This document shows, piece after piece, positions 1 to 34,135 of a DNA stretch of 34,135 bases. Where the stretch lies: UHGV virus genome UHGV-0125140; one strand, written 5' to 3'. How positions within the stretch are numbered: position 1 is the first letter of the stretch; each line of letters opens with the position of its first letter. The position numbers were made by a program, and so were the translations under genes. Under the pieces are notes generated by a model. The model saw only the letters and a list, made by a program, of their open reading frames with translations, was not told the DNA's origin and did not search any database. This stretch comes from a virus.

Positions 1-127
1 AAAATTAGGGATTGTTAGAAAAATTAAATTTTAAAGTATCAGTTTATCCAGTAGCTAACTAATGCAATAGCTCAAATCTTTGTTTATCAAAGGTTTGGGC
101 TTTTTTTGTGGTTTCAGGAAAATATTT

Positions 128-147
128 GACCATACTTTTGACCATAC
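128..147. repeat. attL: attL candidate: GACCATACTTTTGACCATAC direct repeat, matched at 34047-34065
   Basis: A 20-nt string reappears at the far end of the window as a 19-nt copy with one fewer T. It contains two copies of GACCATAC. It lies 4 bp from the integrase gene end, the usual attL geometry. Confidence 0.7.
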
Positions 148-151
148 TTAT

Positions 152-1315
152 TCAAAACCCGATGTAGTTAGCTAATTTTTCGGTAGTCACTTCTTTTCTA
201 TCATCTGTTAAATGTGTGTAGGTGTCTAACGTAGTCTTTATATTAGCGTGCCCGAGACGTTCTTGTACTTCTTTATGATCAGCGCCAGCATTGTATAACA
301 GTGAGGCGTGCGTATGTCTAAATCCATGTAAGCCTATATTAGGTAAATTTGCTTTTTTTTGATATATCTTATACCTTTCTGTAACGGATTGATTAATGGT
401 GAACTCATTAGAGTCATTAGTAAAAATTCTTGAAGGTTGAGTGAAACCCAACTTAAAAAGAAACTTCTTCTGTTCTGATCTCCATTTTTTAAGACACTCT
501 AAAGTGATTCTATCTAATATGATTATTCTATTTGATTTTTTTGTTTTTGGGGTGGAGGATACATAATACGTATCCGATTTTGTAACGGTTTTATTTATTT
601 GCAATTCTCCTGTTTTTAAGTTTAAATCATCCCAGGTTAGTGCTAGTAATTCTCCTATTCTACATCCACTGAAAGCCAATAATCTAAATAGTGTATAATC
701 TCTGAGAGTTATATAATTATTTTCTTGCGGCTGTTGATGTATACACTCTAAAAATTTTTGTAATTGGTCTTTGTTGTAAAATTTTATTTTCGTATCTTTA
801 GGATTTGCAGTTTCCTTATTCTTTGGGATGATTACATTGGTTGTTGGGTTTTCGGCGGTAACTCCCATACTTATAGCAAACTTAAAAACTTTATTCATAT
901 AATTTAAAAATAAAGGGTATTGTTTGGATGTCCCGTTAGTGTGCCAGTTATTAACTACTTTTTGACAATAAGCTGTATTTATTTTTGCTATTTCAATTTT
1001 TCCGAAGTGAGGAAAAATATGTTTATTGAAAATTATGTTAGTACGAGAATAGCTACTATCTTTAACTGTATTTTTGTAGTTTTCAAGCCACATTACTGCT
1101 ATCTCTTGAAATGTTATAGAAGAAGATTGCTTTATTCCGTTACGTTCAATCTCCATCTCTAATCTTGCCAATGCAATTTTTGCTTCTTTTTGTGTTTTAA
1201 ATCCTCTCTTGGTAGTGTATTTCTTTTTTTTAGTTAGTGGATCAATCCCAAGATAGGTTTTGAAGTACCATGCTTTTTCGCCGCTTTTCTTTTGATATTG
1301 CCTAATCATTGCCAT
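152..1315 (-). CDS. int: tyrosine-type site-specific integrase (phage integrase family)
   Basis: 387 aa. The C-terminal catalytic region HGFRHTHASLLYNAGADHKEVQERLGHANIKTTLDTYTHL carries the R..H..R..Y signature. Located next to the att repeat. Confidence 0.93.
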   Translation of the reverse strand: MAMIRQYQKKSGEKAWYFKTYLGIDPLTKKKKYTTKRGFKTQKEAKIALARLEMEIERNGIKQSSSITFQEIAVMWLENYKNTVKDSSYSRTNIIFNKHIFPHFGKIEIAKINTAYCQKVVNNWHTNGTSKQYPLFLNYMNKVFKFAISMGVTAENPTTNVIIPKNKETANPKDTKIKFYNKDQLQKFLECIHQQPQENNYITLRDYTLFRLLAFSGCRIGELLALTWDDLNLKTGELQINKTVTKSDTYYVSSTPKTKKSNRIIILDRITLECLKKWRSEQKKFLFKLGFTQPSRIFTNDSNEFTINQSVTERYKIYQKKANLPNIGLHGFRHTHASLLYNAGADHKEVQERLGHANIKTTLDTYTHLTDDRKEVTTEKLANYIGF

Positions 1316-1317
1316 TT

Positions 1318-1557
1318 TTATCTCTCCCAGTATTTTTTACATAATTCATTTATTTCGTCAAAGCGCGGATGATTTTTATTGTTATCCCTAAATCTTACAG
1401 TTGTTTGTAAGTTGTTGATTAGATAATCAAAAATTACCCCACGATCGTGTTCTGTTAATTTTTCTTTCGAGAAAAATTCTGCTCCAGCCAACGATTCATT
1501 AATCATTTGTAGTACTAATTTCTTTTCATTTTTTGATAAATCATTAAATGTTATCAT
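1318..1557 (-). CDS. hypothetical protein (79 aa), lysogeny-module cargo
   Basis: ORF tightly packed between int and the next small ORF on the same strand. No recognisable domain, no predicted TM segment. Confidence 0.5.
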   Translation of the reverse strand: MITFNDLSKNEKKLVLQMINESLAGAEFFSKEKLTEHDRGVIFDYLINNLQTTVRFRDNNKNHPRFDEINELCKKYWER

Positions 1558-1558
1558 A

Positions 1559-1798
1559 TTATTTTCCCTCTATATTTAATTCTATATCACTTTTTTGAAC
1601 TCCAAATAGTCCTATAGACAATTCGTTGTTGCTTGTAATTTTATACCCTTTTGATACTCGAAAAACAGGTGCGTGGAATGGAAGTAAATTTCCTGAACAT
1701 AAAGTGGCCCCGATAAAGTGCACCTTTGTTTCTGGTGGCACTGTATTTAGTATGGAAATCAGTTCCTTGGCAGTTAAAGCTTTGTTAAAGTCAGTCAT
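1559..1798 (-). CDS. hypothetical protein (79 aa), lysogeny-module cargo
   Basis: ORF with its own RBS (AAAAGGAG, 7 nt spacer). Separated by 1 nt from the 1318-1557 ORF. No recognisable domain. Confidence 0.5.
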   Translation of the reverse strand: MTDFNKALTAKELISILNTVPPETKVHFIGATLCSGNLLPFHAPVFRVSKGYKITSNNELSIGLFGVQKSDIELNIEGK

Positions 1799-1861
1799 TT
1801 TAATTACTCCTTTTGAACATACGTTCTTTTTTTGTGAAATTAATAATAGCCGAATGGCTAT

Positions 1862-2290
1862 TTAAAAGTATCTTGATAGTTCGTGTGGTAATCCTAAATA
1901 ATCCATAATTTGAAATTTTGTTAGTCCGTGTATGATTGATTGATCTTGCATATGCAGAAGTAATTTCATAGCGAGAGAATTTGCTTCACATTCCATTTTA
2001 GAAACAAATGTATCTAACCCTAAAGAACGGTAAAAAGGCGTACTAGCACCTTTGTGCAGTTTTATATGACTGAATTCATGTAATATCACAAACTTTTGAT
2101 AGTGCTCAGGCCAATTTGCGTTAACAATAATCGTATGACACCTGTCGTTAGTTTGTGTACAACCTCCAGTTTCATCATCTATATCAGCATAAAGTATTTT
2201 ACAGTTCGCCTTTTTTACCAAGTCGTAGACACTGCTAGGTTGGTATTTTGTGACGATTTTATCGAATTGATTTTCGACATAATTATTCAT
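1862..2290 (-). CDS. ImmA/IrrE-family zinc metallopeptidase (anti-repressor protease)
   Basis: HEXXH motif (ILHEFSHIKLH). About 140 aa. Sits immediately downstream of the XRE repressor, as in ImmR/ImmA pairs. Confidence 0.8.
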   Translation of the reverse strand: MNNYVENQFDKIVTKYQPSSVYDLVKKANCKILYADIDDETGGCTQTNDRCHTIIVNANWPEHYQKFVILHEFSHIKLHKGASTPFYRSLGLDTFVSKMECEANSLAMKLLLHMQDQSIIHGLTKFQIMDYLGLPHELSRYF

Positions 2291-2304
2291 AATACCAACC
2301 CCTA

Positions 2305-2718
2305 TTAGTTTCTATAATCTTTACGTGTGAATTTCTTTTTGGCTTCTTCTTTGTTCATTTCCATCGCAGTACGTATAGCAATTAAAAGACGGTCTTTTTG
2401 TTCTTGAGTAGCTGGTTCACCGTAAAAATTAAGATTTTCGCCATTAGCTATCCCTTCAATTAATTCTTCTGCTTGAATAGCAATATCATTTTTCTCTTTA
2501 TCACTTAATTCATAGTATTTTTTCTTTTCGGTACGACCAAGTAAGTAATCGGTTGAGACGTCAAAAAAATCTGCAACTTTCTGTAATTTTTTTATTCCTG
2601 GTGGTTGCTTGTCCCATTTTCGAATACTACTTTGGCTGAAATCAAGTTTTCTCTCTAATTCTGTTAAAGTCATTTTCTTTTGTGAAGCTAGCATCTTTAT
2701 TCTATCTACAATACTCAA
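2305..2718 (-). CDS. XRE-family HTH repressor (cI-like)
   Basis: N-terminal HTH (KKMTLTELERKLDFSQSSIRKWDKQ) plus a C-terminal oligomerisation-like part. Divergent from the cro-like gene. Confidence 0.85.
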   Translation of the reverse strand: MSIVDRIKMLASQKKMTLTELERKLDFSQSSIRKWDKQPPGIKKLQKVADFFDVSTDYLLGRTEKKKYYELSDKEKNDIAIQAEELIEGIANGENLNFYGEPATQEQKDRLLIAIRTAMEMNKEEAKKKFTRKDYRN

Positions 2719-2749
2719 ATTAATTCACCTCTAAAAAAACCTAACAAAA

Positions 2750-2965
2750 AATCGGAATTTATTCTTGACAATCGGAATAAATTACTTTATGATATGTTTG
2801 TAGGAAAGATATTTAAGGTGTACAGAAAACTAAAGCAATATATAGACAGTCTCCCCAGACGTTAATATAGCTTGCTTTTTGTATGCTGTATTCCTTATAC
2901 CTACATTATGGAATATATTCCGATGTTTGTCAATAGGTTGGAATAATAAAAGTGAATAAATTACC
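2750..2965. promoter_or_regulatory. genetic switch region: repeated GGAATAnATTCC-type operator candidates (2753-2764, 2773-2784, perfect palindrome 2910-2921, partial 2954-2964) and a sigma70-like promoter TTGACA(2765-2770)-17 bp-TATGAT(2788-2793)
   Basis: The 8-mer ATCGGAAT occurs at 2751 and 2771, and inverted at 2917. GGAATATATTCC is a perfect palindrome. The -35/-10 pair overlaps the operators and lies between the divergent cI and cro genes. Confidence 0.55.
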
Positions 2966-2976
2966 ATGGGAAGAAG

Positions 2977-3186
2977 GTGTTACTTGTGATTTATGAAAAA
3001 ATTAAAAAGCTTGCTATTAGCAACCACGTTTCAATCAATCGAATTGAAAAAGATTTAGGATTTAGCTCTTCAACAATTTCCAAATGGAATAACTCTAATC
3101 CAACATCTGGTAAGTTGAAACAAGTTGCTGACTATTTTGGAGTATCTATGGAGTCTTTATTAGAAGATGAAAAGAAGGAGGCGTAG
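2977..3186 (+). CDS. Cro-like XRE-family HTH protein
   Basis: HTH (LAISNHVSINRIEKDLGFSSSTISKWNNS). Divergent from the repressor. The true start is probably GTG at 2986, preceded by GGAAGAAGG. Confidence 0.7.
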   Translation: MLLVIYEKIKKLAISNHVSINRIEKDLGFSSSTISKWNNSNPTSGKLKQVADYFGVSMESLLEDEKKEA

Positions 3187-3189
3187 TTT

Positions 3190-3474
3190 ATGCATCTAAA
3201 CATACCTGATGAGGTAATTCAAAATGAATTAGCTAATAATATCACCTTTGTAGTTTTAAAAGAGGTTGAAAAACGTTTGAATTTGTTGACTAAGGTTATT
3301 GAATTACCGCCTTATCCAAACAAATCTCAGGTAAAGAAGATTTTAGAAATCGGTGATGAAAAATTAAGCAATTGGATTTCAAAAGGCTTAAAAGTGCAGC
3401 AATGGAGCGGTCAGGATATACGAATAGAACGATCTGAGTTACAACGATTTTTAAAAGAAACTTTTGAGATTTAA
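3190..3474 (+). CDS. excisionase-like / HTH_17-type DNA-binding protein
   Basis: Contains KKILEIGDEKLSNWISKGLKVQQWSGQDIRIERSELQRFL, which resembles the MerR-like Xis HTH fold. Confidence 0.45.
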   Translation: MHLNIPDEVIQNELANNITFVVLKEVEKRLNLLTKVIELPPYPNKSQVKKILEIGDEKLSNWISKGLKVQQWSGQDIRIERSELQRFLKETFEI

Positions 3475-3488
3475 AGGAGGAAAATAAA

Positions 3489-4201
3489 ATGAACAACTTA
3501 GTAATTATGAAAAACCAGCAAGCAGTAACAAGTAGTCTGCAAGTTGCTGAAGTATTCGAAAAACAACATAAGCATGTCATTGAGGCAATAGAAGCTAAAA
3601 TTCAATCGGCCGAAAATTCGGCTCATTACCAAAAAATGTTTGCTGATGGTGAATATAAAGATTCAAGAGGTAGAAAACAAAGATGTATTACATGAATCGT
3701 GATGGTTTTTCTTTTATTGCATTTGGATTCACTGGCAAAAAAGCGGATGCGTTCAAACTGAAATATATTGAGGCTTTTAATCAAATGGAAAAAGAAATTC
3801 AACAGCCTAAACTTCCAACCTCGCAAAGACAATTGGCGATGCTTGCTTTATCAGCAAATGAAGAAACAAATGAGCGTGTAGATGTAATTGAAAAAGAAGT
3901 AGCCGACTTAAAAGACAATCAAAAAATCGGTGCAGATGATTATGGTTACTTATCACGTCGAGTTCATCAACGAGTAGCAGAAGTAGCAAGAGGATTTGGA
4001 AAAATCACAAAGGAACAGCGTGGCAAGCTATACAAAGATATTAATTCAGGTATTAAGCAAATCACGGGCGTGGGTACTCGATCACAATTAAGAGAAAAAC
4101 ATTATCCAATGGTAATTGAATATATCAATGACTGGGAGCCGTCCACAGCCACAAAAACAGTTGTAAGACAAATGAGCTTTGACTTAAACGACATTGCGTA
4201 A
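3489..4201 (+). pseudogene. Rha-family (Phage_pRha) antirepressor, split by a frameshift into ORFs 3489-3695 and 3683-4201
   Basis: The N-terminal piece has the Rha signature (NQQAVTSSLQVAEVFEKQHKHVIEAI ... YKDSRGRKQ). The second piece continues the family (MYYMNRDGFSFIAFGFTGKKADAFKLKYIEAFN) in the +1 frame. Adding one A to the run AGAAAACAAAG at about 3673-3683 would fuse them. Confidence 0.6.
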
Positions 4202-4397
4202 GGAGAATATTATGGCTTATACAACTGAACAAGAAAGTTGGATACTCAACCAAATCAAAAAAGAGCGTAAACAGCTACAAGATGATAGAGCAGCGCTTAG
4301 ACAATCAGAACAACTGACCGAAGGAAAAGCATATCAAATTGAAAAAGAACTCGAATTTTTAAGATATTTAGAAATTCAAAATAGAATCCATGTATAA
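4194..4397 (+). CDS. hypothetical protein (67 aa)
   Basis: ORF with a coiled-coil-like composition. Confidence 0.4.
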   Translation: MRKENIMAYTTEQESWILNQIKKERKQLQDDRAALRQSEQLTEGKAYQIEKELEFLRYLEIQNRIHV

Positions 4398-4408
4398 GGA
4401 GAAATGAA

Positions 4409-4582
4409 ATGAGAAAAATTTATAACCTAAGAAGAATCGCAGTGATACTAATCGTATTCAGATTAGGACTGCTAGTAGGCGGAGATTTTAATCCGATTAT
4501 CCAAAATGTATATATCGGCTTATTCATCATTTGGACACTGTTTTATGATCTGGCACTTGAAGATAGAGAGGTAAATAAATGA
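4409..4582 (+). CDS. unannotated small membrane protein (57 aa, two hydrophobic segments)
   Basis: Hand translation gives MRKIYNLRRIAVILIVFRLGLLVGGDFNPIIQNVYIGLFIIWTLFYDLALEDREVNK. RBS AAGGAG lies upstream. It is below the ORF-track length cutoff. Confidence 0.4.
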   Translation: MRKIYNLRRIAVILIVFRLGLLVGGDFNPIIQNVYIGLFIIWTLFYDLALEDREVNK

Positions 4583-4886
4583 CAAGGAAAGAAAAATTAC
4601 AGCAAACGAAAAAACTTGCTGATTTATGGTACCAGCAACAAAAAAATAAAATATACATTGCACAACAAAAAGAGCGCAGAGGTGTTGTATGACGACAAAA
4701 AAGCGACTTAAGCCGGCAAGCAATAAGTCGCATACAAAAATATACTAAGAAAATTATATCACAGAAACGAGGTCTTGTGAATGAATCGTAGTGAAGCAGA
4801 TGCGCTAGATCAATTTTTAACAGAGCCGTCAGAAGAATTACAGAAAATCGAACCAGAATGGGAATATGACGAGGAGGAAGATAGCC

Positions 4887-5366
4887 GTGGCAACACTTTA
4901 TGAACTTAGCAACGATTATTTAAAAGTTTTGTCATTAGCTGAAGAGCTTGATGATGGAACATTAAAAGATACGTTAGATAGTATTAGCGATTCAATCGAT
5001 TTAAAAGTAGAAAACACAGCAAAAGTAGTTAAAGAACTTGAGAGCAACATATCTATTGTTGAAAAAGAAATCAAACGGCTACAGTCACGAAAAACAACGC
5101 TTTCTAACAATGTAAAGAACCTAAAAGGATATCTGCAAGATGAAATGGAAAAGGTCGGCAAAACGAAAATCAAGGGCGAATTATTCAATGTAGGAATTCA
5201 AAACAATCCAGTTTCTGTGAATATTATAGACGAAAAATTAATTCCTATTGGCTTTTTAATTCCTCAACCTCCCAAAGTTGATAAAACAGCTTTGAAAGAA
5301 GAACTGAAACATGGGGAAATCAAAGGTGCAGAATTAGTTCAAACTAAGAGTTTGAGAATTAGATAG
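4887..5366 (+). CDS. Sipho_Gp157-family protein (phage replication/recombination module)
   Basis: A GTG start at 4887 after GAGGAGGAAG gives MATLYELSNDYLKVL. The N-terminus, size and position upstream of the Sak4-like ATPase match the Gp157 family. Confidence 0.55.
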   Translation: MATLYELSNDYLKVLSLAEELDDGTLKDTLDSISDSIDLKVENTAKVVKELESNISIVEKEIKRLQSRKTTLSNNVKNLKGYLQDEMEKVGKTKIKGELFNVGIQNNPVSVNIIDEKLIPIGFLIPQPPKVDKTALKEELKHGEIKGAELVQTKSLRIR

Positions 5367-5377
5367 GAGGTTTCAAT

Positions 5378-6394
5378 ATGGAAATAAAAAAGGCTAAACG
5401 CGAAAAAATAAAAGTTCCTATCATGATAACTGGCGCAAGTGGTAGTGGAAAAACAGTAAGTGCGTTGTTTATTGCTAAAGGAATTATTGAAAAAATGCAT
5501 TCAGACTTATCAGAACAAGAACAATGGGAAAAAATAGGTGTCATTGACACTGAGCACAAACGATCGTTGTTATATGCTGATTCAACCATTGGAAATGTCG
5601 ACATAGGGGAATTTTTGCATATTGATTTTGAAGCACCATTTACTGTACAGCGATATATACAGGCTTTTAATTTATTCAAACAAGCTGGGGTTGAAGTGGT
5701 TATAGTCGATTCTCTAACGCATGCTTGGAGTGGTGAAGGTGGCATTTTAGAACAAGTAGAAAACCATCAGAGAGGCAACTCTAAAAATCAAATGTTGGCT
5801 TGGAATAAAGTAAAACCATTAGAGAAAGAATTTCTTAAGTTAGTAACAGGAAATTCAATGTATGTGATTGGAACGTCTAGAAGTAAGCAAGCCTACGACA
5901 TGGAAAAAAATGAACAAGGTAAAACACAAGTAGTAAAACTAGGGTTGAAACCTGATCAAAAAGATAGTTTGGAATATGAATTTGCTATCGCTTTACGTAT
6001 TGATCAGGACCACATAGCGGAAGCTACAAAAGATAACTCAAATATGTTTAATATGCCTTTTAAAATAACAAAAGAAGTAGGCGAAAAAATATATGAATGG
6101 AGTAGCGAAGGAATAGATTTAGAAAAATTAAAAGATGAATTAATTAGTAGTATTACAGAACTTGCTACACAATCTGAAAATCATGAAAATATGTTTAAAG
6201 AGTTGCACAGCAAGATTAACAACGTACCTTTAAAAAACGTAAAAACTAAAGTTCTTGAGCGTATGAAAGAAATGTTAGAAAAGATTGAAGTTCCTACTGT
6301 GGAACAACAAAGTGAAAACGAACTCGATGAAGAACAAACAGAATTATTTGACGAGGCAAATCCTCCGATTGCAAATGATTTTGAAAAGAAGTGA
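5378..6394 (+). CDS. AAA_24-type ATPase (Sak4-like recombination ATPase)
   Basis: Walker A motif GASGSGKT and RecA-like core layout. Sits in the Gp157 / ATPase / SSB module arrangement. Confidence 0.65.
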   Translation: MEIKKAKREKIKVPIMITGASGSGKTVSALFIAKGIIEKMHSDLSEQEQWEKIGVIDTEHKRSLLYADSTIGNVDIGEFLHIDFEAPFTVQRYIQAFNLFKQAGVEVVIVDSLTHAWSGEGGILEQVENHQRGNSKNQMLAWNKVKPLEKEFLKLVTGNSMYVIGTSRSKQAYDMEKNEQGKTQVVKLGLKPDQKDSLEYEFAIALRIDQDHIAEATKDNSNMFNMPFKITKEVGEKIYEWSSEGIDLEKLKDELISSITELATQSENHENMFKELHSKINNVPLKNVKTKVLERMKEMLEKIEVPTVEQQSENELDEEQTELFDEANPPIANDFEKK

Positions 6395-6398
6395 TTGA

Positions 6399-7040
6399 AT
6401 GATTGGGAAAATCATAAAACATAAAGGGAATATGTTGGCCATCGAATTTGAGGATGAAATAAATTCAAATTTTCTCGAACTTCTGGCTAATAACGATGAT
6501 AATTTAGCGAAAGTTGAATTCTTAGATAATCGACAGATGTCTCAAAAACAGAATGCACTTTCTCACGTTCTAATAGCCGATGTAGCACGTTGGAGCTATG
6601 ACGAACCTAAATGGATTGAAAGTGTCTTGAAATACTACTACGAGGCTAAGAGTGGTGTTTATTTTGAACATAGTAGAGCTACCAAGAATGAAGCGACTGA
6701 GTGGATCGGTTTCTTGATTGAGTTCATTTTGAAAAACGATATACCACTGGAAAAAAGATACCAATACTTGCTTGAAAATAACAAATGGTTTTATTACTGC
6801 CTGAAATATCGTAAGTGCTGTATTTGCGGTAAGCATGCTGACGTTTGTCATATCGAAGTTGTCGGAATGGGTCGCAATCGTAAGAAAATCAGCCATGAAA
6901 ATTTTACTTTTTATGCAGGTTGCCGTTTCCATCACCAAGAAGAACATCGTATTGGTACTAAGAACTTTTTGAATAAGTATCAAATAAAACCAGTCAAACT
7001 AAATATTGAAGAACGCAAGAAATTAAATATAGGAGGGTAA
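6399..7040 (+). CDS. phage protein with a C-terminal Cys/His cluster (HNH or zinc-binding nuclease-like)
   Basis: CCICGKHADVCHIEV...CRFHHQEEH cluster. Located in the replication module. Confidence 0.4.
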   Translation: MIGKIIKHKGNMLAIEFEDEINSNFLELLANNDDNLAKVEFLDNRQMSQKQNALSHVLIADVARWSYDEPKWIESVLKYYYEAKSGVYFEHSRATKNEATEWIGFLIEFILKNDIPLEKRYQYLLENNKWFYYCLKYRKCCICGKHADVCHIEVVGMGRNRKKISHENFTFYAGCRFHHQEEHRIGTKNFLNKYQIKPVKLNIEERKKLNIGG

Positions 7041-7043
7041 CCA

Positions 7044-7895
7044 GTGAATGAACATAGAGGCTTTTATGCTATCATTCCAGCCATTGTCCGCTACGATAAC
7101 CAATTAAATGGGAATGCAAAGCTATTATATGGAGAGCTGACAGCATTAGCAAATGAAAGAGGCTACTGTTGGGCAACAAATCAATACTTTGCCAGCCTAT
7201 ACAACGTTAGCAAACGGACAATCATATCATGGATGAAGCAATTAGAAAAACGAAAATATATAAAGATACAAGTCTTTTACAAACCAGATAGCAAAATTGT
7301 AGATCGTAGACATATTTATATATTGCCTTTTCCAACTGATACAGAATTCTACACCCCTAGTGAAGAAAATTTCATCACCTATGGAAAAAATCATCACGAG
7401 GGTGGTGAAGAAAATTTCACTACCCCTGGTGAAGAAAACTTCACAGAGAATAATACATTAATTAATAATACAAAGAATAATACATTGAATAAAAAGAATA
7501 GTGTTGAGCCAAGCTCAACCATGTCCGAATTATTCGAAAAAGTTTGGAAAACTTATCCAAAGAAAACCAACAAGAAAAAAGCTAGAGAACAATTTTTAAA
7601 GAAGTTCAAGACGGAAGAAGATTTAGAGTCGTTTAAAAAAGGATATAAAGACTATCTTGCGTATATTAAATTAAACGATTGGTACCATCCACAAGAATTG
7701 TTTCGTTGGATCCGTGATGATCGTTATAACGATGAATATGATTTATCTCAAACAAATAAACAGCCTGCGTATTCTAAGGCGCCAGTGAGACAAGAGCAGT
7801 TACCAAATTGGAATGGGATGCAAGAAGATGTACCTTTATCACCTGAAGAATTAGCTGAATTAGAACGACAAAAACAAGAATTATTAGGAGAGTGA
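7044..7895 (+). CDS. replisome organiser / DnaD-like replication initiator with an internal low-complexity linker
   Basis: N-terminal HTH typical of phage replication-initiator N domains (AIIPAIVRYDNQLNGNAKLLYGELTALANERGYCWATNQYFASLYNVSKRTIISWMKQLEK). The central repeat region encodes EENF repeats. Confidence 0.65.
   Translation: MNEHRGFYAIIPAIVRYDNQLNGNAKLLYGELTALANERGYCWATNQYFASLYNVSKRTIISWMKQLEKRKYIKIQVFYKPDSKIVDRRHIYILPFPTDTEFYTPSEENFITYGKNHHEGGEENFTTPGEENFTENNTLINNTKNNTLNKKNSVEPSSTMSELFEKVWKTYPKKTNKKKAREQFLKKFKTEEDLESFKKGYKDYLAYIKLNDWYHPQELFRWIRDDRYNDEYDLSQTNKQPAYSKAPVRQEQLPNWNGMQEDVPLSPEELAELERQKQELLGE
7360..7486. repeat. candidate origin of replication inside the initiator gene: 3 copies of the palindromic 16-mer GTGAAGAAAAYTTCAC (7360, 7405, 7429) plus 2 copies of GAATAATACATT (7448, 7474) in an AT-rich stretch
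   Basis: Direct repeats visible in the sequence. Lactic-acid-bacteria phages commonly carry ori iterons inside the rep gene linker. Confidence 0.5.
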
Positions 7896-7899
7896 CAAT

Positions 7900-8427
7900 A
7901 TGATAAACCAAGTTGTGTTAGTTGGACGTTTAACGAAAGATATAGATTTACGCTACACCGCAAGTGGTTCTGCAGTTGGAAGCTTTACTCTTGCTGTGAA
8001 CCGTAACTTTACAAACCAAAACGGCGAACGAGAAGCGGATTTTATCAACTGTGTAATTTGGCGTAAGCCTGCTGAAACAATGGCTAATTATGCTCGTAAA
8101 GGAACATTATTAGGAGTTGTTGGCAGAATTCAAACTCGTAATTATGACAACCAACAAGGCCAACGTGTCTATGTGACTGAAGTTATTTGCGAGAGTTTCC
8201 AATTATTAGAGTCAAAAAGCACCAACGAGAATAGAAATAGCATTCAGAGTTCGCAGAATAGCGTTACAGGCGTTCAAAATAATTTTGAGAGTAATTATGC
8301 CACAAATCAAAATAAAGGCTTAAATCAACAAAATAACAGCCAACAAATGTCGTTTGGTGGAGATGTAGATCCGTTCGCAGGCGCAGGTAATTCAATCGAC
8401 ATTAGCGATGATGATCTGCCTTTTTAG
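7900..8427 (+). CDS. ssb: single-stranded DNA-binding protein
   Basis: OB-fold N-terminus (MINQVVLVGRLTKDIDLRYT...), a Gln/Asn-rich linker and the acidic C-terminal tail DDDLPF. Confidence 0.95.
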   Translation: MINQVVLVGRLTKDIDLRYTASGSAVGSFTLAVNRNFTNQNGEREADFINCVIWRKPAETMANYARKGTLLGVVGRIQTRNYDNQQGQRVYVTEVICESFQLLESKSTNENRNSIQSSQNSVTGVQNNFESNYATNQNKGLNQQNNSQQMSFGGDVDPFAGAGNSIDISDDDLPF

Positions 8428-8438
8428 GAGGTTAAAAA

Positions 8439-8768
8439 ATGAACAGTGTAATTTTTGAAGATATAGCACGTATTCAAGCTGAAAAAAAGCAAAAGCGAAA
8501 AGAAATGCTTAAGTTAATGAATGAAAACCCAGATTGGTATAGACATCCAAAAAGCATGGTCTATCGTCAAATTAAAATACTTGGTAAGGATATTGGTGAG
8601 CAAACAATGGATAAATCTAAACCAATCAGCTCAATTGATAAAGACAAGTTCACCATTCAAGAATATTTGTATTTGCAATGGATAGGATATTCAGTGAATG
8701 CAATCATAGAAGCGTTAGGAATGCCTAGAAACAAATTTTGGGAATATAAAGCTGAACATTTAAATTAG
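8439..8768 (+). CDS. hypothetical protein, possible HTH
   Basis: ORF with an RBS. Weak HTH-like C-terminus. Confidence 0.4.
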   Translation: MNSVIFEDIARIQAEKKQKRKEMLKLMNENPDWYRHPKSMVYRQIKILGKDIGEQTMDKSKPISSIDKDKFTIQEYLYLQWIGYSVNAIIEALGMPRNKFWEYKAEHLN

Positions 8769-8787
8769 GTTTATGAAGTGAAAGCGA

Positions 8788-8994
8788 GTGTTCATGTTGC
8801 TGGAGATTTATTACACGCCAACATCCGCTATTATTGCGGATGCATTGGCTAGAAAATATGAGATCGTTTCTTTAGACAAAGCTAGAAATATTGCGAAGAA
8901 ATTTAAGGCTAGTTTAAAGCAGAAAACGGACCTTTATGTGATTGAGGGAATTTTGATTGATGCTGGTTATAAAAACGAACCAGTGAATTTATAA
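8788..8994 (+). CDS. hypothetical protein (68 aa)
   Basis: ORF only. Confidence 0.35.
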   Translation: MFMLLEIYYTPTSAIIADALARKYEIVSLDKARNIAKKFKASLKQKTDLYVIEGILIDAGYKNEPVNL

Positions 8995-9047
8995 GAAAGG
9001 AGCGGAGATTTGCGGCCGCATTAAAAAGCTTTTTCTCCTTTGAAATT

Positions 9048-9512
9048 ATGAAAAGAATACTTGATGCTTGCTGTGGTAGCAGAATGTTTTGGTTTGATAA
9101 GCAAAACGAACAAGTTTTGTTTATGGACAACAGAGAACATTACGAAAAATTAGACAGTGGGCATGTTATCGATGTTAATCCTAATCTAGTTGCAGATTTT
9201 AGAAAGATGCCTTTTGAAGATAACTCGTTTTATCATGTTGTATTTGATCCTCCGCATTTATTGAGGTGTGGTAATAACAGCTGGTTGGCTAAAAAATATG
9301 GCAAGCTAAACGAGAAAACTTGGAAAGAAGATATACAAAAAGGTTTTCATGAGTGTATGAGGGTTTTGAAGCCCAATGGGACGTTAGTTTTTAAATGGAA
9401 CGAGGAACAAATCAAGTTATCTGAAATATTAAGCACAATTGATTGTGAGCCATTGTACGGCAATAAAAGAGCAAAAACACATTGGTTAGTATTTATGAAA
9501 GCGAGTGAATAA
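9048..9512 (+). CDS. small orphan DNA amino-methyltransferase (N6-adenine / N4-cytosine class)
   Basis: Motif I-like DACCGS near the N-terminus and motif IV VVFDPPHL. 154 aa. No adjacent restriction endonuclease. Confidence 0.6.
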   Translation: MKRILDACCGSRMFWFDKQNEQVLFMDNREHYEKLDSGHVIDVNPNLVADFRKMPFEDNSFYHVVFDPPHLLRCGNNSWLAKKYGKLNEKTWKEDIQKGFHECMRVLKPNGTLVFKWNEEQIKLSEILSTIDCEPLYGNKRAKTHWLVFMKASE

Positions 9513-9513
9513 G

Positions 9514-9834
9514 ATGAATGAGCAAATAAATTTGCTTGAGTTAGATAATGATAAACTTTGGCAATTTTATGGGCATTATTGTAATGACGATTGGTCCGCT
9601 AAGACAGAGACCGTGAATGGTGATGCTGATATAGTGCTAGGTTTTAGAGTTAAACTATCGAAAAATGAGCTGAGAAAAATATGCAGAGATGCCATTGAAA
9701 TAAGCAGAATTAAGTATGGATATTCTGTCAGGTTTTTAACAAATAATGTAAAGAAAGAGCTGTTCGTTCGTTTTGACAACTACACCACTAGTAAAAAAAG
9801 AGATGTCTTTGAACATATAAATTTATATTTTTAA
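9514..9834 (+). CDS. hypothetical protein
   Basis: ORF. The track start at 9505 is a GTG overlapping the methyltransferase stop; ATG at 9514 is more likely. Confidence 0.4.
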   Translation: MNEQINLLELDNDKLWQFYGHYCNDDWSAKTETVNGDADIVLGFRVKLSKNELRKICRDAIEISRIKYGYSVRFLTNNVKKELFVRFDNYTTSKKRDVFEHINLYF

Positions 9835-9854
9835 GCGGAAAGAGAGTAAAGAAG

Positions 9855-10223
9855 ATGATCCCAAAATTTAGAGCAAGAGATCAAAGAGGTAACTGGCATA
9901 TTGGACTTCTAACTTTTATGTTTGGCCAGTATGCCATCGTAAATGAATCAGATGAAAATTCGGTTTATCTGATTGATAAGGAAACAGTCGGACAATCAAC
10001 AGGGTTGAAAGACAAGAACGGCGTTGAAATTTTTGAGGGTGATGTATTATATTATGATCCTTTCAAAACACATATGAATGATAGCATTGTTGTATTTGAA
10101 AAAGGTTCATTCTGCAAAAAAACGATAAGAAATGGAAAATTAACATCTGTTAGATTCATTGACAGCGAAGAATATGAAGTTATCAGAAATGTTTGGGAGG
10201 ACAGATGGAACTATGGCGATTAA
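9855..10223 (+). CDS. YopX-family protein
   Basis: MIPKFRARDQRGNWHIG...VGQSTGLKDKNGVEIFEGDVLYY matches the YopX pattern (FRAWDK..., GNIYEN). Confidence 0.55.
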   Translation: MIPKFRARDQRGNWHIGLLTFMFGQYAIVNESDENSVYLIDKETVGQSTGLKDKNGVEIFEGDVLYYDPFKTHMNDSIVVFEKGSFCKKTIRNGKLTSVRFIDSEEYEVIRNVWEDRWNYGD

Positions 10224-10521
10224 AGGAAGAAGCAAGTTTGACTTTGAAGTGTTTAAAGGGGATTTCAATAATTGGATGGGCTTCAATAAACAAAAATATA
10301 CCAGGGAACAAGCAATAGATGAATGGCGGTCAGAACTAATGCTTGACGAAAATACACCTTATATCATAGAAGATGCATTTGTTAGATATCGTTTCGGAGT
10401 AGACGAAGACAATGAGAACCGTAGTTGCTGGTGGTTAGAATGGCGAGATTGTGGTCATAGGTCTGTACCTGTCTGGTCCATTAGAACGCCTTTTCCGTGG
10501 GAATTGGAGGGAACAGAATGA
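10213..10521 (+). CDS. hypothetical protein
   Basis: ORF. The likely start is the internal ATG at 10213 after GGGAGG. Confidence 0.4.
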   Translation: MAIKGRSKFDFEVFKGDFNNWMGFNKQKYTREQAIDEWRSELMLDENTPYIIEDAFVRYRFGVDEDNENRSCWWLEWRDCGHRSVPVWSIRTPFPWELEGTE

Positions 10522-10853
10522 GTACAGGGCGATTAGTAATTAATGGCAAAACGTGGGGCGAATTTGAGTCAGCTAAACGTATTAAAGGCCATATTGTCAT
10601 AAGTGGCTATGAATCGTATGGTGGATGTCACACTGTTAGAGGAATCAAACAACAAAAACTCAACGAAAATCAGCAGATTGTGCTTGATTGGTTGAAAGAA
10701 TCATGCAAATTATACGGATTACGTGAAGTTATTGAAATCATGGGATTTTTATCAACTACTGGTGGGAAAATGAAGTATAAGCAAGTAGCTTATGCATATG
10801 GTGATTTAAATGATGATGAATTGAAGCAAGTCATACAAGCTTTTAGTCAGTAG
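10518..10853 (+). CDS. hypothetical protein
   Basis: ORF, ATG at 10518 after GGAGGG. Confidence 0.4.
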   Translation: MSTGRLVINGKTWGEFESAKRIKGHIVISGYESYGGCHTVRGIKQQKLNENQQIVLDWLKESCKLYGLREVIEIMGFLSTTGGKMKYKQVAYAYGDLNDDELKQVIQAFSQ

Positions 10854-10876
10854 TCCTTAGAACAGGAGGAAGCGGA

Positions 10877-11113
10877 ATGATTATTCAGTCAAGTAAAAAA
10901 TTATCAAAATGTTCGAAACAAGAACTATTATTGATAATTCAAGCAGAAGTAGAAAACAGACAGAAGCTAATAAATTTAATTGATAAAGAATACGACAATT
11001 GGAACAAAAATATTGAAGATGCAAGGTTTCCTAATTATCAGTCTAGTGAACGCAAAGCATTTTTGGATGGTATTGAAGCAGCAACGAATATCGTGAAGAA
11101 TTTTTGGGGGTAA
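10877..11113 (+). CDS. hypothetical protein
   Basis: ORF with an RBS (GGAGGAAG). Confidence 0.4.
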   Translation: MIIQSSKKLSKCSKQELLLIIQAEVENRQKLINLIDKEYDNWNKNIEDARFPNYQSSERKAFLDGIEAATNIVKNFWG

Positions 11114-11118
11114 TCGGA

Positions 11119-11313
11119 ATGAATAGTTCAGAAGCAATAGCTAAAATACAAGAATTACAAGATATCTACGGTGACATTGAAATCTTGGTAAATGCTCAAG
11201 GATCAGACAACGGATTTTTCAAAATTATCACCAGTGTTGAAATTCAAGAAGGATTGTGTGGCGAAGATGGAGAATTTATTGACGAAAGAGTAATTCTAAT
11301 CTCGTGTGAGTAG
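11119..11313 (+). CDS. hypothetical protein
   Basis: ORF. Confidence 0.35.
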   Translation: MNSSEAIAKIQELQDIYGDIEILVNAQGSDNGFFKIITSVEIQEGLCGEDGEFIDERVILISCE

Positions 11314-11333
11314 GAGGAACAGGAGGGGACAAA

Positions 11334-11528
11334 ATGAGTAAGTATATCATCACAGCTGATAAAGAAAACCAAGGGTGGCTAGAGGCTTTCAATTCTTGGG
11401 CAGGCCACTCGTATCAAATGAATCAAGAAGTGAACGAGGAACATATTGATCGTCTGGAAACTAACGTTGAGAGATTTAACAATGAAATTGCATGTGGTCC
11501 AGCTATTCGATTGGAGGAAGCGGAATGA
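11334..11528 (+). CDS. hypothetical protein
   Basis: ORF with a strong RBS (GGAGGAACAGGAGGGG). Confidence 0.4.
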   Translation: MSKYIITADKENQGWLEAFNSWAGHSYQMNQEVNEEHIDRLETNVERFNNEIACGPAIRLEEAE

Positions 11529-11773
11529 GTTATGAAGTAACGTATGACGAGAACGTCAGCAATAATGTGCAACAAAAGAATATTGTATTCAATGGTAGGC
11601 ATTTATACAAGGTTCATCTTGAAAAAGAAGCCTATTGTAAAAATGGGGAGACGGGTGTTGATTACACATTAGACATTAAATGTGATGAAACTGGCGTCAA
11701 TGTACAAGCGGTGTTACCACACGAGGTCCTTTATGAATTAAATAAAATGATAGGCGACAGTCTGAAATTTTAG
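11525..11773 (+). CDS. hypothetical protein
   Basis: ORF, ATG at 11525 after GGAGGAAG. Confidence 0.4.
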   Translation: MSYEVTYDENVSNNVQQKNIVFNGRHLYKVHLEKEAYCKNGETGVDYTLDIKCDETGVNVQAVLPHEVLYELNKMIGDSLKF

Positions 11774-11784
11774 GAGGAACAGCG

Positions 11785-12018
11785 ATGAATAAACCAGTAA
11801 TAGTATTAAGCGATGCTGATATTCAGAGTATCATCAACGGTCGTAAAGTAACTAAAGAAGTAAACGATGAACCAGTAGTAATACGCCAGAGTTATATCAA
11901 AGATTTGGCCGCCCCAATAGTAATTGACAGATACAATGTAAAGGACGAGATGCTTGAGAAGCAATTAAGGGATATAAGAGCAATAGCTCAAAGTCCTTTT
12001 ATGGAGGGTTACAGATGA
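11785..12018 (+). CDS. hypothetical protein
   Basis: ORF with an RBS (TAGGAGGAACAG). Confidence 0.4.
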   Translation: MNKPVIVLSDADIQSIINGRKVTKEVNDEPVVIRQSYIKDLAAPIVIDRYNVKDEMLEKQLRDIRAIAQSPFMEGYR

Positions 12019-12563
12019 ATAAACAAGAATTGATTGAAGAGTTAGAATGCTTAGAAGTTCCTACAGATAGCCTTGATTATTTGAAAGGTGCTAACTATGC
12101 TGTCGAAAAAGCAATTAGCTTAGCAAAACAACTAGATGAACCGAAAAAAGTCGTTGTTCCGAAGTTTGTAGCTGACTGGATTGAATATGCCAAAAAGAAA
12201 GGTGTTAGTCTAATTGTTTCATTCAATCCATGGGATCTTTATGGTGCAGAATATATCGAGGCTACTCGATGGATCGATAATAATCAAGAAACGTTTGCTC
12301 TTGCTTGGGTCAACGGCTACGAAGTCGAAACAGAGCCAGCCATTCACGAGCTTAAAATTTTACCAGAATACTTTGAAGCGGTTGTTTCAGGTAATAAATG
12401 TTTTGAAATTCGTAAGAATGACCGTAACTATAAAAAAGGCGATATCTTACGCTTAAACGAATATCAAGACGGACAATATACAGGTGATGTCCATGTCGCA
12501 GAAATAACGTACATTACAGATTATGCCCAACAAGATGGTTATGTCGTCTTAGGAATTAAGTGA
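12015..12563 (+). CDS. two-domain protein with a C-terminal DUF3850 / ASCH-PUA-like domain
   Basis: The C-terminus ELKILPEYFEAVVSGNKCFEIRKNDRNYKKGDILRLNEYQ...VAEITYI matches the DUF3850 pattern. Confidence 0.5.
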   Translation: MNKQELIEELECLEVPTDSLDYLKGANYAVEKAISLAKQLDEPKKVVVPKFVADWIEYAKKKGVSLIVSFNPWDLYGAEYIEATRWIDNNQETFALAWVNGYEVETEPAIHELKILPEYFEAVVSGNKCFEIRKNDRNYKKGDILRLNEYQDGQYTGDVHVAEITYITDYAQQDGYVVLGIK

Positions 12564-12576
12564 AAGTAGGTAATTA

Positions 12577-13062
12577 ATGAAAACTGATTTAACCAGACAA
12601 GCTGAGAAATGCTTGTGGCACTATACCAACAAAATGGGAGTATTCGGCTGTTTTGAGGTAACCATTGGCTGGTTTGGCAAGGAAAGAGTCGACTTTATGA
12701 CTTATTCTACTGACAACACTATTAGATGTTATGAAATAAAAGTAACGTTGGCAGACTTAAAAAGTTCCGCAAAACAAACGTTTTTAGGTGATTATAACTA
12801 TTTAGTTGTCACTAACGAATTATGGGAAAAGATTCAAGCCAATCCAGATTTAAAATGGAAATATAGTAATCAGGGAATACTAATTTTTTCTGAGTTAAGA
12901 CACAACTTAGGCATTACAAGTGTCAAAAAAGCGAAAAAGCAAAATGTCACATTAGGAACGCGAGCAACAGTTTTAGAAAGTATGGTGCGATCTTTGAATC
13001 GAGAAGTTGAGAAATTTTACAAGGTAAATCCTTTTTGGGGATTAAGTGAGGAGGTCAAATAA
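12577..13062 (+). CDS. PD-(D/E)XK nuclease-like protein (MmcB-like)
   Basis: Motifs RVDFMTY ... CYEIKVTLADLK are consistent with a D-(D/E)XK core. Confidence 0.4.
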   Translation: MKTDLTRQAEKCLWHYTNKMGVFGCFEVTIGWFGKERVDFMTYSTDNTIRCYEIKVTLADLKSSAKQTFLGDYNYLVVTNELWEKIQANPDLKWKYSNQGILIFSELRHNLGITSVKKAKKQNVTLGTRATVLESMVRSLNREVEKFYKVNPFWGLSEEVK

Positions 13063-13245
13063 ATGGAACAACTCTTATTAACAAAAACTGGTGAAAACGA
13101 AATCGGTATAAATGCTACAGGAATGGATGATAATGAAATTGTCTTCACGTTAGCTGCTGCTTTAATTGGATACAGCAAGGAATTGGGACTAACAGAAGCA
13201 ATACTAAACGAAAGTATGTCCGTGCTGTGGAAAGATGGTGAATAA
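13063..13245 (+). CDS. hypothetical protein (60 aa)
   Basis: ORF. Confidence 0.35.
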   Translation: MEQLLLTKTGENEIGINATGMDDNEIVFTLAAALIGYSKELGLTEAILNESMSVLWKDGE

Positions 13246-13431
13246 ATGAAACGCAATTGGAAAAGAGTAATAAATAAAGTTAGTGGCATTGCAATAATGA
13301 TTCTTGTAGCAAAAGCAGCCGTGAGCTATTTCGTGTATAGCAATGACATAACAAGCAGTGACCTCGTTTATTTCCTTTCATGCTCGTTTATTTTGGGATT
13401 AGGGCTATATTTAGGAGGTTCCAGCGTATGA
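13246..13431 (+). CDS. small membrane protein (61 aa)
   Basis: Two hydrophobic segments. Confidence 0.4.
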   Translation: MKRNWKRVINKVSGIAIMILVAKAAVSYFVYSNDITSSDLVYFLSCSFILGLGLYLGGSSV

Positions 13432-13607
13432 GTTATCCAGAAGTTTATATCTTAGGCCGTCAAGTCAATGGCATTTATGTTGAATACCTGAGAAGAACAT
13501 TTTACACATTATCAGATGCTAAACGTAATGCAGATTTTTATAACAAACACTATAGTGGCGAATGGAAAATTTTAAAATACGGTAGACCAATAACGATGGA
13601 GGTGTGA
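13428..13607 (+). CDS. hypothetical protein (59 aa)
   Basis: ATG at 13428 after GGAGG. Confidence 0.35.
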   Translation: MSYPEVYILGRQVNGIYVEYLRRTFYTLSDAKRNADFYNKHYSGEWKILKYGRPITMEV

Positions 13608-13760
13608 CATGGGTAAGAAAAAATCAAAAATTAAAAAGAAAAAGCGTCGCATGCAAGAAAAAGCAATTGCAAACGGCACTCAAAATTCTAAAAAATAAAA
13701 AAAGTCGGAATCGCTCCGACCAACCATATCGATATTATAACATAAAAGGAGCGATTTAAC

Positions 13761-14177
13761 TTGATTCAATTGTTAAAAGAAGTTGATTTCAGTCAGACTA
13801 GAGCCAATGCGAGAGCCGTGTTGAAAAATTTTAGACGTTTGGACCGAATAGCTGGTCGTTCCTTAGTAGATGTTCGATCACCAATCATTACAGACATGCC
13901 CAAAGGTGTAAAGCATGGCAACAAAGCAGAAGATGCGTTGATCCAGATGATTGATGTCGAAGTAGAGCGTGATGCAATCCTAACGGCTTTGATGTCATTA
14001 AGCATAATAAGTCGTCAAATTCTTCACTACAGTTTCTGTGTGCAGGACCATTACTCTAATTACAAAATCGCCAGAGAAGTCGGCTATTCTGAAAGAAGTA
14101 TTCAAAGAATGAAATCAGAAGCTTTGATTGAATTTGCGGAAGCTTACCGAAACGGCAAAATAATTGCATATAAATAA
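13761..14177 (+). CDS. ArpU-family phage late transcriptional regulator
   Basis: 138 aa, TTG start after AAAGGAG. Sequence character matches the ArpU / late-activator family. Positioned as the last early gene before the packaging genes. Confidence 0.75.
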   Translation: MIQLLKEVDFSQTRANARAVLKNFRRLDRIAGRSLVDVRSPIITDMPKGVKHGNKAEDALIQMIDVEVERDAILTALMSLSIISRQILHYSFCVQDHYSNYKIAREVGYSERSIQRMKSEALIEFAEAYRNGKIIAYK

Positions 14178-14180
14178 TTT

Positions 14181-14239
14181 TTGGCGGTTTTTTGGCGGAA
14201 AGTTGGCGGTTTTTATCAATAATTAGTTGTTATTATGAT
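14181..14239 (+). promoter_or_regulatory. three TTGGCGG direct repeats phased at 11 bp (14181, 14192, 14203), followed by -10-like TATGAT (14234-14239): candidate activator-dependent late promoter
   Basis: Exact heptamer repeats spaced one helical turn apart start 4 bp after the ArpU stop. A -10 hexamer follows with no good -35. Confidence 0.45.
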
Positions 14240-14554
14240 AGTGTCGAAAGATAAGGAGACGAGGGTAAGGCATGCATTACCTATCTTAGCTCCGTTTCAC
14301 TTATCTTTTGAGGCTACCTATAAAAAATAAAGAATAAGGATGTGGAAAGTCCAGTTCTTTCTGTCTCGTTTAGTCATAGGTAGCAAATATTGCAATAAAC
14401 TTGGCATGAAGCTTACACGTAGACGTACGCCGAAAGCACTTGTCAAGATAGCGCTATGTAGTTTGCAATGATCACTCACAAATCAGACGTTCTCAAACTA
14501 AAAGAAATGGGGTGTAATTCCTCTCTCTTTTTTCTACAGGTTTGTGAGTGTTAA

Positions 14555-14626
14555 TGGGATATAGCTTAACTGGTAGAGCAGCGGTCTCCAAAACCGTCGG
14601 TATAGGTTCGAGTCCTATTGTTCCAG
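14555..14626 (+). tRNA. trnW: tRNA-Trp (anticodon CCA), no encoded 3' CCA
   Basis: Hand-folded cloverleaf: acceptor TGGGATA/TGTTCCA (two G:U pairs), D arm GCTT-AACTGGTA-GAGC, anticodon arm GCGGT-CTCCAAA-ACCGT, variable loop CGGT, T arm ATAGG-TTCGAGT-CCTAT, discriminator G. Closely parallels my recollection of Bacillus subtilis tRNA-Trp. Confidence 0.8.
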
Positions 14627-14796
14627 TAGGTAGCATAGCTACTTAAATAAAAGAATCGTCAATAAATGTTTCTTACTTTAACGATCGGTTCACCTCCTTT
14701 CAGAATTAGCCAGCCTGCGGAAACAGGATAAAGTGGCTAGCAACCTAGTATTGTTAAATAAGTGTTAGATTGGCTAGGCAGTCTAATATAAATCTT

Positions 14797-14829
14797 TAGA
14801 CTACTCAATAAAAATGAGTGGTCTTTTTT
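14797..14829 (+). terminator. rho-independent terminator (stem AGACTACTC/GAGTGGTCT, then a T7 run)
   Basis: 9-bp stem with one G:U pair, 9-nt loop, TTTTTTT tail. Confidence 0.6.
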
Positions 14830-14841
14830 TGTACATAAAAA

Positions 14842-14867
14842 AGCCACTAGACTATGGGATCTAGTGG
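14842..14867 (-). terminator. perfect 9-bp hairpin GCCACTAGA-N8-TCTAGTGGC preceded by an A-run (terminator-like when read on the minus strand)
   Basis: Inverted repeat visible in the sequence. An A6 run lies 5' on the plus strand, which is a T-run 3' on the minus strand. Confidence 0.4.
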
Positions 14868-14991
14868 CTAGGTAGCATTCGTGCACAATTTTTGTTGATT
14901 GCTATTTACAAAAAGGAGTTGCTACCCATAAATAGTATAGCAAGAAGTGATTTATTGAATCAAGTACATAAAACAGCTAGGAGAGAAAAAT

Positions 14992-15222
14992 ATGAAAAGC
15001 TATTGGTATGTATCGCTAACACATAAATATCCACAGTCGAACCGCTCAACTGTTTCAATGCGTGTTGTAATGTCTGTGCAGATAAAAAAGAATGCATCTA
15101 TTGTCGAAATGGCGAGAGAAGCCACGCCGAAGGAAATTGATGCGTGCAAGCTAGTTTATTGTGGTTATGGTAGTTGGAAAGATAAGCATATACAAGAGAA
15201 TATAGAAATGTATGTGAAGTGA
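14992..15222 (+). CDS. hypothetical protein (76 aa) immediately upstream of terS
   Basis: Good RBS (AGGAGAG, 7 nt spacer). Confidence 0.45.
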   Translation: MKSYWYVSLTHKYPQSNRSTVSMRVVMSVQIKKNASIVEMAREATPKEIDACKLVYCGYGSWKDKHIQENIEMYVK

Positions 15223-15244
15223 TAAATTATTAGACAGAAAGGCG

Positions 15245-15688
15245 GTGAATAACATGCGAATGACCGAGAAACAGAAACGATTTTGTGACTTTTACATCGA
15301 GACAGGAAATGCCAAAGAGGCTGCTATCAGAGCGGGATATAGCGAAAAGACTGCAAAGCAGATAGGACAGGAAAACTTGACTAAACCTGACCTCAGAGCT
15401 TATATAGACGAACGCCTCGCAGAACTGAAAAACGAACGAACAGCCGATGCCCAAGAGGTGCTAGAGTACCTAACAGCTGTTATGCGTGGCGAGTACAAAG
15501 AAGCAACGCTAATTGGTGTAGGCGAAGGCGCACAAGCCGTTGTAGACATCGATGTGGGCGCAAAAGACCGTTTAAAAGCAGCCGAGCTTCTTGGTAAACG
15601 TCATGCGCTGTTCACTGATAAAGTCGATTTACAAACGGGCGATATTGTGATTAAGGTTGGTGAGTGGGATGCAGACGAAGAAACGTAA
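15245..15688 (+). CDS. terS: terminase small subunit
   Basis: MTEKQKRFCDFYIETGNAKEAAIRAGYSEKTAKQIGQENLTKP is the classic P27/Terminase_2 N-terminal HTH. Confidence 0.85.
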   Translation: MNNMRMTEKQKRFCDFYIETGNAKEAAIRAGYSEKTAKQIGQENLTKPDLRAYIDERLAELKNERTADAQEVLEYLTAVMRGEYKEATLIGVGEGAQAVVDIDVGAKDRLKAAELLGKRHALFTDKVDLQTGDIVIKVGEWDADEET

Positions 15689-16952
15689 TATCGTTTTAGA
15701 GTTTAACTTCCCGTCAAGAGTTTTTAACAAATCGTTTTATGATCGATTGGTGGATTATTCTAAATTCACCGAGGTTTATTGGGGCGGCGCTTCATCTGGC
15801 AAAAGTCACGGTGTCGTTCAAAAGGTTGTTTTTAAAGCATGTCAAAGATGGAAGAAACCAAGAAAGATTTTATTTACAAGAAAAGTAGGGCGTAGCTTAA
15901 AAGACTCTATTTTCGAGGATGTGAAAGCGTGTCTTTCTGATTGGGGACTGCTAGATAAGTGTAAAGTAAATAACACTGATTTTAGAATCACGTTACCAAA
16001 CGGCGCAGAGTTTCTTTTCAAGGGAATGGATGACCCAGAGAAAATAAAATCCATCAAAGGGCTGTCTGACGTCGTGATGGAAGAAGCAACAGAATTTACA
16101 CTAGAAGATTATACACAGCTTACTTTGCGTTTACGTGAACGTAAGCATGTGAAACGTCAAATCTTTTTAATGTTTAACCCAGTTTCTAAACTGAACTGGG
16201 TATATAAATCTTTCTTTGATGAGGAAGCAGAAGTCGATCAACGAAGAACGGGTATTTATCACAGCACCTATAAAGACAATCGGTTTCTTGATAGTGAAAA
16301 TAAAAAGGTGATTGAGGATTTAGCCAAACGAAACCCAGCGTATTATCGCATATATGCTTTAGGAGAATTTGCTACGCTAGATAAACTTGTATTTCCAAAC
16401 TATCAGAGAAAACGATTAGACAAGCACGACGAACTGTTAAGACAGATTGATTCAGATTTTGGCTTAGACTTTGGGTATGTAAACGACCCTTCCGCTTTTG
16501 TGCATGCAAAGGTAGACGAGAAGAACAAACGTATTTATGTTCTTGAAGAATACGTCAAAAAAGGCTTGCTGAATGATGAAATCTCAACGGTTATTAAAGA
16601 TTTAGGCTATGCAAAAGAAGTTATCACTGCAGATTCAGCTGAAAAGAAATCTATTGCAGAAATCAAGAAGAACGGAATTACTAGAATACGTGCAGCTAAG
16701 AAAGGCCCTGATTCAATACGACAGGGGCTTTCTTTTTTATTGCAATATGAGCTAATCGTAGACGATCGTTGCGTAAAACTGATTGAGGAATTAGAAAACT
16801 ACACATGGGCTAAAGACAAGAAAACAGGGGAGTACACCAATGAACCTATTGATAGCTATAATCACGTGATAGATGCTTTACGATACGCAGTAGAACATCG
16901 TAGTAAAAAAGCACGAGGAATTAAGCTACAGAGCGTGAAGGGGGTTATTTAA
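15657..16952 (+). CDS. terL: terminase large subunit (PBSX / Terminase_3 family)
   Basis: 431 aa with a Walker A-like GGASSGKS and a C-terminal nuclease region. Overlaps the end of terS. ATG at 15669 is the likely start. Confidence 0.93.
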   Translation: MVSGMQTKKRNIVLEFNFPSRVFNKSFYDRLVDYSKFTEVYWGGASSGKSHGVVQKVVFKACQRWKKPRKILFTRKVGRSLKDSIFEDVKACLSDWGLLDKCKVNNTDFRITLPNGAEFLFKGMDDPEKIKSIKGLSDVVMEEATEFTLEDYTQLTLRLRERKHVKRQIFLMFNPVSKLNWVYKSFFDEEAEVDQRRTGIYHSTYKDNRFLDSENKKVIEDLAKRNPAYYRIYALGEFATLDKLVFPNYQRKRLDKHDELLRQIDSDFGLDFGYVNDPSAFVHAKVDEKNKRIYVLEEYVKKGLLNDEISTVIKDLGYAKEVITADSAEKKSIAEIKKNGITRIRAAKKGPDSIRQGLSFLLQYELIVDDRCVKLIEELENYTWAKDKKTGEYTNEPIDSYNHVIDALRYAVEHRSKKARGIKLQSVKGVI

Positions 16953-18436
16953 TGACAGAAAAAGTAAGTAGACCAAATACTGAAAGTAAAATACGTGAAT
17001 TCGTTGACCTTTTAGGAAATCGTGTCTTTTATTGTGATAAAAACGCAAAGATTGACGAACGCTTGGTGGATAAATACATTAATAAGCATCGGAAATTAAT
17101 TGGGTTTTACGAAGAATTAGAAAAGCTCTACAACGGTCAACATGATATTTATTATCAAAAAAATAAAGGAATTGGAAAACCTGACCATCGAATTGCAGTC
17201 AACTTTGCCCGTTATGTTGTAGACAGTTCTGCAGCTTTCTTTAACGGTAAACCAACAAAGATTACTCATCCAGATGGTGAGGTAAAAGAATTTGTTCAAG
17301 ATTTCCGTAAACGAAACGACGAAGAAGACAACGACGCGGAGCTTTCTAAGCTAACTGCTATTTATGGACATGCTTATAAGCTTTTATATCAAAACGAAGA
17401 AGCGGAAACGTGTGTAACTTATTTAAAACCTACACAAGGATTCATTGTTTACGCAGATGACTTATTAAAAGCGCCTATGTTTGCGGTTCTTTACAACAAA
17501 ATGACAAGGGACGAGTTAACGGCAACTGTTTATCCACAAAATAGCACAGAAACGTTTATTTTTACACAAGACAAGACTTCTAAACGATTGGAAACTAAGA
17601 GAGGACCAACCGTTTTTCAGAAAGCCTTGTCTTATTTATTAGGTGGAAAAGAGGCAATCGCTAATCCGTACGGTGAAGTGCCTATGATTGAGTTTATGGA
17701 AAATGACGAACGACAAGGACGTATTGAGTCTGTGTGGTCGCTGATTAATAATTACAACGAAGCTCTATCAGAAAAAGCGAACGACGTGAGTTATTTTGCG
17801 GATGCCTACTTAAAAATGATAGGGGTAGATTTAGCTGACGAAAACGTCGCTTCCTATTTACGTGATAACCGAGTGATTAATAGTGCTGAGCCTTTAAATG
17901 AAGGCGAATCGGTAGATATTAATTTTTTAGATAAACCTAGTTCAGATACAACACAAGAAAATCTATTAGACCGATTAGAGCGGTTAATTTATCAAATGTC
18001 TATGACTTATAATGCAAACGATGAAAGTTTTAGCAATAACGCTTCTGGGATTTCGCTAGAATTTAAAATGCAAAATCCTAGGAATTTAGCACAAGCGAAA
18101 GCTAGGAAGTTTAAAAAAGCATATGCGCAAATGTACAAAATGATTTTTTCATTGCCTACGAATGTACCTGCCAATAAAGCTAAGGAATGGTTTAATTTAG
18201 AATACACTTTTGACTTTAATATTCCGCGCAATATTAAAGACGAAGCGGAAACTGCACAAAAACTTGAAGGGATTGTTTCAAGAGAAACGCAATTAGGCGT
18301 ATTATCGATTGTTCCTGACGTAACTCAAGAAATGGAACGTATAAAGGACGAAGAAACGGAAGAACGTTTAAATCCACAAGTTGATTTCGGTAAATTTACT
18401 CGAACTACGGAAGAAGTGACCGAAGAACATGAGTAA
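16952..18436 (+). CDS. portal protein (SPP1 gp6-like)
   Basis: 494 aa, directly after terL, with an acidic C-terminus. Confidence 0.9.
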   Translation: MTEKVSRPNTESKIREFVDLLGNRVFYCDKNAKIDERLVDKYINKHRKLIGFYEELEKLYNGQHDIYYQKNKGIGKPDHRIAVNFARYVVDSSAAFFNGKPTKITHPDGEVKEFVQDFRKRNDEEDNDAELSKLTAIYGHAYKLLYQNEEAETCVTYLKPTQGFIVYADDLLKAPMFAVLYNKMTRDELTATVYPQNSTETFIFTQDKTSKRLETKRGPTVFQKALSYLLGGKEAIANPYGEVPMIEFMENDERQGRIESVWSLINNYNEALSEKANDVSYFADAYLKMIGVDLADENVASYLRDNRVINSAEPLNEGESVDINFLDKPSSDTTQENLLDRLERLIYQMSMTYNANDESFSNNASGISLEFKMQNPRNLAQAKARKFKKAYAQMYKMIFSLPTNVPANKAKEWFNLEYTFDFNIPRNIKDEAETAQKLEGIVSRETQLGVLSIVPDVTQEMERIKDEETEERLNPQVDFGKFTRTTEEVTEEHE

Positions 18437-19355
18437 TTATTGGGCGGAACGAGAAGCAAAACATATCGAAGAAATGCTGAAACGACATGTGAATTACGAA
18501 CAAGAAATTCATAGACGGTATTTACAGTTATGGAAAACGATAGAAGCAGAAATTCAACAGTTTTACGTCGCTTATGCAGGGAAAGAGAAGATTAACATTG
18601 ATGAAGCGAAACGACGTGCAAGTAAACATGACGTACAAATTTTCGCGGAAAAAGCGAAACGTTATGTACAAACAAGAGATTTTTCAAAAGAAGCTAACGA
18701 GCAATTAAGGTTATACAATTTAACGATGAAGGTTAATCGTTTAGAGCTTTTAAAATCGAAAATAGGTTTGTATTTAACAGACAACACTAATCAGCTACAG
18801 ACCTATTTTACAGCAATGTTAACAGAGGAATCTGTAGCGGAGTTTGTACGACAAGCGGGGATATTAGGCGAGTCTGTTCTTTCCGAAGAAACTTATCGAT
18901 TGTTTACTAAAGCGATTATTGAGGGGTCGTTTCATAACGCGACATTTTCTCAACGTTTGTGGGCAAACCAAGATGTTTTGAAAGCGAGTATCGATCGCTT
19001 ATTAACAGTTGGGCTAGCAGCAGGTAAGCATCCAGATGTACTGGCTAGAGAGCTACGGAGATTAGTTGTGATTGACAGCTTGCGAGGAAAGGAAACGGCT
19101 GATTATGTCGCACGTCGGCTAATGATTAGTGAATCTGCAAGAATACAAAGCGAAGTACAAAAGCAAAGCTACGAAAAATATGGGTATGAAGAATACAATC
19201 TAATTGTAGAACCAAGCGCTTGTCCTATTTGTGTAGGAATAGCAAGTGCAAATCCACATAAGGTTTCTGAAATGAGCTCAGGAATCAATGCAAGTCCTAT
19301 TCACAACTGGTGTCGGTGTAGTACTGCACCTGCTTATAAAGACAAAAAGTTCTAG
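18429..19355 (+). CDS. minor head protein (phage head morphogenesis, SPP1 gp7 / Mu F-like)
   Basis: Position after the portal, size 308 aa. The C-terminus carries a Cys cluster (CPICVG...WCRCS). Confidence 0.75.
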   Translation: MSNYWAEREAKHIEEMLKRHVNYEQEIHRRYLQLWKTIEAEIQQFYVAYAGKEKINIDEAKRRASKHDVQIFAEKAKRYVQTRDFSKEANEQLRLYNLTMKVNRLELLKSKIGLYLTDNTNQLQTYFTAMLTEESVAEFVRQAGILGESVLSEETYRLFTKAIIEGSFHNATFSQRLWANQDVLKASIDRLLTVGLAAGKHPDVLARELRRLVVIDSLRGKETADYVARRLMISESARIQSEVQKQSYEKYGYEEYNLIVEPSACPICVGIASANPHKVSEMSSGINASPIHNWCRCSTAPAYKDKKF

Positions 19356-19477
19356 CGAAAGTTAGGCTTTTTTTATTTGCCTTCTTACTGCTTACAGGCG
19401 TTAAAGAGAAAGCTGTTTCGATTGATAGGCGTAACCTATTAATTTCGATTAGCCACGTAATGGCTGGAGGTTTTAAC

Positions 19478-20113
19478 ATGAACGAAGAAAAACACTTATT
19501 ATTACCGATGGATTTACAATTTTTTGCAGATGAGCCAAATTCTGATGAGCCAAACTCTGACAATTCAAACGAATCTGGGAATTCATCGACAAAGGATTCT
19601 CAAAATCCCAAAAATGAAAATCCAGACGGAAAAGAAACTGGAAAGACTTTTACCCGTGAAGATGTATCAAAAATGATTGCAGCAGAAACTAAGAAAGCAG
19701 TGGAGCAAGCAAAATCTGATTGGGAAAAGCAAAAATCTTACGAGCAAATGACTGCGGAAGAACGTGTTAAGGCGAAAGAACAAGAAGCCGCTGACAAAGA
19801 AGCACTAGCGGAAAAACGAGAAAAGGAAGCCCAAGCTCGTCTTGACCGTTTAACGCGTGCCGAATCTGTTCGTAATGATTTATCCGAGAATGGCCTTTCC
19901 GACTACGTAAGTGCTGCGCAAGCCGATTTATTGCTTGTGAAAGATACAGACGAGGATACAAAGAAAGCTGTAGACGAATTAAAACAAATTATTTCAAAAG
20001 CTAGAGATGGTATCCAAAAAGAATTGCTGAAAGGTCAAACTGTAAACGTTGCTACAGCAACAAAAGAGACCGATTGGCGCAGCAATTTGACTAAAAATTT
20101 AGAAAAGAAATAG
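19478..20113 (+). CDS. scaffolding protein (DUF4355-like)
   Basis: ATG at 19478 after GGAGG gives MNEEKHLLLPMDLQFFADE. Acidic low-complexity region, then coiled coil. Immediately precedes the capsid gene. Confidence 0.75.
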   Translation: MNEEKHLLLPMDLQFFADEPNSDEPNSDNSNESGNSSTKDSQNPKNENPDGKETGKTFTREDVSKMIAAETKKAVEQAKSDWEKQKSYEQMTAEERVKAKEQEAADKEALAEKREKEAQARLDRLTRAESVRNDLSENGLSDYVSAAQADLLLVKDTDEDTKKAVDELKQIISKARDGIQKELLKGQTVNVATATKETDWRSNLTKNLEKK

Positions 20114-20126
20114 GAGATGAAAAATT

Positions 20127-21023
20127 ATGCCAGTTATTTTAGATAGCAAAGATTTAAAAGCAATTGACAAAGAATTTGCCGCAGGTTCGCAAGTTTGGGA
20201 TTTATTGAAAGGTGGAGCTGCTGCAGTAACTGAAGCGGATTTTGTAGGCGCAAAAGAAGTCCGCATCAACAAAATGAAAGGTTTTACTGCTAGTGATTAT
20301 AAACGTAACGAAGACAATAAACGTTCTAAAATTGATGTGGCAAAAGAAACGTTCAAATTAGAGAAAGAGCGTTGGTTTGGATATGACTTAGACACATTAG
20401 ATCAATCAGAAAATGCTTCCTACGAAGTTCAAGCGCTTGTGGAAGAGCATACTCGTTTAATTGCGATTCCTGAAAAAGATCGAACTGCTGTACAACGCTT
20501 ATTAGAAGCGGCATTTGCTGAGGCTGCGGATGATGATAGCGAAGGAAAATACGTTGGAAAAACGGTAAAAGAAACCATTACTACAGAAAACTCTTTAGCT
20601 TCTTATGACGCAGCAGAAGCGTATATGACAGATGCAGAAATTGTCGGTCCGTTTATTATGTTTGCATCCACTGACTACTATTCAGCATTAAAAAATGCAA
20701 AAGGTGTTTCAAAAACATTTACTACAAACGAGCAACAAATTTCAGGTATTAACCGTAAAGTTGCGCAGTTAGACGGTTCAGATACTATTATTCAAAAAGT
20801 TGCAAAATCTCGTTTACAGGTAGATTCTACGAAGAAAATTAATTATATTCTTGTGCCTTTGATGGTTTGTTCGCCAGTTGAAAAATACAACTCTATTGAT
20901 CTAATTCCAGCTTCACAAGACCGTGATGGCTACAGAGACACCATCAAAGGATTAAACTATTATGATGCTATCGTAACTGAAAAAGCTCGTCCTGCCATTT
21001 ACGTTTCTTACGATTCAAAGTAA
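20127..21023 (+). CDS. major capsid protein
   Basis: 298 aa, strong RBS, follows the scaffold gene. No prohead protease is present, consistent with a scaffold-dependent capsid. Confidence 0.75.
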   Translation: MPVILDSKDLKAIDKEFAAGSQVWDLLKGGAAAVTEADFVGAKEVRINKMKGFTASDYKRNEDNKRSKIDVAKETFKLEKERWFGYDLDTLDQSENASYEVQALVEEHTRLIAIPEKDRTAVQRLLEAAFAEAADDDSEGKYVGKTVKETITTENSLASYDAAEAYMTDAEIVGPFIMFASTDYYSALKNAKGVSKTFTTNEQQISGINRKVAQLDGSDTIIQKVAKSRLQVDSTKKINYILVPLMVCSPVEKYNSIDLIPASQDRDGYRDTIKGLNYYDAIVTEKARPAIYVSYDSK

Positions 21024-21093
21024 GCGCCCCGACCGTTAAAAAGGTAACACCAACGGCAGATGGGGCAGTTGTTGAAGCAGAGTAGGTGAAAAA

Positions 21094-21426
21094 ATGACTC
21101 TTTCAGATTATCGCGTACTACTGGATATTTCAGAGGATACCTACGAAAAAGATAAGGCAAAAATTATCAAAATCTGGGACATTACTGAAAAACAGCTGCG
21201 AGTAAAATTGAAAGCTGATAAAATACCAGAAAAATTGGACTATATTGTTCCGTCAATTGTAGTGAAACGATATAACCGTTTAGGTTTTGAAGGCATGGAA
21301 CAACACTCTCAATCAGAAGAAACAATCTCTTATAATTTGGATGACTTCGGGGAATTTCAAGATGAGATTAACGATTATCTTGAAGAACAAGGCTTGATTC
21401 GTAAAAGGAAGGTGTCCTTTTTATGA
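21094..21426 (+). CDS. head-tail connector protein (gp6-like)
   Basis: Size and position. MTLSDYRVLLDISEDTYEKDKAKI has connector-family character. Confidence 0.55.
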   Translation: MTLSDYRVLLDISEDTYEKDKAKIIKIWDITEKQLRVKLKADKIPEKLDYIVPSIVVKRYNRLGFEGMEQHSQSEETISYNLDDFGEFQDEINDYLEEQGLIRKRKVSFL

Positions 21427-21698
21427 GAACCTGCATTAATTACTACAACAAAAAACACGAGCTGATTTCGGAAAAACTGATAGGTAATGTAACCGAAGTC
21501 GGAACGGAAAAACAAATGACCATTTTCCCTAACATAAAGGAGCAGATGGTCATTTTTCGTTTTAGAGATCGCCTAGCTATTCGTTCAGGATTTCTTGAAT
21601 ACTACGATGAAGAAGAACAAAAAAATCGAAAATTTACCGTTGTTAAAAATTTGCGTGTTAGCAAAGGAACTTCGGTTTATGGAAGCGAATATCGATGA
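21423..21698 (+). CDS. putative head-tail adaptor / head closure protein
   Basis: Position in the connector block. Overlapping start/stop codons on both sides. Confidence 0.4.
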   Translation: MRTCINYYNKKHELISEKLIGNVTEVGTEKQMTIFPNIKEQMVIFRFRDRLAIRSGFLEYYDEEEQKNRKFTVVKNLRVSKGTSVYGSEYR

Positions 21699-22033
21699 CT
21701 TACCGAGTAGATATTTCAGGATTGGATGATTTAATCGAAGCGATTGAAGAAGCGAAAAAGCTAGACGATGTAAAAGAGGTCGTCAAAAATGATACTGCTT
21801 ATATGGCAAATCAAATTGCAGAAGAAACACCAGTCAGAAGTGGATACTTAAAACGAAGTGAGACACCTTCTATTAAAGATGATGGAATGACTGGTGAAGT
21901 CGAAGCGATGGCTGATTATTCGCCATATGTAGAGTATGGAACGCGTTATATGTACGGACGTTTCTATATGAAAAAGGGCCATGCGGCAGCTGCTAAAAGA
22001 TTTCTTGATAATATGGAGGCGTTAGTAAAATGA
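21695..22033 (+). CDS. HK97 gp10-family tail-completion / head-tail joining protein
   Basis: PVRSGYLKRS matches the gp10-family TGNLRRS-type motif. 112 aa. Confidence 0.6.
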   Translation: MTYRVDISGLDDLIEAIEEAKKLDDVKEVVKNDTAYMANQIAEETPVRSGYLKRSETPSIKDDGMTGEVEAMADYSPYVEYGTRYMYGRFYMKKGHAAAAKRFLDNMEALVK

Positions 22034-22422
22034 CCTTTAAAGATCCGTATTCAGAGCTTTACGAAGCATTATTTATCACTCTGGAGCAAGCAGGCTATGA
22101 AACCTATGGGCATTTGCCAGATGATGAGGCTTCTTATCCGTTTGTTTTCTTAGGTGAACAATGGTCTAAGGATAGACAAACAAAAACAAGAACGTTAGGT
22201 TCAACAAATATTATGATTCATGTTTATGATCATGACGACAAACGTCGAGAATTAAATCAAGTATTAGCCGATGTGCGAAAAATCGTTCATGAATTGCATC
22301 AGACTAAGAACTTTAATTGGTTAGTAACGGAAAGTAGCACAGAAGTGATTTATGAAAATACAACCAATTTTGGTACGAGCCTTGCACACGGTGTACTTGA
22401 CATCACGTTAGAATTTGAATAA
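22030..22422 (+). CDS. putative tail terminator / tail completion protein
   Basis: Position immediately before the major tail protein gene. Confidence 0.45.
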   Translation: MTFKDPYSELYEALFITLEQAGYETYGHLPDDEASYPFVFLGEQWSKDRQTKTRTLGSTNIMIHVYDHDDKRRELNQVLADVRKIVHELHQTKNFNWLVTESSTEVIYENTTNFGTSLAHGVLDITLEFE

Positions 22423-22441
22423 AGAAAGAAGGAAACTAGAA

Positions 22442-23047
22442 ATGGAGAAAGCAATCCAAGGTAAAAAAATTAAGTTAATGTTTCGATTAACACGTGAACG
22501 TGCGACAACAGCAGCGAAGTTATTAGCTTTAGAAATTTCACACGAATATAAGTCAGAAACAAAAACAGATACGCAATCAACAAAAGATGGGAATATTCCT
22601 ACATCAGGAATGCCGTCAGCTTCCATCGAAATGGAATTTTTACGGACAGGCACAGAAACTTACAACATGTTGAAATATGCGTACCGTAACGGGCTAGAAA
22701 TTGATGTATGGCGCATTAATTTTGATAAAAAAGACCCAAAAACAGGGAAATACGAAGCGGAATTTGGCACAGGTTTATTGGATTCATTCGGAGATTCTGC
22801 TGAATCTGATTCTAATTCAAGCATTAAGCCAACTCTAGTTTTAAATGGTGATTTAGTGGAAGGATGGGCAACAGTTGACACTGAAAACGAAGAACTTGCG
22901 CGTGCTTTCTTCTACGACACTGTAGCTGGTGCGGAACCAGAGGAGCCTGTAGAAAAATACACACCAAAAACAATTGAAGTACCTAAAGTTGAAAGTATAA
23001 CGCCGACATCAGATGGCGCCGTTGTAAAAGTGAAGGAGGAAGAATAA
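22442..23047 (+). CDS. major tail protein (phi13 / Phage_tail_2-like)
   Basis: ATG at 22442 after GAAGGAAACTAGAA. About 200 aa, upstream of the chaperone and tape-measure genes. The C-terminus ends in ITPTSDGAVVKVKEEE. Confidence 0.75.
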   Translation: MEKAIQGKKIKLMFRLTRERATTAAKLLALEISHEYKSETKTDTQSTKDGNIPTSGMPSASIEMEFLRTGTETYNMLKYAYRNGLEIDVWRINFDKKDPKTGKYEAEFGTGLLDSFGDSAESDSNSSIKPTLVLNGDLVEGWATVDTENEELARAFFYDTVAGAEPEEPVEKYTPKTIEVPKVESITPTSDGAVVKVKEEE

Positions 23048-23049
23048 TC

Positions 23050-23358
23050 ATGGCAATTACTTATCGTATTTACAAAGGTAGTGAAAAAGTAGTTGAAGGA
23101 GCAAGTCCATTAACTATTACAGGACTTGATGCAGGAGCAAAAGTAGCAGCAGGAACGTACCATATTGTACGTGTGCAAGATGAAAAAGAATCTGAAAAAG
23201 TAGCTATTCCAGCTTTTACCGTATTGGCGGGGCGCTCTTTGGAAAATAAACCAACAGAAGCAAATACTATTCCTGAAATCAAAGAATGGTTAACCGCTCA
23301 CGGTATTGATTTTACAGGAAAAACAACGAAAACAGATTTATTAGCATTAGTACCATAA
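23050..23358 (+). CDS. Ig-like domain protein with a C-terminal HeH/SAP-like motif (tail decoration candidate)
   Basis: N-terminal beta-rich TITGLDAGAKVAAGTYHIV is Big_2-like. The C-terminus IKEWLTAHGIDFTGKTTKTDLLALV is HeH-like. Own strong RBS (AAGGAGGA). Lies in the -1 frame relative to the major tail protein, and that frame is open 19 codons upstream. Confidence 0.5.
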   Translation: MAITYRIYKGSEKVVEGASPLTITGLDAGAKVAAGTYHIVRVQDEKESEKVAIPAFTVLAGRSLENKPTEANTIPEIKEWLTAHGIDFTGKTTKTDLLALVP

Positions 23359-23420
23359 TTAAAAATCAGGAAGTAGGCGGCAATGTGAAGGCATTGTCGC
23401 TTTTTTAGGAGGAATTTTAC

Positions 23421-23819
23421 ATGTCAACAAACGTAAAACCTGTCGCAACAATTAACGGAAAAAAATATCCTTTGATTTTCGGTTTTAAATTTTTAAACGA
23501 AATTAACGCATTAAAACCTGACGTTGAAGAAGTAGACGGCTTCGTTCAATTGGTTGGTGGGTTACAAGATGGCGACGCTTTTGCCTTTCAAAAATTAATG
23601 CACGCAGCGTTAATTACTTATGATGACTTAACAACGAAAGAAATTGACGACTACTTAGAAACGTCGGAAGAGGCTTTAACGTTGTTTGAAAATTTTATCT
23701 CTTTCTTGGAGCAAGCACCGTTAACGGCTCTTCGGACGAAAAAATCACTAGAAGCAATCAAAAAAATCATGGCTTACATGGAACAGATACAAGCCAATCA
23801 ACAAGAAACGACAGCCTAG
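23421..23819 (+). CDS. tail assembly chaperone (gpG-like)
   Basis: 132 aa with an acidic C-terminus, between the major tail protein and tape-measure genes. Confidence 0.7.
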   Translation: MSTNVKPVATINGKKYPLIFGFKFLNEINALKPDVEEVDGFVQLVGGLQDGDAFAFQKLMHAALITYDDLTTKEIDDYLETSEEALTLFENFISFLEQAPLTALRTKKSLEAIKKIMAYMEQIQANQQETTA

Positions 23820-24193
23820 ATTATGACGAAATAGTTGTCACTTGTTTTCAACATTTCCCCAATATCACTTTAAAAGAAATTGAGCGTATGACTCCTTATG
23901 AATTTAATTTACGGATAAAAGCTGTAAATTTACGTGCAATTAACGAAGAAAGGAAACTATACGTTAACGCGTTAGCTACACGTATTTTTACAACACCAGA
24001 TGAAAAAGGGCAACGCTATATTTTTAACGAAGTGAAAGATGTCTATGACTTTGAAAAGCTTGAACGCGATGTGCGAGGGGAAATCTCGCAACGAGAAGTG
24101 GAAAAGCTAAGTGAGCTAGAAGAAAACGCTCGTCGATTAGAACAAGCAAGAAAAATTGTTGAGGAAAGGAGGAAACAACGTGACACAAAGTAA
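23762..24193 (+). CDS. tail assembly chaperone frameshift extension (gpT-like). The -1 frame is open from 23762. Expected product is a G-T fusion via slippage on the A7 run at 23760-23766.
   Basis: The ORF-track ORF 23888-24193 lies in the -1 frame relative to gpG. That frame is open back through the AAAAAAA run, which sits inside the 3' end of gpG. Confidence 0.6.
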   Translation, partial: KNHGLHGTDTSQSTRNDSLDYDEIVVTCFQHFPNITLKEIERMTPYEFNLRIKAVNLRAINEERKLYVNALATRIFTTPDEKGQRYIFNEVKDVYDFEKLERDVRGEISQREVEKLSELEENARRLEQARKIVEERRKQRDTK

Positions 24194-27100
24194 AACGGTA
24201 ACAGCTATACTTACAGCACGTGATAACAATTTTACCAGTGCGATGAATGGCGCTGTGTCTTCGCTAAAAAAACTTAATTCAAATGCTTCTGATATTCCTA
24301 GTAATTTGAATACAGTGAATGGTGCGATGAAAAGTTTCGGTGATAAAACCGCAAGTATCGGCCAAAGCATTGAAAAAGTCGGCGGTTCGATGACTAAAGG
24401 TATTACACTCCCAATTGCGGGTGCCGTTGGCGCAGTAACAACCGCAGCGGTAAAATGGGAAAGTTCCTTTACTGGAGTTAAAAAGACCAACGATGAGATG
24501 GTCGATTCTAACGGTAAAGTCATTTATTCTTATGATGATTTAGAAAAAGGCCTTAGAGATTTAGCAAAAGAATTACCCACTAGTCATGAAGAAATTGCAA
24601 AAGTAGCAGAAGCAGCTGGACAGTTAGGAATAAAAACTGATAAAGTTGTCGGATTTACTAAAACAATGATCGATATGGGCGAATCAACAAATATGTCTGC
24701 AGATACAGCGGCTACATCCCTAGCTCGTTTTGCTAACATTACGCAAATGTCACAAGATAAATTTAGCAATCTTGGTTCAGCGATAGTTGACTTAGGTAAT
24801 AATTTAGCGACTACCGAATCAGAGATTACAGAGATGGGCTTACGTTTAGCAGGTGCAGGAAAACAAATTGGCATGACCGAAGGAGACATTGTAGGTTTTG
24901 CGGCGGCGTTATCATCTGTTGGTATAGAAGCCGAAGCGGGCGGATCGGCATTCTCTAGATTAATGGTACAAATGCAATTAGCAACTGAAACAGGAGTTGA
25001 AGCTTTTGCGCCTCTGAAACAAGCAGTAGCAGAGCAAGGCGTGTCTTGGGAATCTTTTGTGCATGCTGTAAACTGGGGTGGAAAAGAACTGACGGCAGTT
25101 TCTAAGCAAATGGGAATACCTACCTCAGAATTAAAGAAAATGTATAAAGAAGCTAGCAAAGCATCAGGTAGTCTGGAAGATTTTGCAAATGTAACAGGTC
25201 GAACTAGTGAAGAGTTTGCACAATTATTCAAAAGCAATCCATCTCAAGCACTAATTGAATTTATCCAGGGCTTAAAAGACTCGGAAAAACACGGAATATC
25301 AGCTATTAAAGTGCTCGACGATATGGGAATTACAGAAGTTAGATTACGTGATAGTTTATTACGTGCAGCCAATGCAAGTGATGTCTTTGAAGGGGCTGTA
25401 AAACGAGGTAACGAAGCGTTTAACGAAAATACAGCTCTAGCAGAAGAAGCTGGTAAACGATACGGAACTACAGAATCACAGTTAAAGATTTTACGTGGTC
25501 AATTAAATGATGTAGCAATTACGTTTGGCGGTCCATTAGTAGCCGCATTAAATAGCGCGATAAGTGCTGCTAAGCCTATGATTGAAGCTTTAGCAAATAT
25601 GGCAGAAGCTTTTGCATCAGCTGATCCAAAAACGCAAGAGTTCATTTTGAAAATGGCTGCGTTAGCCGCTTCTGCTGGCCCTGTGTTAAAAGTTTTTGGG
25701 AAAATGACAAGATTTTTCGGCAAAACGATTTCGACAATGTTTGAAACCGCAGGGAATATTGATAGCAAGTGGCAGCAATTTATTACTAAACCTATTGTTA
25801 ATGGCTCTGGTAGTGCATTACAAGCTGTAAAAGGGTTTGTTTCTAAATATAAATCAAATCTAGCAGGGCTTGAAAGCGCAGGAGTTAATGTAAATGTATT
25901 AACAAGATTTACCACGTTAGGAGAGACTATTTCAGGTCTTTTTCCTACGCTAGATACATTTAGAGCAAATCTACGAGCAAGTCAAAGACAGCTAAATATG
26001 CTAGGGGAAGGGAATAAAGTTACTAACTTTTTCCGTTCTTTTTCTGCTTCTTTACAATTATCTAACAGTAAGTTAGCGAAATTTGCCTCTGTTGTTATTA
26101 ATCCTGTAGGGTCGCTAAGAAACCTATCCTCTGCAGCTGGCAAATCGGGAACGGTTTTATCAGGGCTTGGCGTAGCCACCTCAAAAGCAGGTGGAGGTTT
26201 TAGAACATTTGCGGTAACGGGTATACGATCTATAGCTAGTTTAACAGGAGCTATGTTGAGCAATCCCATAACAGCAATTTTAGTAGCAATAACCGCTACG
26301 ATAGTTGGTGTAGTGCAAGCTTGGAAATCCAATTTTATGAACATTCAAGGCTACGTGAAAACTGCTTTTAGCGGAATAGTAAAATCGTTTAAAAGTGTAC
26401 TTCCTAGCTCTGCGAGTGTTACTAAAACAATAAAAGGATTAGGAAATACATTTAAATGGTTAGGTACTGGCGCAATTGTTGGTGTCACTTTTGCAATAGC
26501 AGGTTTTGTAGATGGCTTACGTACTATCGTTACTGTAGGAAAAACGGTAGTAAATGCAATAATGGCAATTTCAAACGGTGTAAAAGGACTTTGGAAACGA
26601 TTAAAAGGCGATTCTAAAGGTGCTGATAAAGCATTTAAAGATATGAAGAAAAGCTTATCTGATATTGAAAAAGATTGGGATACAATGTTTTCTGATTCTG
26701 CCTTAAAAAAAGCTGCTAAAAGCACCGAAGAATTAGGTAAAAAGTCCAAAGACACTACTAAAGCAATTTCGTTAAATATGGAAGAATCCTCTTCAAGTGT
26801 TGAAAATTATTCTTCAAAACTTGATGAAGCTAAACAGGCAATGACTGAACTTTTCTCACAGCAAAATGGTAGTACGGCTGGCGTAGAAACTTATTTCAAG
26901 AATACACTTGATTTAGTTACGAATTTAAAGGAACAACAGAAAAAGGCTGTTGAAACCTATAACAAGCAAATTGAAGCGGCAGAAGGAAAATCAGAAGCAG
27001 AGAAGCAAAAGATTTTTGCCAATGCTTCAAGCCAGTATATGAAAGCTGTTCAAACGAATAATAGTGATTTATTGAAGGTATATACTGATTATTCTAACCA

Positions 27101-28634
27101 ATTGAAGAATAATAAAACAGTAGAGGGTCAAGAATTGACAGAACAGCAAAGAGCTACTTTGCAAAATCAAACGAATATTATTCGGGATCAATTATTACAA
27201 CAGAACCAACAATTTGTTGAGGCTGGTATGAATAAGTTGGCTAATAAACAAGCATTAAGCGAGCAAGAAAAAGAACAAACTTTGACAAGCTTGCGAACGC
27301 TTGGGGAAATTCAAGCGCAACAAGTGCAAGAAAATAATGCCCAAATTCAGCAACTAGAAACACAAAAGAACCAAGCAAAAACAGAATCTGAAAAAGCAGC
27401 TTTCCAAAATCAAATTACACAATTACAAACGCAAAATGCTCAAATACGACAAAGTGAATTAGAGCAAGGAGCTCAACTTCTAGCGATTATTTCACAAAAT
27501 GGTGCAAATAAAATTGCAGTGACAGCTGATAATTTAGCACAACTTAAAGGCGTTACAGACCAACAGCTTTTAGGCATTTATCAATCTTATGTAAATAATG
27601 GTGCTAGCATTGACCAACAAATGGCTTTATTGGCAGGAATGCTACGTCAACGAGGGATTGATGGCTCTAACGGACTAGTTCAGGGATTGCAAAGTAATGA
27701 TCCAACGAAGTGGGCGAATATGTCAAGAGCTGACATTGTTAATACTTTACAAGCGTTGCCTCCTGACTTATTTAGAAATGGTCAAGACGGAAAAAACCAG
27801 TTAATTGATGGATTAAACTCTGGGAAAACACAACTTAATAATGTTGGTAAAGAATTGATGTCTTCGATGAATAGTGGTCAATCTTCGCAAAAATCTAATT
27901 CTAAGAAAGCTGCCGCTGATAATAGTAGTGCAGCTGCTTCTGGAACAAGAAGTAAAAGTAATGAACATAAAAATGCTGGTAAAAGCAATGCTCAACAGAC
28001 AAATGCTGGAACGAATTCTGAAAAAGGAAATGCGAAGAATTCTGGAAGTCAGCTAGGTGCGGCAACAATTCAAGGATATTTAACTCAGTTACCCCCTGCA
28101 AATAATGCTGGAAGGTCTTTAGGAAATGCGGTAAGTCAGGGTGCAGGTTCTGTAGATATGAGCCCTGTAGGTTCAAATATGGCTAGAGGTGTTGCTTCTG
28201 GTATTCGTGCAAGTCAGGGCGAAGCAGTGGCTGCTATGCAAAATTTAGTAGCCGCCGTTAATGCAGAAGCACAGAAAAAAGCAAAAATTAAATCACCATC
28301 ACGCCTATTGAAATATGATGTTGGTGTTTTCCTTGCACAAGGTGTAGCTGCAGGTATTCGAGAAGATACGTCGGTTGCCGTACAAAGTGCAAAAGATATG
28401 ATTTCAAGTATTCATCAATCTATTACGGGTAGCCGTTTGATGAAACGTTCAAATGCAATTGAGGTAAAACACTCTATAGATAATACGCCAATGGGAAAAA
28501 TGGTAGAAATTTTAGAAGAAATACGACATTTAACTGTTGTGATGGATACTGGCCAAGTAGTGGGAGCGCTAGGTAGCCCAATGAATCTTAATTTAGCAGA
28601 ACAACAAAAGCAAGATGGGAGGTATCGTAGTTGA
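24180..28634 (+). CDS. tail tape measure protein
   Basis: About 1485 aa, GTG at 24180 after GGAAAGGAGG. A long Q/N/E-rich coiled-coil middle and a Gly-rich C-terminal part. Largest gene in the tail module. Confidence 0.95.
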   Translation: MTQSKTVTAILTARDNNFTSAMNGAVSSLKKLNSNASDIPSNLNTVNGAMKSFGDKTASIGQSIEKVGGSMTKGITLPIAGAVGAVTTAAVKWESSFTGVKKTNDEMVDSNGKVIYSYDDLEKGLRDLAKELPTSHEEIAKVAEAAGQLGIKTDKVVGFTKTMIDMGESTNMSADTAATSLARFANITQMSQDKFSNLGSAIVDLGNNLATTESEITEMGLRLAGAGKQIGMTEGDIVGFAAALSSVGIEAEAGGSAFSRLMVQMQLATETGVEAFAPLKQAVAEQGVSWESFVHAVNWGGKELTAVSKQMGIPTSELKKMYKEASKASGSLEDFANVTGRTSEEFAQLFKSNPSQALIEFIQGLKDSEKHGISAIKVLDDMGITEVRLRDSLLRAANASDVFEGAVKRGNEAFNENTALAEEAGKRYGTTESQLKILRGQLNDVAITFGGPLVAALNSAISAAKPMIEALANMAEAFASADPKTQEFILKMAALAASAGPVLKVFGKMTRFFGKTISTMFETAGNIDSKWQQFITKPIVNGSGSALQAVKGFVSKYKSNLAGLESAGVNVNVLTRFTTLGETISGLFPTLDTFRANLRASQRQLNMLGEGNKVTNFFRSFSASLQLSNSKLAKFASVVINPVGSLRNLSSAAGKSGTVLSGLGVATSKAGGGFRTFAVTGIRSIASLTGAMLSNPITAILVAITATIVGVVQAWKSNFMNIQGYVKTAFSGIVKSFKSVLPSSASVTKTIKGLGNTFKWLGTGAIVGVTFAIAGFVDGLRTIVTVGKTVVNAIMAISNGVKGLWKRLKGDSKGADKAFKDMKKSLSDIEKDWDTMFSDSALKKAAKSTEELGKKSKDTTKAISLNMEESSSSVENYSSKLDEAKQAMTELFSQQNGSTAGVETYFKNTLDLVTNLKEQQKKAVETYNKQIEAAEGKSEAEKQKIFANASSQYMKAVQTNNSDLLKVYTDYSNQLKNNKTVEGQELTEQQRATLQNQTNIIRDQLLQQNQQFVEAGMNKLANKQALSEQEKEQTLTSLRTLGEIQAQQVQENNAQIQQLETQKNQAKTESEKAAFQNQITQLQTQNAQIRQSELEQGAQLLAIISQNGANKIAVTADNLAQLKGVTDQQLLGIYQSYVNNGASIDQQMALLAGMLRQRGIDGSNGLVQGLQSNDPTKWANMSRADIVNTLQALPPDLFRNGQDGKNQLIDGLNSGKTQLNNVGKELMSSMNSGQSSQKSNSKKAAADNSSAAASGTRSKSNEHKNAGKSNAQQTNAGTNSEKGNAKNSGSQLGAATIQGYLTQLPPANNAGRSLGNAVSQGAGSVDMSPVGSNMARGVASGIRASQGEAVAAMQNLVAAVNAEAQKKAKIKSPSRLLKYDVGVFLAQGVAAGIREDTSVAVQSAKDMISSIHQSITGSRLMKRSNAIEVKHSIDNTPMGKMVEILEEIRHLTVVMDTGQVVGALGSPMNLNLAEQQKQDGRYRS

Positions 28635-29353
28635 TTGAAATTGTAGAATATATGGCCAAAGGTCGTTTTAATAGCAAAGAACACGGTTTCTACATTATTG
28701 AACACGATGCTCCTTCAGCGGAAGAAGTGGAAATTATTGAACAGATCCCTTTCATGCAAGGTCAGTATGATTTTTCCATGCTTACAGGAGAACGAATTTT
28801 TAGTAATCGCATTGTCACTGTTACTTTTTGGCGACCTAATACGCCATACGAAGAACGAAAGGCATTAGAGGCGAAAGTAAAAGAAGAATTGATGATGGAT
28901 GGAATTGATTACATTGATGATTCTTGGTTACGTTCAGGGCTTCGCTGGTATGGAAAATGCAAAAGTGTGAAAGCAGAAGATGACTCGTCAAGTAATTCAT
29001 TAACGTTAACCGTAGAATTTGACGTGTATCCTTTTGCTTTAAGGGAAAATATTTCTTATTCCGATGTCTTTGACGATGACTATTTCACAGACGATAGCGC
29101 CGACAATTGGACAGGCTACTATATTCACGGAAAAAGAGAAATTTTTCTTATCAATATGGGAGCAAATGCTTCTAGTCCAACAATAAAGGCAACGTCTACA
29201 ATGCAATTAACTACTGATGACGGAATAACAATAAAAGTTCCGAAAGGCGAATCGCAAGATTATTTCTTTAAATTAAAAAGAGGGACTAACCACTTAACTA
29301 TTTATGGCGAAGGTCATATCTCTTTCTTTATGTCTAGTGAGGTGATGGTCTAA
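28631..29353 (+). CDS. distal tail protein (Dit, Sipho_tail family)
   Basis: 240 aa, immediately after the tape-measure gene (4 bp overlap, TTG start after GGGAGG). Confidence 0.75.
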   Translation: MIEIVEYMAKGRFNSKEHGFYIIEHDAPSAEEVEIIEQIPFMQGQYDFSMLTGERIFSNRIVTVTFWRPNTPYEERKALEAKVKEELMMDGIDYIDDSWLRSGLRWYGKCKSVKAEDDSSSNSLTLTVEFDVYPFALRENISYSDVFDDDYFTDDSADNWTGYYIHGKREIFLINMGANASSPTIKATSTMQLTTDDGITIKVPKGESQDYFFKLKRGTNHLTIYGEGHISFFMSSEVMV

Positions 29354-30798
29354 TGTATCGAGTATTATTGTTTGATAATCCGAACAGAAAGAATCCAAAG
29401 ATTGTTCATGAGCCATATAGCTATGGTGAGAAAATCAAAGATAGTGAAGTATATTTATCGCTTAACGGATTAGGAATTTCTACTTTTGAATTTACCTTTA
29501 ATATTAACAATAAATACTATCAAAAGATTGAGCCGATTATTCACTTTATCCAGATTGTGGATGTTACAAGAAATAAAGAAATTTTTTATGGTAGAGTTGC
29601 TAAAATCACGAATAAAATGGAAGCATCAGGAAGCTTTTCTCAAACTCTCTTAGCGGAGGATGAGAAAGCTTTTTTATATGATTCTGTTCAAACCTATATG
29701 AAACCAACACGGATGACTGTATCTGCTTATTTACAAAAAATACTCGATGCACACAATAAACAAGTTGAAGCGCATAAGCAGTTTCGGCTTGGTGAAGTGA
29801 ATGTTGTAGATAATGGGGACTTGCTAAGAGGATTAGGCTATCAAAGTACAGCTGATACCATTAAAGAAAAATTGTTGGATAGGCTGGGCGGTACGTTAAC
29901 ACTTCGACGTGTTGGGAATATAAATTATTTAGATTATCTATCTAATTATGGTGTGAACAGTGAAACTCCTTTACAGTTAACCAAAAATCTAAAAAGTGCT
30001 ACTCGAGATATTGATATTTCTGAATTGTTTACAAGGATTGTGCCCGTCGGTCAAGATATTGAAGATACGTCAAATACTGATATTGAAGTGGGAACAGATT
30101 TTTCACGACCTAAATACACCATCGAAAAAGTAAATGGCGGTAAGAATTACCTTGATGATGAAGCGTTAATCAAAAAATTTGGATTAAACACGGGCATTGT
30201 AGAATTTTCAAATGTCAAAGACCCATCAATTTTAAAACGTCGAGGGTTGCAATGGCTAAAAGACCAAAGCTTGATGTTGGTAACTTGGACAGTTGAAGCC
30301 ATTGAGTTAGGGCTATTGGATAAACGGTATGAATTAATCACTTTAGGAAACAGTTATAAAGTAGATAATCAATTTATTTATGCTGTAGAACGATTACAAG
30401 TGATTGAGAAAAAATTTAGTATTTTAGAACCGCAAAAGGTTACTTTGACTATTGGTTCGAAAAAGAAAAAACTGACCGATTATCAAAACGAAATAAAAGC
30501 TATTCAATCCAATTTAGTAAACGTAAAAAAATTTGCGACGGCAGGAGTTCAAAACATATCAGAGTTGATAAAAAGACAGGAAGAATTTGACAATGATTTA
30601 TCTGTTCAAAGTAGTAAAGTTAGTTCTTTGGAAGACTTAACCAGTGAATTATCAACAACCGTGACAGAATCGACGGAAGCCTTTAAACAATTAGCAAGTG
30701 ATTTAACAAATACAGTCGAATCTGTAGGTACTGCTCAAACTGAGATGAAAAAGGCGTTAGACGATTTAATTAAGCGCGTAGAGAAATTAGAAAAATAA
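29353..30798 (+). CDS. tail-associated protein (Tal / prophage-tail N-terminal structural domain) with a C-terminal coiled coil
   Basis: 481 aa, position after Dit. No recognisable lytic domain. Confidence 0.65.
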   Translation: MYRVLLFDNPNRKNPKIVHEPYSYGEKIKDSEVYLSLNGLGISTFEFTFNINNKYYQKIEPIIHFIQIVDVTRNKEIFYGRVAKITNKMEASGSFSQTLLAEDEKAFLYDSVQTYMKPTRMTVSAYLQKILDAHNKQVEAHKQFRLGEVNVVDNGDLLRGLGYQSTADTIKEKLLDRLGGTLTLRRVGNINYLDYLSNYGVNSETPLQLTKNLKSATRDIDISELFTRIVPVGQDIEDTSNTDIEVGTDFSRPKYTIEKVNGGKNYLDDEALIKKFGLNTGIVEFSNVKDPSILKRRGLQWLKDQSLMLVTWTVEAIELGLLDKRYELITLGNSYKVDNQFIYAVERLQVIEKKFSILEPQKVTLTIGSKKKKLTDYQNEIKAIQSNLVNVKKFATAGVQNISELIKRQEEFDNDLSVQSSKVSSLEDLTSELSTTVTESTEAFKQLASDLTNTVESVGTAQTEMKKALDDLIKRVEKLEK

Positions 30799-30803
30799 GA
30801 GAG

Positions 30804-31544
30804 GTGAGACGGTTGGCACAAGAATTTAAGGATACTCGACCAACAAATGAACCAAATACAACAGTTGATTATCAAGACCCGACCGATGTCGATGAGGTGC
30901 AAGATGAAATAAAAAACGGTGTGATTGATCCTATTTCTCAAACGTTCGCTTTGTGGATTCGAACAAAGATGTATCGACGACATGTTCGAGAATCTTTAGC
31001 TCGTATGATGGAGTATACCAGTGTTTTATTTAATAAAATAAAGGCTATTTCTGAAAATACAGAAAAACGCCAATCTAAAGTAGAACAACGTCAAACCAAT
31101 TTAGAGGAACGTTTTAAAGATGTAATCGCAAATGCTACAACAGATAGCGAAGTTATCGATGCTCGAAGTAGTGAACGTTTGGGAAATTTTAAAACGTTAG
31201 ATGAACGGCTAGAATATTTTGAAAATATCATTGCTTCTGTAATTCCAGTTGGTTTTGATGTAACTATTGTTCACAATTTAGGAGCTCAACCAGTCGTTAA
31301 TGTTCGTACTTGGACACATGGTATAGGTGTACTGCCTTTAGGTACAGAACCAACAGGATTATTTGGCGGTAGTGCTTCTCAATCAATTCAATGTACGGTA
31401 AAACATGTGAATTCTTCTGAATGTATTGTGACTATTCCGCTAGATTATAAAACAGATTCTCTACCAGTAAAAATTGATGAGCATAAGTATTTACTTATTG
31501 ATGGTCAGAATAGCCGATCTATTGTATTTGACTTAATTTTATAA
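30804..31544 (+). CDS. putative tail fibre / receptor-binding or baseplate protein
   Basis: Position downstream of Tal. Coiled-coil N-terminal half and beta-rich C-terminal half. Start may be TTG at 30813. Confidence 0.4.
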   Translation: MRRLAQEFKDTRPTNEPNTTVDYQDPTDVDEVQDEIKNGVIDPISQTFALWIRTKMYRRHVRESLARMMEYTSVLFNKIKAISENTEKRQSKVEQRQTNLEERFKDVIANATTDSEVIDARSSERLGNFKTLDERLEYFENIIASVIPVGFDVTIVHNLGAQPVVNVRTWTHGIGVLPLGTEPTGLFGGSASQSIQCTVKHVNSSECIVTIPLDYKTDSLPVKIDEHKYLLIDGQNSRSIVFDLIL

Positions 31545-31555
31545 GAAAGGACGTT

Positions 31556-32041
31556 GTGAATATGGATTTAACTAGAATTTATAGAGGGATGGAGAACGGG
31601 GCAGAATCGATTGAAGAAAATTTCAATAAAATTGGTGCAGCCGTTGATAGCACCTCAAGAACTTTCCAAAAAATCACCAAAAAAGAACCGTTGTGGACAG
31701 GTGCATGGTATGGCGGAGCTGCAGGAAACGGTAATGTTCCTTCTAAATCGCTATCGGAGTGTGAGAACGGGTGGATTTTCCAATGGCAAGAATATAAAAA
31801 AGACGGCACCTTAAACGGTGCATGTTATCACTTTTTCTTAGTACCTAAACAGCATGCGCAGAATCCAGGTTCTGGAGGAGTTATTTTTCTTTTACATGGA
31901 TACAACGCTAATAGTTTAGTGCGGAAATATTTATATGTTAAGGATACTAAAATTACTGGTAATGATATAAATGCCTCTTCTAGTGATACAGCTGGTTCAG
32001 GCAGTAAAATGTTTGCGTTAAGTGCGATTTATGAATACTAG
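31556..32041 (+). CDS. putative receptor-binding (distal) tail protein
   Basis: Gly/Asn-rich beta-type composition, last structural gene before the lysis cassette. Confidence 0.35.
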   Translation: MNMDLTRIYRGMENGAESIEENFNKIGAAVDSTSRTFQKITKKEPLWTGAWYGGAAGNGNVPSKSLSECENGWIFQWQEYKKDGTLNGACYHFFLVPKQHAQNPGSGGVIFLLHGYNANSLVRKYLYVKDTKITGNDINASSSDTAGSGSKMFALSAIYEY

Positions 32042-32054
32042 GAGGAAAGAGAAC

Positions 32055-32450
32055 ATGAAAATTTGGATTGATGATATTCAAGGTTATTTAGACGGATATT
32101 CCACAATGGAACAACCGAATAAAATTGAACTTGAAGTAGAAAAAGAACCAACAGATTTTTATAATTATCGCTGGAACGGGACAAGCTTAATATACGATCC
32201 TAACAATGTGCCAGAACCAGAGCCCGCACCACCAACCGACATTGAGGTATTACAAGCCGAAAATGCGGAATTAAAACAATTGAATTCAAAACTTATGATT
32301 AATGACATGAATTTAAAAAAAGAGCTTTCAGAAGTAACGAAGAAAGCAGATAATTTTGCGCAAATTAGTGCAAAATCAATGCTTGCGATTAATCAATTAA
32401 CCAATCAGGTAAAAGAAATTAACGAAAAATTAGCAGAAGGAGTGGAATAA
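32055..32450 (+). CDS. XkdW-like phage protein with a coiled coil
   Basis: ATG at 32055 after TAGGAGGAAAGAGAAC. Position and size resemble PBSX xkdW-type genes preceding xkdX and the holin. Confidence 0.4.
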   Translation: MKIWIDDIQGYLDGYSTMEQPNKIELEVEKEPTDFYNYRWNGTSLIYDPNNVPEPEPAPPTDIEVLQAENAELKQLNSKLMINDMNLKKELSEVTKKADNFAQISAKSMLAINQLTNQVKEINEKLAEGVE

Positions 32451-32451
32451 A

Positions 32452-32574
32452 ATGTTTACATTTGATGACATTAAAATGATGTATGACTGGGGCTGTTTTA
32501 CAGATGAACAAGTAATGGAGTTTGTCCCACTTTGCATTACAGAAAAAGAAGCGAAAGAAATTGTCGGAAAGTAG
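32452..32574 (+). CDS. XkdX-family small protein (40 aa), unannotated in the ORF track
   Basis: Hand translation gives MFTFDDIKMMYDWGCFTDEQVMEFVPLCITEKEAKEIVGK. The pattern ...Y..G.FT.EQV.EFV....IT.EE..EI.G is typical of XkdX. Confidence 0.5.
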   Translation: MFTFDDIKMMYDWGCFTDEQVMEFVPLCITEKEAKEIVGK

Positions 32575-32584
32575 GTAAGTAGCA

Positions 32585-32794
32585 ATGATTGAAGAGTTTG
32601 TGAGAGGTTTATTAACGAATCCAGAGCAAGTAACGTTTACTACTCTATTTGTTGGTTTATTTATTTGGGTGATGAAACAAAATAGTGATCGCGAACGTAA
32701 TTATCAAGAAACAATTGGAAAGCTTGCGGACTCGTTAAAAGATGTTGAGGACATCAAGACGACAGTAGAAAAAATTCATGAAAAATTAAATTGA
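32585..32794 (+). CDS. holin, BhlA/UviB family
   Basis: 69 aa, one TM segment (VTFTTLFVGLFIWVM), then MKQNSDRERNYQ... and a charged helical tail. Closely parallels the BhlA architecture (WxxxxVMK.S.ERE). Confidence 0.7.
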   Translation: MIEEFVRGLLTNPEQVTFTTLFVGLFIWVMKQNSDRERNYQETIGKLADSLKDVEDIKTTVEKIHEKLN

Positions 32795-32822
32795 GGTATG
32801 GCTCTAAGCCATGCCTTTTTAT
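32795..32822 (+). terminator. intrinsic terminator between holin and endolysin (GGTATGGC-tctaa-GCCATGCC, then TTTTT)
   Basis: 8-bp stem (one G:U pair) plus a T-run, starting 1 nt after the holin stop. Confidence 0.55.
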
Positions 32823-32846
32823 TATTAATTTTAGGAAGGTGTTTTT

Positions 32847-33953
32847 ATGAAAAAAACTGTTAAATTATTAGTAGCTGTCGGAATGGGATTAAGTTTTATG
32901 TTACCAATTGGCGCAAATGCTTACCAAATTGAACAAGACCCAATCAATTTCGGTGGCTATTTCCCTGGATATGCAACTAACGAATTGATTGTATTGCATG
33001 AGTCAGGAAATGGAAATAATGTCGGTCCAAATAGTTTAGACAATGAAACGGCATATATGAAACGAAACTGGCAAAATGCGTACGTTTCATATTTTGTTGG
33101 TTCTGGTGGTCGAGTGAAACAGTTAGCGCCAGCAGGACAAATTCAATGGGGCGCAGGACAAACAGCGAATGCAAAAGCCTATGCTCAAATCGAATTAGCA
33201 CGAACGAATAACAAAGAAACGTTCAAGAAAGACTATGCAGCCTATGTTAATTTGATTCGTGATTTAGCAACTCAAATCGGCGCAACATTTGATTTAGATG
33301 ATGGTACAGGATACGGAATTGTATCGCACGATTGGGTATCTAAAAATTGGTGGGGCGATCATACAGATCCTTACGGTTATTTAGCAAGTTGGGGAATTAG
33401 TAAAGCACAATTAGCACAAGACTTACAAACTGGACTTCCAGAAGACGGTCATGATGTTATTGTAAACCCCGGCAAACCAAACAAGCCTAAATATAAAGTA
33501 GGGCAGAACGTTCGCTTTACAACGATCTATAAAAATCCAGATGCGCCAATCGAGCAACATATCAATGCAAATACTTTATGGACACAAGTTGGTACAATCA
33601 CACAGAAATTAGACGGTCGTAAAAATCTATATCGGATTGAAAATAGCGGTAAATTATTAGGATACGCGAACGATGGCGATATTGCGGAGCTTTGGGAAAA
33701 TAGCAAACCTAAGCCAGCTAAAGTTTTTACTATCGGTGTAAATGAAGGGATTGTGTTACGTACTGGCTCACCTAGTCTGTATGCGCCAGTATATGGTATC
33801 TGGCCAAAAGGTGCGCAATTTAGATATGATTCAGTCCATGTAGCTGACGGCTATGTTTGGTTAGGTGGAACAGATTCAAATGGAACAAGAATTTACATTC
33901 CTGTTGGTCCAAATGATGGTGATCCAAATAATACTTGGGGAACTGGTTATTAA
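32847..33953 (+). CDS. endolysin: N-acetylmuramoyl-L-alanine amidase (Amidase_2/PGRP) with two C-terminal SH3b-like wall-binding repeats and an N-terminal Sec-type signal peptide
   Basis: N-terminus MKKTVKLLVAVGMGLSFMLPIGANA|YQ has a basic, hydrophobic, AXA layout. Amidase_2-like core follows (LVLHESGN ..., HDWVS..WGDHTDP). Two SH3_5-like segments (KYKVGQNVRF..., VFTIGVNEGIVLRTG...WLGG). Confidence 0.88.
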   Translation: MKKTVKLLVAVGMGLSFMLPIGANAYQIEQDPINFGGYFPGYATNELIVLHESGNGNNVGPNSLDNETAYMKRNWQNAYVSYFVGSGGRVKQLAPAGQIQWGAGQTANAKAYAQIELARTNNKETFKKDYAAYVNLIRDLATQIGATFDLDDGTGYGIVSHDWVSKNWWGDHTDPYGYLASWGISKAQLAQDLQTGLPEDGHDVIVNPGKPNKPKYKVGQNVRFTTIYKNPDAPIEQHINANTLWTQVGTITQKLDGRKNLYRIENSGKLLGYANDGDIAELWENSKPKPAKVFTIGVNEGIVLRTGSPSLYAPVYGIWPKGAQFRYDSVHVADGYVWLGGTDSNGTRIYIPVGPNDGDPNNTWGTGY

Positions 33954-33964
33954 GAAATAAGAAA

Positions 33965-34000
33965 ATCCCTACTTCTCATTACTAGAGGTAGGGATTTTTT
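33965..34000 (+). terminator. rho-independent terminator after the endolysin (CCCTAC...GTAGGG, then ATTTTTT)
   Basis: Inverted repeat plus a T-run 10 nt after the stop codon. Confidence 0.65.
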
Positions 34001-34046
34001 CAACGGTAAATTATGTTGAGATTTTTTTATTCTTATAGGTAAAAAT

Positions 34047-34065
34047 GACCATACTTTGACCATAC
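34047..34065. repeat. attR: attR candidate: GACCATACTTTGACCATAC
   Basis: Direct repeat of 128-147 with one T fewer. Lies beyond the last phage terminator. Confidence 0.7.
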
Positions 34066-34135
34066 ACTTTAAGAAAATATAGAAACTATCAGAACATAGG
34101 ATTTAATACAAATCCCTATTTTATAAGTGTTGAAG

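What the first reader, a model, noticed from the sequence alone, without database searches (positions are those of the whole stretch)
14178..14245. Three TTGGCGG repeats phased at 11 bp directly after the ArpU late-regulator gene: candidate late-promoter activator site
TTGGCGG occurs at 14181, 14192 and 14203, exactly one helical turn apart, so all three sit on one DNA face. They start 4 bp after the ArpU-family gene stop. A TATGAT -10-like hexamer at 14234-14239 follows about 25 bp after the last repeat, with no convincing -35. This is the layout expected for an activator-dependent promoter. Late promoters activated by ArpU/Alt-type regulators in TP901-1-like phages have direct repeats upstream of a -10 element. 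The repeats are GC-rich against a roughly 36% GC background, and the heptamer occurs only once elsewhere in the window. If correct, this is the late promoter, and late transcription would begin with the unusual ~1 kb structured leader.
Basis: partly seen in the sequence, partly recalled or inferred. Interest (0 to 1): 0.6.

Follow-up and report, generated by a model that had tools for sequence, protein, structure and literature searches.

The report
ArpU operator of phage late promoter
The three phased TTGGCGG repeats are the binding site through which this Enterococcus phage's ArpU protein switches on its late (packaging, head, tail, lysis) genes. The same site was shown experimentally in the close relative phiFL2A in 2013, so the finding is real but not new.

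Summary
TTGGCGG sits at 14181, 14192 and 14203, starting 4 nt after the TAA stop of an ArpU-family gene. It is the only exact 7-mer triple at 10-11 bp spacing in the window, and none arose in 2000 shuffles.

Quiles-Puchalt et al. 2013 showed that three 7-nt repeats just after arpU of phage phiFL2A are required for ArpU-dependent terS expression and bind purified ArpU. The phiFL2A sequence carries the identical box block. Its ArpU has an identical C-terminal 58 residues.

What I add:
- Box sequence co-varies with the ArpU recognition helix across enterococcal prophages.
- A TAnnAT hexamer lies exactly 21 nt after the last box in every array examined. This holds across 18 unrelated spacers and in staphylococcal phage 80alpha (RinA).
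- The -10 is therefore TATTAT 14231-14236, preceded by TG. The predicted start is 14243-14246.

The published phiFL2A "start site", 118 bp before terS, falls 3 nt after a tRNA 3' end. It was mapped with a kit that does not distinguish processed ends, so it is probably a processing site.

Novelty: already known. Interest is low to moderate.

The parts
13761..14177 (+). arpU, the late transcriptional regulator (138 aa). The model shows an N-terminal helix, a disordered linker and a sigma-region-4-like helix-turn-helix domain.
   Evidence: NCBIfam TIGR01637 phage_arpU, 131 bits. 85% identical to phiFL2A ArpU YP_003347324, and 100% identical over the last 58 residues. AlphaFold2 model pLDDT 78.7. 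Top Foldseek PDB hits are all sigma region 4, with weak E-values of 0.07-1 and target TM-scores of 0.6-0.8.
14181..14187 (+). ArpU box 1 (TTGGCGG), about -62 to -56 from the predicted start
   Evidence: Identical box in phiFL2A, phiEf11, phiFL1A and phiFL3A.
14192..14198 (+). ArpU box 2 (TTGGCGG), about -51 to -45
14203..14209 (+). ArpU box 3 (TTGGCGG), about -40 to -34. It lies just upstream of where a -35 hexamer would sit.
   Evidence: The last box lies at a fixed 21 nt from the -10 in all arrays examined.
14210..14230 (+). 21-nt spacer. It starts with a T-run, has no -35-like hexamer, and ends in TGT (TG at 14228-14229, an extended -10).
   Evidence: The length is invariant while the sequence is variable, with 18 different spacers. 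By my count from those listings, TG occupies this position in 11 of 19 spacer families.
14231..14236 (+). Predicted -10 hexamer TATTAT of the ArpU-dependent late promoter
Evidence: TAnnAT is at this offset in every array, including 80alpha downstream of rinA.
14243..14246 (+). Predicted transcription start (G14243, or G14246 if the +3 register is used)
   Evidence: Inferred from the -10 position. Not measured.
14244..14311 (+). 5'-terminal hairpin of the predicted late transcript. The conserved (G/A)TCGAAAG start pairs with a downstream CTTTTGA.
   Evidence: MFE fold -26.9 kcal/mol. Divergent leaders keep a stem that uses the first transcribed bases. A consensus fold on an alignment failed.
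14555..14626 (+). tRNA-Trp (CCA anticodon, no encoded 3' CCA) inside the leader
   Evidence: ARAGORN and Rfam, 65.6 bits. Relatives carry other tRNAs in the same slot.
14798..14831 (+). Terminator-like hairpin plus T7 run between the leader and the first late ORF
   Evidence: An analogous hairpin occurs in most related loci and in 80alpha.
14992..15222 (+). 76-aa ORF of unknown function, the first ORF after the leader
   Evidence: no family hit. Also present in L011.
15245..15688 (+). terS, the small terminase subunit and first recognisable late gene
   Evidence: Pfam Terminase_2, E = 1.5e-36
15657..16952 (+). terL, the large terminase subunit
   Evidence: Pfam Terminase_3 and Terminase_3C

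Best explanation
The three TTGGCGG heptamers are the operator of the phage's late activator ArpU. [quoted passage not shown] Copies of its sigma-region-4-like C-terminal domain bind the three direct repeats on roughly one face of the DNA, at about -62 to -34. From there ArpU recruits host sigma-A RNA polymerase to a promoter with no -35 element. That promoter has an extended -10 (TGtTATTAT, 14228-14236) placed exactly 21 nt after the last box.

Transcription starts at about 14243-14246. It runs through a leader of about 1 kb: a 5' hairpin, tRNA-Trp and a terminator-like hairpin. It then continues into a 76-aa ORF, terS, terL and the rest of the late operon. The leader is cut at the tRNA, which leaves a terS-proximal 5' end.

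Status of each step:
- Shown, in phiFL2A with identical boxes: ArpU binding to the boxes, and the need for the boxes for terS expression.
- Shown here by comparison: the boxes and the -10 form one conserved unit, and box sequence tracks the recognition helix.
- Inferred: the exact start site, the contact with polymerase, one ArpU per box, and processing at the tRNA.
For: 1. Identity with the characterised site. PhiFL2A (L004) has the same TTGGCGG-TTTT-TTGGCGG-AAAG-TTGGCGG-TTTTTAT block directly after arpU. Its ArpU is 100% identical over the last 58 residues.
2. Published experiments. PMC3753634 reports that the three 7-nt repeats are 'absolutely required' for ArpU-dependent terS activation. 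It also reports that ArpU binding is lost when two or more repeats are mutated.
3. Linkage to arpU. 91 of 107 held sequences with the exact triple have an ArpU homologue ending 2-5 nt upstream.
4. Specificity co-variation.
   - Helix GYSERSIQRMKSEA goes with TGGCGG boxes.
   - Helix GYGEKNVEKLKS[NI]A goes with TGTAGGG boxes in five loci.
   - Helix GYSVRQIERMKSDA goes with ATGGCGG boxes.
   - All arrays are phased at 11 bp.
5. Fixed promoter geometry.
   - TAnnAT lies exactly 21 nt after the last box in every array examined (about 46 unique sequences), across 18 unrelated spacers.
   - It is often preceded by TGn.
   - The unit stays intact when an extra gene separates it from arpU, as in L109, L111 and L094.
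6. Same layout in another family. 80alpha has TTGGCAG-N4-GTGGCAG, then 21 nt, then TATTATGATAGTG after rinA.
7. Precedents for an adjacent start. Phi13 Ltr repeats span -107 to -42 of a start site whose TATA box is essential. TP901-1 Alt repeats span -76 to -32.
8. Mosaic boundary. Megablast identity to phiEf11, phiFL3A and VEsP-1 ends at 14216, just after box 3. The boxes therefore travel with arpU.
9. No second phased array exists in the window, which fits a single late promoter.
Against: - The only experimental 5' end for an ArpU phage maps 118 bp upstream of terS, about 645 bp from the boxes, not next to them (phiFL2A, 5' RACE).
- For the RinA phages phi11 and 80alpha, the authors mapped the start 23 bp before terS. 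The 80alpha RNA had been treated to remove monophosphate ends. They argued that RinA acts from more than 155 bp away.
- A strong terminator-like hairpin (14798-14824) lies between the predicted promoter and terS, so read-through has to be assumed.
- No transcript or binding data exist for this particular phage.
- The sigma-4 fold match has weak E-values.
Confidence: 0.75

Rival explanations
1. Remote activation, as published. ArpU binds the boxes, but the late promoter lies far downstream, just before terS. In this window that would be near the 3' side of the tRNA, around 14627. ArpU would then act over about 450-650 bp by looping or an indirect route.
For: [quoted passage not shown]
- For 80alpha and phi11 the start was mapped 23 bp before terS. 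The 80alpha RNA had been exonuclease-treated. RinA needed DNA more than 155 bp upstream.
Against: - The phiFL2A end (L004 3622) is 3 nt after the discriminator base of a tRNA-Arg.
- The sequence upstream of it is tRNA T-arm and acceptor stem, with no -10 or -35.
- The RACE kit used does not separate primary from processed ends.
- An invariant 21-nt distance from the boxes to TAnnAT is unexplained by this model.
- The paper's 59-nt 'repeat region' of 80alpha holds the boxes, spacer, -10 and predicted start. Such blocks from 80alpha and phi55 still drove expression when fused to unrelated phiFL2A intergenic DNA. That is simple if the block is the promoter.
Confidence: 0.12
2. Lambda-Q-like loading site. 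ArpU bound at the boxes joins RNA polymerase at the adjacent promoter and makes it resistant to the terminator that closes the leader. Late genes would then be controlled mainly by antitermination, alone or together with activation.
For: - The layout is: regulator gene, its site and promoter, a leader, a strong terminator-like hairpin, then the late genes. It recurs in most ArpU loci and in 80alpha.
- The paper reports that read-through from an upstream Pcad promoter does not reach terS without the Ltr protein.
- The phiFL2A RACE product spans that phage's terminator hairpin, so the hairpin is read through in vivo.
Against: - No experiment addresses antitermination.
- A strong activated promoter with a leaky terminator explains the same data.
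- The promoter lacks a -35, as expected for plain activation.
- ArpU shows no similarity to Q proteins. Its fold matches sigma region 4.
- Some loci (L122, L124) show no terminator before the first ORF.
Confidence: 0.1
3. ArpU is an alternative sigma factor and box 3 is its -35 element.
For: - Weak NCBIfam match to sigma70-ECF region 4 (E = 0.006).
- Top structural matches are sigma region 4 domains, some bound to -35 DNA.
Against: - The model has only one helix and a disordered linker N-terminal to the sigma-4-like domain. There is no sigma-2 domain to bind core polymerase or melt the -10.
- There are three or more boxes.
- The 21-nt gap to the hexamer is longer than the 16-18 nt spacer of sigma-70-family promoters (established knowledge).
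- The hexamer, with its TGn extension, looks like a sigma-A -10.
Confidence: 0.03
4. Chance repeat or a non-regulatory feature, such as a terminator or packaging site.
For: None beyond the T-rich spacers after a stop codon.
Against: - None in 2000 shuffles.
- No hairpin is present.
- The array is conserved with arpU in about 90 contigs.
- Mutational and binding data exist for phiFL2A.
Confidence: 0.005

Closest known systems
ArpU repeat region of Enterococcus phage phiFL2A (Ltr superfamily, family I; Quiles-Puchalt et al. 2013, PMC3753634)
   Same: The box block is the same through TTTTTAT: three TTGGCGG with TTTT and AAAG spacers. It sits in the same place directly after arpU. The ArpU C-terminal 58 residues are identical. 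It lies upstream of terS and terL.
   Different: - One extra T lies between the stop codon and box 1.
- The sequence diverges 7 nt after box 3.
- The leader differs: tRNA-Trp instead of tRNA-Arg, no insert of about 400 nt, and an extra 76-aa ORF before terS.
- The paper places the promoter near terS. I place it next to the boxes.
RinA boxes of Staphylococcus phages 80alpha and phi11 (Ferrer et al. 2011, PMC3152322)
   Same: - Direct 7-nt repeats with a similar core (TGGCAG against TGGCGG), phased at 11 bp, immediately after the regulator gene.
- Exactly 21 nt to TATTATGATAGTG.
- A leader ending in a terminator-like hairpin before terS.
- RinA weakly matches the ArpU model (29.5 bits).
   Different: - Two boxes rather than three.
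- A different protein family (TIGR01636).
- A leader of about 90 nt with no tRNA.
- The published start site is 23 bp before terS.
Late promoter PL of Lactococcus phage TP901-1 with activator Alt
   Same: An activator gene lies immediately upstream. The literature reports direct repeats from -76 to -32 of the start (as cited). TP901-1 has a TATTAT -10 candidate and a leader of roughly 480-575 nt before terS.
   Different: - Alt gives no ArpU or RinA family hit.
- Box sequences differ; I could see two CACGAAA copies 11 bp apart.
- The distance from those copies to the -10 candidate is 36 nt, not 21.
LtrC and promoter P23 of Staphylococcus phage Phi13 (PMC13123087, 2026)
   Same: [quoted passage not shown] They are required for activity, and the TATA box is required too.
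   Different: 18-bp repeats, Ltr family IV, and no sequence relation to ArpU boxes.
PhoB and the pho box of E. coli (from established knowledge; a working analogy only)
   Same: 7-bp direct repeats with 4-bp A/T-rich spacers give 11-bp phasing. They replace the -35 element of a promoter that keeps a good -10. The activator contacts the polymerase near sigma region 4.
   Different: PhoB is a winged-helix response regulator and is unrelated to ArpU. The analogy was not tested here.

Membership tests
Ltr superfamily late-promoter control region, ArpU type (Quiles-Puchalt 2013) | [quoted passage not shown] | tested here: met
   TIGR01637, 131 bits against a cutoff of 43. The gene lies between replication-region ORFs and the terminase genes.
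Ltr superfamily late-promoter control region, ArpU type (Quiles-Puchalt 2013) | Direct repeats of about 7 nt immediately distal to the regulator's coding sequence | tested here: met
   Three exact TTGGCGG starting 4 nt after the stop codon.
Ltr superfamily late-promoter control region, ArpU type (Quiles-Puchalt 2013) | Same box sequence and same DNA-recognition domain as the experimentally tested pair in phiFL2A | tested here: met
   Identical box block. The last 58 ArpU residues are identical.
Ltr superfamily late-promoter control region, ArpU type (Quiles-Puchalt 2013) | Located upstream of terS and the morphogenesis and lysis operon, on the same strand | tested here: met
   terS 15245-15688 and terL 15657-16952, both on the + strand.
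Ltr superfamily late-promoter control region, ArpU type (Quiles-Puchalt 2013) | Regulator binds the repeats and the repeats are needed for late transcription | not testable with these tools
   Shown for phiFL2A by EMSA and reporter mutagenesis. Supported here only indirectly, by box and recognition-helix co-variation.
Activator-dependent sigma-A promoter with an extended -10 and no -35 | Conserved -10 hexamer at a fixed distance from the activator site, and absence of a -35 match | tested here: met
   TAnnAT lies 21 nt after the last box in all arrays. No hexamer with 4 or more of 6 matches to TTGACA lies 16-18 nt upstream, and the promoter scan did not call the site.
Activator-dependent sigma-A promoter with an extended -10 and no -35 | A primary (triphosphate) transcript 5' end about 7 nt after the hexamer | not testable with these tools
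   No transcript data are held. The only published end in a relative is at the tRNA 3' side.
   Alt (L138 1564-1986) has no ArpU or RinA NCBIfam hit at E <= 0.01. The two proteins were not compared directly. The likeness is in layout only.
Sigma-70 family sigma factor | Both a sigma-2 domain (core binding, -10 recognition) and a sigma-4 domain | tested here: not met
   Only a sigma-4-like C-terminal domain is seen. The N-terminal part is one helix plus a disordered linker. The sigma70-ECF match covers region 4 only and scores below the cutoff.
Lambda Q-type antitermination module | Regulator renders polymerase resistant to a terminator downstream of its loading promoter | not testable with these tools
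   Only the layout is seen: promoter, leader, terminator-like hairpin, late genes.

The most novel reading that the evidence does not exclude
The unit 'boxes, 21 nt, -10, leader, intrinsic terminator' is shared by ArpU phages of enterococci and RinA phages of staphylococci. Two things would follow.

First, the published terS-proximal 'start sites' of Ltr-controlled late operons would be processing products or secondary ends. That would solve the long-standing puzzle of Ltr proteins acting from 155-650 bp away.

Second, Ltr proteins might do more than recruit polymerase. Like lambda Q, they might let polymerase that starts at their own promoter pass the leader terminator. That terminator stops early-operon read-through.
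Probability: 0.12. Interest if true: 0.7.

Novelty: already known. Interest (0 to 1): 0.3.

Why it matters
The ArpU switch decides when an enterococcal prophage makes terminase, capsids and lysins, and so when it packages and transfers DNA. Recognising the operator allows the late promoter of this phage and about 90 relatives to be annotated by sequence alone.

The box-to-helix pairing gives a simple specificity code that predicts which phages can cross-activate each other:
- TGGCGG boxes go with the ...ERSIQRMKSEA helix.
- TGTAGGG boxes go with the ...EKNVEKLKS[NI]A helix.

The fixed 21-nt geometry, shared with RinA phage 80alpha, suggests that the accepted picture of Ltr proteins acting far from the start site needs re-testing. 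None of this changes the fact that the site itself was described in 2013.

Tried and rejected
- **Rfam.** At gathering thresholds, the window and L001-L004 gave only the tRNAs. A permissive scan of 14150-15300 gave only sub-threshold noise. The leader is not a described RNA family.
- **Pfam and PDB sequence searches.** Pfam gave no hit for ArpU. A PDB sequence search gave nothing meaningful.
- **Supplementary Figure S3 of the 2013 paper.** It shows the repeat sequences but is not held as text. I therefore identified the phiFL2A repeats from the genome record instead.
- **Consensus folding of the 5' hairpin.** The seven-sequence alignment was too gappy and gave no predicted pairs. Only single-sequence folds support the hairpin.
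- **Satellite hypothesis for L011 and L067.** These loci have boxes without an adjacent arpU, so I considered satellites hijacking a helper's ArpU. I rejected this for L011. It carries the full terS, terL and portal set of a phage, with an inserted 204-aa ORF upstream of the boxes.
- **Terminator or packaging signal.** I considered that the array might be a terminator for arpU or a packaging site. No hairpin is present.
- **Literature.** Searches for later ArpU promoter or start-site work found nothing beyond the 2011 and 2013 papers.
- **More distant ArpU-like loci.** L129, L130 and L132 (33-43% identity) show no phased array in the DNA held. This is uninformative.

Full report
**1. The observation**

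The window reads TAA TTT TTGGCGG TTTT TTGGCGG AAAG TTGGCGG TTTTTATC from 14175 onward. The heptamers are at 14181, 14192 and 14203, spaced 11 bp start to start. The ORF ending at 14177 (13761-14177, 138 aa) is an ArpU-family regulator: NCBIfam TIGR01637, 131 bits against a cutoff of 43. Pfam has no model that hits it.

The array is the only exact 7-mer triple at any spacing from 7 to 15 bp in the 34-kb window. No such triple at 10 or 11 bp arose in 2000 dinucleotide-preserving shuffles.

- The heptamer occurs three more times in the window, not once. None of these belongs to a phased pair.
- The -10 assignment is 3 nt off (section 5).

**2. Where the window comes from**

The region 13600-14216 is 95-97% identical to Enterococcus faecalis temperate phages VEsP-1, phiEf11, phiFL3A and IME197. 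It is about 84% identical to phiFL1 and phiFL2. The similarity stops at 14216, which is 7 nt after the third box. The boxes therefore belong to the arpU module of a mosaic genome. PhiEf11, phiFL3A, phiFL1A and phiFL2A all carry the same box block directly after arpU.

**3. This site is already characterised**

Quiles-Puchalt et al. 2013 (PMC3753634) defined the 'late transcriptional regulator' (Ltr) superfamily and used phiFL2A as the ArpU model. Their findings:
- Replacing the repeats with adenines abolished ArpU-dependent terS::blaZ expression.
- Purified ArpU shifted the fragment.
- Binding survived loss of one repeat but not loss of two or more.
- An arpU deletion abolished phage production.
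- ArpU was the only phage protein needed, even in S. aureus.

The protein they used, YP_003347324, is gp33 of L004. The only three 7-nt repeats after that gene are TTGGCGG x3, with the same spacers as in the window. The two ArpU proteins are 85% identical overall and 100% identical over the last 58 residues. The paper assigns repeat recognition to that part of the protein. The finding is therefore a new copy of a known, experimentally proven operator.

**4. Comparative support gathered here**

*Linkage to arpU.* A scan of IMG/VR for the exact triple found 103 stretches. Among all 107 held sequences that carry the triple, 91 have an ArpU homologue (63-100% identity) ending 2-5 nt upstream. The remainder are mostly unrelated GC-rich or tandem-repeat sequences.

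*Co-variation of helix and box.* A scan of one genome per species with an ArpU alignment gave 28 loci in many Enterococcus species. In these, the box sequence tracks the predicted recognition helix:

| Recognition helix | Box | Loci |
|---|---|---|
| GYSERSIQRMKSEA | (T)TGGCGG | window and close relatives |
| GYGEKNVEKLKS[NI]A | TGTAGGG | L116, L118, L119, L120, L126 |
| GYSVRQIERMKSDA | ATGGCGG, three to five copies | L113, L114, L123 |
| GYSVRTIEDYKATA | ATGTGG / CTGCGG | L127 |

L131, with HYSVKNIEKLKASA, has TAGGG-type boxes. All arrays keep 11-bp phasing. This is the pattern expected for a cognate protein-site pair.

**5. Where the promoter is**

Anchoring on the last box, a TAnnAT hexamer lies exactly 21 nt downstream in every array examined (about 46 unique sequences). 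The 21 nt fall into 18 unrelated sequence families. In 11 of 19 families the hexamer is preceded by TGn, the extended -10 motif (my count).

In L109, L111 and L094, an extra gene or 68 nt separates arpU from the boxes. Even there the box, 21 nt and TAnnAT unit is intact. The boxes are therefore tied to the hexamer, not to the stop codon.

In the window this gives TG 14228-14229 and TATTAT 14231-14236. In other families that register often lacks the key A at position 2 or T at position 6. Examples are ACTATT, ACTAGT and TATGAA.

No -35-like hexamer lies 16-18 nt upstream, and the generic promoter scan did not call the site. The predicted start is G14243, or G14246 for the +3 register. That puts the boxes at about -62 to -56, -51 to -45 and -40 to -34.

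The predicted first bases, (G/A)TCGAAAG, are conserved. In each leader folded alone, they pair with a downstream segment to form a 5'-terminal hairpin. An alignment-based consensus fold failed.

**6. The conflict with the published start site**

The 2013 paper reports one 5' end for phiFL2A, 'a G located 118 bp upstream of the ATG' of terS. In L004 the terS ATG is at 3740, so this is G3622, which is indeed a G. Several points suggest it is a processed end:
- A tRNA-Arg occupies 3546/3547 to 3619/3620. The end is therefore 3 nt past the discriminator base.
- The tRNA has no encoded CCA, which makes it the kind of precursor that RNase Z cuts (established knowledge).
- The sequence upstream of G3622 is T-arm and acceptor stem, with nothing promoter-like.
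- The RACE used the Roche 5'/3' kit, which does not distinguish primary from processed ends.

I therefore read the end as a processing product of a longer transcript that starts at the boxes. In the window the equivalent point is 14627, right after tRNA-Trp, and the same TAGGTAGCATAGCTAC sequence follows it. This is an inference.

The RinA case is harder. Ferrer et al. 2011 mapped the start 23 bp before terS using exonuclease-treated 80alpha RNA. They noted as a puzzle that RinA needs DNA more than 155 bp upstream. Yet 80alpha has, right after rinA, the following layout:
- TTGGCAG-N4-GTGGCAG, then exactly 21 nt, then TATTATGATAGTG. This is the same geometry, and the same 13 bases, as in the window.
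- A leader of about 90 nt, then a terminator-like hairpin.
- The published start, and then terS.

The '59-nt block just distal to rinA' that the 2013 paper defines as the repeat-containing region holds the boxes, spacer, hexamer and predicted start. Repeat regions from 80alpha and phi55 still worked when fused to unrelated phiFL2A intergenic DNA. That result is simple if the block is the promoter.

Independent precedents place the start next to the repeats. For phage Phi13 the repeats span -107 to -42 and the TATA box is essential. For TP901-1 Alt the repeats span -76 to -32.

**7. The protein**

An AlphaFold2 model built from 26 homologues (pLDDT 78.7) shows helix 10-31, a disordered linker at 34-54, and a four-helix C-terminal domain. 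The best Foldseek matches in the PDB are all sigma region 4 domains, several bound to -35 DNA. Their E-values are weak (0.07-1) but target TM-scores are 0.6-0.8. NCBIfam also gives a sub-threshold sigma70-ECF region-4 match.

There is no sigma-2-like domain, so ArpU is unlikely to be a full sigma factor. The working picture is several sigma-4-like domains bound head to tail on phased direct repeats. The promoter-proximal copy would sit where sigma-A region 4 normally meets the -35. In layout this resembles PhoB at pho boxes, an analogy from memory that I did not test.

**8. The leader and a more speculative reading**

From the predicted start the transcript would contain, in order:
- the 5' hairpin (14244-14311);
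- tRNA-Trp (14555-14626);
- a strong terminator-like hairpin with seven T (14798-14831);
- a 76-aa ORF, then terS and terL.

Relatives have different tRNAs in the same slot. Most have a terminator-like hairpin just before the first late ORF. The phiFL2A RACE product spans that phage's hairpin, so the hairpin is read through in vivo. The paper also reports that read-through from an upstream Pcad promoter does not reach terS without the regulator.

Regulator gene, own site and promoter, leader, terminator, late genes: this is the layout of lambda Q, PR' and tR'. A strong activated promoter with a leaky terminator explains the data as well. I give the antitermination reading about 10%.

**9. Verdict**

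The repeats are real, non-random and functional. The site is already known from phiFL2A, so novelty is 'already known' and interest is modest.

The added value is threefold: a corrected -10, the box-to-helix specificity pairs, and the invariant 21-nt geometry shared with RinA phages. Together these argue that the published terS-proximal start in phiFL2A is a tRNA-processing end.

Noticed in passing
window 14377-14385, 14627-14635, 14869-14877 (+): The 9-mer TAGGTAGCA occurs three times, on the + strand only, and all three copies are inside the late leader. One copy is the first base after tRNA-Trp and another comes right after the hairpin at 14842-14869. Related leaders carry it at matching offsets (about +132, +382 and +624 from the predicted start). 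The phiFL2A RACE end falls inside one copy (TA|GGTAGCAT). It may be an RNA-processing or protein-binding signal; it remains unexplained.
   Followed up: partly
window 14555-14626; L001 4303-4375, L004 3546-3620, L112, L114, L115, L127, L131: Related phages carry tRNA genes of different identity in the same slot of the late leader, between the ArpU promoter and the first late ORF. The identities seen are Trp, Asn, Arg, Ile, Cys and Lys. The slot looks like a swap site for phage tRNAs expressed with the late genes.
   Followed up: partly
window 14798-14831 (+); L004 3681-3705; L137 about 1338-1365: A strong terminator-like hairpin with a T-run lies between the predicted late promoter and the first late ORF. 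It occurs in most ArpU loci and in 80alpha. Late transcripts must read through it.
   Followed up: partly
L137 (phage 80alpha) 1224-1275: The RinA phage 80alpha has TTGGCAG-N4-GTGGCAG, then 21 nt, then TATTATGATAGTG right after rinA. This is the same geometry, and the same 13-nt -10 and discriminator string, as in the enterococcal ArpU promoter. The published start site lies about 110 nt further downstream.
   Followed up: partly
L116, L118, L119, L120, L126, L131 (just after arpU): A second specificity class of enterococcal ArpU has recognition helix ...GEKNVEKLKS... and uses TGTAGGG boxes instead of TGGCGG. It keeps the same 11-bp phasing and the same 21-nt distance to the -10.
   Followed up: yes
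L004 3155-3545 and L002 about 3800-4150: PhiFL2A and phiFL3A have an extra non-coding insert of about 400 nt between the conserved leader stem and the tRNA. It has no Rfam match. Its nature is unknown.
   Followed up: no
window 14468-14482 / 14541-14555: A 15-nt inverted repeat ends at the first base of tRNA-Trp. PhiEf11 has the equivalent stem with different bases (TCACTTGCA...TGCAAGTGA against TCACTCACA...TGTGAGTGT), which suggests compensatory change. The stem encloses a short hairpin plus T-run.
   Followed up: no
L011 1-700 and L067; L109 and L111 2917-3330: In some prophages an extra ORF sits between arpU and the box-promoter unit, or upstream of that unit. In L011 it is a 204-aa ORF. 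The unit itself stays intact.
   Followed up: partly
L118 (NZ_JBFBHQ010000083.1, labelled Streptomyces angustmyceticus): A 1.3-kb contig in a Streptomyces assembly encodes an enterococcal-type ArpU with TGTAGGG boxes. This is probably contamination of the assembly. One ArpU homologue (P0026) carries an Escherichia coli label.
   Followed up: no
L138 (TP901-1) 1987-2562: The TP901-1 leader between alt and terS is about 575 nt long. It contains three GGTTCGA/GTTCG T-arm-like motifs and ends in a terminator-like hairpin. Its overall layout resembles the enterococcal leaders. Alt itself has no ArpU or RinA family hit.
   Followed up: no
window 13610-13698 and 13699-13721: A very basic 29-aa ORF (MGKKKSKIKKKKRR...) lies just upstream of arpU. 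It is followed by a hairpin that scores as a terminator only for the minus strand, although no minus-strand gene is evident here. PhiFL2A has a minus-strand gene at the equivalent place.
   Followed up: no

What the first reader, a model, noticed from the sequence alone, without database searches (positions are those of the whole stretch)
14245..14990. Unusually long (~0.8 kb) structured non-coding region between the late regulator and terS, with an embedded tRNA-Trp
Phage genomes are tightly packed, yet there is no ORF here until 14992. The region instead holds four groups of elements. (a) Nested stem-loops at 14249-14306: outer stem AGATAAG/CTTATCT, middle stem GGAG/CTCC, inner stem GGTAA-ggcatgca-TTACC, followed by TTTT. 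(b) A perfect 10-bp long-range inverted repeat CACTCACAAA (14473-14482) / TTTGTGAGTG (14541-14550) closing a 58-nt loop that ends 4 nt before the tRNA. (c) A tRNA-Trp(CCA) at 14555-14626 with G:U pairs in the acceptor stem and no encoded CCA. (d) Further nested hairpins and three TGGCTAG motifs (14743, 14771, 14863), a plus-strand terminator (14797-14829) and a perfect 9-bp hairpin (14842-14867). This could be a processed late leader or sRNA cluster that delivers a tRNA, an attenuation or antitermination switch for late genes, or part of the packaging-recognition region. The embedded terminator suggests that read-through into terS is regulated.
Basis: seen in the sequence. Interest (0 to 1): 0.6.

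Follow-up and report, generated by a model that had tools for sequence, protein, structure and literature searches.

The report
Phage late-gene leader carrying a tRNA
This 0.8-kb gap in an Enterococcus faecalis temperate phage is most likely the untranslated start of the late-gene transcript, which begins at a published ArpU activator site and carries a tRNA-Trp between conserved RNA hairpins, ends in a terminator and is followed by an undescribed antisense small-RNA gene; related phages hold other tRNAs or the large ROOL RNA at the same spot.

Summary
Window 14178-14991 is non-coding, strongly structured, and contains a canonical tRNA-Trp(CCA) at 14555-14626.

What is there:
- Three TTGGCGG repeats (14181-14209), identical to the published ArpU-binding repeats of phage phiFL2A, followed by an extended -10.
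- A leader that starts with a 5'-terminal hairpin.
- A conserved, covarying stem-loop ("module C", 14471-14552) that ends 2 nt before the tRNA.
- The CCA-less tRNA and a conserved trailer hairpin.
- A plus-strand terminator.
- A minus-strand small-RNA gene (about 14928 to 14833) with its own promoter and terminator. It belongs to a covarying family that is not in Rfam.

In about 200 related phage loci the same slot holds Trp, Asn, Lys, Glu or Arg-like tRNAs, tRNA-like elements, an unidentified 385-nt RNA, or ROOL RNA. The unit almost always ends in a terminator.

Best reading: an ArpU-driven late leader that delivers a swappable non-coding-RNA cargo. Late genes are reached by read-through of the terminator. 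Whether that read-through is leaky or actively antiterminated is unresolved. A packaging site is unlikely. This is a new variant of known kinds and moderately interesting.

The parts
13761..14177 (+). arpU, the late-gene transcriptional regulator
   Evidence: NCBIfam TIGR01637 phage_arpU, 131 bits, E 3e-38. phrog_248 transcriptional activator. 94-95% DNA identity to the phiEf11 arpU region.
14181..14209 (+). Three TTGGCGG direct repeats spaced 11 nt apart: the ArpU binding site
   Evidence: Exact copies at 14181, 14192 and 14203. The same three repeats are in phiFL2A (L004 2503-2531). In phiFL2A they were required for ArpU-dependent terS::blaZ expression, and the repeat-containing region was bound by ArpU in gel shifts (PMC3753634).
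14228..14236 (+). Extended -10 of the late promoter (TG-t-TATTAT); transcription start inferred at about 14243-14246
   Evidence: Read from the sequence. The same register holds in phiFL2A (TG-c-TAATAT, then 7 nt, then TCGAAAG) and in a second phage group with a different regulator (GTTATTATGATAGTGTCA). The block conserved in all relatives ends at 14250. The start site is inferred, not mapped.
14244..14311 (+).
   Evidence: -26.9 kcal/mol, z = -4.35. All three leader types begin with a long hairpin whose 5' arm is the conserved UC(G/A)AAA next to the promoter, although the rest of the sequence differs.
14313..14384 (+). Second leader hairpin closed by GCUACCUAU / AUAGGUAGC
   Evidence: z = -3.58. 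Conserved in 23 distinct window-type leaders, but they are too similar to show covariation.
14471..14552 (+). Module C: a conserved stem-loop. Outer stem 14471-14484 / 14539-14552; inner hairpin GGGG / CCUC 14509-14523; then an invariant CUCUUUUUUCUACAGG
   Evidence: 30 distinct sequences: 92.9% of cells paired against 40-54% when the partner is slid, 6 pairs with compensatory changes, and many G.U pairs that only work on the plus strand. Present in nearly all of about 200 related loci. It ends 2 nt before the tRNA in the window; in relatives it lies 4-9 nt before the tRNA (Trp, Asn), about 6 nt before ROOL, or directly before the 385-nt RNA 'X'.
14555..14626 (+). tRNA-Trp (anticodon CCA), U1-A72, G73, no encoded CCA
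   Evidence: ARAGORN. Rfam 65.6 bits. 24 distinct variants keep 99.4% of cloverleaf pairs. Acceptor pairs 4-6 vary among G.U, A-U and G-C yet stay 100% paired.
14627..14692 (+). Conserved tRNA trailer: U, then hairpin AGGUAGC-AUA-GCUACUU (14628-14644), then AAAUAAA, the AUCGUCAAUA motif and a second hairpin
   Evidence: The same trailer follows Trp, Asn, Lys, Glu and Arg-like tRNAs. The hairpin is 98.2% paired in 16 variants, mostly through wobble changes. Fold z = -3.0.
14689..14701 (+). UUCACCUCCUUUC, a pyrimidine tract resembling the 3' end of 16S rRNA (anti-Shine-Dalgarno mimic)
   Evidence: Read from the sequence. The resemblance to 16S rRNA is from memory. Function unknown.
14706..14789 (+). 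Two hairpins that carry two of the three TGGCTAG motifs
   Evidence: Fold. The motif is enriched. The block is 94% conserved after different tRNAs in L028, L044, L049, L055 and L065. Function unknown.
14798..14831 (+). Plus-strand intrinsic terminator that closes the cargo unit
   Evidence: 10-bp stem plus U7, -12.9 kcal/mol. 159 of 179 related leaders have a terminator 43-170 nt after the trailer, with at least five unrelated stem sequences.
14833..14928 (-). Candidate small RNA of about 95 nt: 5' GGUAGCA pairs with UGCUACC, an exposed CAACUCCUUUUUG, then terminator hairpin 14869-14842 and a U-run
   Evidence: Fold -31.2 kcal/mol, z = -4.59. Minus-strand terminator. 177 family members and 66 distinct sequences in related loci. 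10 of 18 pairs show compensatory changes; 92% paired against 20-55% slid. No Rfam family; best hit RsaD, 22 bits, E 0.22.
14934..14963 (-). Promoter of the minus-strand small RNA (TTGATT, 18 nt, TG-c-TATACT)
   Evidence: Promoter scan. Two unrelated upstream sequences in relatives both place an extended -10 6-7 nt before GGUAGCA.
14992..15222 (+). First ORF after the leader (76 aa, function unknown); not terS
   Evidence: phrog_1202, E 2.3e-39. No Pfam or NCBIfam hit.
15245..15688 (+). terS (small terminase), followed by terL at 15657-16952
   Evidence: Pfam Terminase_2, 1.5e-36; Terminase_3, 1.1e-67.

Best explanation
The region is the ArpU-dependent late promoter and the long untranslated leader of the late (packaging, structural, lysis) operon of an Enterococcus faecalis temperate phage.

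Proposed sequence of events:
1. ArpU binds the three TTGGCGG repeats just past its own stop codon. It activates an extended -10 promoter, and transcription starts at about 14243-14246.
2. The RNA begins with a 5'-terminal hairpin. It runs through about 220 nt of structured leader into a conserved stem-loop (module C), the tRNA-Trp, a conserved trailer hairpin, further hairpins and an intrinsic terminator at 14798-14831.
3. The tRNA is cut out by host RNase P and RNase Z and receives CCA from the host CCA-adding enzyme.
4. Module C is left as a 3'-terminal stem on the upstream fragment, and the trailer hairpin as a 5'-terminal stem on the downstream fragment. I infer that both protect the fragments from exonucleases.
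5. Most transcripts stop at the terminator, giving a large amount of tRNA. The fraction that reads through expresses the 76-aa gene, terS, terL and the rest of the late operon.

The stretch from module C to the terminator behaves as an exchangeable non-coding-RNA cargo cassette. Relatives carry other tRNAs, tRNA-like elements, an unidentified 385-nt RNA or ROOL RNA there.

Between the terminator and the first late ORF, a minus-strand gene makes a small RNA of about 95 nt that is antisense to the leader. I infer that it dampens stray late transcripts in lysogens.

Shown here or in the literature: the ArpU site (published for identical repeats), the tRNA, the conserved and covarying structures, the terminators, and the cargo exchange.

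Inferred: the transcription start site, co-transcription of the leader with the late genes, processing of the tRNA, the protective role of the hairpins, the read-through mechanism, and the role of the small RNA.

Why a tRNA-Trp is carried is unknown. Simple codon supply looks weak. Replacing tRNA that is cleaved or depleted late in infection is my preferred guess, at about one chance in three.
For: Promoter and regulator:
- arpU is identified by TIGR01637 at 131 bits.
- The three repeats are exact at 14181, 14192 and 14203, and there is no other cluster before terS.
- They are identical to the phiFL2A repeats. There the repeats were required for ArpU-dependent terS::blaZ expression from about 790 nt upstream, and ArpU bound the repeat-containing region in gel shifts (PMC3753634).
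- arpU plus 75 nt is conserved in nearly all 86 loci, and the conservation stops at 14250.
- The promoter scan found no plus-strand sigma-70-like promoter in 13700-15400.

Leader structures:
- A 5' hairpin starts at the conserved UC(G/A)AAA in three otherwise different leader types.
- Module C covaries, with G.U pairs specific to the plus strand.
- The trailer hairpin is conserved behind five or more tRNA types.
- The whole leader folds with z = -5.3.
- The region is non-coding.

tRNA:
- ARAGORN and Rfam both call it.
- The cloverleaf is kept in 24 distinct variants.

Cargo exchange:
- tRNA identities differ among relatives.
- ROOL RNA sits in the same slot in L033.
- Locus L029 has no cargo, no module C and no terminator: the promoter is followed by a hairpin and then a ribosome-binding site.
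- A second phage group has a different regulator and different repeats but the same -10, module C, tRNA-Trp, trailer and terminator.

Terminator: it is kept by function rather than by sequence in 159 of 179 leaders.

Small RNA.

Codon supply is weak: late proteins contain 0.95% Trp against 1.78% in early proteins, and Trp has only one codon.
Against: - No transcript data were available. The start site, co-transcription and processing are all inferred.
- A competent intrinsic terminator (-12.9 kcal/mol, U7) lies between the promoter and the late genes. The model therefore needs leakiness or antitermination, and neither was shown.
- The phiFL2A reporter experiments were done in Staphylococcus aureus on plasmids, and they did not map the transcript.
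- The covariation in module C rests on about three sequence lineages, and some members carry an A.G mismatch in the stem.
- The trailer hairpin shows mostly wobble changes. Its shuffle control is not striking: percent paired was reached by 6 of 500 shuffles and the covariation score by 54 of 500.
- The window-type leader hairpins are too conserved to test.
- The IMG/VR loci are related prophages, not independent samples.
- Aminoacylation of the tRNA was not tested, and it was not compared with the host tRNA-Trp.
Confidence: 0.7

Rival explanations
1. The leader is mainly a read-through control device. Transcription from the ArpU promoter becomes termination-resistant. This could happen because module C acts on RNA polymerase in cis, like the put RNA of phage HK022 or a nut site (boxA-like CGUUCUCAA followed by a 5-bp stem with a purine-rich pentaloop in the phiFL type). 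It could also happen because ArpU loads onto polymerase at the promoter as lambda Q does. The tRNA would then be a passenger.
For: - The only ArpU-box cluster is about 0.8-1 kb upstream of the late ORFs.
- A terminator of variable sequence sits between them in about 90% of relatives.
- Module C and the terminator are present or absent together: L029 has neither.
- Module C is a conserved plus-strand RNA structure near the 5' end of the leader.
- Reporter fusions that include the leader cannot tell activation apart from antitermination (PMC3753634).
Against: - The boxA-like segment is missing from the third module C type (L006 type).
- The pentaloop is not kept: the window has a 7-nt loop.
- The resemblance to nut and put sites is recalled from memory and was not tested.
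- The published work describes Ltr proteins as activators that bind the repeats.
- Module C could equally be a processing or stability element.
- Leaky termination would be enough.
Confidence: 0.2
2. Apart from the promoter and the tRNA, the region is recombination debris: a mosaic of joints and decayed elements left by repeated module exchange, with hairpins that have no function of their own.
For: - Relatives are strongly mosaic, with sharp module boundaries.
- Some loci carry duplicated module C copies flanking an inserted ORF.
- The terminator hairpin has an inverted loop in some relatives.
- Segment 14390-14470 folds no better than shuffled sequence, z = 0.05.
Against: - Module C, the trailer hairpin and the minus-strand small RNA keep their base pairing through sequence change.
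- A terminator is kept by function in spite of sequence replacement.
- The 5' hairpin recurs in three unrelated leader sequences.
- The overall fold has z = -5.3.
Confidence: 0.1
3. The tRNA is an independent gene with its own constitutive promoter. It could be a moron (an accessory gene with its own control signals) expressed in lysogens, possibly needed because integration damages a host tRNA gene (tRNA-dependent lysogeny). In that case it would only happen to lie between arpU and terS.
For: - The unit ends in its own terminator, as morons do.
- tRNA-dependent lysogeny has been described for mycobacteriophages (PMC10865867, listed; only the abstract was read).
Against: - No plus-strand sigma-70-like promoter was found between the ArpU promoter and the tRNA.
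- Module C, directly upstream of the tRNA, has no conserved -10 or -35.
- The tRNA sits in the same place relative to the late promoter in two phage groups that have different regulators.
- The slot holds non-tRNA cargo in some relatives, which does not fit complementation of a damaged host tRNA.
Confidence: 0.07
4. The region is, or contains, the pac or cos packaging recognition site.
For: It lies just upstream of terS and is rich in repeats and hairpins.
Against: - The same leader block (89-96% identical) is joined to non-homologous terS genes in L012, L018, L041 and L068-L081.
- The window's own terS (98% identical) is joined to a different leader with tRNA-Asn in L086.
- G.U pairs in the conserved stems work only on plus-strand RNA, so they are not DNA palindromes.
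- The terminase is of the Terminase_2 / Terminase_3 type. In phages such as SPP1 and P22 the pac site is usually inside or next to terS; this point is from memory.
Confidence: 0.03

Closest known systems
Ltr (ArpU / RinA / LtrC) late-promoter regions of temperate phages of Gram-positive bacteria (Quiles-Puchalt et al. 2013, PMC3753634; Ferrer et al. 2011, PMC3152322)
   Same: An ArpU-family gene is followed directly by three 7-nt direct repeats. The repeats are identical to those shown to be the ArpU site in phiFL2A, and the unit lies upstream of terS.
   Different: The published work treats what follows the repeats only as 'the intergenic region'. In the passages I read, neither the tRNA, module C, the trailer, the terminator, the exchangeable cargo nor the antisense small RNA is described. 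In the staphylococcal phages the gap is short.
Phage-encoded tRNA genes (T4 and T5 tRNA clusters, mycobacteriophage tRNAs; van den Berg et al. 2023, PMC10264068)
   Same: A phage carries a canonical tRNA with a conserved cloverleaf. Counter-defence against tRNA-cleaving host systems is one proposed role.
   Different: Here there is a single tRNA embedded in the late-operon leader. It sits between conserved flanking hairpins, in a fixed slot where close relatives carry a different tRNA or a different RNA. No anticodon-loop difference from the host could be checked.
Lambda PR' - 6S RNA - tR' with Q antitermination; HK022 put RNA; lambda nut sites
   Same: A late promoter is followed by a leader with an intrinsic terminator ahead of the late genes, and a structured RNA element lies near the 5' end of the leader.
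   Different: The regulator belongs to a different, sigma-like family that is described as an activator. No antitermination has been shown. Sequence resemblance to boxA and boxB is partial and absent in one module C type.
ROOL and GOLLD large RNAs of prophages, often next to tRNAs (Weinberg et al. 2017, PMC5737381; Kretsch et al. 2025, PMC12286853)
   Same: In relatives (L033 and others) a ROOL RNA occupies the slot where the window has its tRNA: after module C and before a tRNA-like element, the trailer and a terminator.
   Different: The window has no ROOL. Nothing reaches threshold even with relaxed filters.
tRNA-mRNA co-transcripts such as the E. coli thrU-tyrU-glyT-thrT-tufB operon, and 5' stem-loop mRNA stabilisers of Bacillus subtilis (aprE and ermC leaders); both from memory
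   Same: tRNAs are transcribed ahead of protein-coding genes and removed by RNase P and 3' processing. A hairpin within a few nucleotides of a 5' end protects against 5' exonuclease.
   Different: Processing and stabilisation are inferred here, not shown. A terminator also lies between the tRNA and the coding genes.
Convergent type I toxin-antitoxin pairs (par RNA I / RNA II of pAD1, txpA / RatA)
   Same: Face-to-face terminators, with a small structured antisense RNA that has its own promoter.
   Different: There is no small hydrophobic toxin ORF with a ribosome-binding site on either strand. There is no Rfam match to RatA or to Fst-type antitoxins in the window.

Membership tests
tRNA (Rfam RF00005) | Cloverleaf scoring above the family's gathering score | tested here: met
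   65.6 bits against 29, full-length match to model positions 1-71. ARAGORN calls tRNA-Trp CCA.
tRNA (Rfam RF00005) | Base pairing kept under selection among homologues | tested here: met
   24 distinct variants: 99.4% of cells paired against 31-64% when slid. The acceptor stem is 100% paired in spite of variation at pairs 4-6.
tRNA (Rfam RF00005) | Canonical 7-nt anticodon loop (U33, purine 37) and a G73 discriminator as expected for bacterial tRNA-Trp | tested here: met
   The loop is CUCCAAA and the last base is G. The identity rule is from memory.
tRNA (Rfam RF00005) | Expressed, processed and aminoacylated | not testable with these tools
   Needs Northern blots and acid-gel or tRNA sequencing.
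ArpU (Ltr) late promoter | An ArpU-family regulator gene directly upstream | tested here: met
   TIGR01637, 131 bits.
ArpU (Ltr) late promoter | Three 7-nt direct repeats directly after the regulator's stop codon, matching the experimentally defined site | tested here: met
   TTGGCGG three times at 14181-14209, identical to phiFL2A (PMC3753634).
ArpU (Ltr) late promoter | ArpU binding and ArpU-dependent transcription of the late genes | not testable with these tools
   Shown only for phiFL2A in the literature.
Intrinsic (factor-independent) terminator | G+C-containing stem-loop followed directly by a U-run | tested here: met
   Plus strand 14798-14824 with U7; minus strand 14869-14842 with U6. 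Energies -12.9 and -17.2 kcal/mol.
ROOL RNA (RF03087) | Match to the covariance model | tested here: not met
   No hit in the window at the gathering score or at E <= 5. Relatives such as L033 score 263 bits.
Any other described RNA family (riboswitch, T-box, ribozyme, known small RNA) | Match to an Rfam 15 model | tested here: not met
   Only sub-threshold chance-level hits; the best is RsaD at 22 bits against a gathering score of 50.
Type I toxin-antitoxin locus | A small hydrophobic toxin ORF with a ribosome-binding site, overlapped by or convergent with the antisense RNA | tested here: not met
   ORFs of 20 aa or more in 14240-14991 include none of that kind, and the variable middle of the small RNA carries indels.
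pac / cos packaging site | Co-inheritance with the cognate terminase | tested here: not met
   The leader and terS assort independently among relatives.
nut / put-type antitermination RNA | A cis RNA element that makes polymerase read through downstream terminators | not testable with these tools
   Only the layout is compatible. There is no model or assay for it here.

The most novel reading that the evidence does not exclude
The ArpU late leader of Enterococcus phages is a dedicated, exchangeable slot for non-coding-RNA weapons. The cargo is made in bulk at the start of late transcription. It includes tRNAs whose anticodons switch on a shared scaffold, tRNA-like decoys, an unknown 385-nt RNA and ROOL. 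Its purpose would be to replace or shield the translation machinery from tRNA-targeting host defences. The late genes behind the cassette's terminator would be reached only because the ArpU promoter or module C sets up processive antitermination. This would give ROOL a defined expression context and a functional class. The tandem antisense small RNAs would be a second layer that silences late leaders, either the phage's own or those of related superinfecting phages.
Probability: 0.15. Interest if true: 0.85.

Novelty: new variant of a known kind. Interest (0 to 1): 0.55.

Why it matters
- It explains a conspicuous 0.5-1 kb 'empty' gap found in Enterococcus temperate phages, including phiEf11 and phiFL1-3. 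The tRNAs in that gap are not annotated in the GenBank records of those four phages.
- It ties the published ArpU late promoter to a cargo of non-coding RNA.
- It shows that ROOL RNA, whose function is unknown, can occupy the same late-leader slot as ordinary tRNAs. That gives a concrete and genetically tractable place to test what ROOL and single phage tRNAs do.
- It raises a testable problem in late-gene control: a conserved terminator lies between the only activator site and the late genes.
- It adds two structured RNA families with covariation support that are not in Rfam: module C and the antisense small RNA.

Tried and rejected
- Rfam with relaxed filters on 14100-15300 gave nothing beyond the tRNA.
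- PHROG searches gave no match for the two small ORFs tested, 14235-14330 and 14340-14471. The 43-aa ORF is not conserved.
- A type I toxin was sought and not found.
- A scan of the window for a trans target of the antisense small RNA found only its own antisense site.
- A scan of 185,579 species genomes for the module C core returned 60 hits in unrelated taxa and none in Enterococcus. I estimate this is what chance would give for an 18-19-nt pattern in 596 Gb, so it says nothing about distribution.
- Codon supply as the reason for the tRNA-Trp is disfavoured: late proteins are not Trp-rich.
- Covariation in the window-type leader hairpins 14244-14467 could not be judged because the sequences are too similar.
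- A literature search for the Firmicute boxA sequence returned irrelevant papers, so the boxA resemblance stays an untested recollection.
- The two E. faecalis transcriptome-map papers contained nothing about this locus in the text I could search.
- One fuzzy-regex script timed out.
- The host tRNA-Trp could not be retrieved, so the phage and host anticodon loops were not compared.
Full report
**Source and context.** The window comes from a temperate Enterococcus faecalis phage of the phiEf11 / phiFL kind. The arpU region is 94-95% identical to phiEf11, and weaker matches fall in phiFL1-3, SEsuP-1 and IME197. The gene at 13761-14177 is an ArpU-family late regulator (TIGR01637, 131 bits; phrog_248). 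The first ORF after the gap, 14992-15222, is a 76-aa protein of unknown function (phrog_1202). terS (Terminase_2) is 15245-15688 and terL is 15657-16952. The non-coding gap is 14178-14991, 814 nt.

**Check of the observation.**
- Every listed element exists. Two TGGCTAG positions are a few bases off: the true positions are 14734 and 14865.
- ARAGORN and Rfam agree on tRNA-Trp(CCA) at 14555-14626 (65.6 bits against a gathering score of 29).
- The leader 14243-14991 folds far better than shuffled sequence (z = -5.3). So do several sub-regions: 14243-14316 has z = -4.35, 14310-14390 has z = -3.58, and the minus strand of 14830-14930 has z = -4.59.
- The region is non-coding. The two small ORFs tested have no PHROG match. 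The longest plus-strand ORF is disrupted by stops and by indels of 1, 2, 5 and 7 nt in most homologues.

**The promoter is known.** Three exact TTGGCGG repeats lie at 14181, 14192 and 14203, 11 nt apart, starting 4 nt after the arpU stop codon. There is no other cluster before terS. phiFL2A has the same three repeats (L004). Quiles-Puchalt et al. (PMC3753634) showed three things for that phage:
- arpU is needed for phage production.
- The three repeats are required for ArpU-dependent expression of a terS::blaZ fusion.
- ArpU shifts the repeat-containing DNA in gel-shift assays.

In phiFL2A the repeats are about 790 nt upstream of terS. Downstream of the repeats the window has TG-t-TATTAT (14228-14236). 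phiFL2A has TG-c-TAATAT in the same register, and in both the conserved TCGAAAG follows 7 nt later. Across 86 related loci, sequence conservation runs from arpU to 14250 and then breaks. From this I infer a transcription start at about 14243-14246.

**Comparative anatomy.** I collected 80 IMG/VR loci with an ArpU homologue, six GenBank phages and 119 more loci through a module C pattern. The gap is a mosaic of modules.

(1) *5' hairpin.* A 5'-terminal hairpin starts at the conserved UC(G/A)AAA in three otherwise unrelated leader types.

- It is present in nearly all loci, including a variant in phiFL3B that my pattern missed.
- In 30 distinct sequences the proposed pairs are 92.9% formed, against 40-54% when the partner is slid. 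Six pairs show compensatory changes (CACUCACAAA/UUUGUGAGUG, CACUUGCAGA/UUUGCAAGUG, CUCUCGCAAA/UUUGCGAGAG).
- Many G.U pairs exist only on the plus strand, so this is an RNA structure rather than a DNA palindrome.
- Caveats: there are only about three lineages, and some members have an A.G mismatch.

(3) *The cargo.* Nearly every locus has one plus-strand tRNA, but its identity varies: Trp-CCA, Asn-GUU, Lys-UUU, Glu-UUC, Arg-like UCG/ACG, Gln-like and Asp-like. Some loci instead carry one of the following:
- ROOL RNA, at L033 3810-4388 (263 bits), about 6 nt after module C;
- an unidentified 385-nt RNA 'X' plus a tRNA-like element, in 58 loci;
- rli28 and RatA.

(4) *The trailer.* All cargo tRNAs lack an encoded CCA. 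Each is followed by U, a 6-7-bp hairpin, UUAAAUAAA and AUCGUCAAUA. The hairpin is 98% paired in 16 variants, mostly through wobble changes.

(5) *The terminator.* A plus-strand intrinsic terminator follows 43-170 nt later in 159 of 179 leaders, with at least five unrelated stem sequences. Termination at that position, rather than the sequence, is what is conserved.

(6) *A second phage group.* It has a different regulator and different repeats, but the same -10, 5' hairpin, module C, tRNA-Trp, trailer and terminator.

(7) *A locus without cargo.* L029 has no cargo, no module C and no terminator. The promoter is followed by a hairpin and then a ribosome-binding site. Module C and the terminator therefore travel with the cargo.

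**The tRNA.** Twenty-four distinct Trp variants keep 99.4% of cloverleaf pairs. Acceptor pairs 4-6 change among G.U, A-U and G-C without ever breaking. The anticodon loop is canonical and the discriminator is G. Late proteins contain 0.95% Trp against 1.78% in early proteins, and Trp has a single codon. Codon compensation is therefore a weak reason for carrying it. The range of cargo anticodons (Lys, Glu, Gln, Arg, Asn, Asp, Trp) overlaps the known targets of anticodon nucleases; that overlap is recalled from memory and is only suggestive.

**The minus-strand small RNA.** The hairpin at 14842-14869 has its U-run on the minus strand. Upstream on that strand lies TTGATT, 18 nt, TG-c-TATACT (14963-14934). 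In relatives two unrelated upstream sequences both place an extended -10 6-7 nt before GGUAGCA.
- The predicted RNA of about 95 nt pairs its 5' GGUAGCA with UGCUACC just before the terminator. This leaves CAACUCCUUUUUG exposed.
- nhmmer found 177 members (66 distinct) in the fetched loci, often in tandem arrays of 2-3.
- Ten of 18 pairs show compensatory changes, and 92% of cells are paired against 20-55% when slid. U.G pairs in some terminators fit only the minus strand.
- It matches no Rfam family. No toxin ORF accompanies it. No trans target stands out in the window.
- It is fully antisense to the leader between the plus-strand terminator and the first late ORF.

**Mechanism.** *Shown, here or in the literature:* the ArpU site, the tRNA, the conserved structures, the terminators and the exchange of cargo. 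*Inferred:*
- ArpU-dependent transcription starts at about 14244 and produces the structured leader.
- RNase P and RNase Z release the CCA-less tRNA. A U after the discriminator suits RNase Z in Bacillus; this point is from memory.
- Module C and the trailer hairpin then become terminal stems that protect the two flanking fragments.
- Most transcripts stop at 14831, and the remainder read through to the late genes.
- The antisense RNA limits stray late transcripts in lysogens.

The open point is how the terminator is passed. It may simply be leaky. Alternatively there may be antitermination set up by module C or by ArpU. The available reporter data cannot separate activation from antitermination, because the fusions included the leader.

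**Alternatives.**
- A pac or cos role is unlikely. The same leader is joined to unrelated terS genes, and the window's terS is joined to a different leader.
- An independent, constitutively expressed tRNA gene is unlikely, because no plus-strand promoter was found and the slot also holds non-tRNA cargo.
- 'Recombination debris' does not explain base pairing that is kept through sequence change.

**Novelty.** The ArpU site is published, and phage tRNAs are common. I did not find the following described in the papers I read, and none is in Rfam 15:
- the fixed late-leader slot with its conserved flanks and terminator;
- the exchange of tRNA, tRNA-like and ROOL cargo within it;
- module C;
- the antisense small-RNA family.

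For the window itself this is a new variant of known kinds. Module C was found only in Enterococcus-phage-like contigs. The scan of species genomes gave only chance-level hits.

Noticed in passing
L033 3810-4388 (also L047, L053, L062 and six further loci): ROOL RNA (RF03087, 263 bits) lies in the ArpU late leader about 6 nt after module C, where the window has tRNA-Trp. It is followed by about 350 nt of unknown RNA, a degenerate tRNA-like element, the usual trailer and a terminator.
   Followed up: partly
L004 (phiFL2A) 2717-3100; 58 loci in all: An unidentified RNA segment of about 385 nt ('X') lies between module C and an Arg-like tRNA. It has no Rfam hit, folds with z = -2.5, and shares the hairpin CAUGCAAGGUGCAAAUCCUUGCCAG with other cargo types (L042, L033). 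It is the commonest cargo in this phage group.
   Followed up: partly
Cargo tRNAs of L004-L205: There are two tRNA scaffolds. One carries Trp-CCA or Asn-GUU. The other (UGGCGUG...CACGCCA-A) carries Lys-UUU, Glu-UUC (2 nt apart in the loop), Arg-like UCG/ACG and Gln-like UUG (all with U37), an 8-nt-loop variant, and degenerate forms that ARAGORN does not call (L042 3974-4046). The anticodon appears to switch on a shared scaffold. One Trp copy has mutated to anticodon CGA.
   Followed up: partly
L079 4320-4499 (+) and 4543-4629 (-): Listeria-type small RNA rli28 (148 bits) and the type I antitoxin RNA RatA (50 bits) sit in the same arpU-to-terS gap, after tRNA-Trp and an Asp-like tRNA.
   Followed up: no
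L033 5016-5450; L011 4215-4700: The minus-strand small-RNA gene occurs as tandem arrays of 2-3 diverged copies. Each has its own extended -10 and terminator, and the closing stems covary between copies (GGUAGCA/UGCUACC, AGACAGCA/UGCUGUCU, GGCAG/CUGCC).
   Followed up: partly
L028 4125-4250, L150 1189-1315, L042 5787-5931: In some copies the loop of the small-RNA terminator hairpin is inverted (CUAUGGG instead of CCCAUAG), as if the palindrome had flipped by recombination.
   Followed up: no
L088, L099, L107, L139, L141: A second Enterococcus phage group has a different late regulator (C-terminus ...ALELVAFK) and different direct repeats (TACACTT-like), but the same -10 (GTTATTATGATAGTGTC), 5' hairpin, module C, tRNA-Trp, trailer and terminator.
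   Followed up: partly
L027 3554-3627 and 4225-4306 (also L006, L034, L043): Two copies of module C flank an inserted ORF of about 87-109 aa with unknown function. The second copy is followed after 4 nt by the tRNA.
   Followed up: no
L029 2330-2460: A minimal late leader: ArpU repeats, -10, one hairpin, then the ribosome-binding site of the first late gene. It has no tRNA, no module C and no terminator.
   Followed up: no
GenBank records GQ452243 (phiEf11), GQ478081 (phiFL1A), GQ478084 (phiFL2A), GQ478087 (phiFL3B): The tRNAs in this gap (Asn, Asn, Arg-like, Arg-like) are not annotated in these records. Only SEsuP-1 annotates its tRNA-Asn.
   Followed up: yes
window 14689-14701: UUCACCUCCUUUC closely resembles the 3' end of 16S rRNA (the anti-Shine-Dalgarno sequence). 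Pyrimidine-rich CCUCC or CCUUC tracts sit at the same place before the terminator in other leader types.
   Followed up: no
window 14312-14928: All three exact copies and two of the seven one-mismatch copies of TAGGTAGCA in the 34-kb window fall within 620 nt. They form the arms of three different hairpins, which allows alternative long-range pairings in a full-length leader.
   Followed up: no

What the first reader, a model, noticed from the sequence alone, without database searches (positions are those of the whole stretch)
20981..21082. Hidden -1-frame extension after the major capsid gene that reproduces the C-terminal peptide of the major tail protein
The 70 nt between the capsid stop (TAA 21021-21023) and the next gene are open in the -1 frame from 20981 to the TAG at 21080-21082. 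They read ...K-VSAPTVKKVTPTADGAVVEAE. The major tail protein ends ...KVESITPTSDGAVVKVKEEE (22990-23047). The 10-residue core (V/I)TPT(A/S)DGAVV is shared. At the DNA level the two copies differ mostly at third codon positions (aca/acg, cca/ccg, acg/aca, ggg/ggc, gca/gcc, gtt/gta), so the amino acids are conserved while the nucleotides are not. That is what purifying selection on a translated -1 frame would produce. A plausible mechanism is a shifty stop: P-site tRNA-Lys on AAG (21018-21020) slips back onto AAA (21017-21019) in the context C-AAA-G-UAA, giving a minor long capsid form with a 21-aa tail. Listeria siphophages such as PSA are reported to make both capsid and tail-shaft proteins in two lengths by programmed 3' frameshifting. 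Here both major virion proteins would end in the same peptide, which suggests a common binding or decoration function.
Basis: partly seen in the sequence, partly recalled or inferred. Interest (0 to 1): 0.7.

Follow-up and report, generated by a model that had tools for sequence, protein, structure and literature searches.

The report
Frameshift docking tag for split FN3
After the capsid gene of this Enterococcus prophage lies a hidden 21-residue extension, reachable only by a -1 ribosomal slip, that also ends the tail-tube protein and looks like the missing first two strands of an incomplete fibronectin-type domain encoded by a neighbouring gene, suggesting a natural tag-and-catcher way of decorating both head and tail.

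Summary
The -1 frame after the capsid stop encodes VSAPTVKKVTPTADGAVVEAE. All 28 related prophages keep this frame open at the same length, and the changes in them look like coding changes.

The same about-21-residue peptide occurs after the capsid gene and the tail-tube gene of dozens of Enterococcus and Staphylococcus phages. Their capsids and tail tubes are unrelated. The peptide is always reached through a shift-prone site at the stop codon (-1 or +1). In some tail genes, including this window's, it is in frame.

Tags that need a -1 shift sit in a stable hairpin about 5 nt after the slip site. In-frame tags do not.

The tag co-occurs with a small gene (here 23050-23358). Its N-terminal 59 residues model as an FN3 domain that lacks strands A and B. 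Its C-terminal half is an HeH domain. Natural single-chain relatives carry the tag motif directly in front of this module, and there it models as strands A and B.

Best reading: a -1 frameshift puts a docking tag on a fraction of capsid subunits, and the small protein completes its fold on that tag. The frameshift had been proposed for phage phiEf11. I found no description of the split domain.

The parts
20127..21023 (+). Major capsid protein gene, 0 frame, 298 aa (LL-H gp34 / mv4 g34 type)
   Evidence: ORF list. tblastn matches annotated major capsid proteins of Listeria, Enterococcus and Lactobacillus phages at 47-66% identity.
21015..21023 (+). Proposed -1 shift site UCA_AAG_UAA. P-site tRNA-Lys on AAG (21018-21020) re-pairs with AAA (21017-21019) while the stop codon 21021-21023 occupies the A site.
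   Evidence: Sequence. Invariant in all 28 close relatives, even where the upstream codons differ. Analogous sites at the stop of unrelated capsid genes: TCA_AAA_TAA, A_AAA_AAA_TAG and others.
21020..21085 (+). The -1-frame extension: 21 codons VSAPTVKKVTPTADGAVVEAE (21020-21082) plus stop TAG (21083-21085). Proposed docking tag, equivalent to FN3 strands A and B.
   Evidence: Translation. Conservation and coding signature. Same tag after unrelated capsid and tail genes. In single-chain homologues the tag motif forms strands A and B.
21026..21066 (+). RNA hairpin (GCCCCG/UGGGGC plus CCGUU/AACGG) that starts 5 nt after the slip site. Proposed frameshift stimulator.
   Evidence: Folding. The 54 distinct frameshift-dependent tags have mean MFE -22.5 and mean z -2.3, and 41 carry CCCC...GGGG. 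The 12 in-frame tags have mean MFE -11.0 and mean z +0.3, and none carries CCCC...GGGG. No terminator-like site in 20000-23600.
22415..23047 (+). Major tail-tube protein gene (Phage_tail_2). The start may instead be the ATG at 22442.
   Evidence: ORF list. Pfam PF06199, E = 5.8e-13, residues 14-148.
22979..23044 (+). In-frame copy of the tag at the tail-tube C-terminus (VPKVESITPTSDGAVVKVKEEE). No frameshift is needed and there is no hairpin.
   Evidence: In relative L028 (tail 94% identical over the main segment) the same tag is reached by -1 at A_AAA_AAA_TAA and does have a hairpin.
23033..23039 (+). Shine-Dalgarno sequence AAGGAGG for the next gene, inside the last codons of the tail gene.
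   Evidence: Sequence. It lies 10 nt before ATG 23050.
23050..23358 (+). Small virion-decoration candidate ('ORFX', 102 aa). Residues 1-59 (23050-23226) form a partial FN3 module lacking strands A and B. Residues 73-101 (23266-23352) form an HeH domain.

Best explanation
A fraction of the ribosomes that finish the capsid gene slip back one base at C-AAA-G-UAA. They are helped by the slow stop codon and by a hairpin that begins 5 nt downstream. These ribosomes add 21 residues (VSAPTVKKVTPTADGAVVEAE).

This peptide is not a domain. It is the first two beta strands (A and B) of a fibronectin type III fold. The remaining five strands are the N-terminal 59 residues of the protein encoded at 23050-23358, which is translated from its own start codon and ends in an HeH domain. 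That protein completes its fold on the tag, as in donor-strand complementation. It is thereby fastened non-covalently to the tagged subset of capsid subunits, and to the tail-tube subunits, which in this phage all carry the tag in frame.

Shown here: the open and conserved -1 frame, the slip sites, the hairpin contrast, the co-occurrence of tag and module, the partial FN3 model, and single-chain relatives in which the tag motif forms strands A and B.

Inferred: that the frameshift happens in this phage, how efficient it is, and that tag and module bind in trans.
For: Frame conservation and coding signature.

The same tag follows both the capsid and the tail-tube gene in the loci retrieved through the small gene. 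The motif starts 13 codons before the tag's stop in every frameshift-dependent copy (16 in the in-frame tail tags of the window's clade). The tags are reached from recognised shift-prone sites at the stop: G_GGA_AAA, G_GGA_AAC, C_CCA_AAA, A_AAA_AAA/G, G-runs, and +1 CCC_TAG.

The tags sit on at least 7 capsid groups that BLAST does not relate, always by frameshift. They sit on at least 3 tail-tube groups, in frame or by -1.

The hairpin is present on frameshift-dependent tags and absent from in-frame tags. This holds within one tail family, L028 versus the window.

Tag and module co-occur: 106 loci have both. Nine have neither; these are the distant capsid relatives fetched through the capsid, not through the small gene. 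The loci with only one of the two are mostly truncated contigs.

Rosetta-stone proteins P0106, P0067, P0074, P0033, P0078 and P0140 carry the tag motif directly N-terminal to the module. One example is ...PPTIESVTPTEDGAVVIV-VSGNGIDGS-TMKVYQA....

ORFX homologues always begin at the C strand and carry interchangeable C-terminal domains: HeH, Big_2, beta-helix-like, or none. That is the pattern expected of an anchor plus a payload.

In A118 and PSA a capsid frameshift, reported from virion peptide analysis, leads straight into an HeH domain in cis (my reading of the frames). Here the HeH sits on ORFX, so the end result would be the same.

In S. aureus phage 3A, which has +1 tags on the capsid and tail genes, the ORFX homologue is seen in intact virions at 15,857 Da. 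Its predicted mass without the initiator Met is 15,855 Da. So it is a free, separately initiated and abundant virion protein.

phiEf11 virions show two capsid bands.
Against: No protein-level evidence exists for this phage.

The window's slip site allows only single-tRNA slippage, not a canonical heptamer.

In phiEf11, mass spectrometry did not find the extension peptides.

Sequence methods do not call the chimera FN3: Pfam, PDB HMM search and hhalign were all insignificant.

AF2 models ORFX alone with high confidence, so the fold may not need completion.

Most loci were retrieved through ORFX, so the direction 'tag implies ORFX' rests mainly on the window's own clade plus phiEf11, EfaCPT1, phi12 and 3A.

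One locus (L118) has the module but no recognisable tag.
Confidence: 0.6

Rival explanations
1. The frameshift tag is real, but its partner is not ORFX. It could be a short linear motif for assembly, for contact between head and tail components, or for binding a host surface polymer. ORFX would then attach to the virion in some other way.
For: Frame, slip-site and hairpin evidence says nothing about the partner. AF2 folds ORFX alone with pLDDT 87.7. No complex was modelled.
Against: The tag ends exactly where FN3 strand B ends, and the module starts exactly at strand C. Single-chain relatives join the two into one FN3. Tag and module co-occur across unrelated capsid and tail families. Some module proteins end in a tag of their own (P0081, P0085, P0128), which makes sense only if tags bind modules.
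Confidence: 0.2
2. The FN3 is completed in cis on the tail. A second recoding event at the tail-gene stop (readthrough or a shift) fuses the tail tag to ORFX. The capsid tag is a leftover copy.
For: ORFX starts 2-15 nt after the tail tag's stop in most phages. In phiEf11 it is in the same frame as the tail gene, separated by a single TAA. In the window the ORFX frame is open from 22993.
Against: The frame relation between tag and ORFX is inconsistent: -1 in the window, +1 in L037, 0 in phiEf11, and blocked by a stop in L027. ORFX has its own strong SD and ATG. In several phages ORFX follows the capsid gene instead, about 2.5 kb from the tail tag. The phage 3A homologue is found in virions at the mass of the free protein without its Met. 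Capsid tags are conserved along with their slip sites and hairpins.
Confidence: 0.07
3. The extension is a decayed remnant of a once complete Ig-like or FN3 frameshift extension and no longer has a function.
For: Full Ig-like domains added by frameshifting are common on phage capsid and tail proteins (review text). Only 21 residues remain here.
Against: The length is identical, the stop is retained, and the changes are synonymous or conservative across relatives. The same truncated length recurs on at least 7 unrelated capsid groups, each with an intact slip site and hairpin. A remnant would accumulate stops and indels.
Confidence: 0.05
4. The 70-nt spacer is not translated. It is an RNA element (a stabilising hairpin or processing site after the highly expressed capsid gene), and the peptide resemblance is a by-product of a duplicated DNA segment.
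For: A stable hairpin lies at 21026-21066. The spacer is more conserved at DNA level than the capsid 3' end in some relatives.
Against: The two copies in the window differ mostly at third codon positions. L028 shows 5 synonymous changes in the -1 frame and stops in the other two frames. The peptide, not the DNA, is what is conserved across Enterococcus and Staphylococcus phages, and it is reached from either -1 or +1. There is no T-tract or terminator. In-frame copies of the tag, which are certainly translated, lack the hairpin.
Confidence: 0.03

Closest known systems
Listeria phages A118 / A500 Cps-L (programmed -1 frameshift at the 3' end of cps) and PSA Cps-L / Tsh-L (+1)
   Same: A shift-prone site lies at the end of the major capsid gene (A118: G_GGA_AAC_TAA). 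It yields a minor long form alongside the major short form. The capsid and tail-tube genes are both recoded. An HeH domain ends up on the capsid.
   Different: In A118 and PSA the extension is the HeH domain itself, in cis (52-60 residues). Here it is a 21-residue half-domain, and the HeH is on a separate protein. A118, PSA and LP-LmcIH1-8 have neither the tag nor the module. The window's site is a single-tRNA A_AAG slip.
Enterococcus phage phiEf11 ORF10 (Stevens et al. 2016, PMC5221750)
   Same: It is the same system. An A_AAA_AAA_TAG site, a downstream stem-loop and a 21-residue -1 extension were proposed to explain two capsid bands. I find that its tag is IEAPKVESVIPTTDGASIVLS, that its tail protein ORF15 ends in frame with ...SVESVTPTFDGASTELS, and that ORF16 is an ORFX homologue.
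   Different: The capsid protein family differs. The authors called the frameshift speculative because MS found no extension peptide. They did not note the shared peptide on the tail protein or any link to ORF16.
Ig-like / FN3 domains added to phage capsid or tail proteins by frameshifting (phage A2, T3)
   Same: An FN3 or Ig-type fold is displayed on the outside of head and tail. It is delivered to only a fraction of the subunits by recoding at the 3' end.
   Different: In those cases the whole domain is in the extension. Here only strands A and B are, and the remaining strands come from another gene product.
Donor-strand complementation in chaperone-usher pili (from general knowledge; not tested here)
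   Same: An Ig-like fold that is incomplete on its own polypeptide is completed by strand(s) donated from another polypeptide, giving a very stable non-covalent link. Module proteins that end in a tag of their own (P0081, P0085, P0128) could chain in the same manner.
   Different: Pilins lack one C-terminal strand (G) and receive an N-terminal extension. Here two N-terminal strands (A, B) are missing and are donated by a C-terminal extension. No chaperone is evident, and the setting is a virion.

Membership tests
Programmed -1 ribosomal frameshift at the 3' end of a phage structural gene | Canonical tandem-slippage heptamer X_XXY_YYZ in the 0 frame | tested here: not met
   The window has U_UCA_AAG, which is not X_XXY_YYZ. 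Relatives that carry the same tag do have canonical heptamers: G_GGA_AAA, G_GGA_AAC, C_CCA_AAA, A_AAA_AAA.
Programmed -1 ribosomal frameshift at the 3' end of a phage structural gene | A P-site tRNA can re-pair in the -1 frame, with a slow A-site codon (shifty stop) | tested here: met
   AAG (21018-20) shifts to AAA (21017-19) with UAA in the A site. The site is invariant in 28 relatives. TCA_AAA_TAA in L102, L103 and L105 is the same arrangement.
Programmed -1 ribosomal frameshift at the 3' end of a phage structural gene | Stimulatory RNA structure 5-9 nt downstream of the site | tested here: met
   Hairpin 21026-21066 with a 5-nt spacer. Frameshift-dependent tags have mean z -2.3, against +0.3 for in-frame tags. 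For the window's own sequence z is only -1.8 (78-nt region) and -1.2 (111 nt).
Programmed -1 ribosomal frameshift at the 3' end of a phage structural gene | The overlapping frame is open, conserved, shows a coding pattern of substitution, and has no start codon of its own | tested here: met
Programmed -1 ribosomal frameshift at the 3' end of a phage structural gene | Two protein products are observed, with a junction peptide | not testable with these tools
   The only data are from phiEf11: two capsid bands, but no extension peptide by MS.
Fibronectin type III fold | Seven-strand sandwich (sheets A-B-E and C'-C-F-G) on one polypeptide | tested here: not met
   [not shown]
Fibronectin type III fold | Match to the Pfam fn3 profile or to solved FN3 sequences | tested here: not met
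   No fn3 hit for ORFX or for tag+module chimeras. The assignment rests on structure only.
Donor-strand complementation (split Ig-like fold completed in trans) | The acceptor fold lacks strand(s) that homologous single-chain domains possess | tested here: met
   Alignment A4 and the two models. The missing 28 residues of the single-chain domains contain the tag motif.
Donor-strand complementation (split Ig-like fold completed in trans) | The missing strands are physically supplied by another polypeptide | not testable with these tools
The claim is inferred from co-occurrence and from the free-protein mass of the phage 3A homologue in virions.
HeH / LEM / SAP helix-extension-helix domain (C-terminus of ORFX) | Match to the family profile and a two-helix motif | tested here: inconclusive
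   PF12949 E = 1e-4 at 22.4 bits, below the 28.9 cut-off. Helices at 74-83 and 94-99. Several homologues carry a precomputed PF12949 hit. BLASTP to the annotated A118 HeH protein gives E = 3e-6.

The most novel reading that the evidence does not exclude
Many Enterococcus and Staphylococcus phages use a natural split-FN3 'tag and catcher' system. A recoded extension of about 21 residues (strands A and B) is placed on a tunable fraction of capsid and tail-tube subunits. It is the universal socket for small proteins whose N-terminal five-strand FN3 remainder plugs into it. Those proteins carry interchangeable payloads (HeH, Big_2, beta-helix-like, or a further tag that would allow chaining).
Probability: 0.6. 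Interest if true: 0.9.

Novelty: new variant of a known kind. Interest (0 to 1): 0.8.

Why it matters
Recoding at the end of phage capsid and tail genes is known, but the usual view is that it appends a whole display domain. Here the appended piece is half a domain, and the other half is a separate gene product. This would explain three things.

First, it would explain why hundreds of sequenced Enterococcus and Staphylococcus phages carry a small gene routinely mislabelled 'major tail protein' or 'tail tube protein' next to the real capsid or tail gene.

Second, it would explain how one decoration protein could be placed on both head and tail.

Third, it would explain how its copy number on the capsid could be set by frameshift efficiency.

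It gives annotators a concrete rule: look for the tag in the -1 or +1 frame at the stop of the capsid and tail-tube genes. It makes a ten-year-old unresolved proposal for phiEf11 testable. If binding is confirmed, it also offers a compact natural peptide/protein pair for displaying cargo on therapeutic phages.

Tried and rejected
- Megablast of 20127-23400 against isolated phages found nothing. The genome-contig scan gave only one distant capsid relative.
- Pfam on four tag+module chimeras gave only weak, non-FN3 hits (RGI_lyase E = 0.05). A profile of 21 chimeras against PDB sequences gave nothing relevant. The FN3 call therefore rests on predicted structure and on the single-chain relatives.
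- I considered a covalent, SpyTag-like link through the conserved Asp/Asn of the tag. I rejected it because that position is Thr in many tags (TPTTTGA, TPTETGA), and because the phage 3A homologue has the mass of the free protein.
- I considered cis fusion of the tail tag to ORFX by a second recoding event. I rejected it as a general mechanism because the frame relations are inconsistent.
It is absent there: the PSA cps extension is an HeH domain, and the tsh extension is an acidic tail.
- Within one phage, the capsid and tail tags are only slightly more alike than tags from different phages (0.54 against 0.47 identity). The permutation test is inflated by shared ancestry, so I treat this as weak evidence.
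- Literature searches for a split or strand-complemented decoration domain in phages found nothing. The library lacks most subscription papers, including Dorscht 2009.
Full report
**1. The observation**

The capsid ORF is 20127..21023, ending ...GAT TCA AAG TAA. The -1 frame is open from 20981 and reads KSSSCHLRFLRFK-VSAPTVKKVTPTADGAVVEAE. There is no ATG, GTG or TTG in that frame upstream of the peptide, so it can be made only as a continuation of the capsid protein. The next gene, a gp6-like head-tail connector at 21094..21426, has its own AGGTGA ribosome-binding site. The tail-tube gene (22415..23047; Pfam Phage_tail_2) ends ...VPKVESITPTSDGAVVKVKEEE.

**2. Close relatives**

The capsid protein found 28 viral contigs at 84-100% identity. 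Names attached to homologues of the neighbouring small gene place these in Enterococcus faecalis. All 28 keep TCA_AAG_TAA, an open -1 frame of identical length, and the same stop. The most distant, L028, differs at 17 of 69 nt. In the -1 frame that gives 5 synonymous codon changes, with 9 of the 17 differences at third positions, and replacements such as V to I, S to T and A to S. The other two frames contain stops. Capsid relatives at about 50-65% identity lack the peptide. These are Lactobacillus phages LL-H, mv4 and phiJB, Liquorilactobacillus, and Listeria LP-LmcIH1-8.

**3. The peptide is a portable tag**

The gene after the tail gene (23050..23358, here called ORFX) led to an E. faecium prophage (L037) with an unrelated HK97-type capsid (PF05065) and an unrelated tail tube (PF04630). 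In that prophage both genes are followed, in the -1 frame, by the same kind of peptide:
- after the capsid, at G_GGA_AAA_TAG: (K)IESPAVINVEPTSDGATIALR*
- after the tail tube, at GCG_GGG_AAG_TAG: EVVSPVVGKVTPTTNGATIALS*

A search with an ORFX alignment returned 80 viral loci. In nearly all of them a simple motif regex hits twice: once just after the stop of a 300-400-aa ORF and once just after the stop of a 150-250-aa ORF. The motif always starts 13 codons before the tag's stop. Controls gave 120 hits on the coding strand, 1 on the reverse strand and 3 in shuffled DNA.

The host proteins fall into at least 7 capsid groups and 3 tail-tube groups that BLASTP does not connect. Capsid tags are always out of frame. 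Tail tags are either out of frame or, as in the window and phiEf11, in frame.

The 0-frame sequence at the stop is each time a recognised shift-prone site: G_GGA_AAA, G_GGA_AAC (the A118 cps site), G_GGA_AAG, C_CCA_AAA, A_AAA_AAA/G, G-runs, or TCA_AAA_TAA. In Efquatrovirus EfaCPT1, both genes end CCC_TAG and the tags are in the +1 frame. In S. aureus phages phi12 and 3A, both genes end TTA_CCC_AGC_TAA and the +1 frame reads YPAKPQKVNVTAKAKSAVISAE* and YPANPQNVEVAVNSKSATVSAE*. Such conservation through either shift direction is hard to explain unless the peptide is translated.

**4. RNA context**

In the window a hairpin (21026-21066; GCCCCG/UGGGGC plus CCGUU/AACGG) starts 5 nt after the slip site. 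It is built from the Pro and Gly codons of the tag.

Across 54 distinct frameshift-dependent tags the mean MFE is -22.5 kcal/mol and the mean z is -2.3 against dinucleotide shuffles. Forty-one of them contain both CCCC and GGGG. Across 12 distinct in-frame tail tags the mean MFE is -11.0, the mean z is +0.3, and none contains both.

The contrast holds within one tail family. The window's in-frame tag has no hairpin. L028, whose tail protein is 94% identical over its main segment, reaches its tag by -1 at A_AAA_AAA_TAA and does have the hairpin (MFE -22.2, z -3.2).

There are caveats. The in-frame set is phylogenetically narrow. The z values for the window's own sequence are only -1.8 and -1.2. 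The one in-frame tag from phiEf11 does fold well. No terminator-like site occurs in 20000-23600.

**5. What the tag is**

ORFX (102 aa) has no Pfam match in its first 60 residues and a sub-threshold HeH match at 73-101. Its homologues all begin at the same strand (M-x-x-T-[FY]-[RK]-I-Y-K). After about 58 residues they continue with an HeH, a Big_2, a beta-helix-like domain, a Thr/Pro linker, or nothing.

An HMM of the module, searched against 1.84 billion representative proteins, found 186 hits. In most of them the module starts at residue 1. A few carry it internally, directly preceded by the tag motif:
- P0106: ...SPTLTELTPTKDGFTVKL-TGSNEDS-TFRIYDK...
- P0067: ...PPTIESVTPTEDGAVVIV-VSGNGIDGS-TMKVYQA...
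- P0078: MVDTLSATTDGAVVSF-KNVNVGD-TFRIY...
- also P0074, P0033 and P0140

So tag plus module equals one FN3 domain, split after strand B.

**6. Why in trans**

- ORFX has a strong SD (AAGGAGG, 23033-23039) and its own ATG.
- Its frame relative to the tail tag varies: -1 in the window, +1 in L037, 0 in phiEf11, and blocked by a stop in L027.
- In some phages ORFX follows the capsid gene, in others the tail gene. At least one of the two tags is therefore always kilobases away.
- By HMM, 106 loci have both tag and module. Nine have neither. These are the distant capsid relatives and A118, and they were fetched independently of ORFX. Two loci with the tag only are truncated contigs. Of the three with the module only, one is a 466-nt fragment, one has a divergent tag (NAT..GAN), and one (L118) has none that I can see.
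- Published intact-virion MALDI of S. aureus phage 3A lists an 'Ig-like domain' protein, YP_239945, at 15,857 Da. I confirmed that this is the ORFX homologue and that its Met-less mass is 15,855 Da. It is therefore an abundant, free, separately initiated virion protein.
- In vB_EfaS-271, a 7.0-kDa 'major tail protein' encoded right after the capsid gene was detected with 94% coverage. It is probably the module-only form, as in EfaCPT1 gp06, but I did not verify the sequence.

**7. Link to the Listeria precedents**

For A118, the capsid frameshift (-1) is reported from virion peptide analysis. In the sequence, the shift site G_GGA_AAC_TAA leads straight into ORF7, an HeH domain. The PSA +1 capsid extension is also an HeH. 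ORFX's C-terminus aligns with the A118 HeH (E = 3e-6). The same end state, an HeH on a fraction of capsid subunits, would thus be reached either by direct fusion or, here, by tag plus adaptor.

**8. Prior knowledge**

For phiEf11, Stevens et al. (2016) saw two capsid bands. They proposed a -1 shift at AAAAAAA_TAG with a downstream stem-loop that adds 21 residues. MS did not find the extension, and they called the idea speculative. They did not connect it with ORF15 or ORF16. In phiEf11 I find the -1 tag IEAPKVESVIPTTDGASIVLS, the in-frame tail tag ...SVESVTPTFDGASTELS, and ORF16 as an ORFX homologue. Searches of the held literature found no description of a split or strand-complemented decoration domain in phages. 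Many subscription papers are not held, including Dorscht 2009.

**9. Verdict**

The frameshift itself (confidence about 0.85) belongs to a known kind and was foreshadowed for phiEf11. The reading of the tag as the donor half of a split FN3 that anchors ORFX to head and tail (overall confidence about 0.6) is, as far as I can find, new. It rests on comparative genomics and predicted structures, not on a demonstrated complex.

Noticed in passing
window 23421-24193: The tail assembly chaperone gene (23421..23819, Phage_TAC_12) is overlapped by a -1-frame ORF that is open from 23690 to 24193. A run of seven A lies at 23761-23767. This looks like the usual G/GT-type -1 frameshift of siphophage tail chaperones. 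The exact heptamer register is unclear.
   Followed up: partly
L062 10232.., L061 10143.., L067 10232.., L069 10220.. (relatives of the window phage): In several close relatives ORFX is cut to 60 aa (module only, no HeH). It is followed by a second, divergent module gene of 190 aa (MSGFFEKFRIYKK...). The payload cassette behind the tail gene appears to be swapped between otherwise near-identical prophages.
   Followed up: partly
proteins P0081, P0085, P0128: Some module proteins end in a tag-like peptide of their own (for example ...PTEVTVKATADGANVTAK*). They could accept another module and form head-to-tail chains, as pilins do.
   Followed up: no
L001 4864-5016 (Listeria phage LP-LmcIH1-8) and L040 6082-6240 (A118 ORF7): The 50-52-aa 'hypothetical' or HeH gene annotated right after the capsid gene overlaps its stop by one base, in the -1 frame, behind G_GGA_AAC_TAA. 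It is probably the frameshift extension of the capsid protein rather than a separate gene. This is known for A118 but not annotated for LP-LmcIH1-8.
   Followed up: partly
phage records: The FN3-remainder module occurs in 508 isolated phage genomes: 412 Staphylococcus (including Kayvirus myophages, where it is called TmpH or 'Ig-like protein') and 90 Enterococcus. It is usually annotated 'major tail protein' or 'tail tube protein', which is probably a mislabel. I did not check whether the myophages also carry tags.
   Followed up: no
L028 about 6600 (metagenomic relative): The ORFX homologue of L028 has an in-frame stop (...KIVRVK*NEESEK...) and continues into a Big_2 domain. This could be a sequencing error, a pseudogene or another recoding site.
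   Followed up: no
window 21008-21085 versus L119 4600-4690 (phiEf11): The last codons of two unrelated capsid genes (GAT TCA AAG TAA and GAT TCA AAA AAA TAG), plus tag and hairpin, look alike at DNA level. This suggests that slip site, tag and hairpin move between phages as one 3' cassette.
   Followed up: no
[not shown]
   Followed up: no
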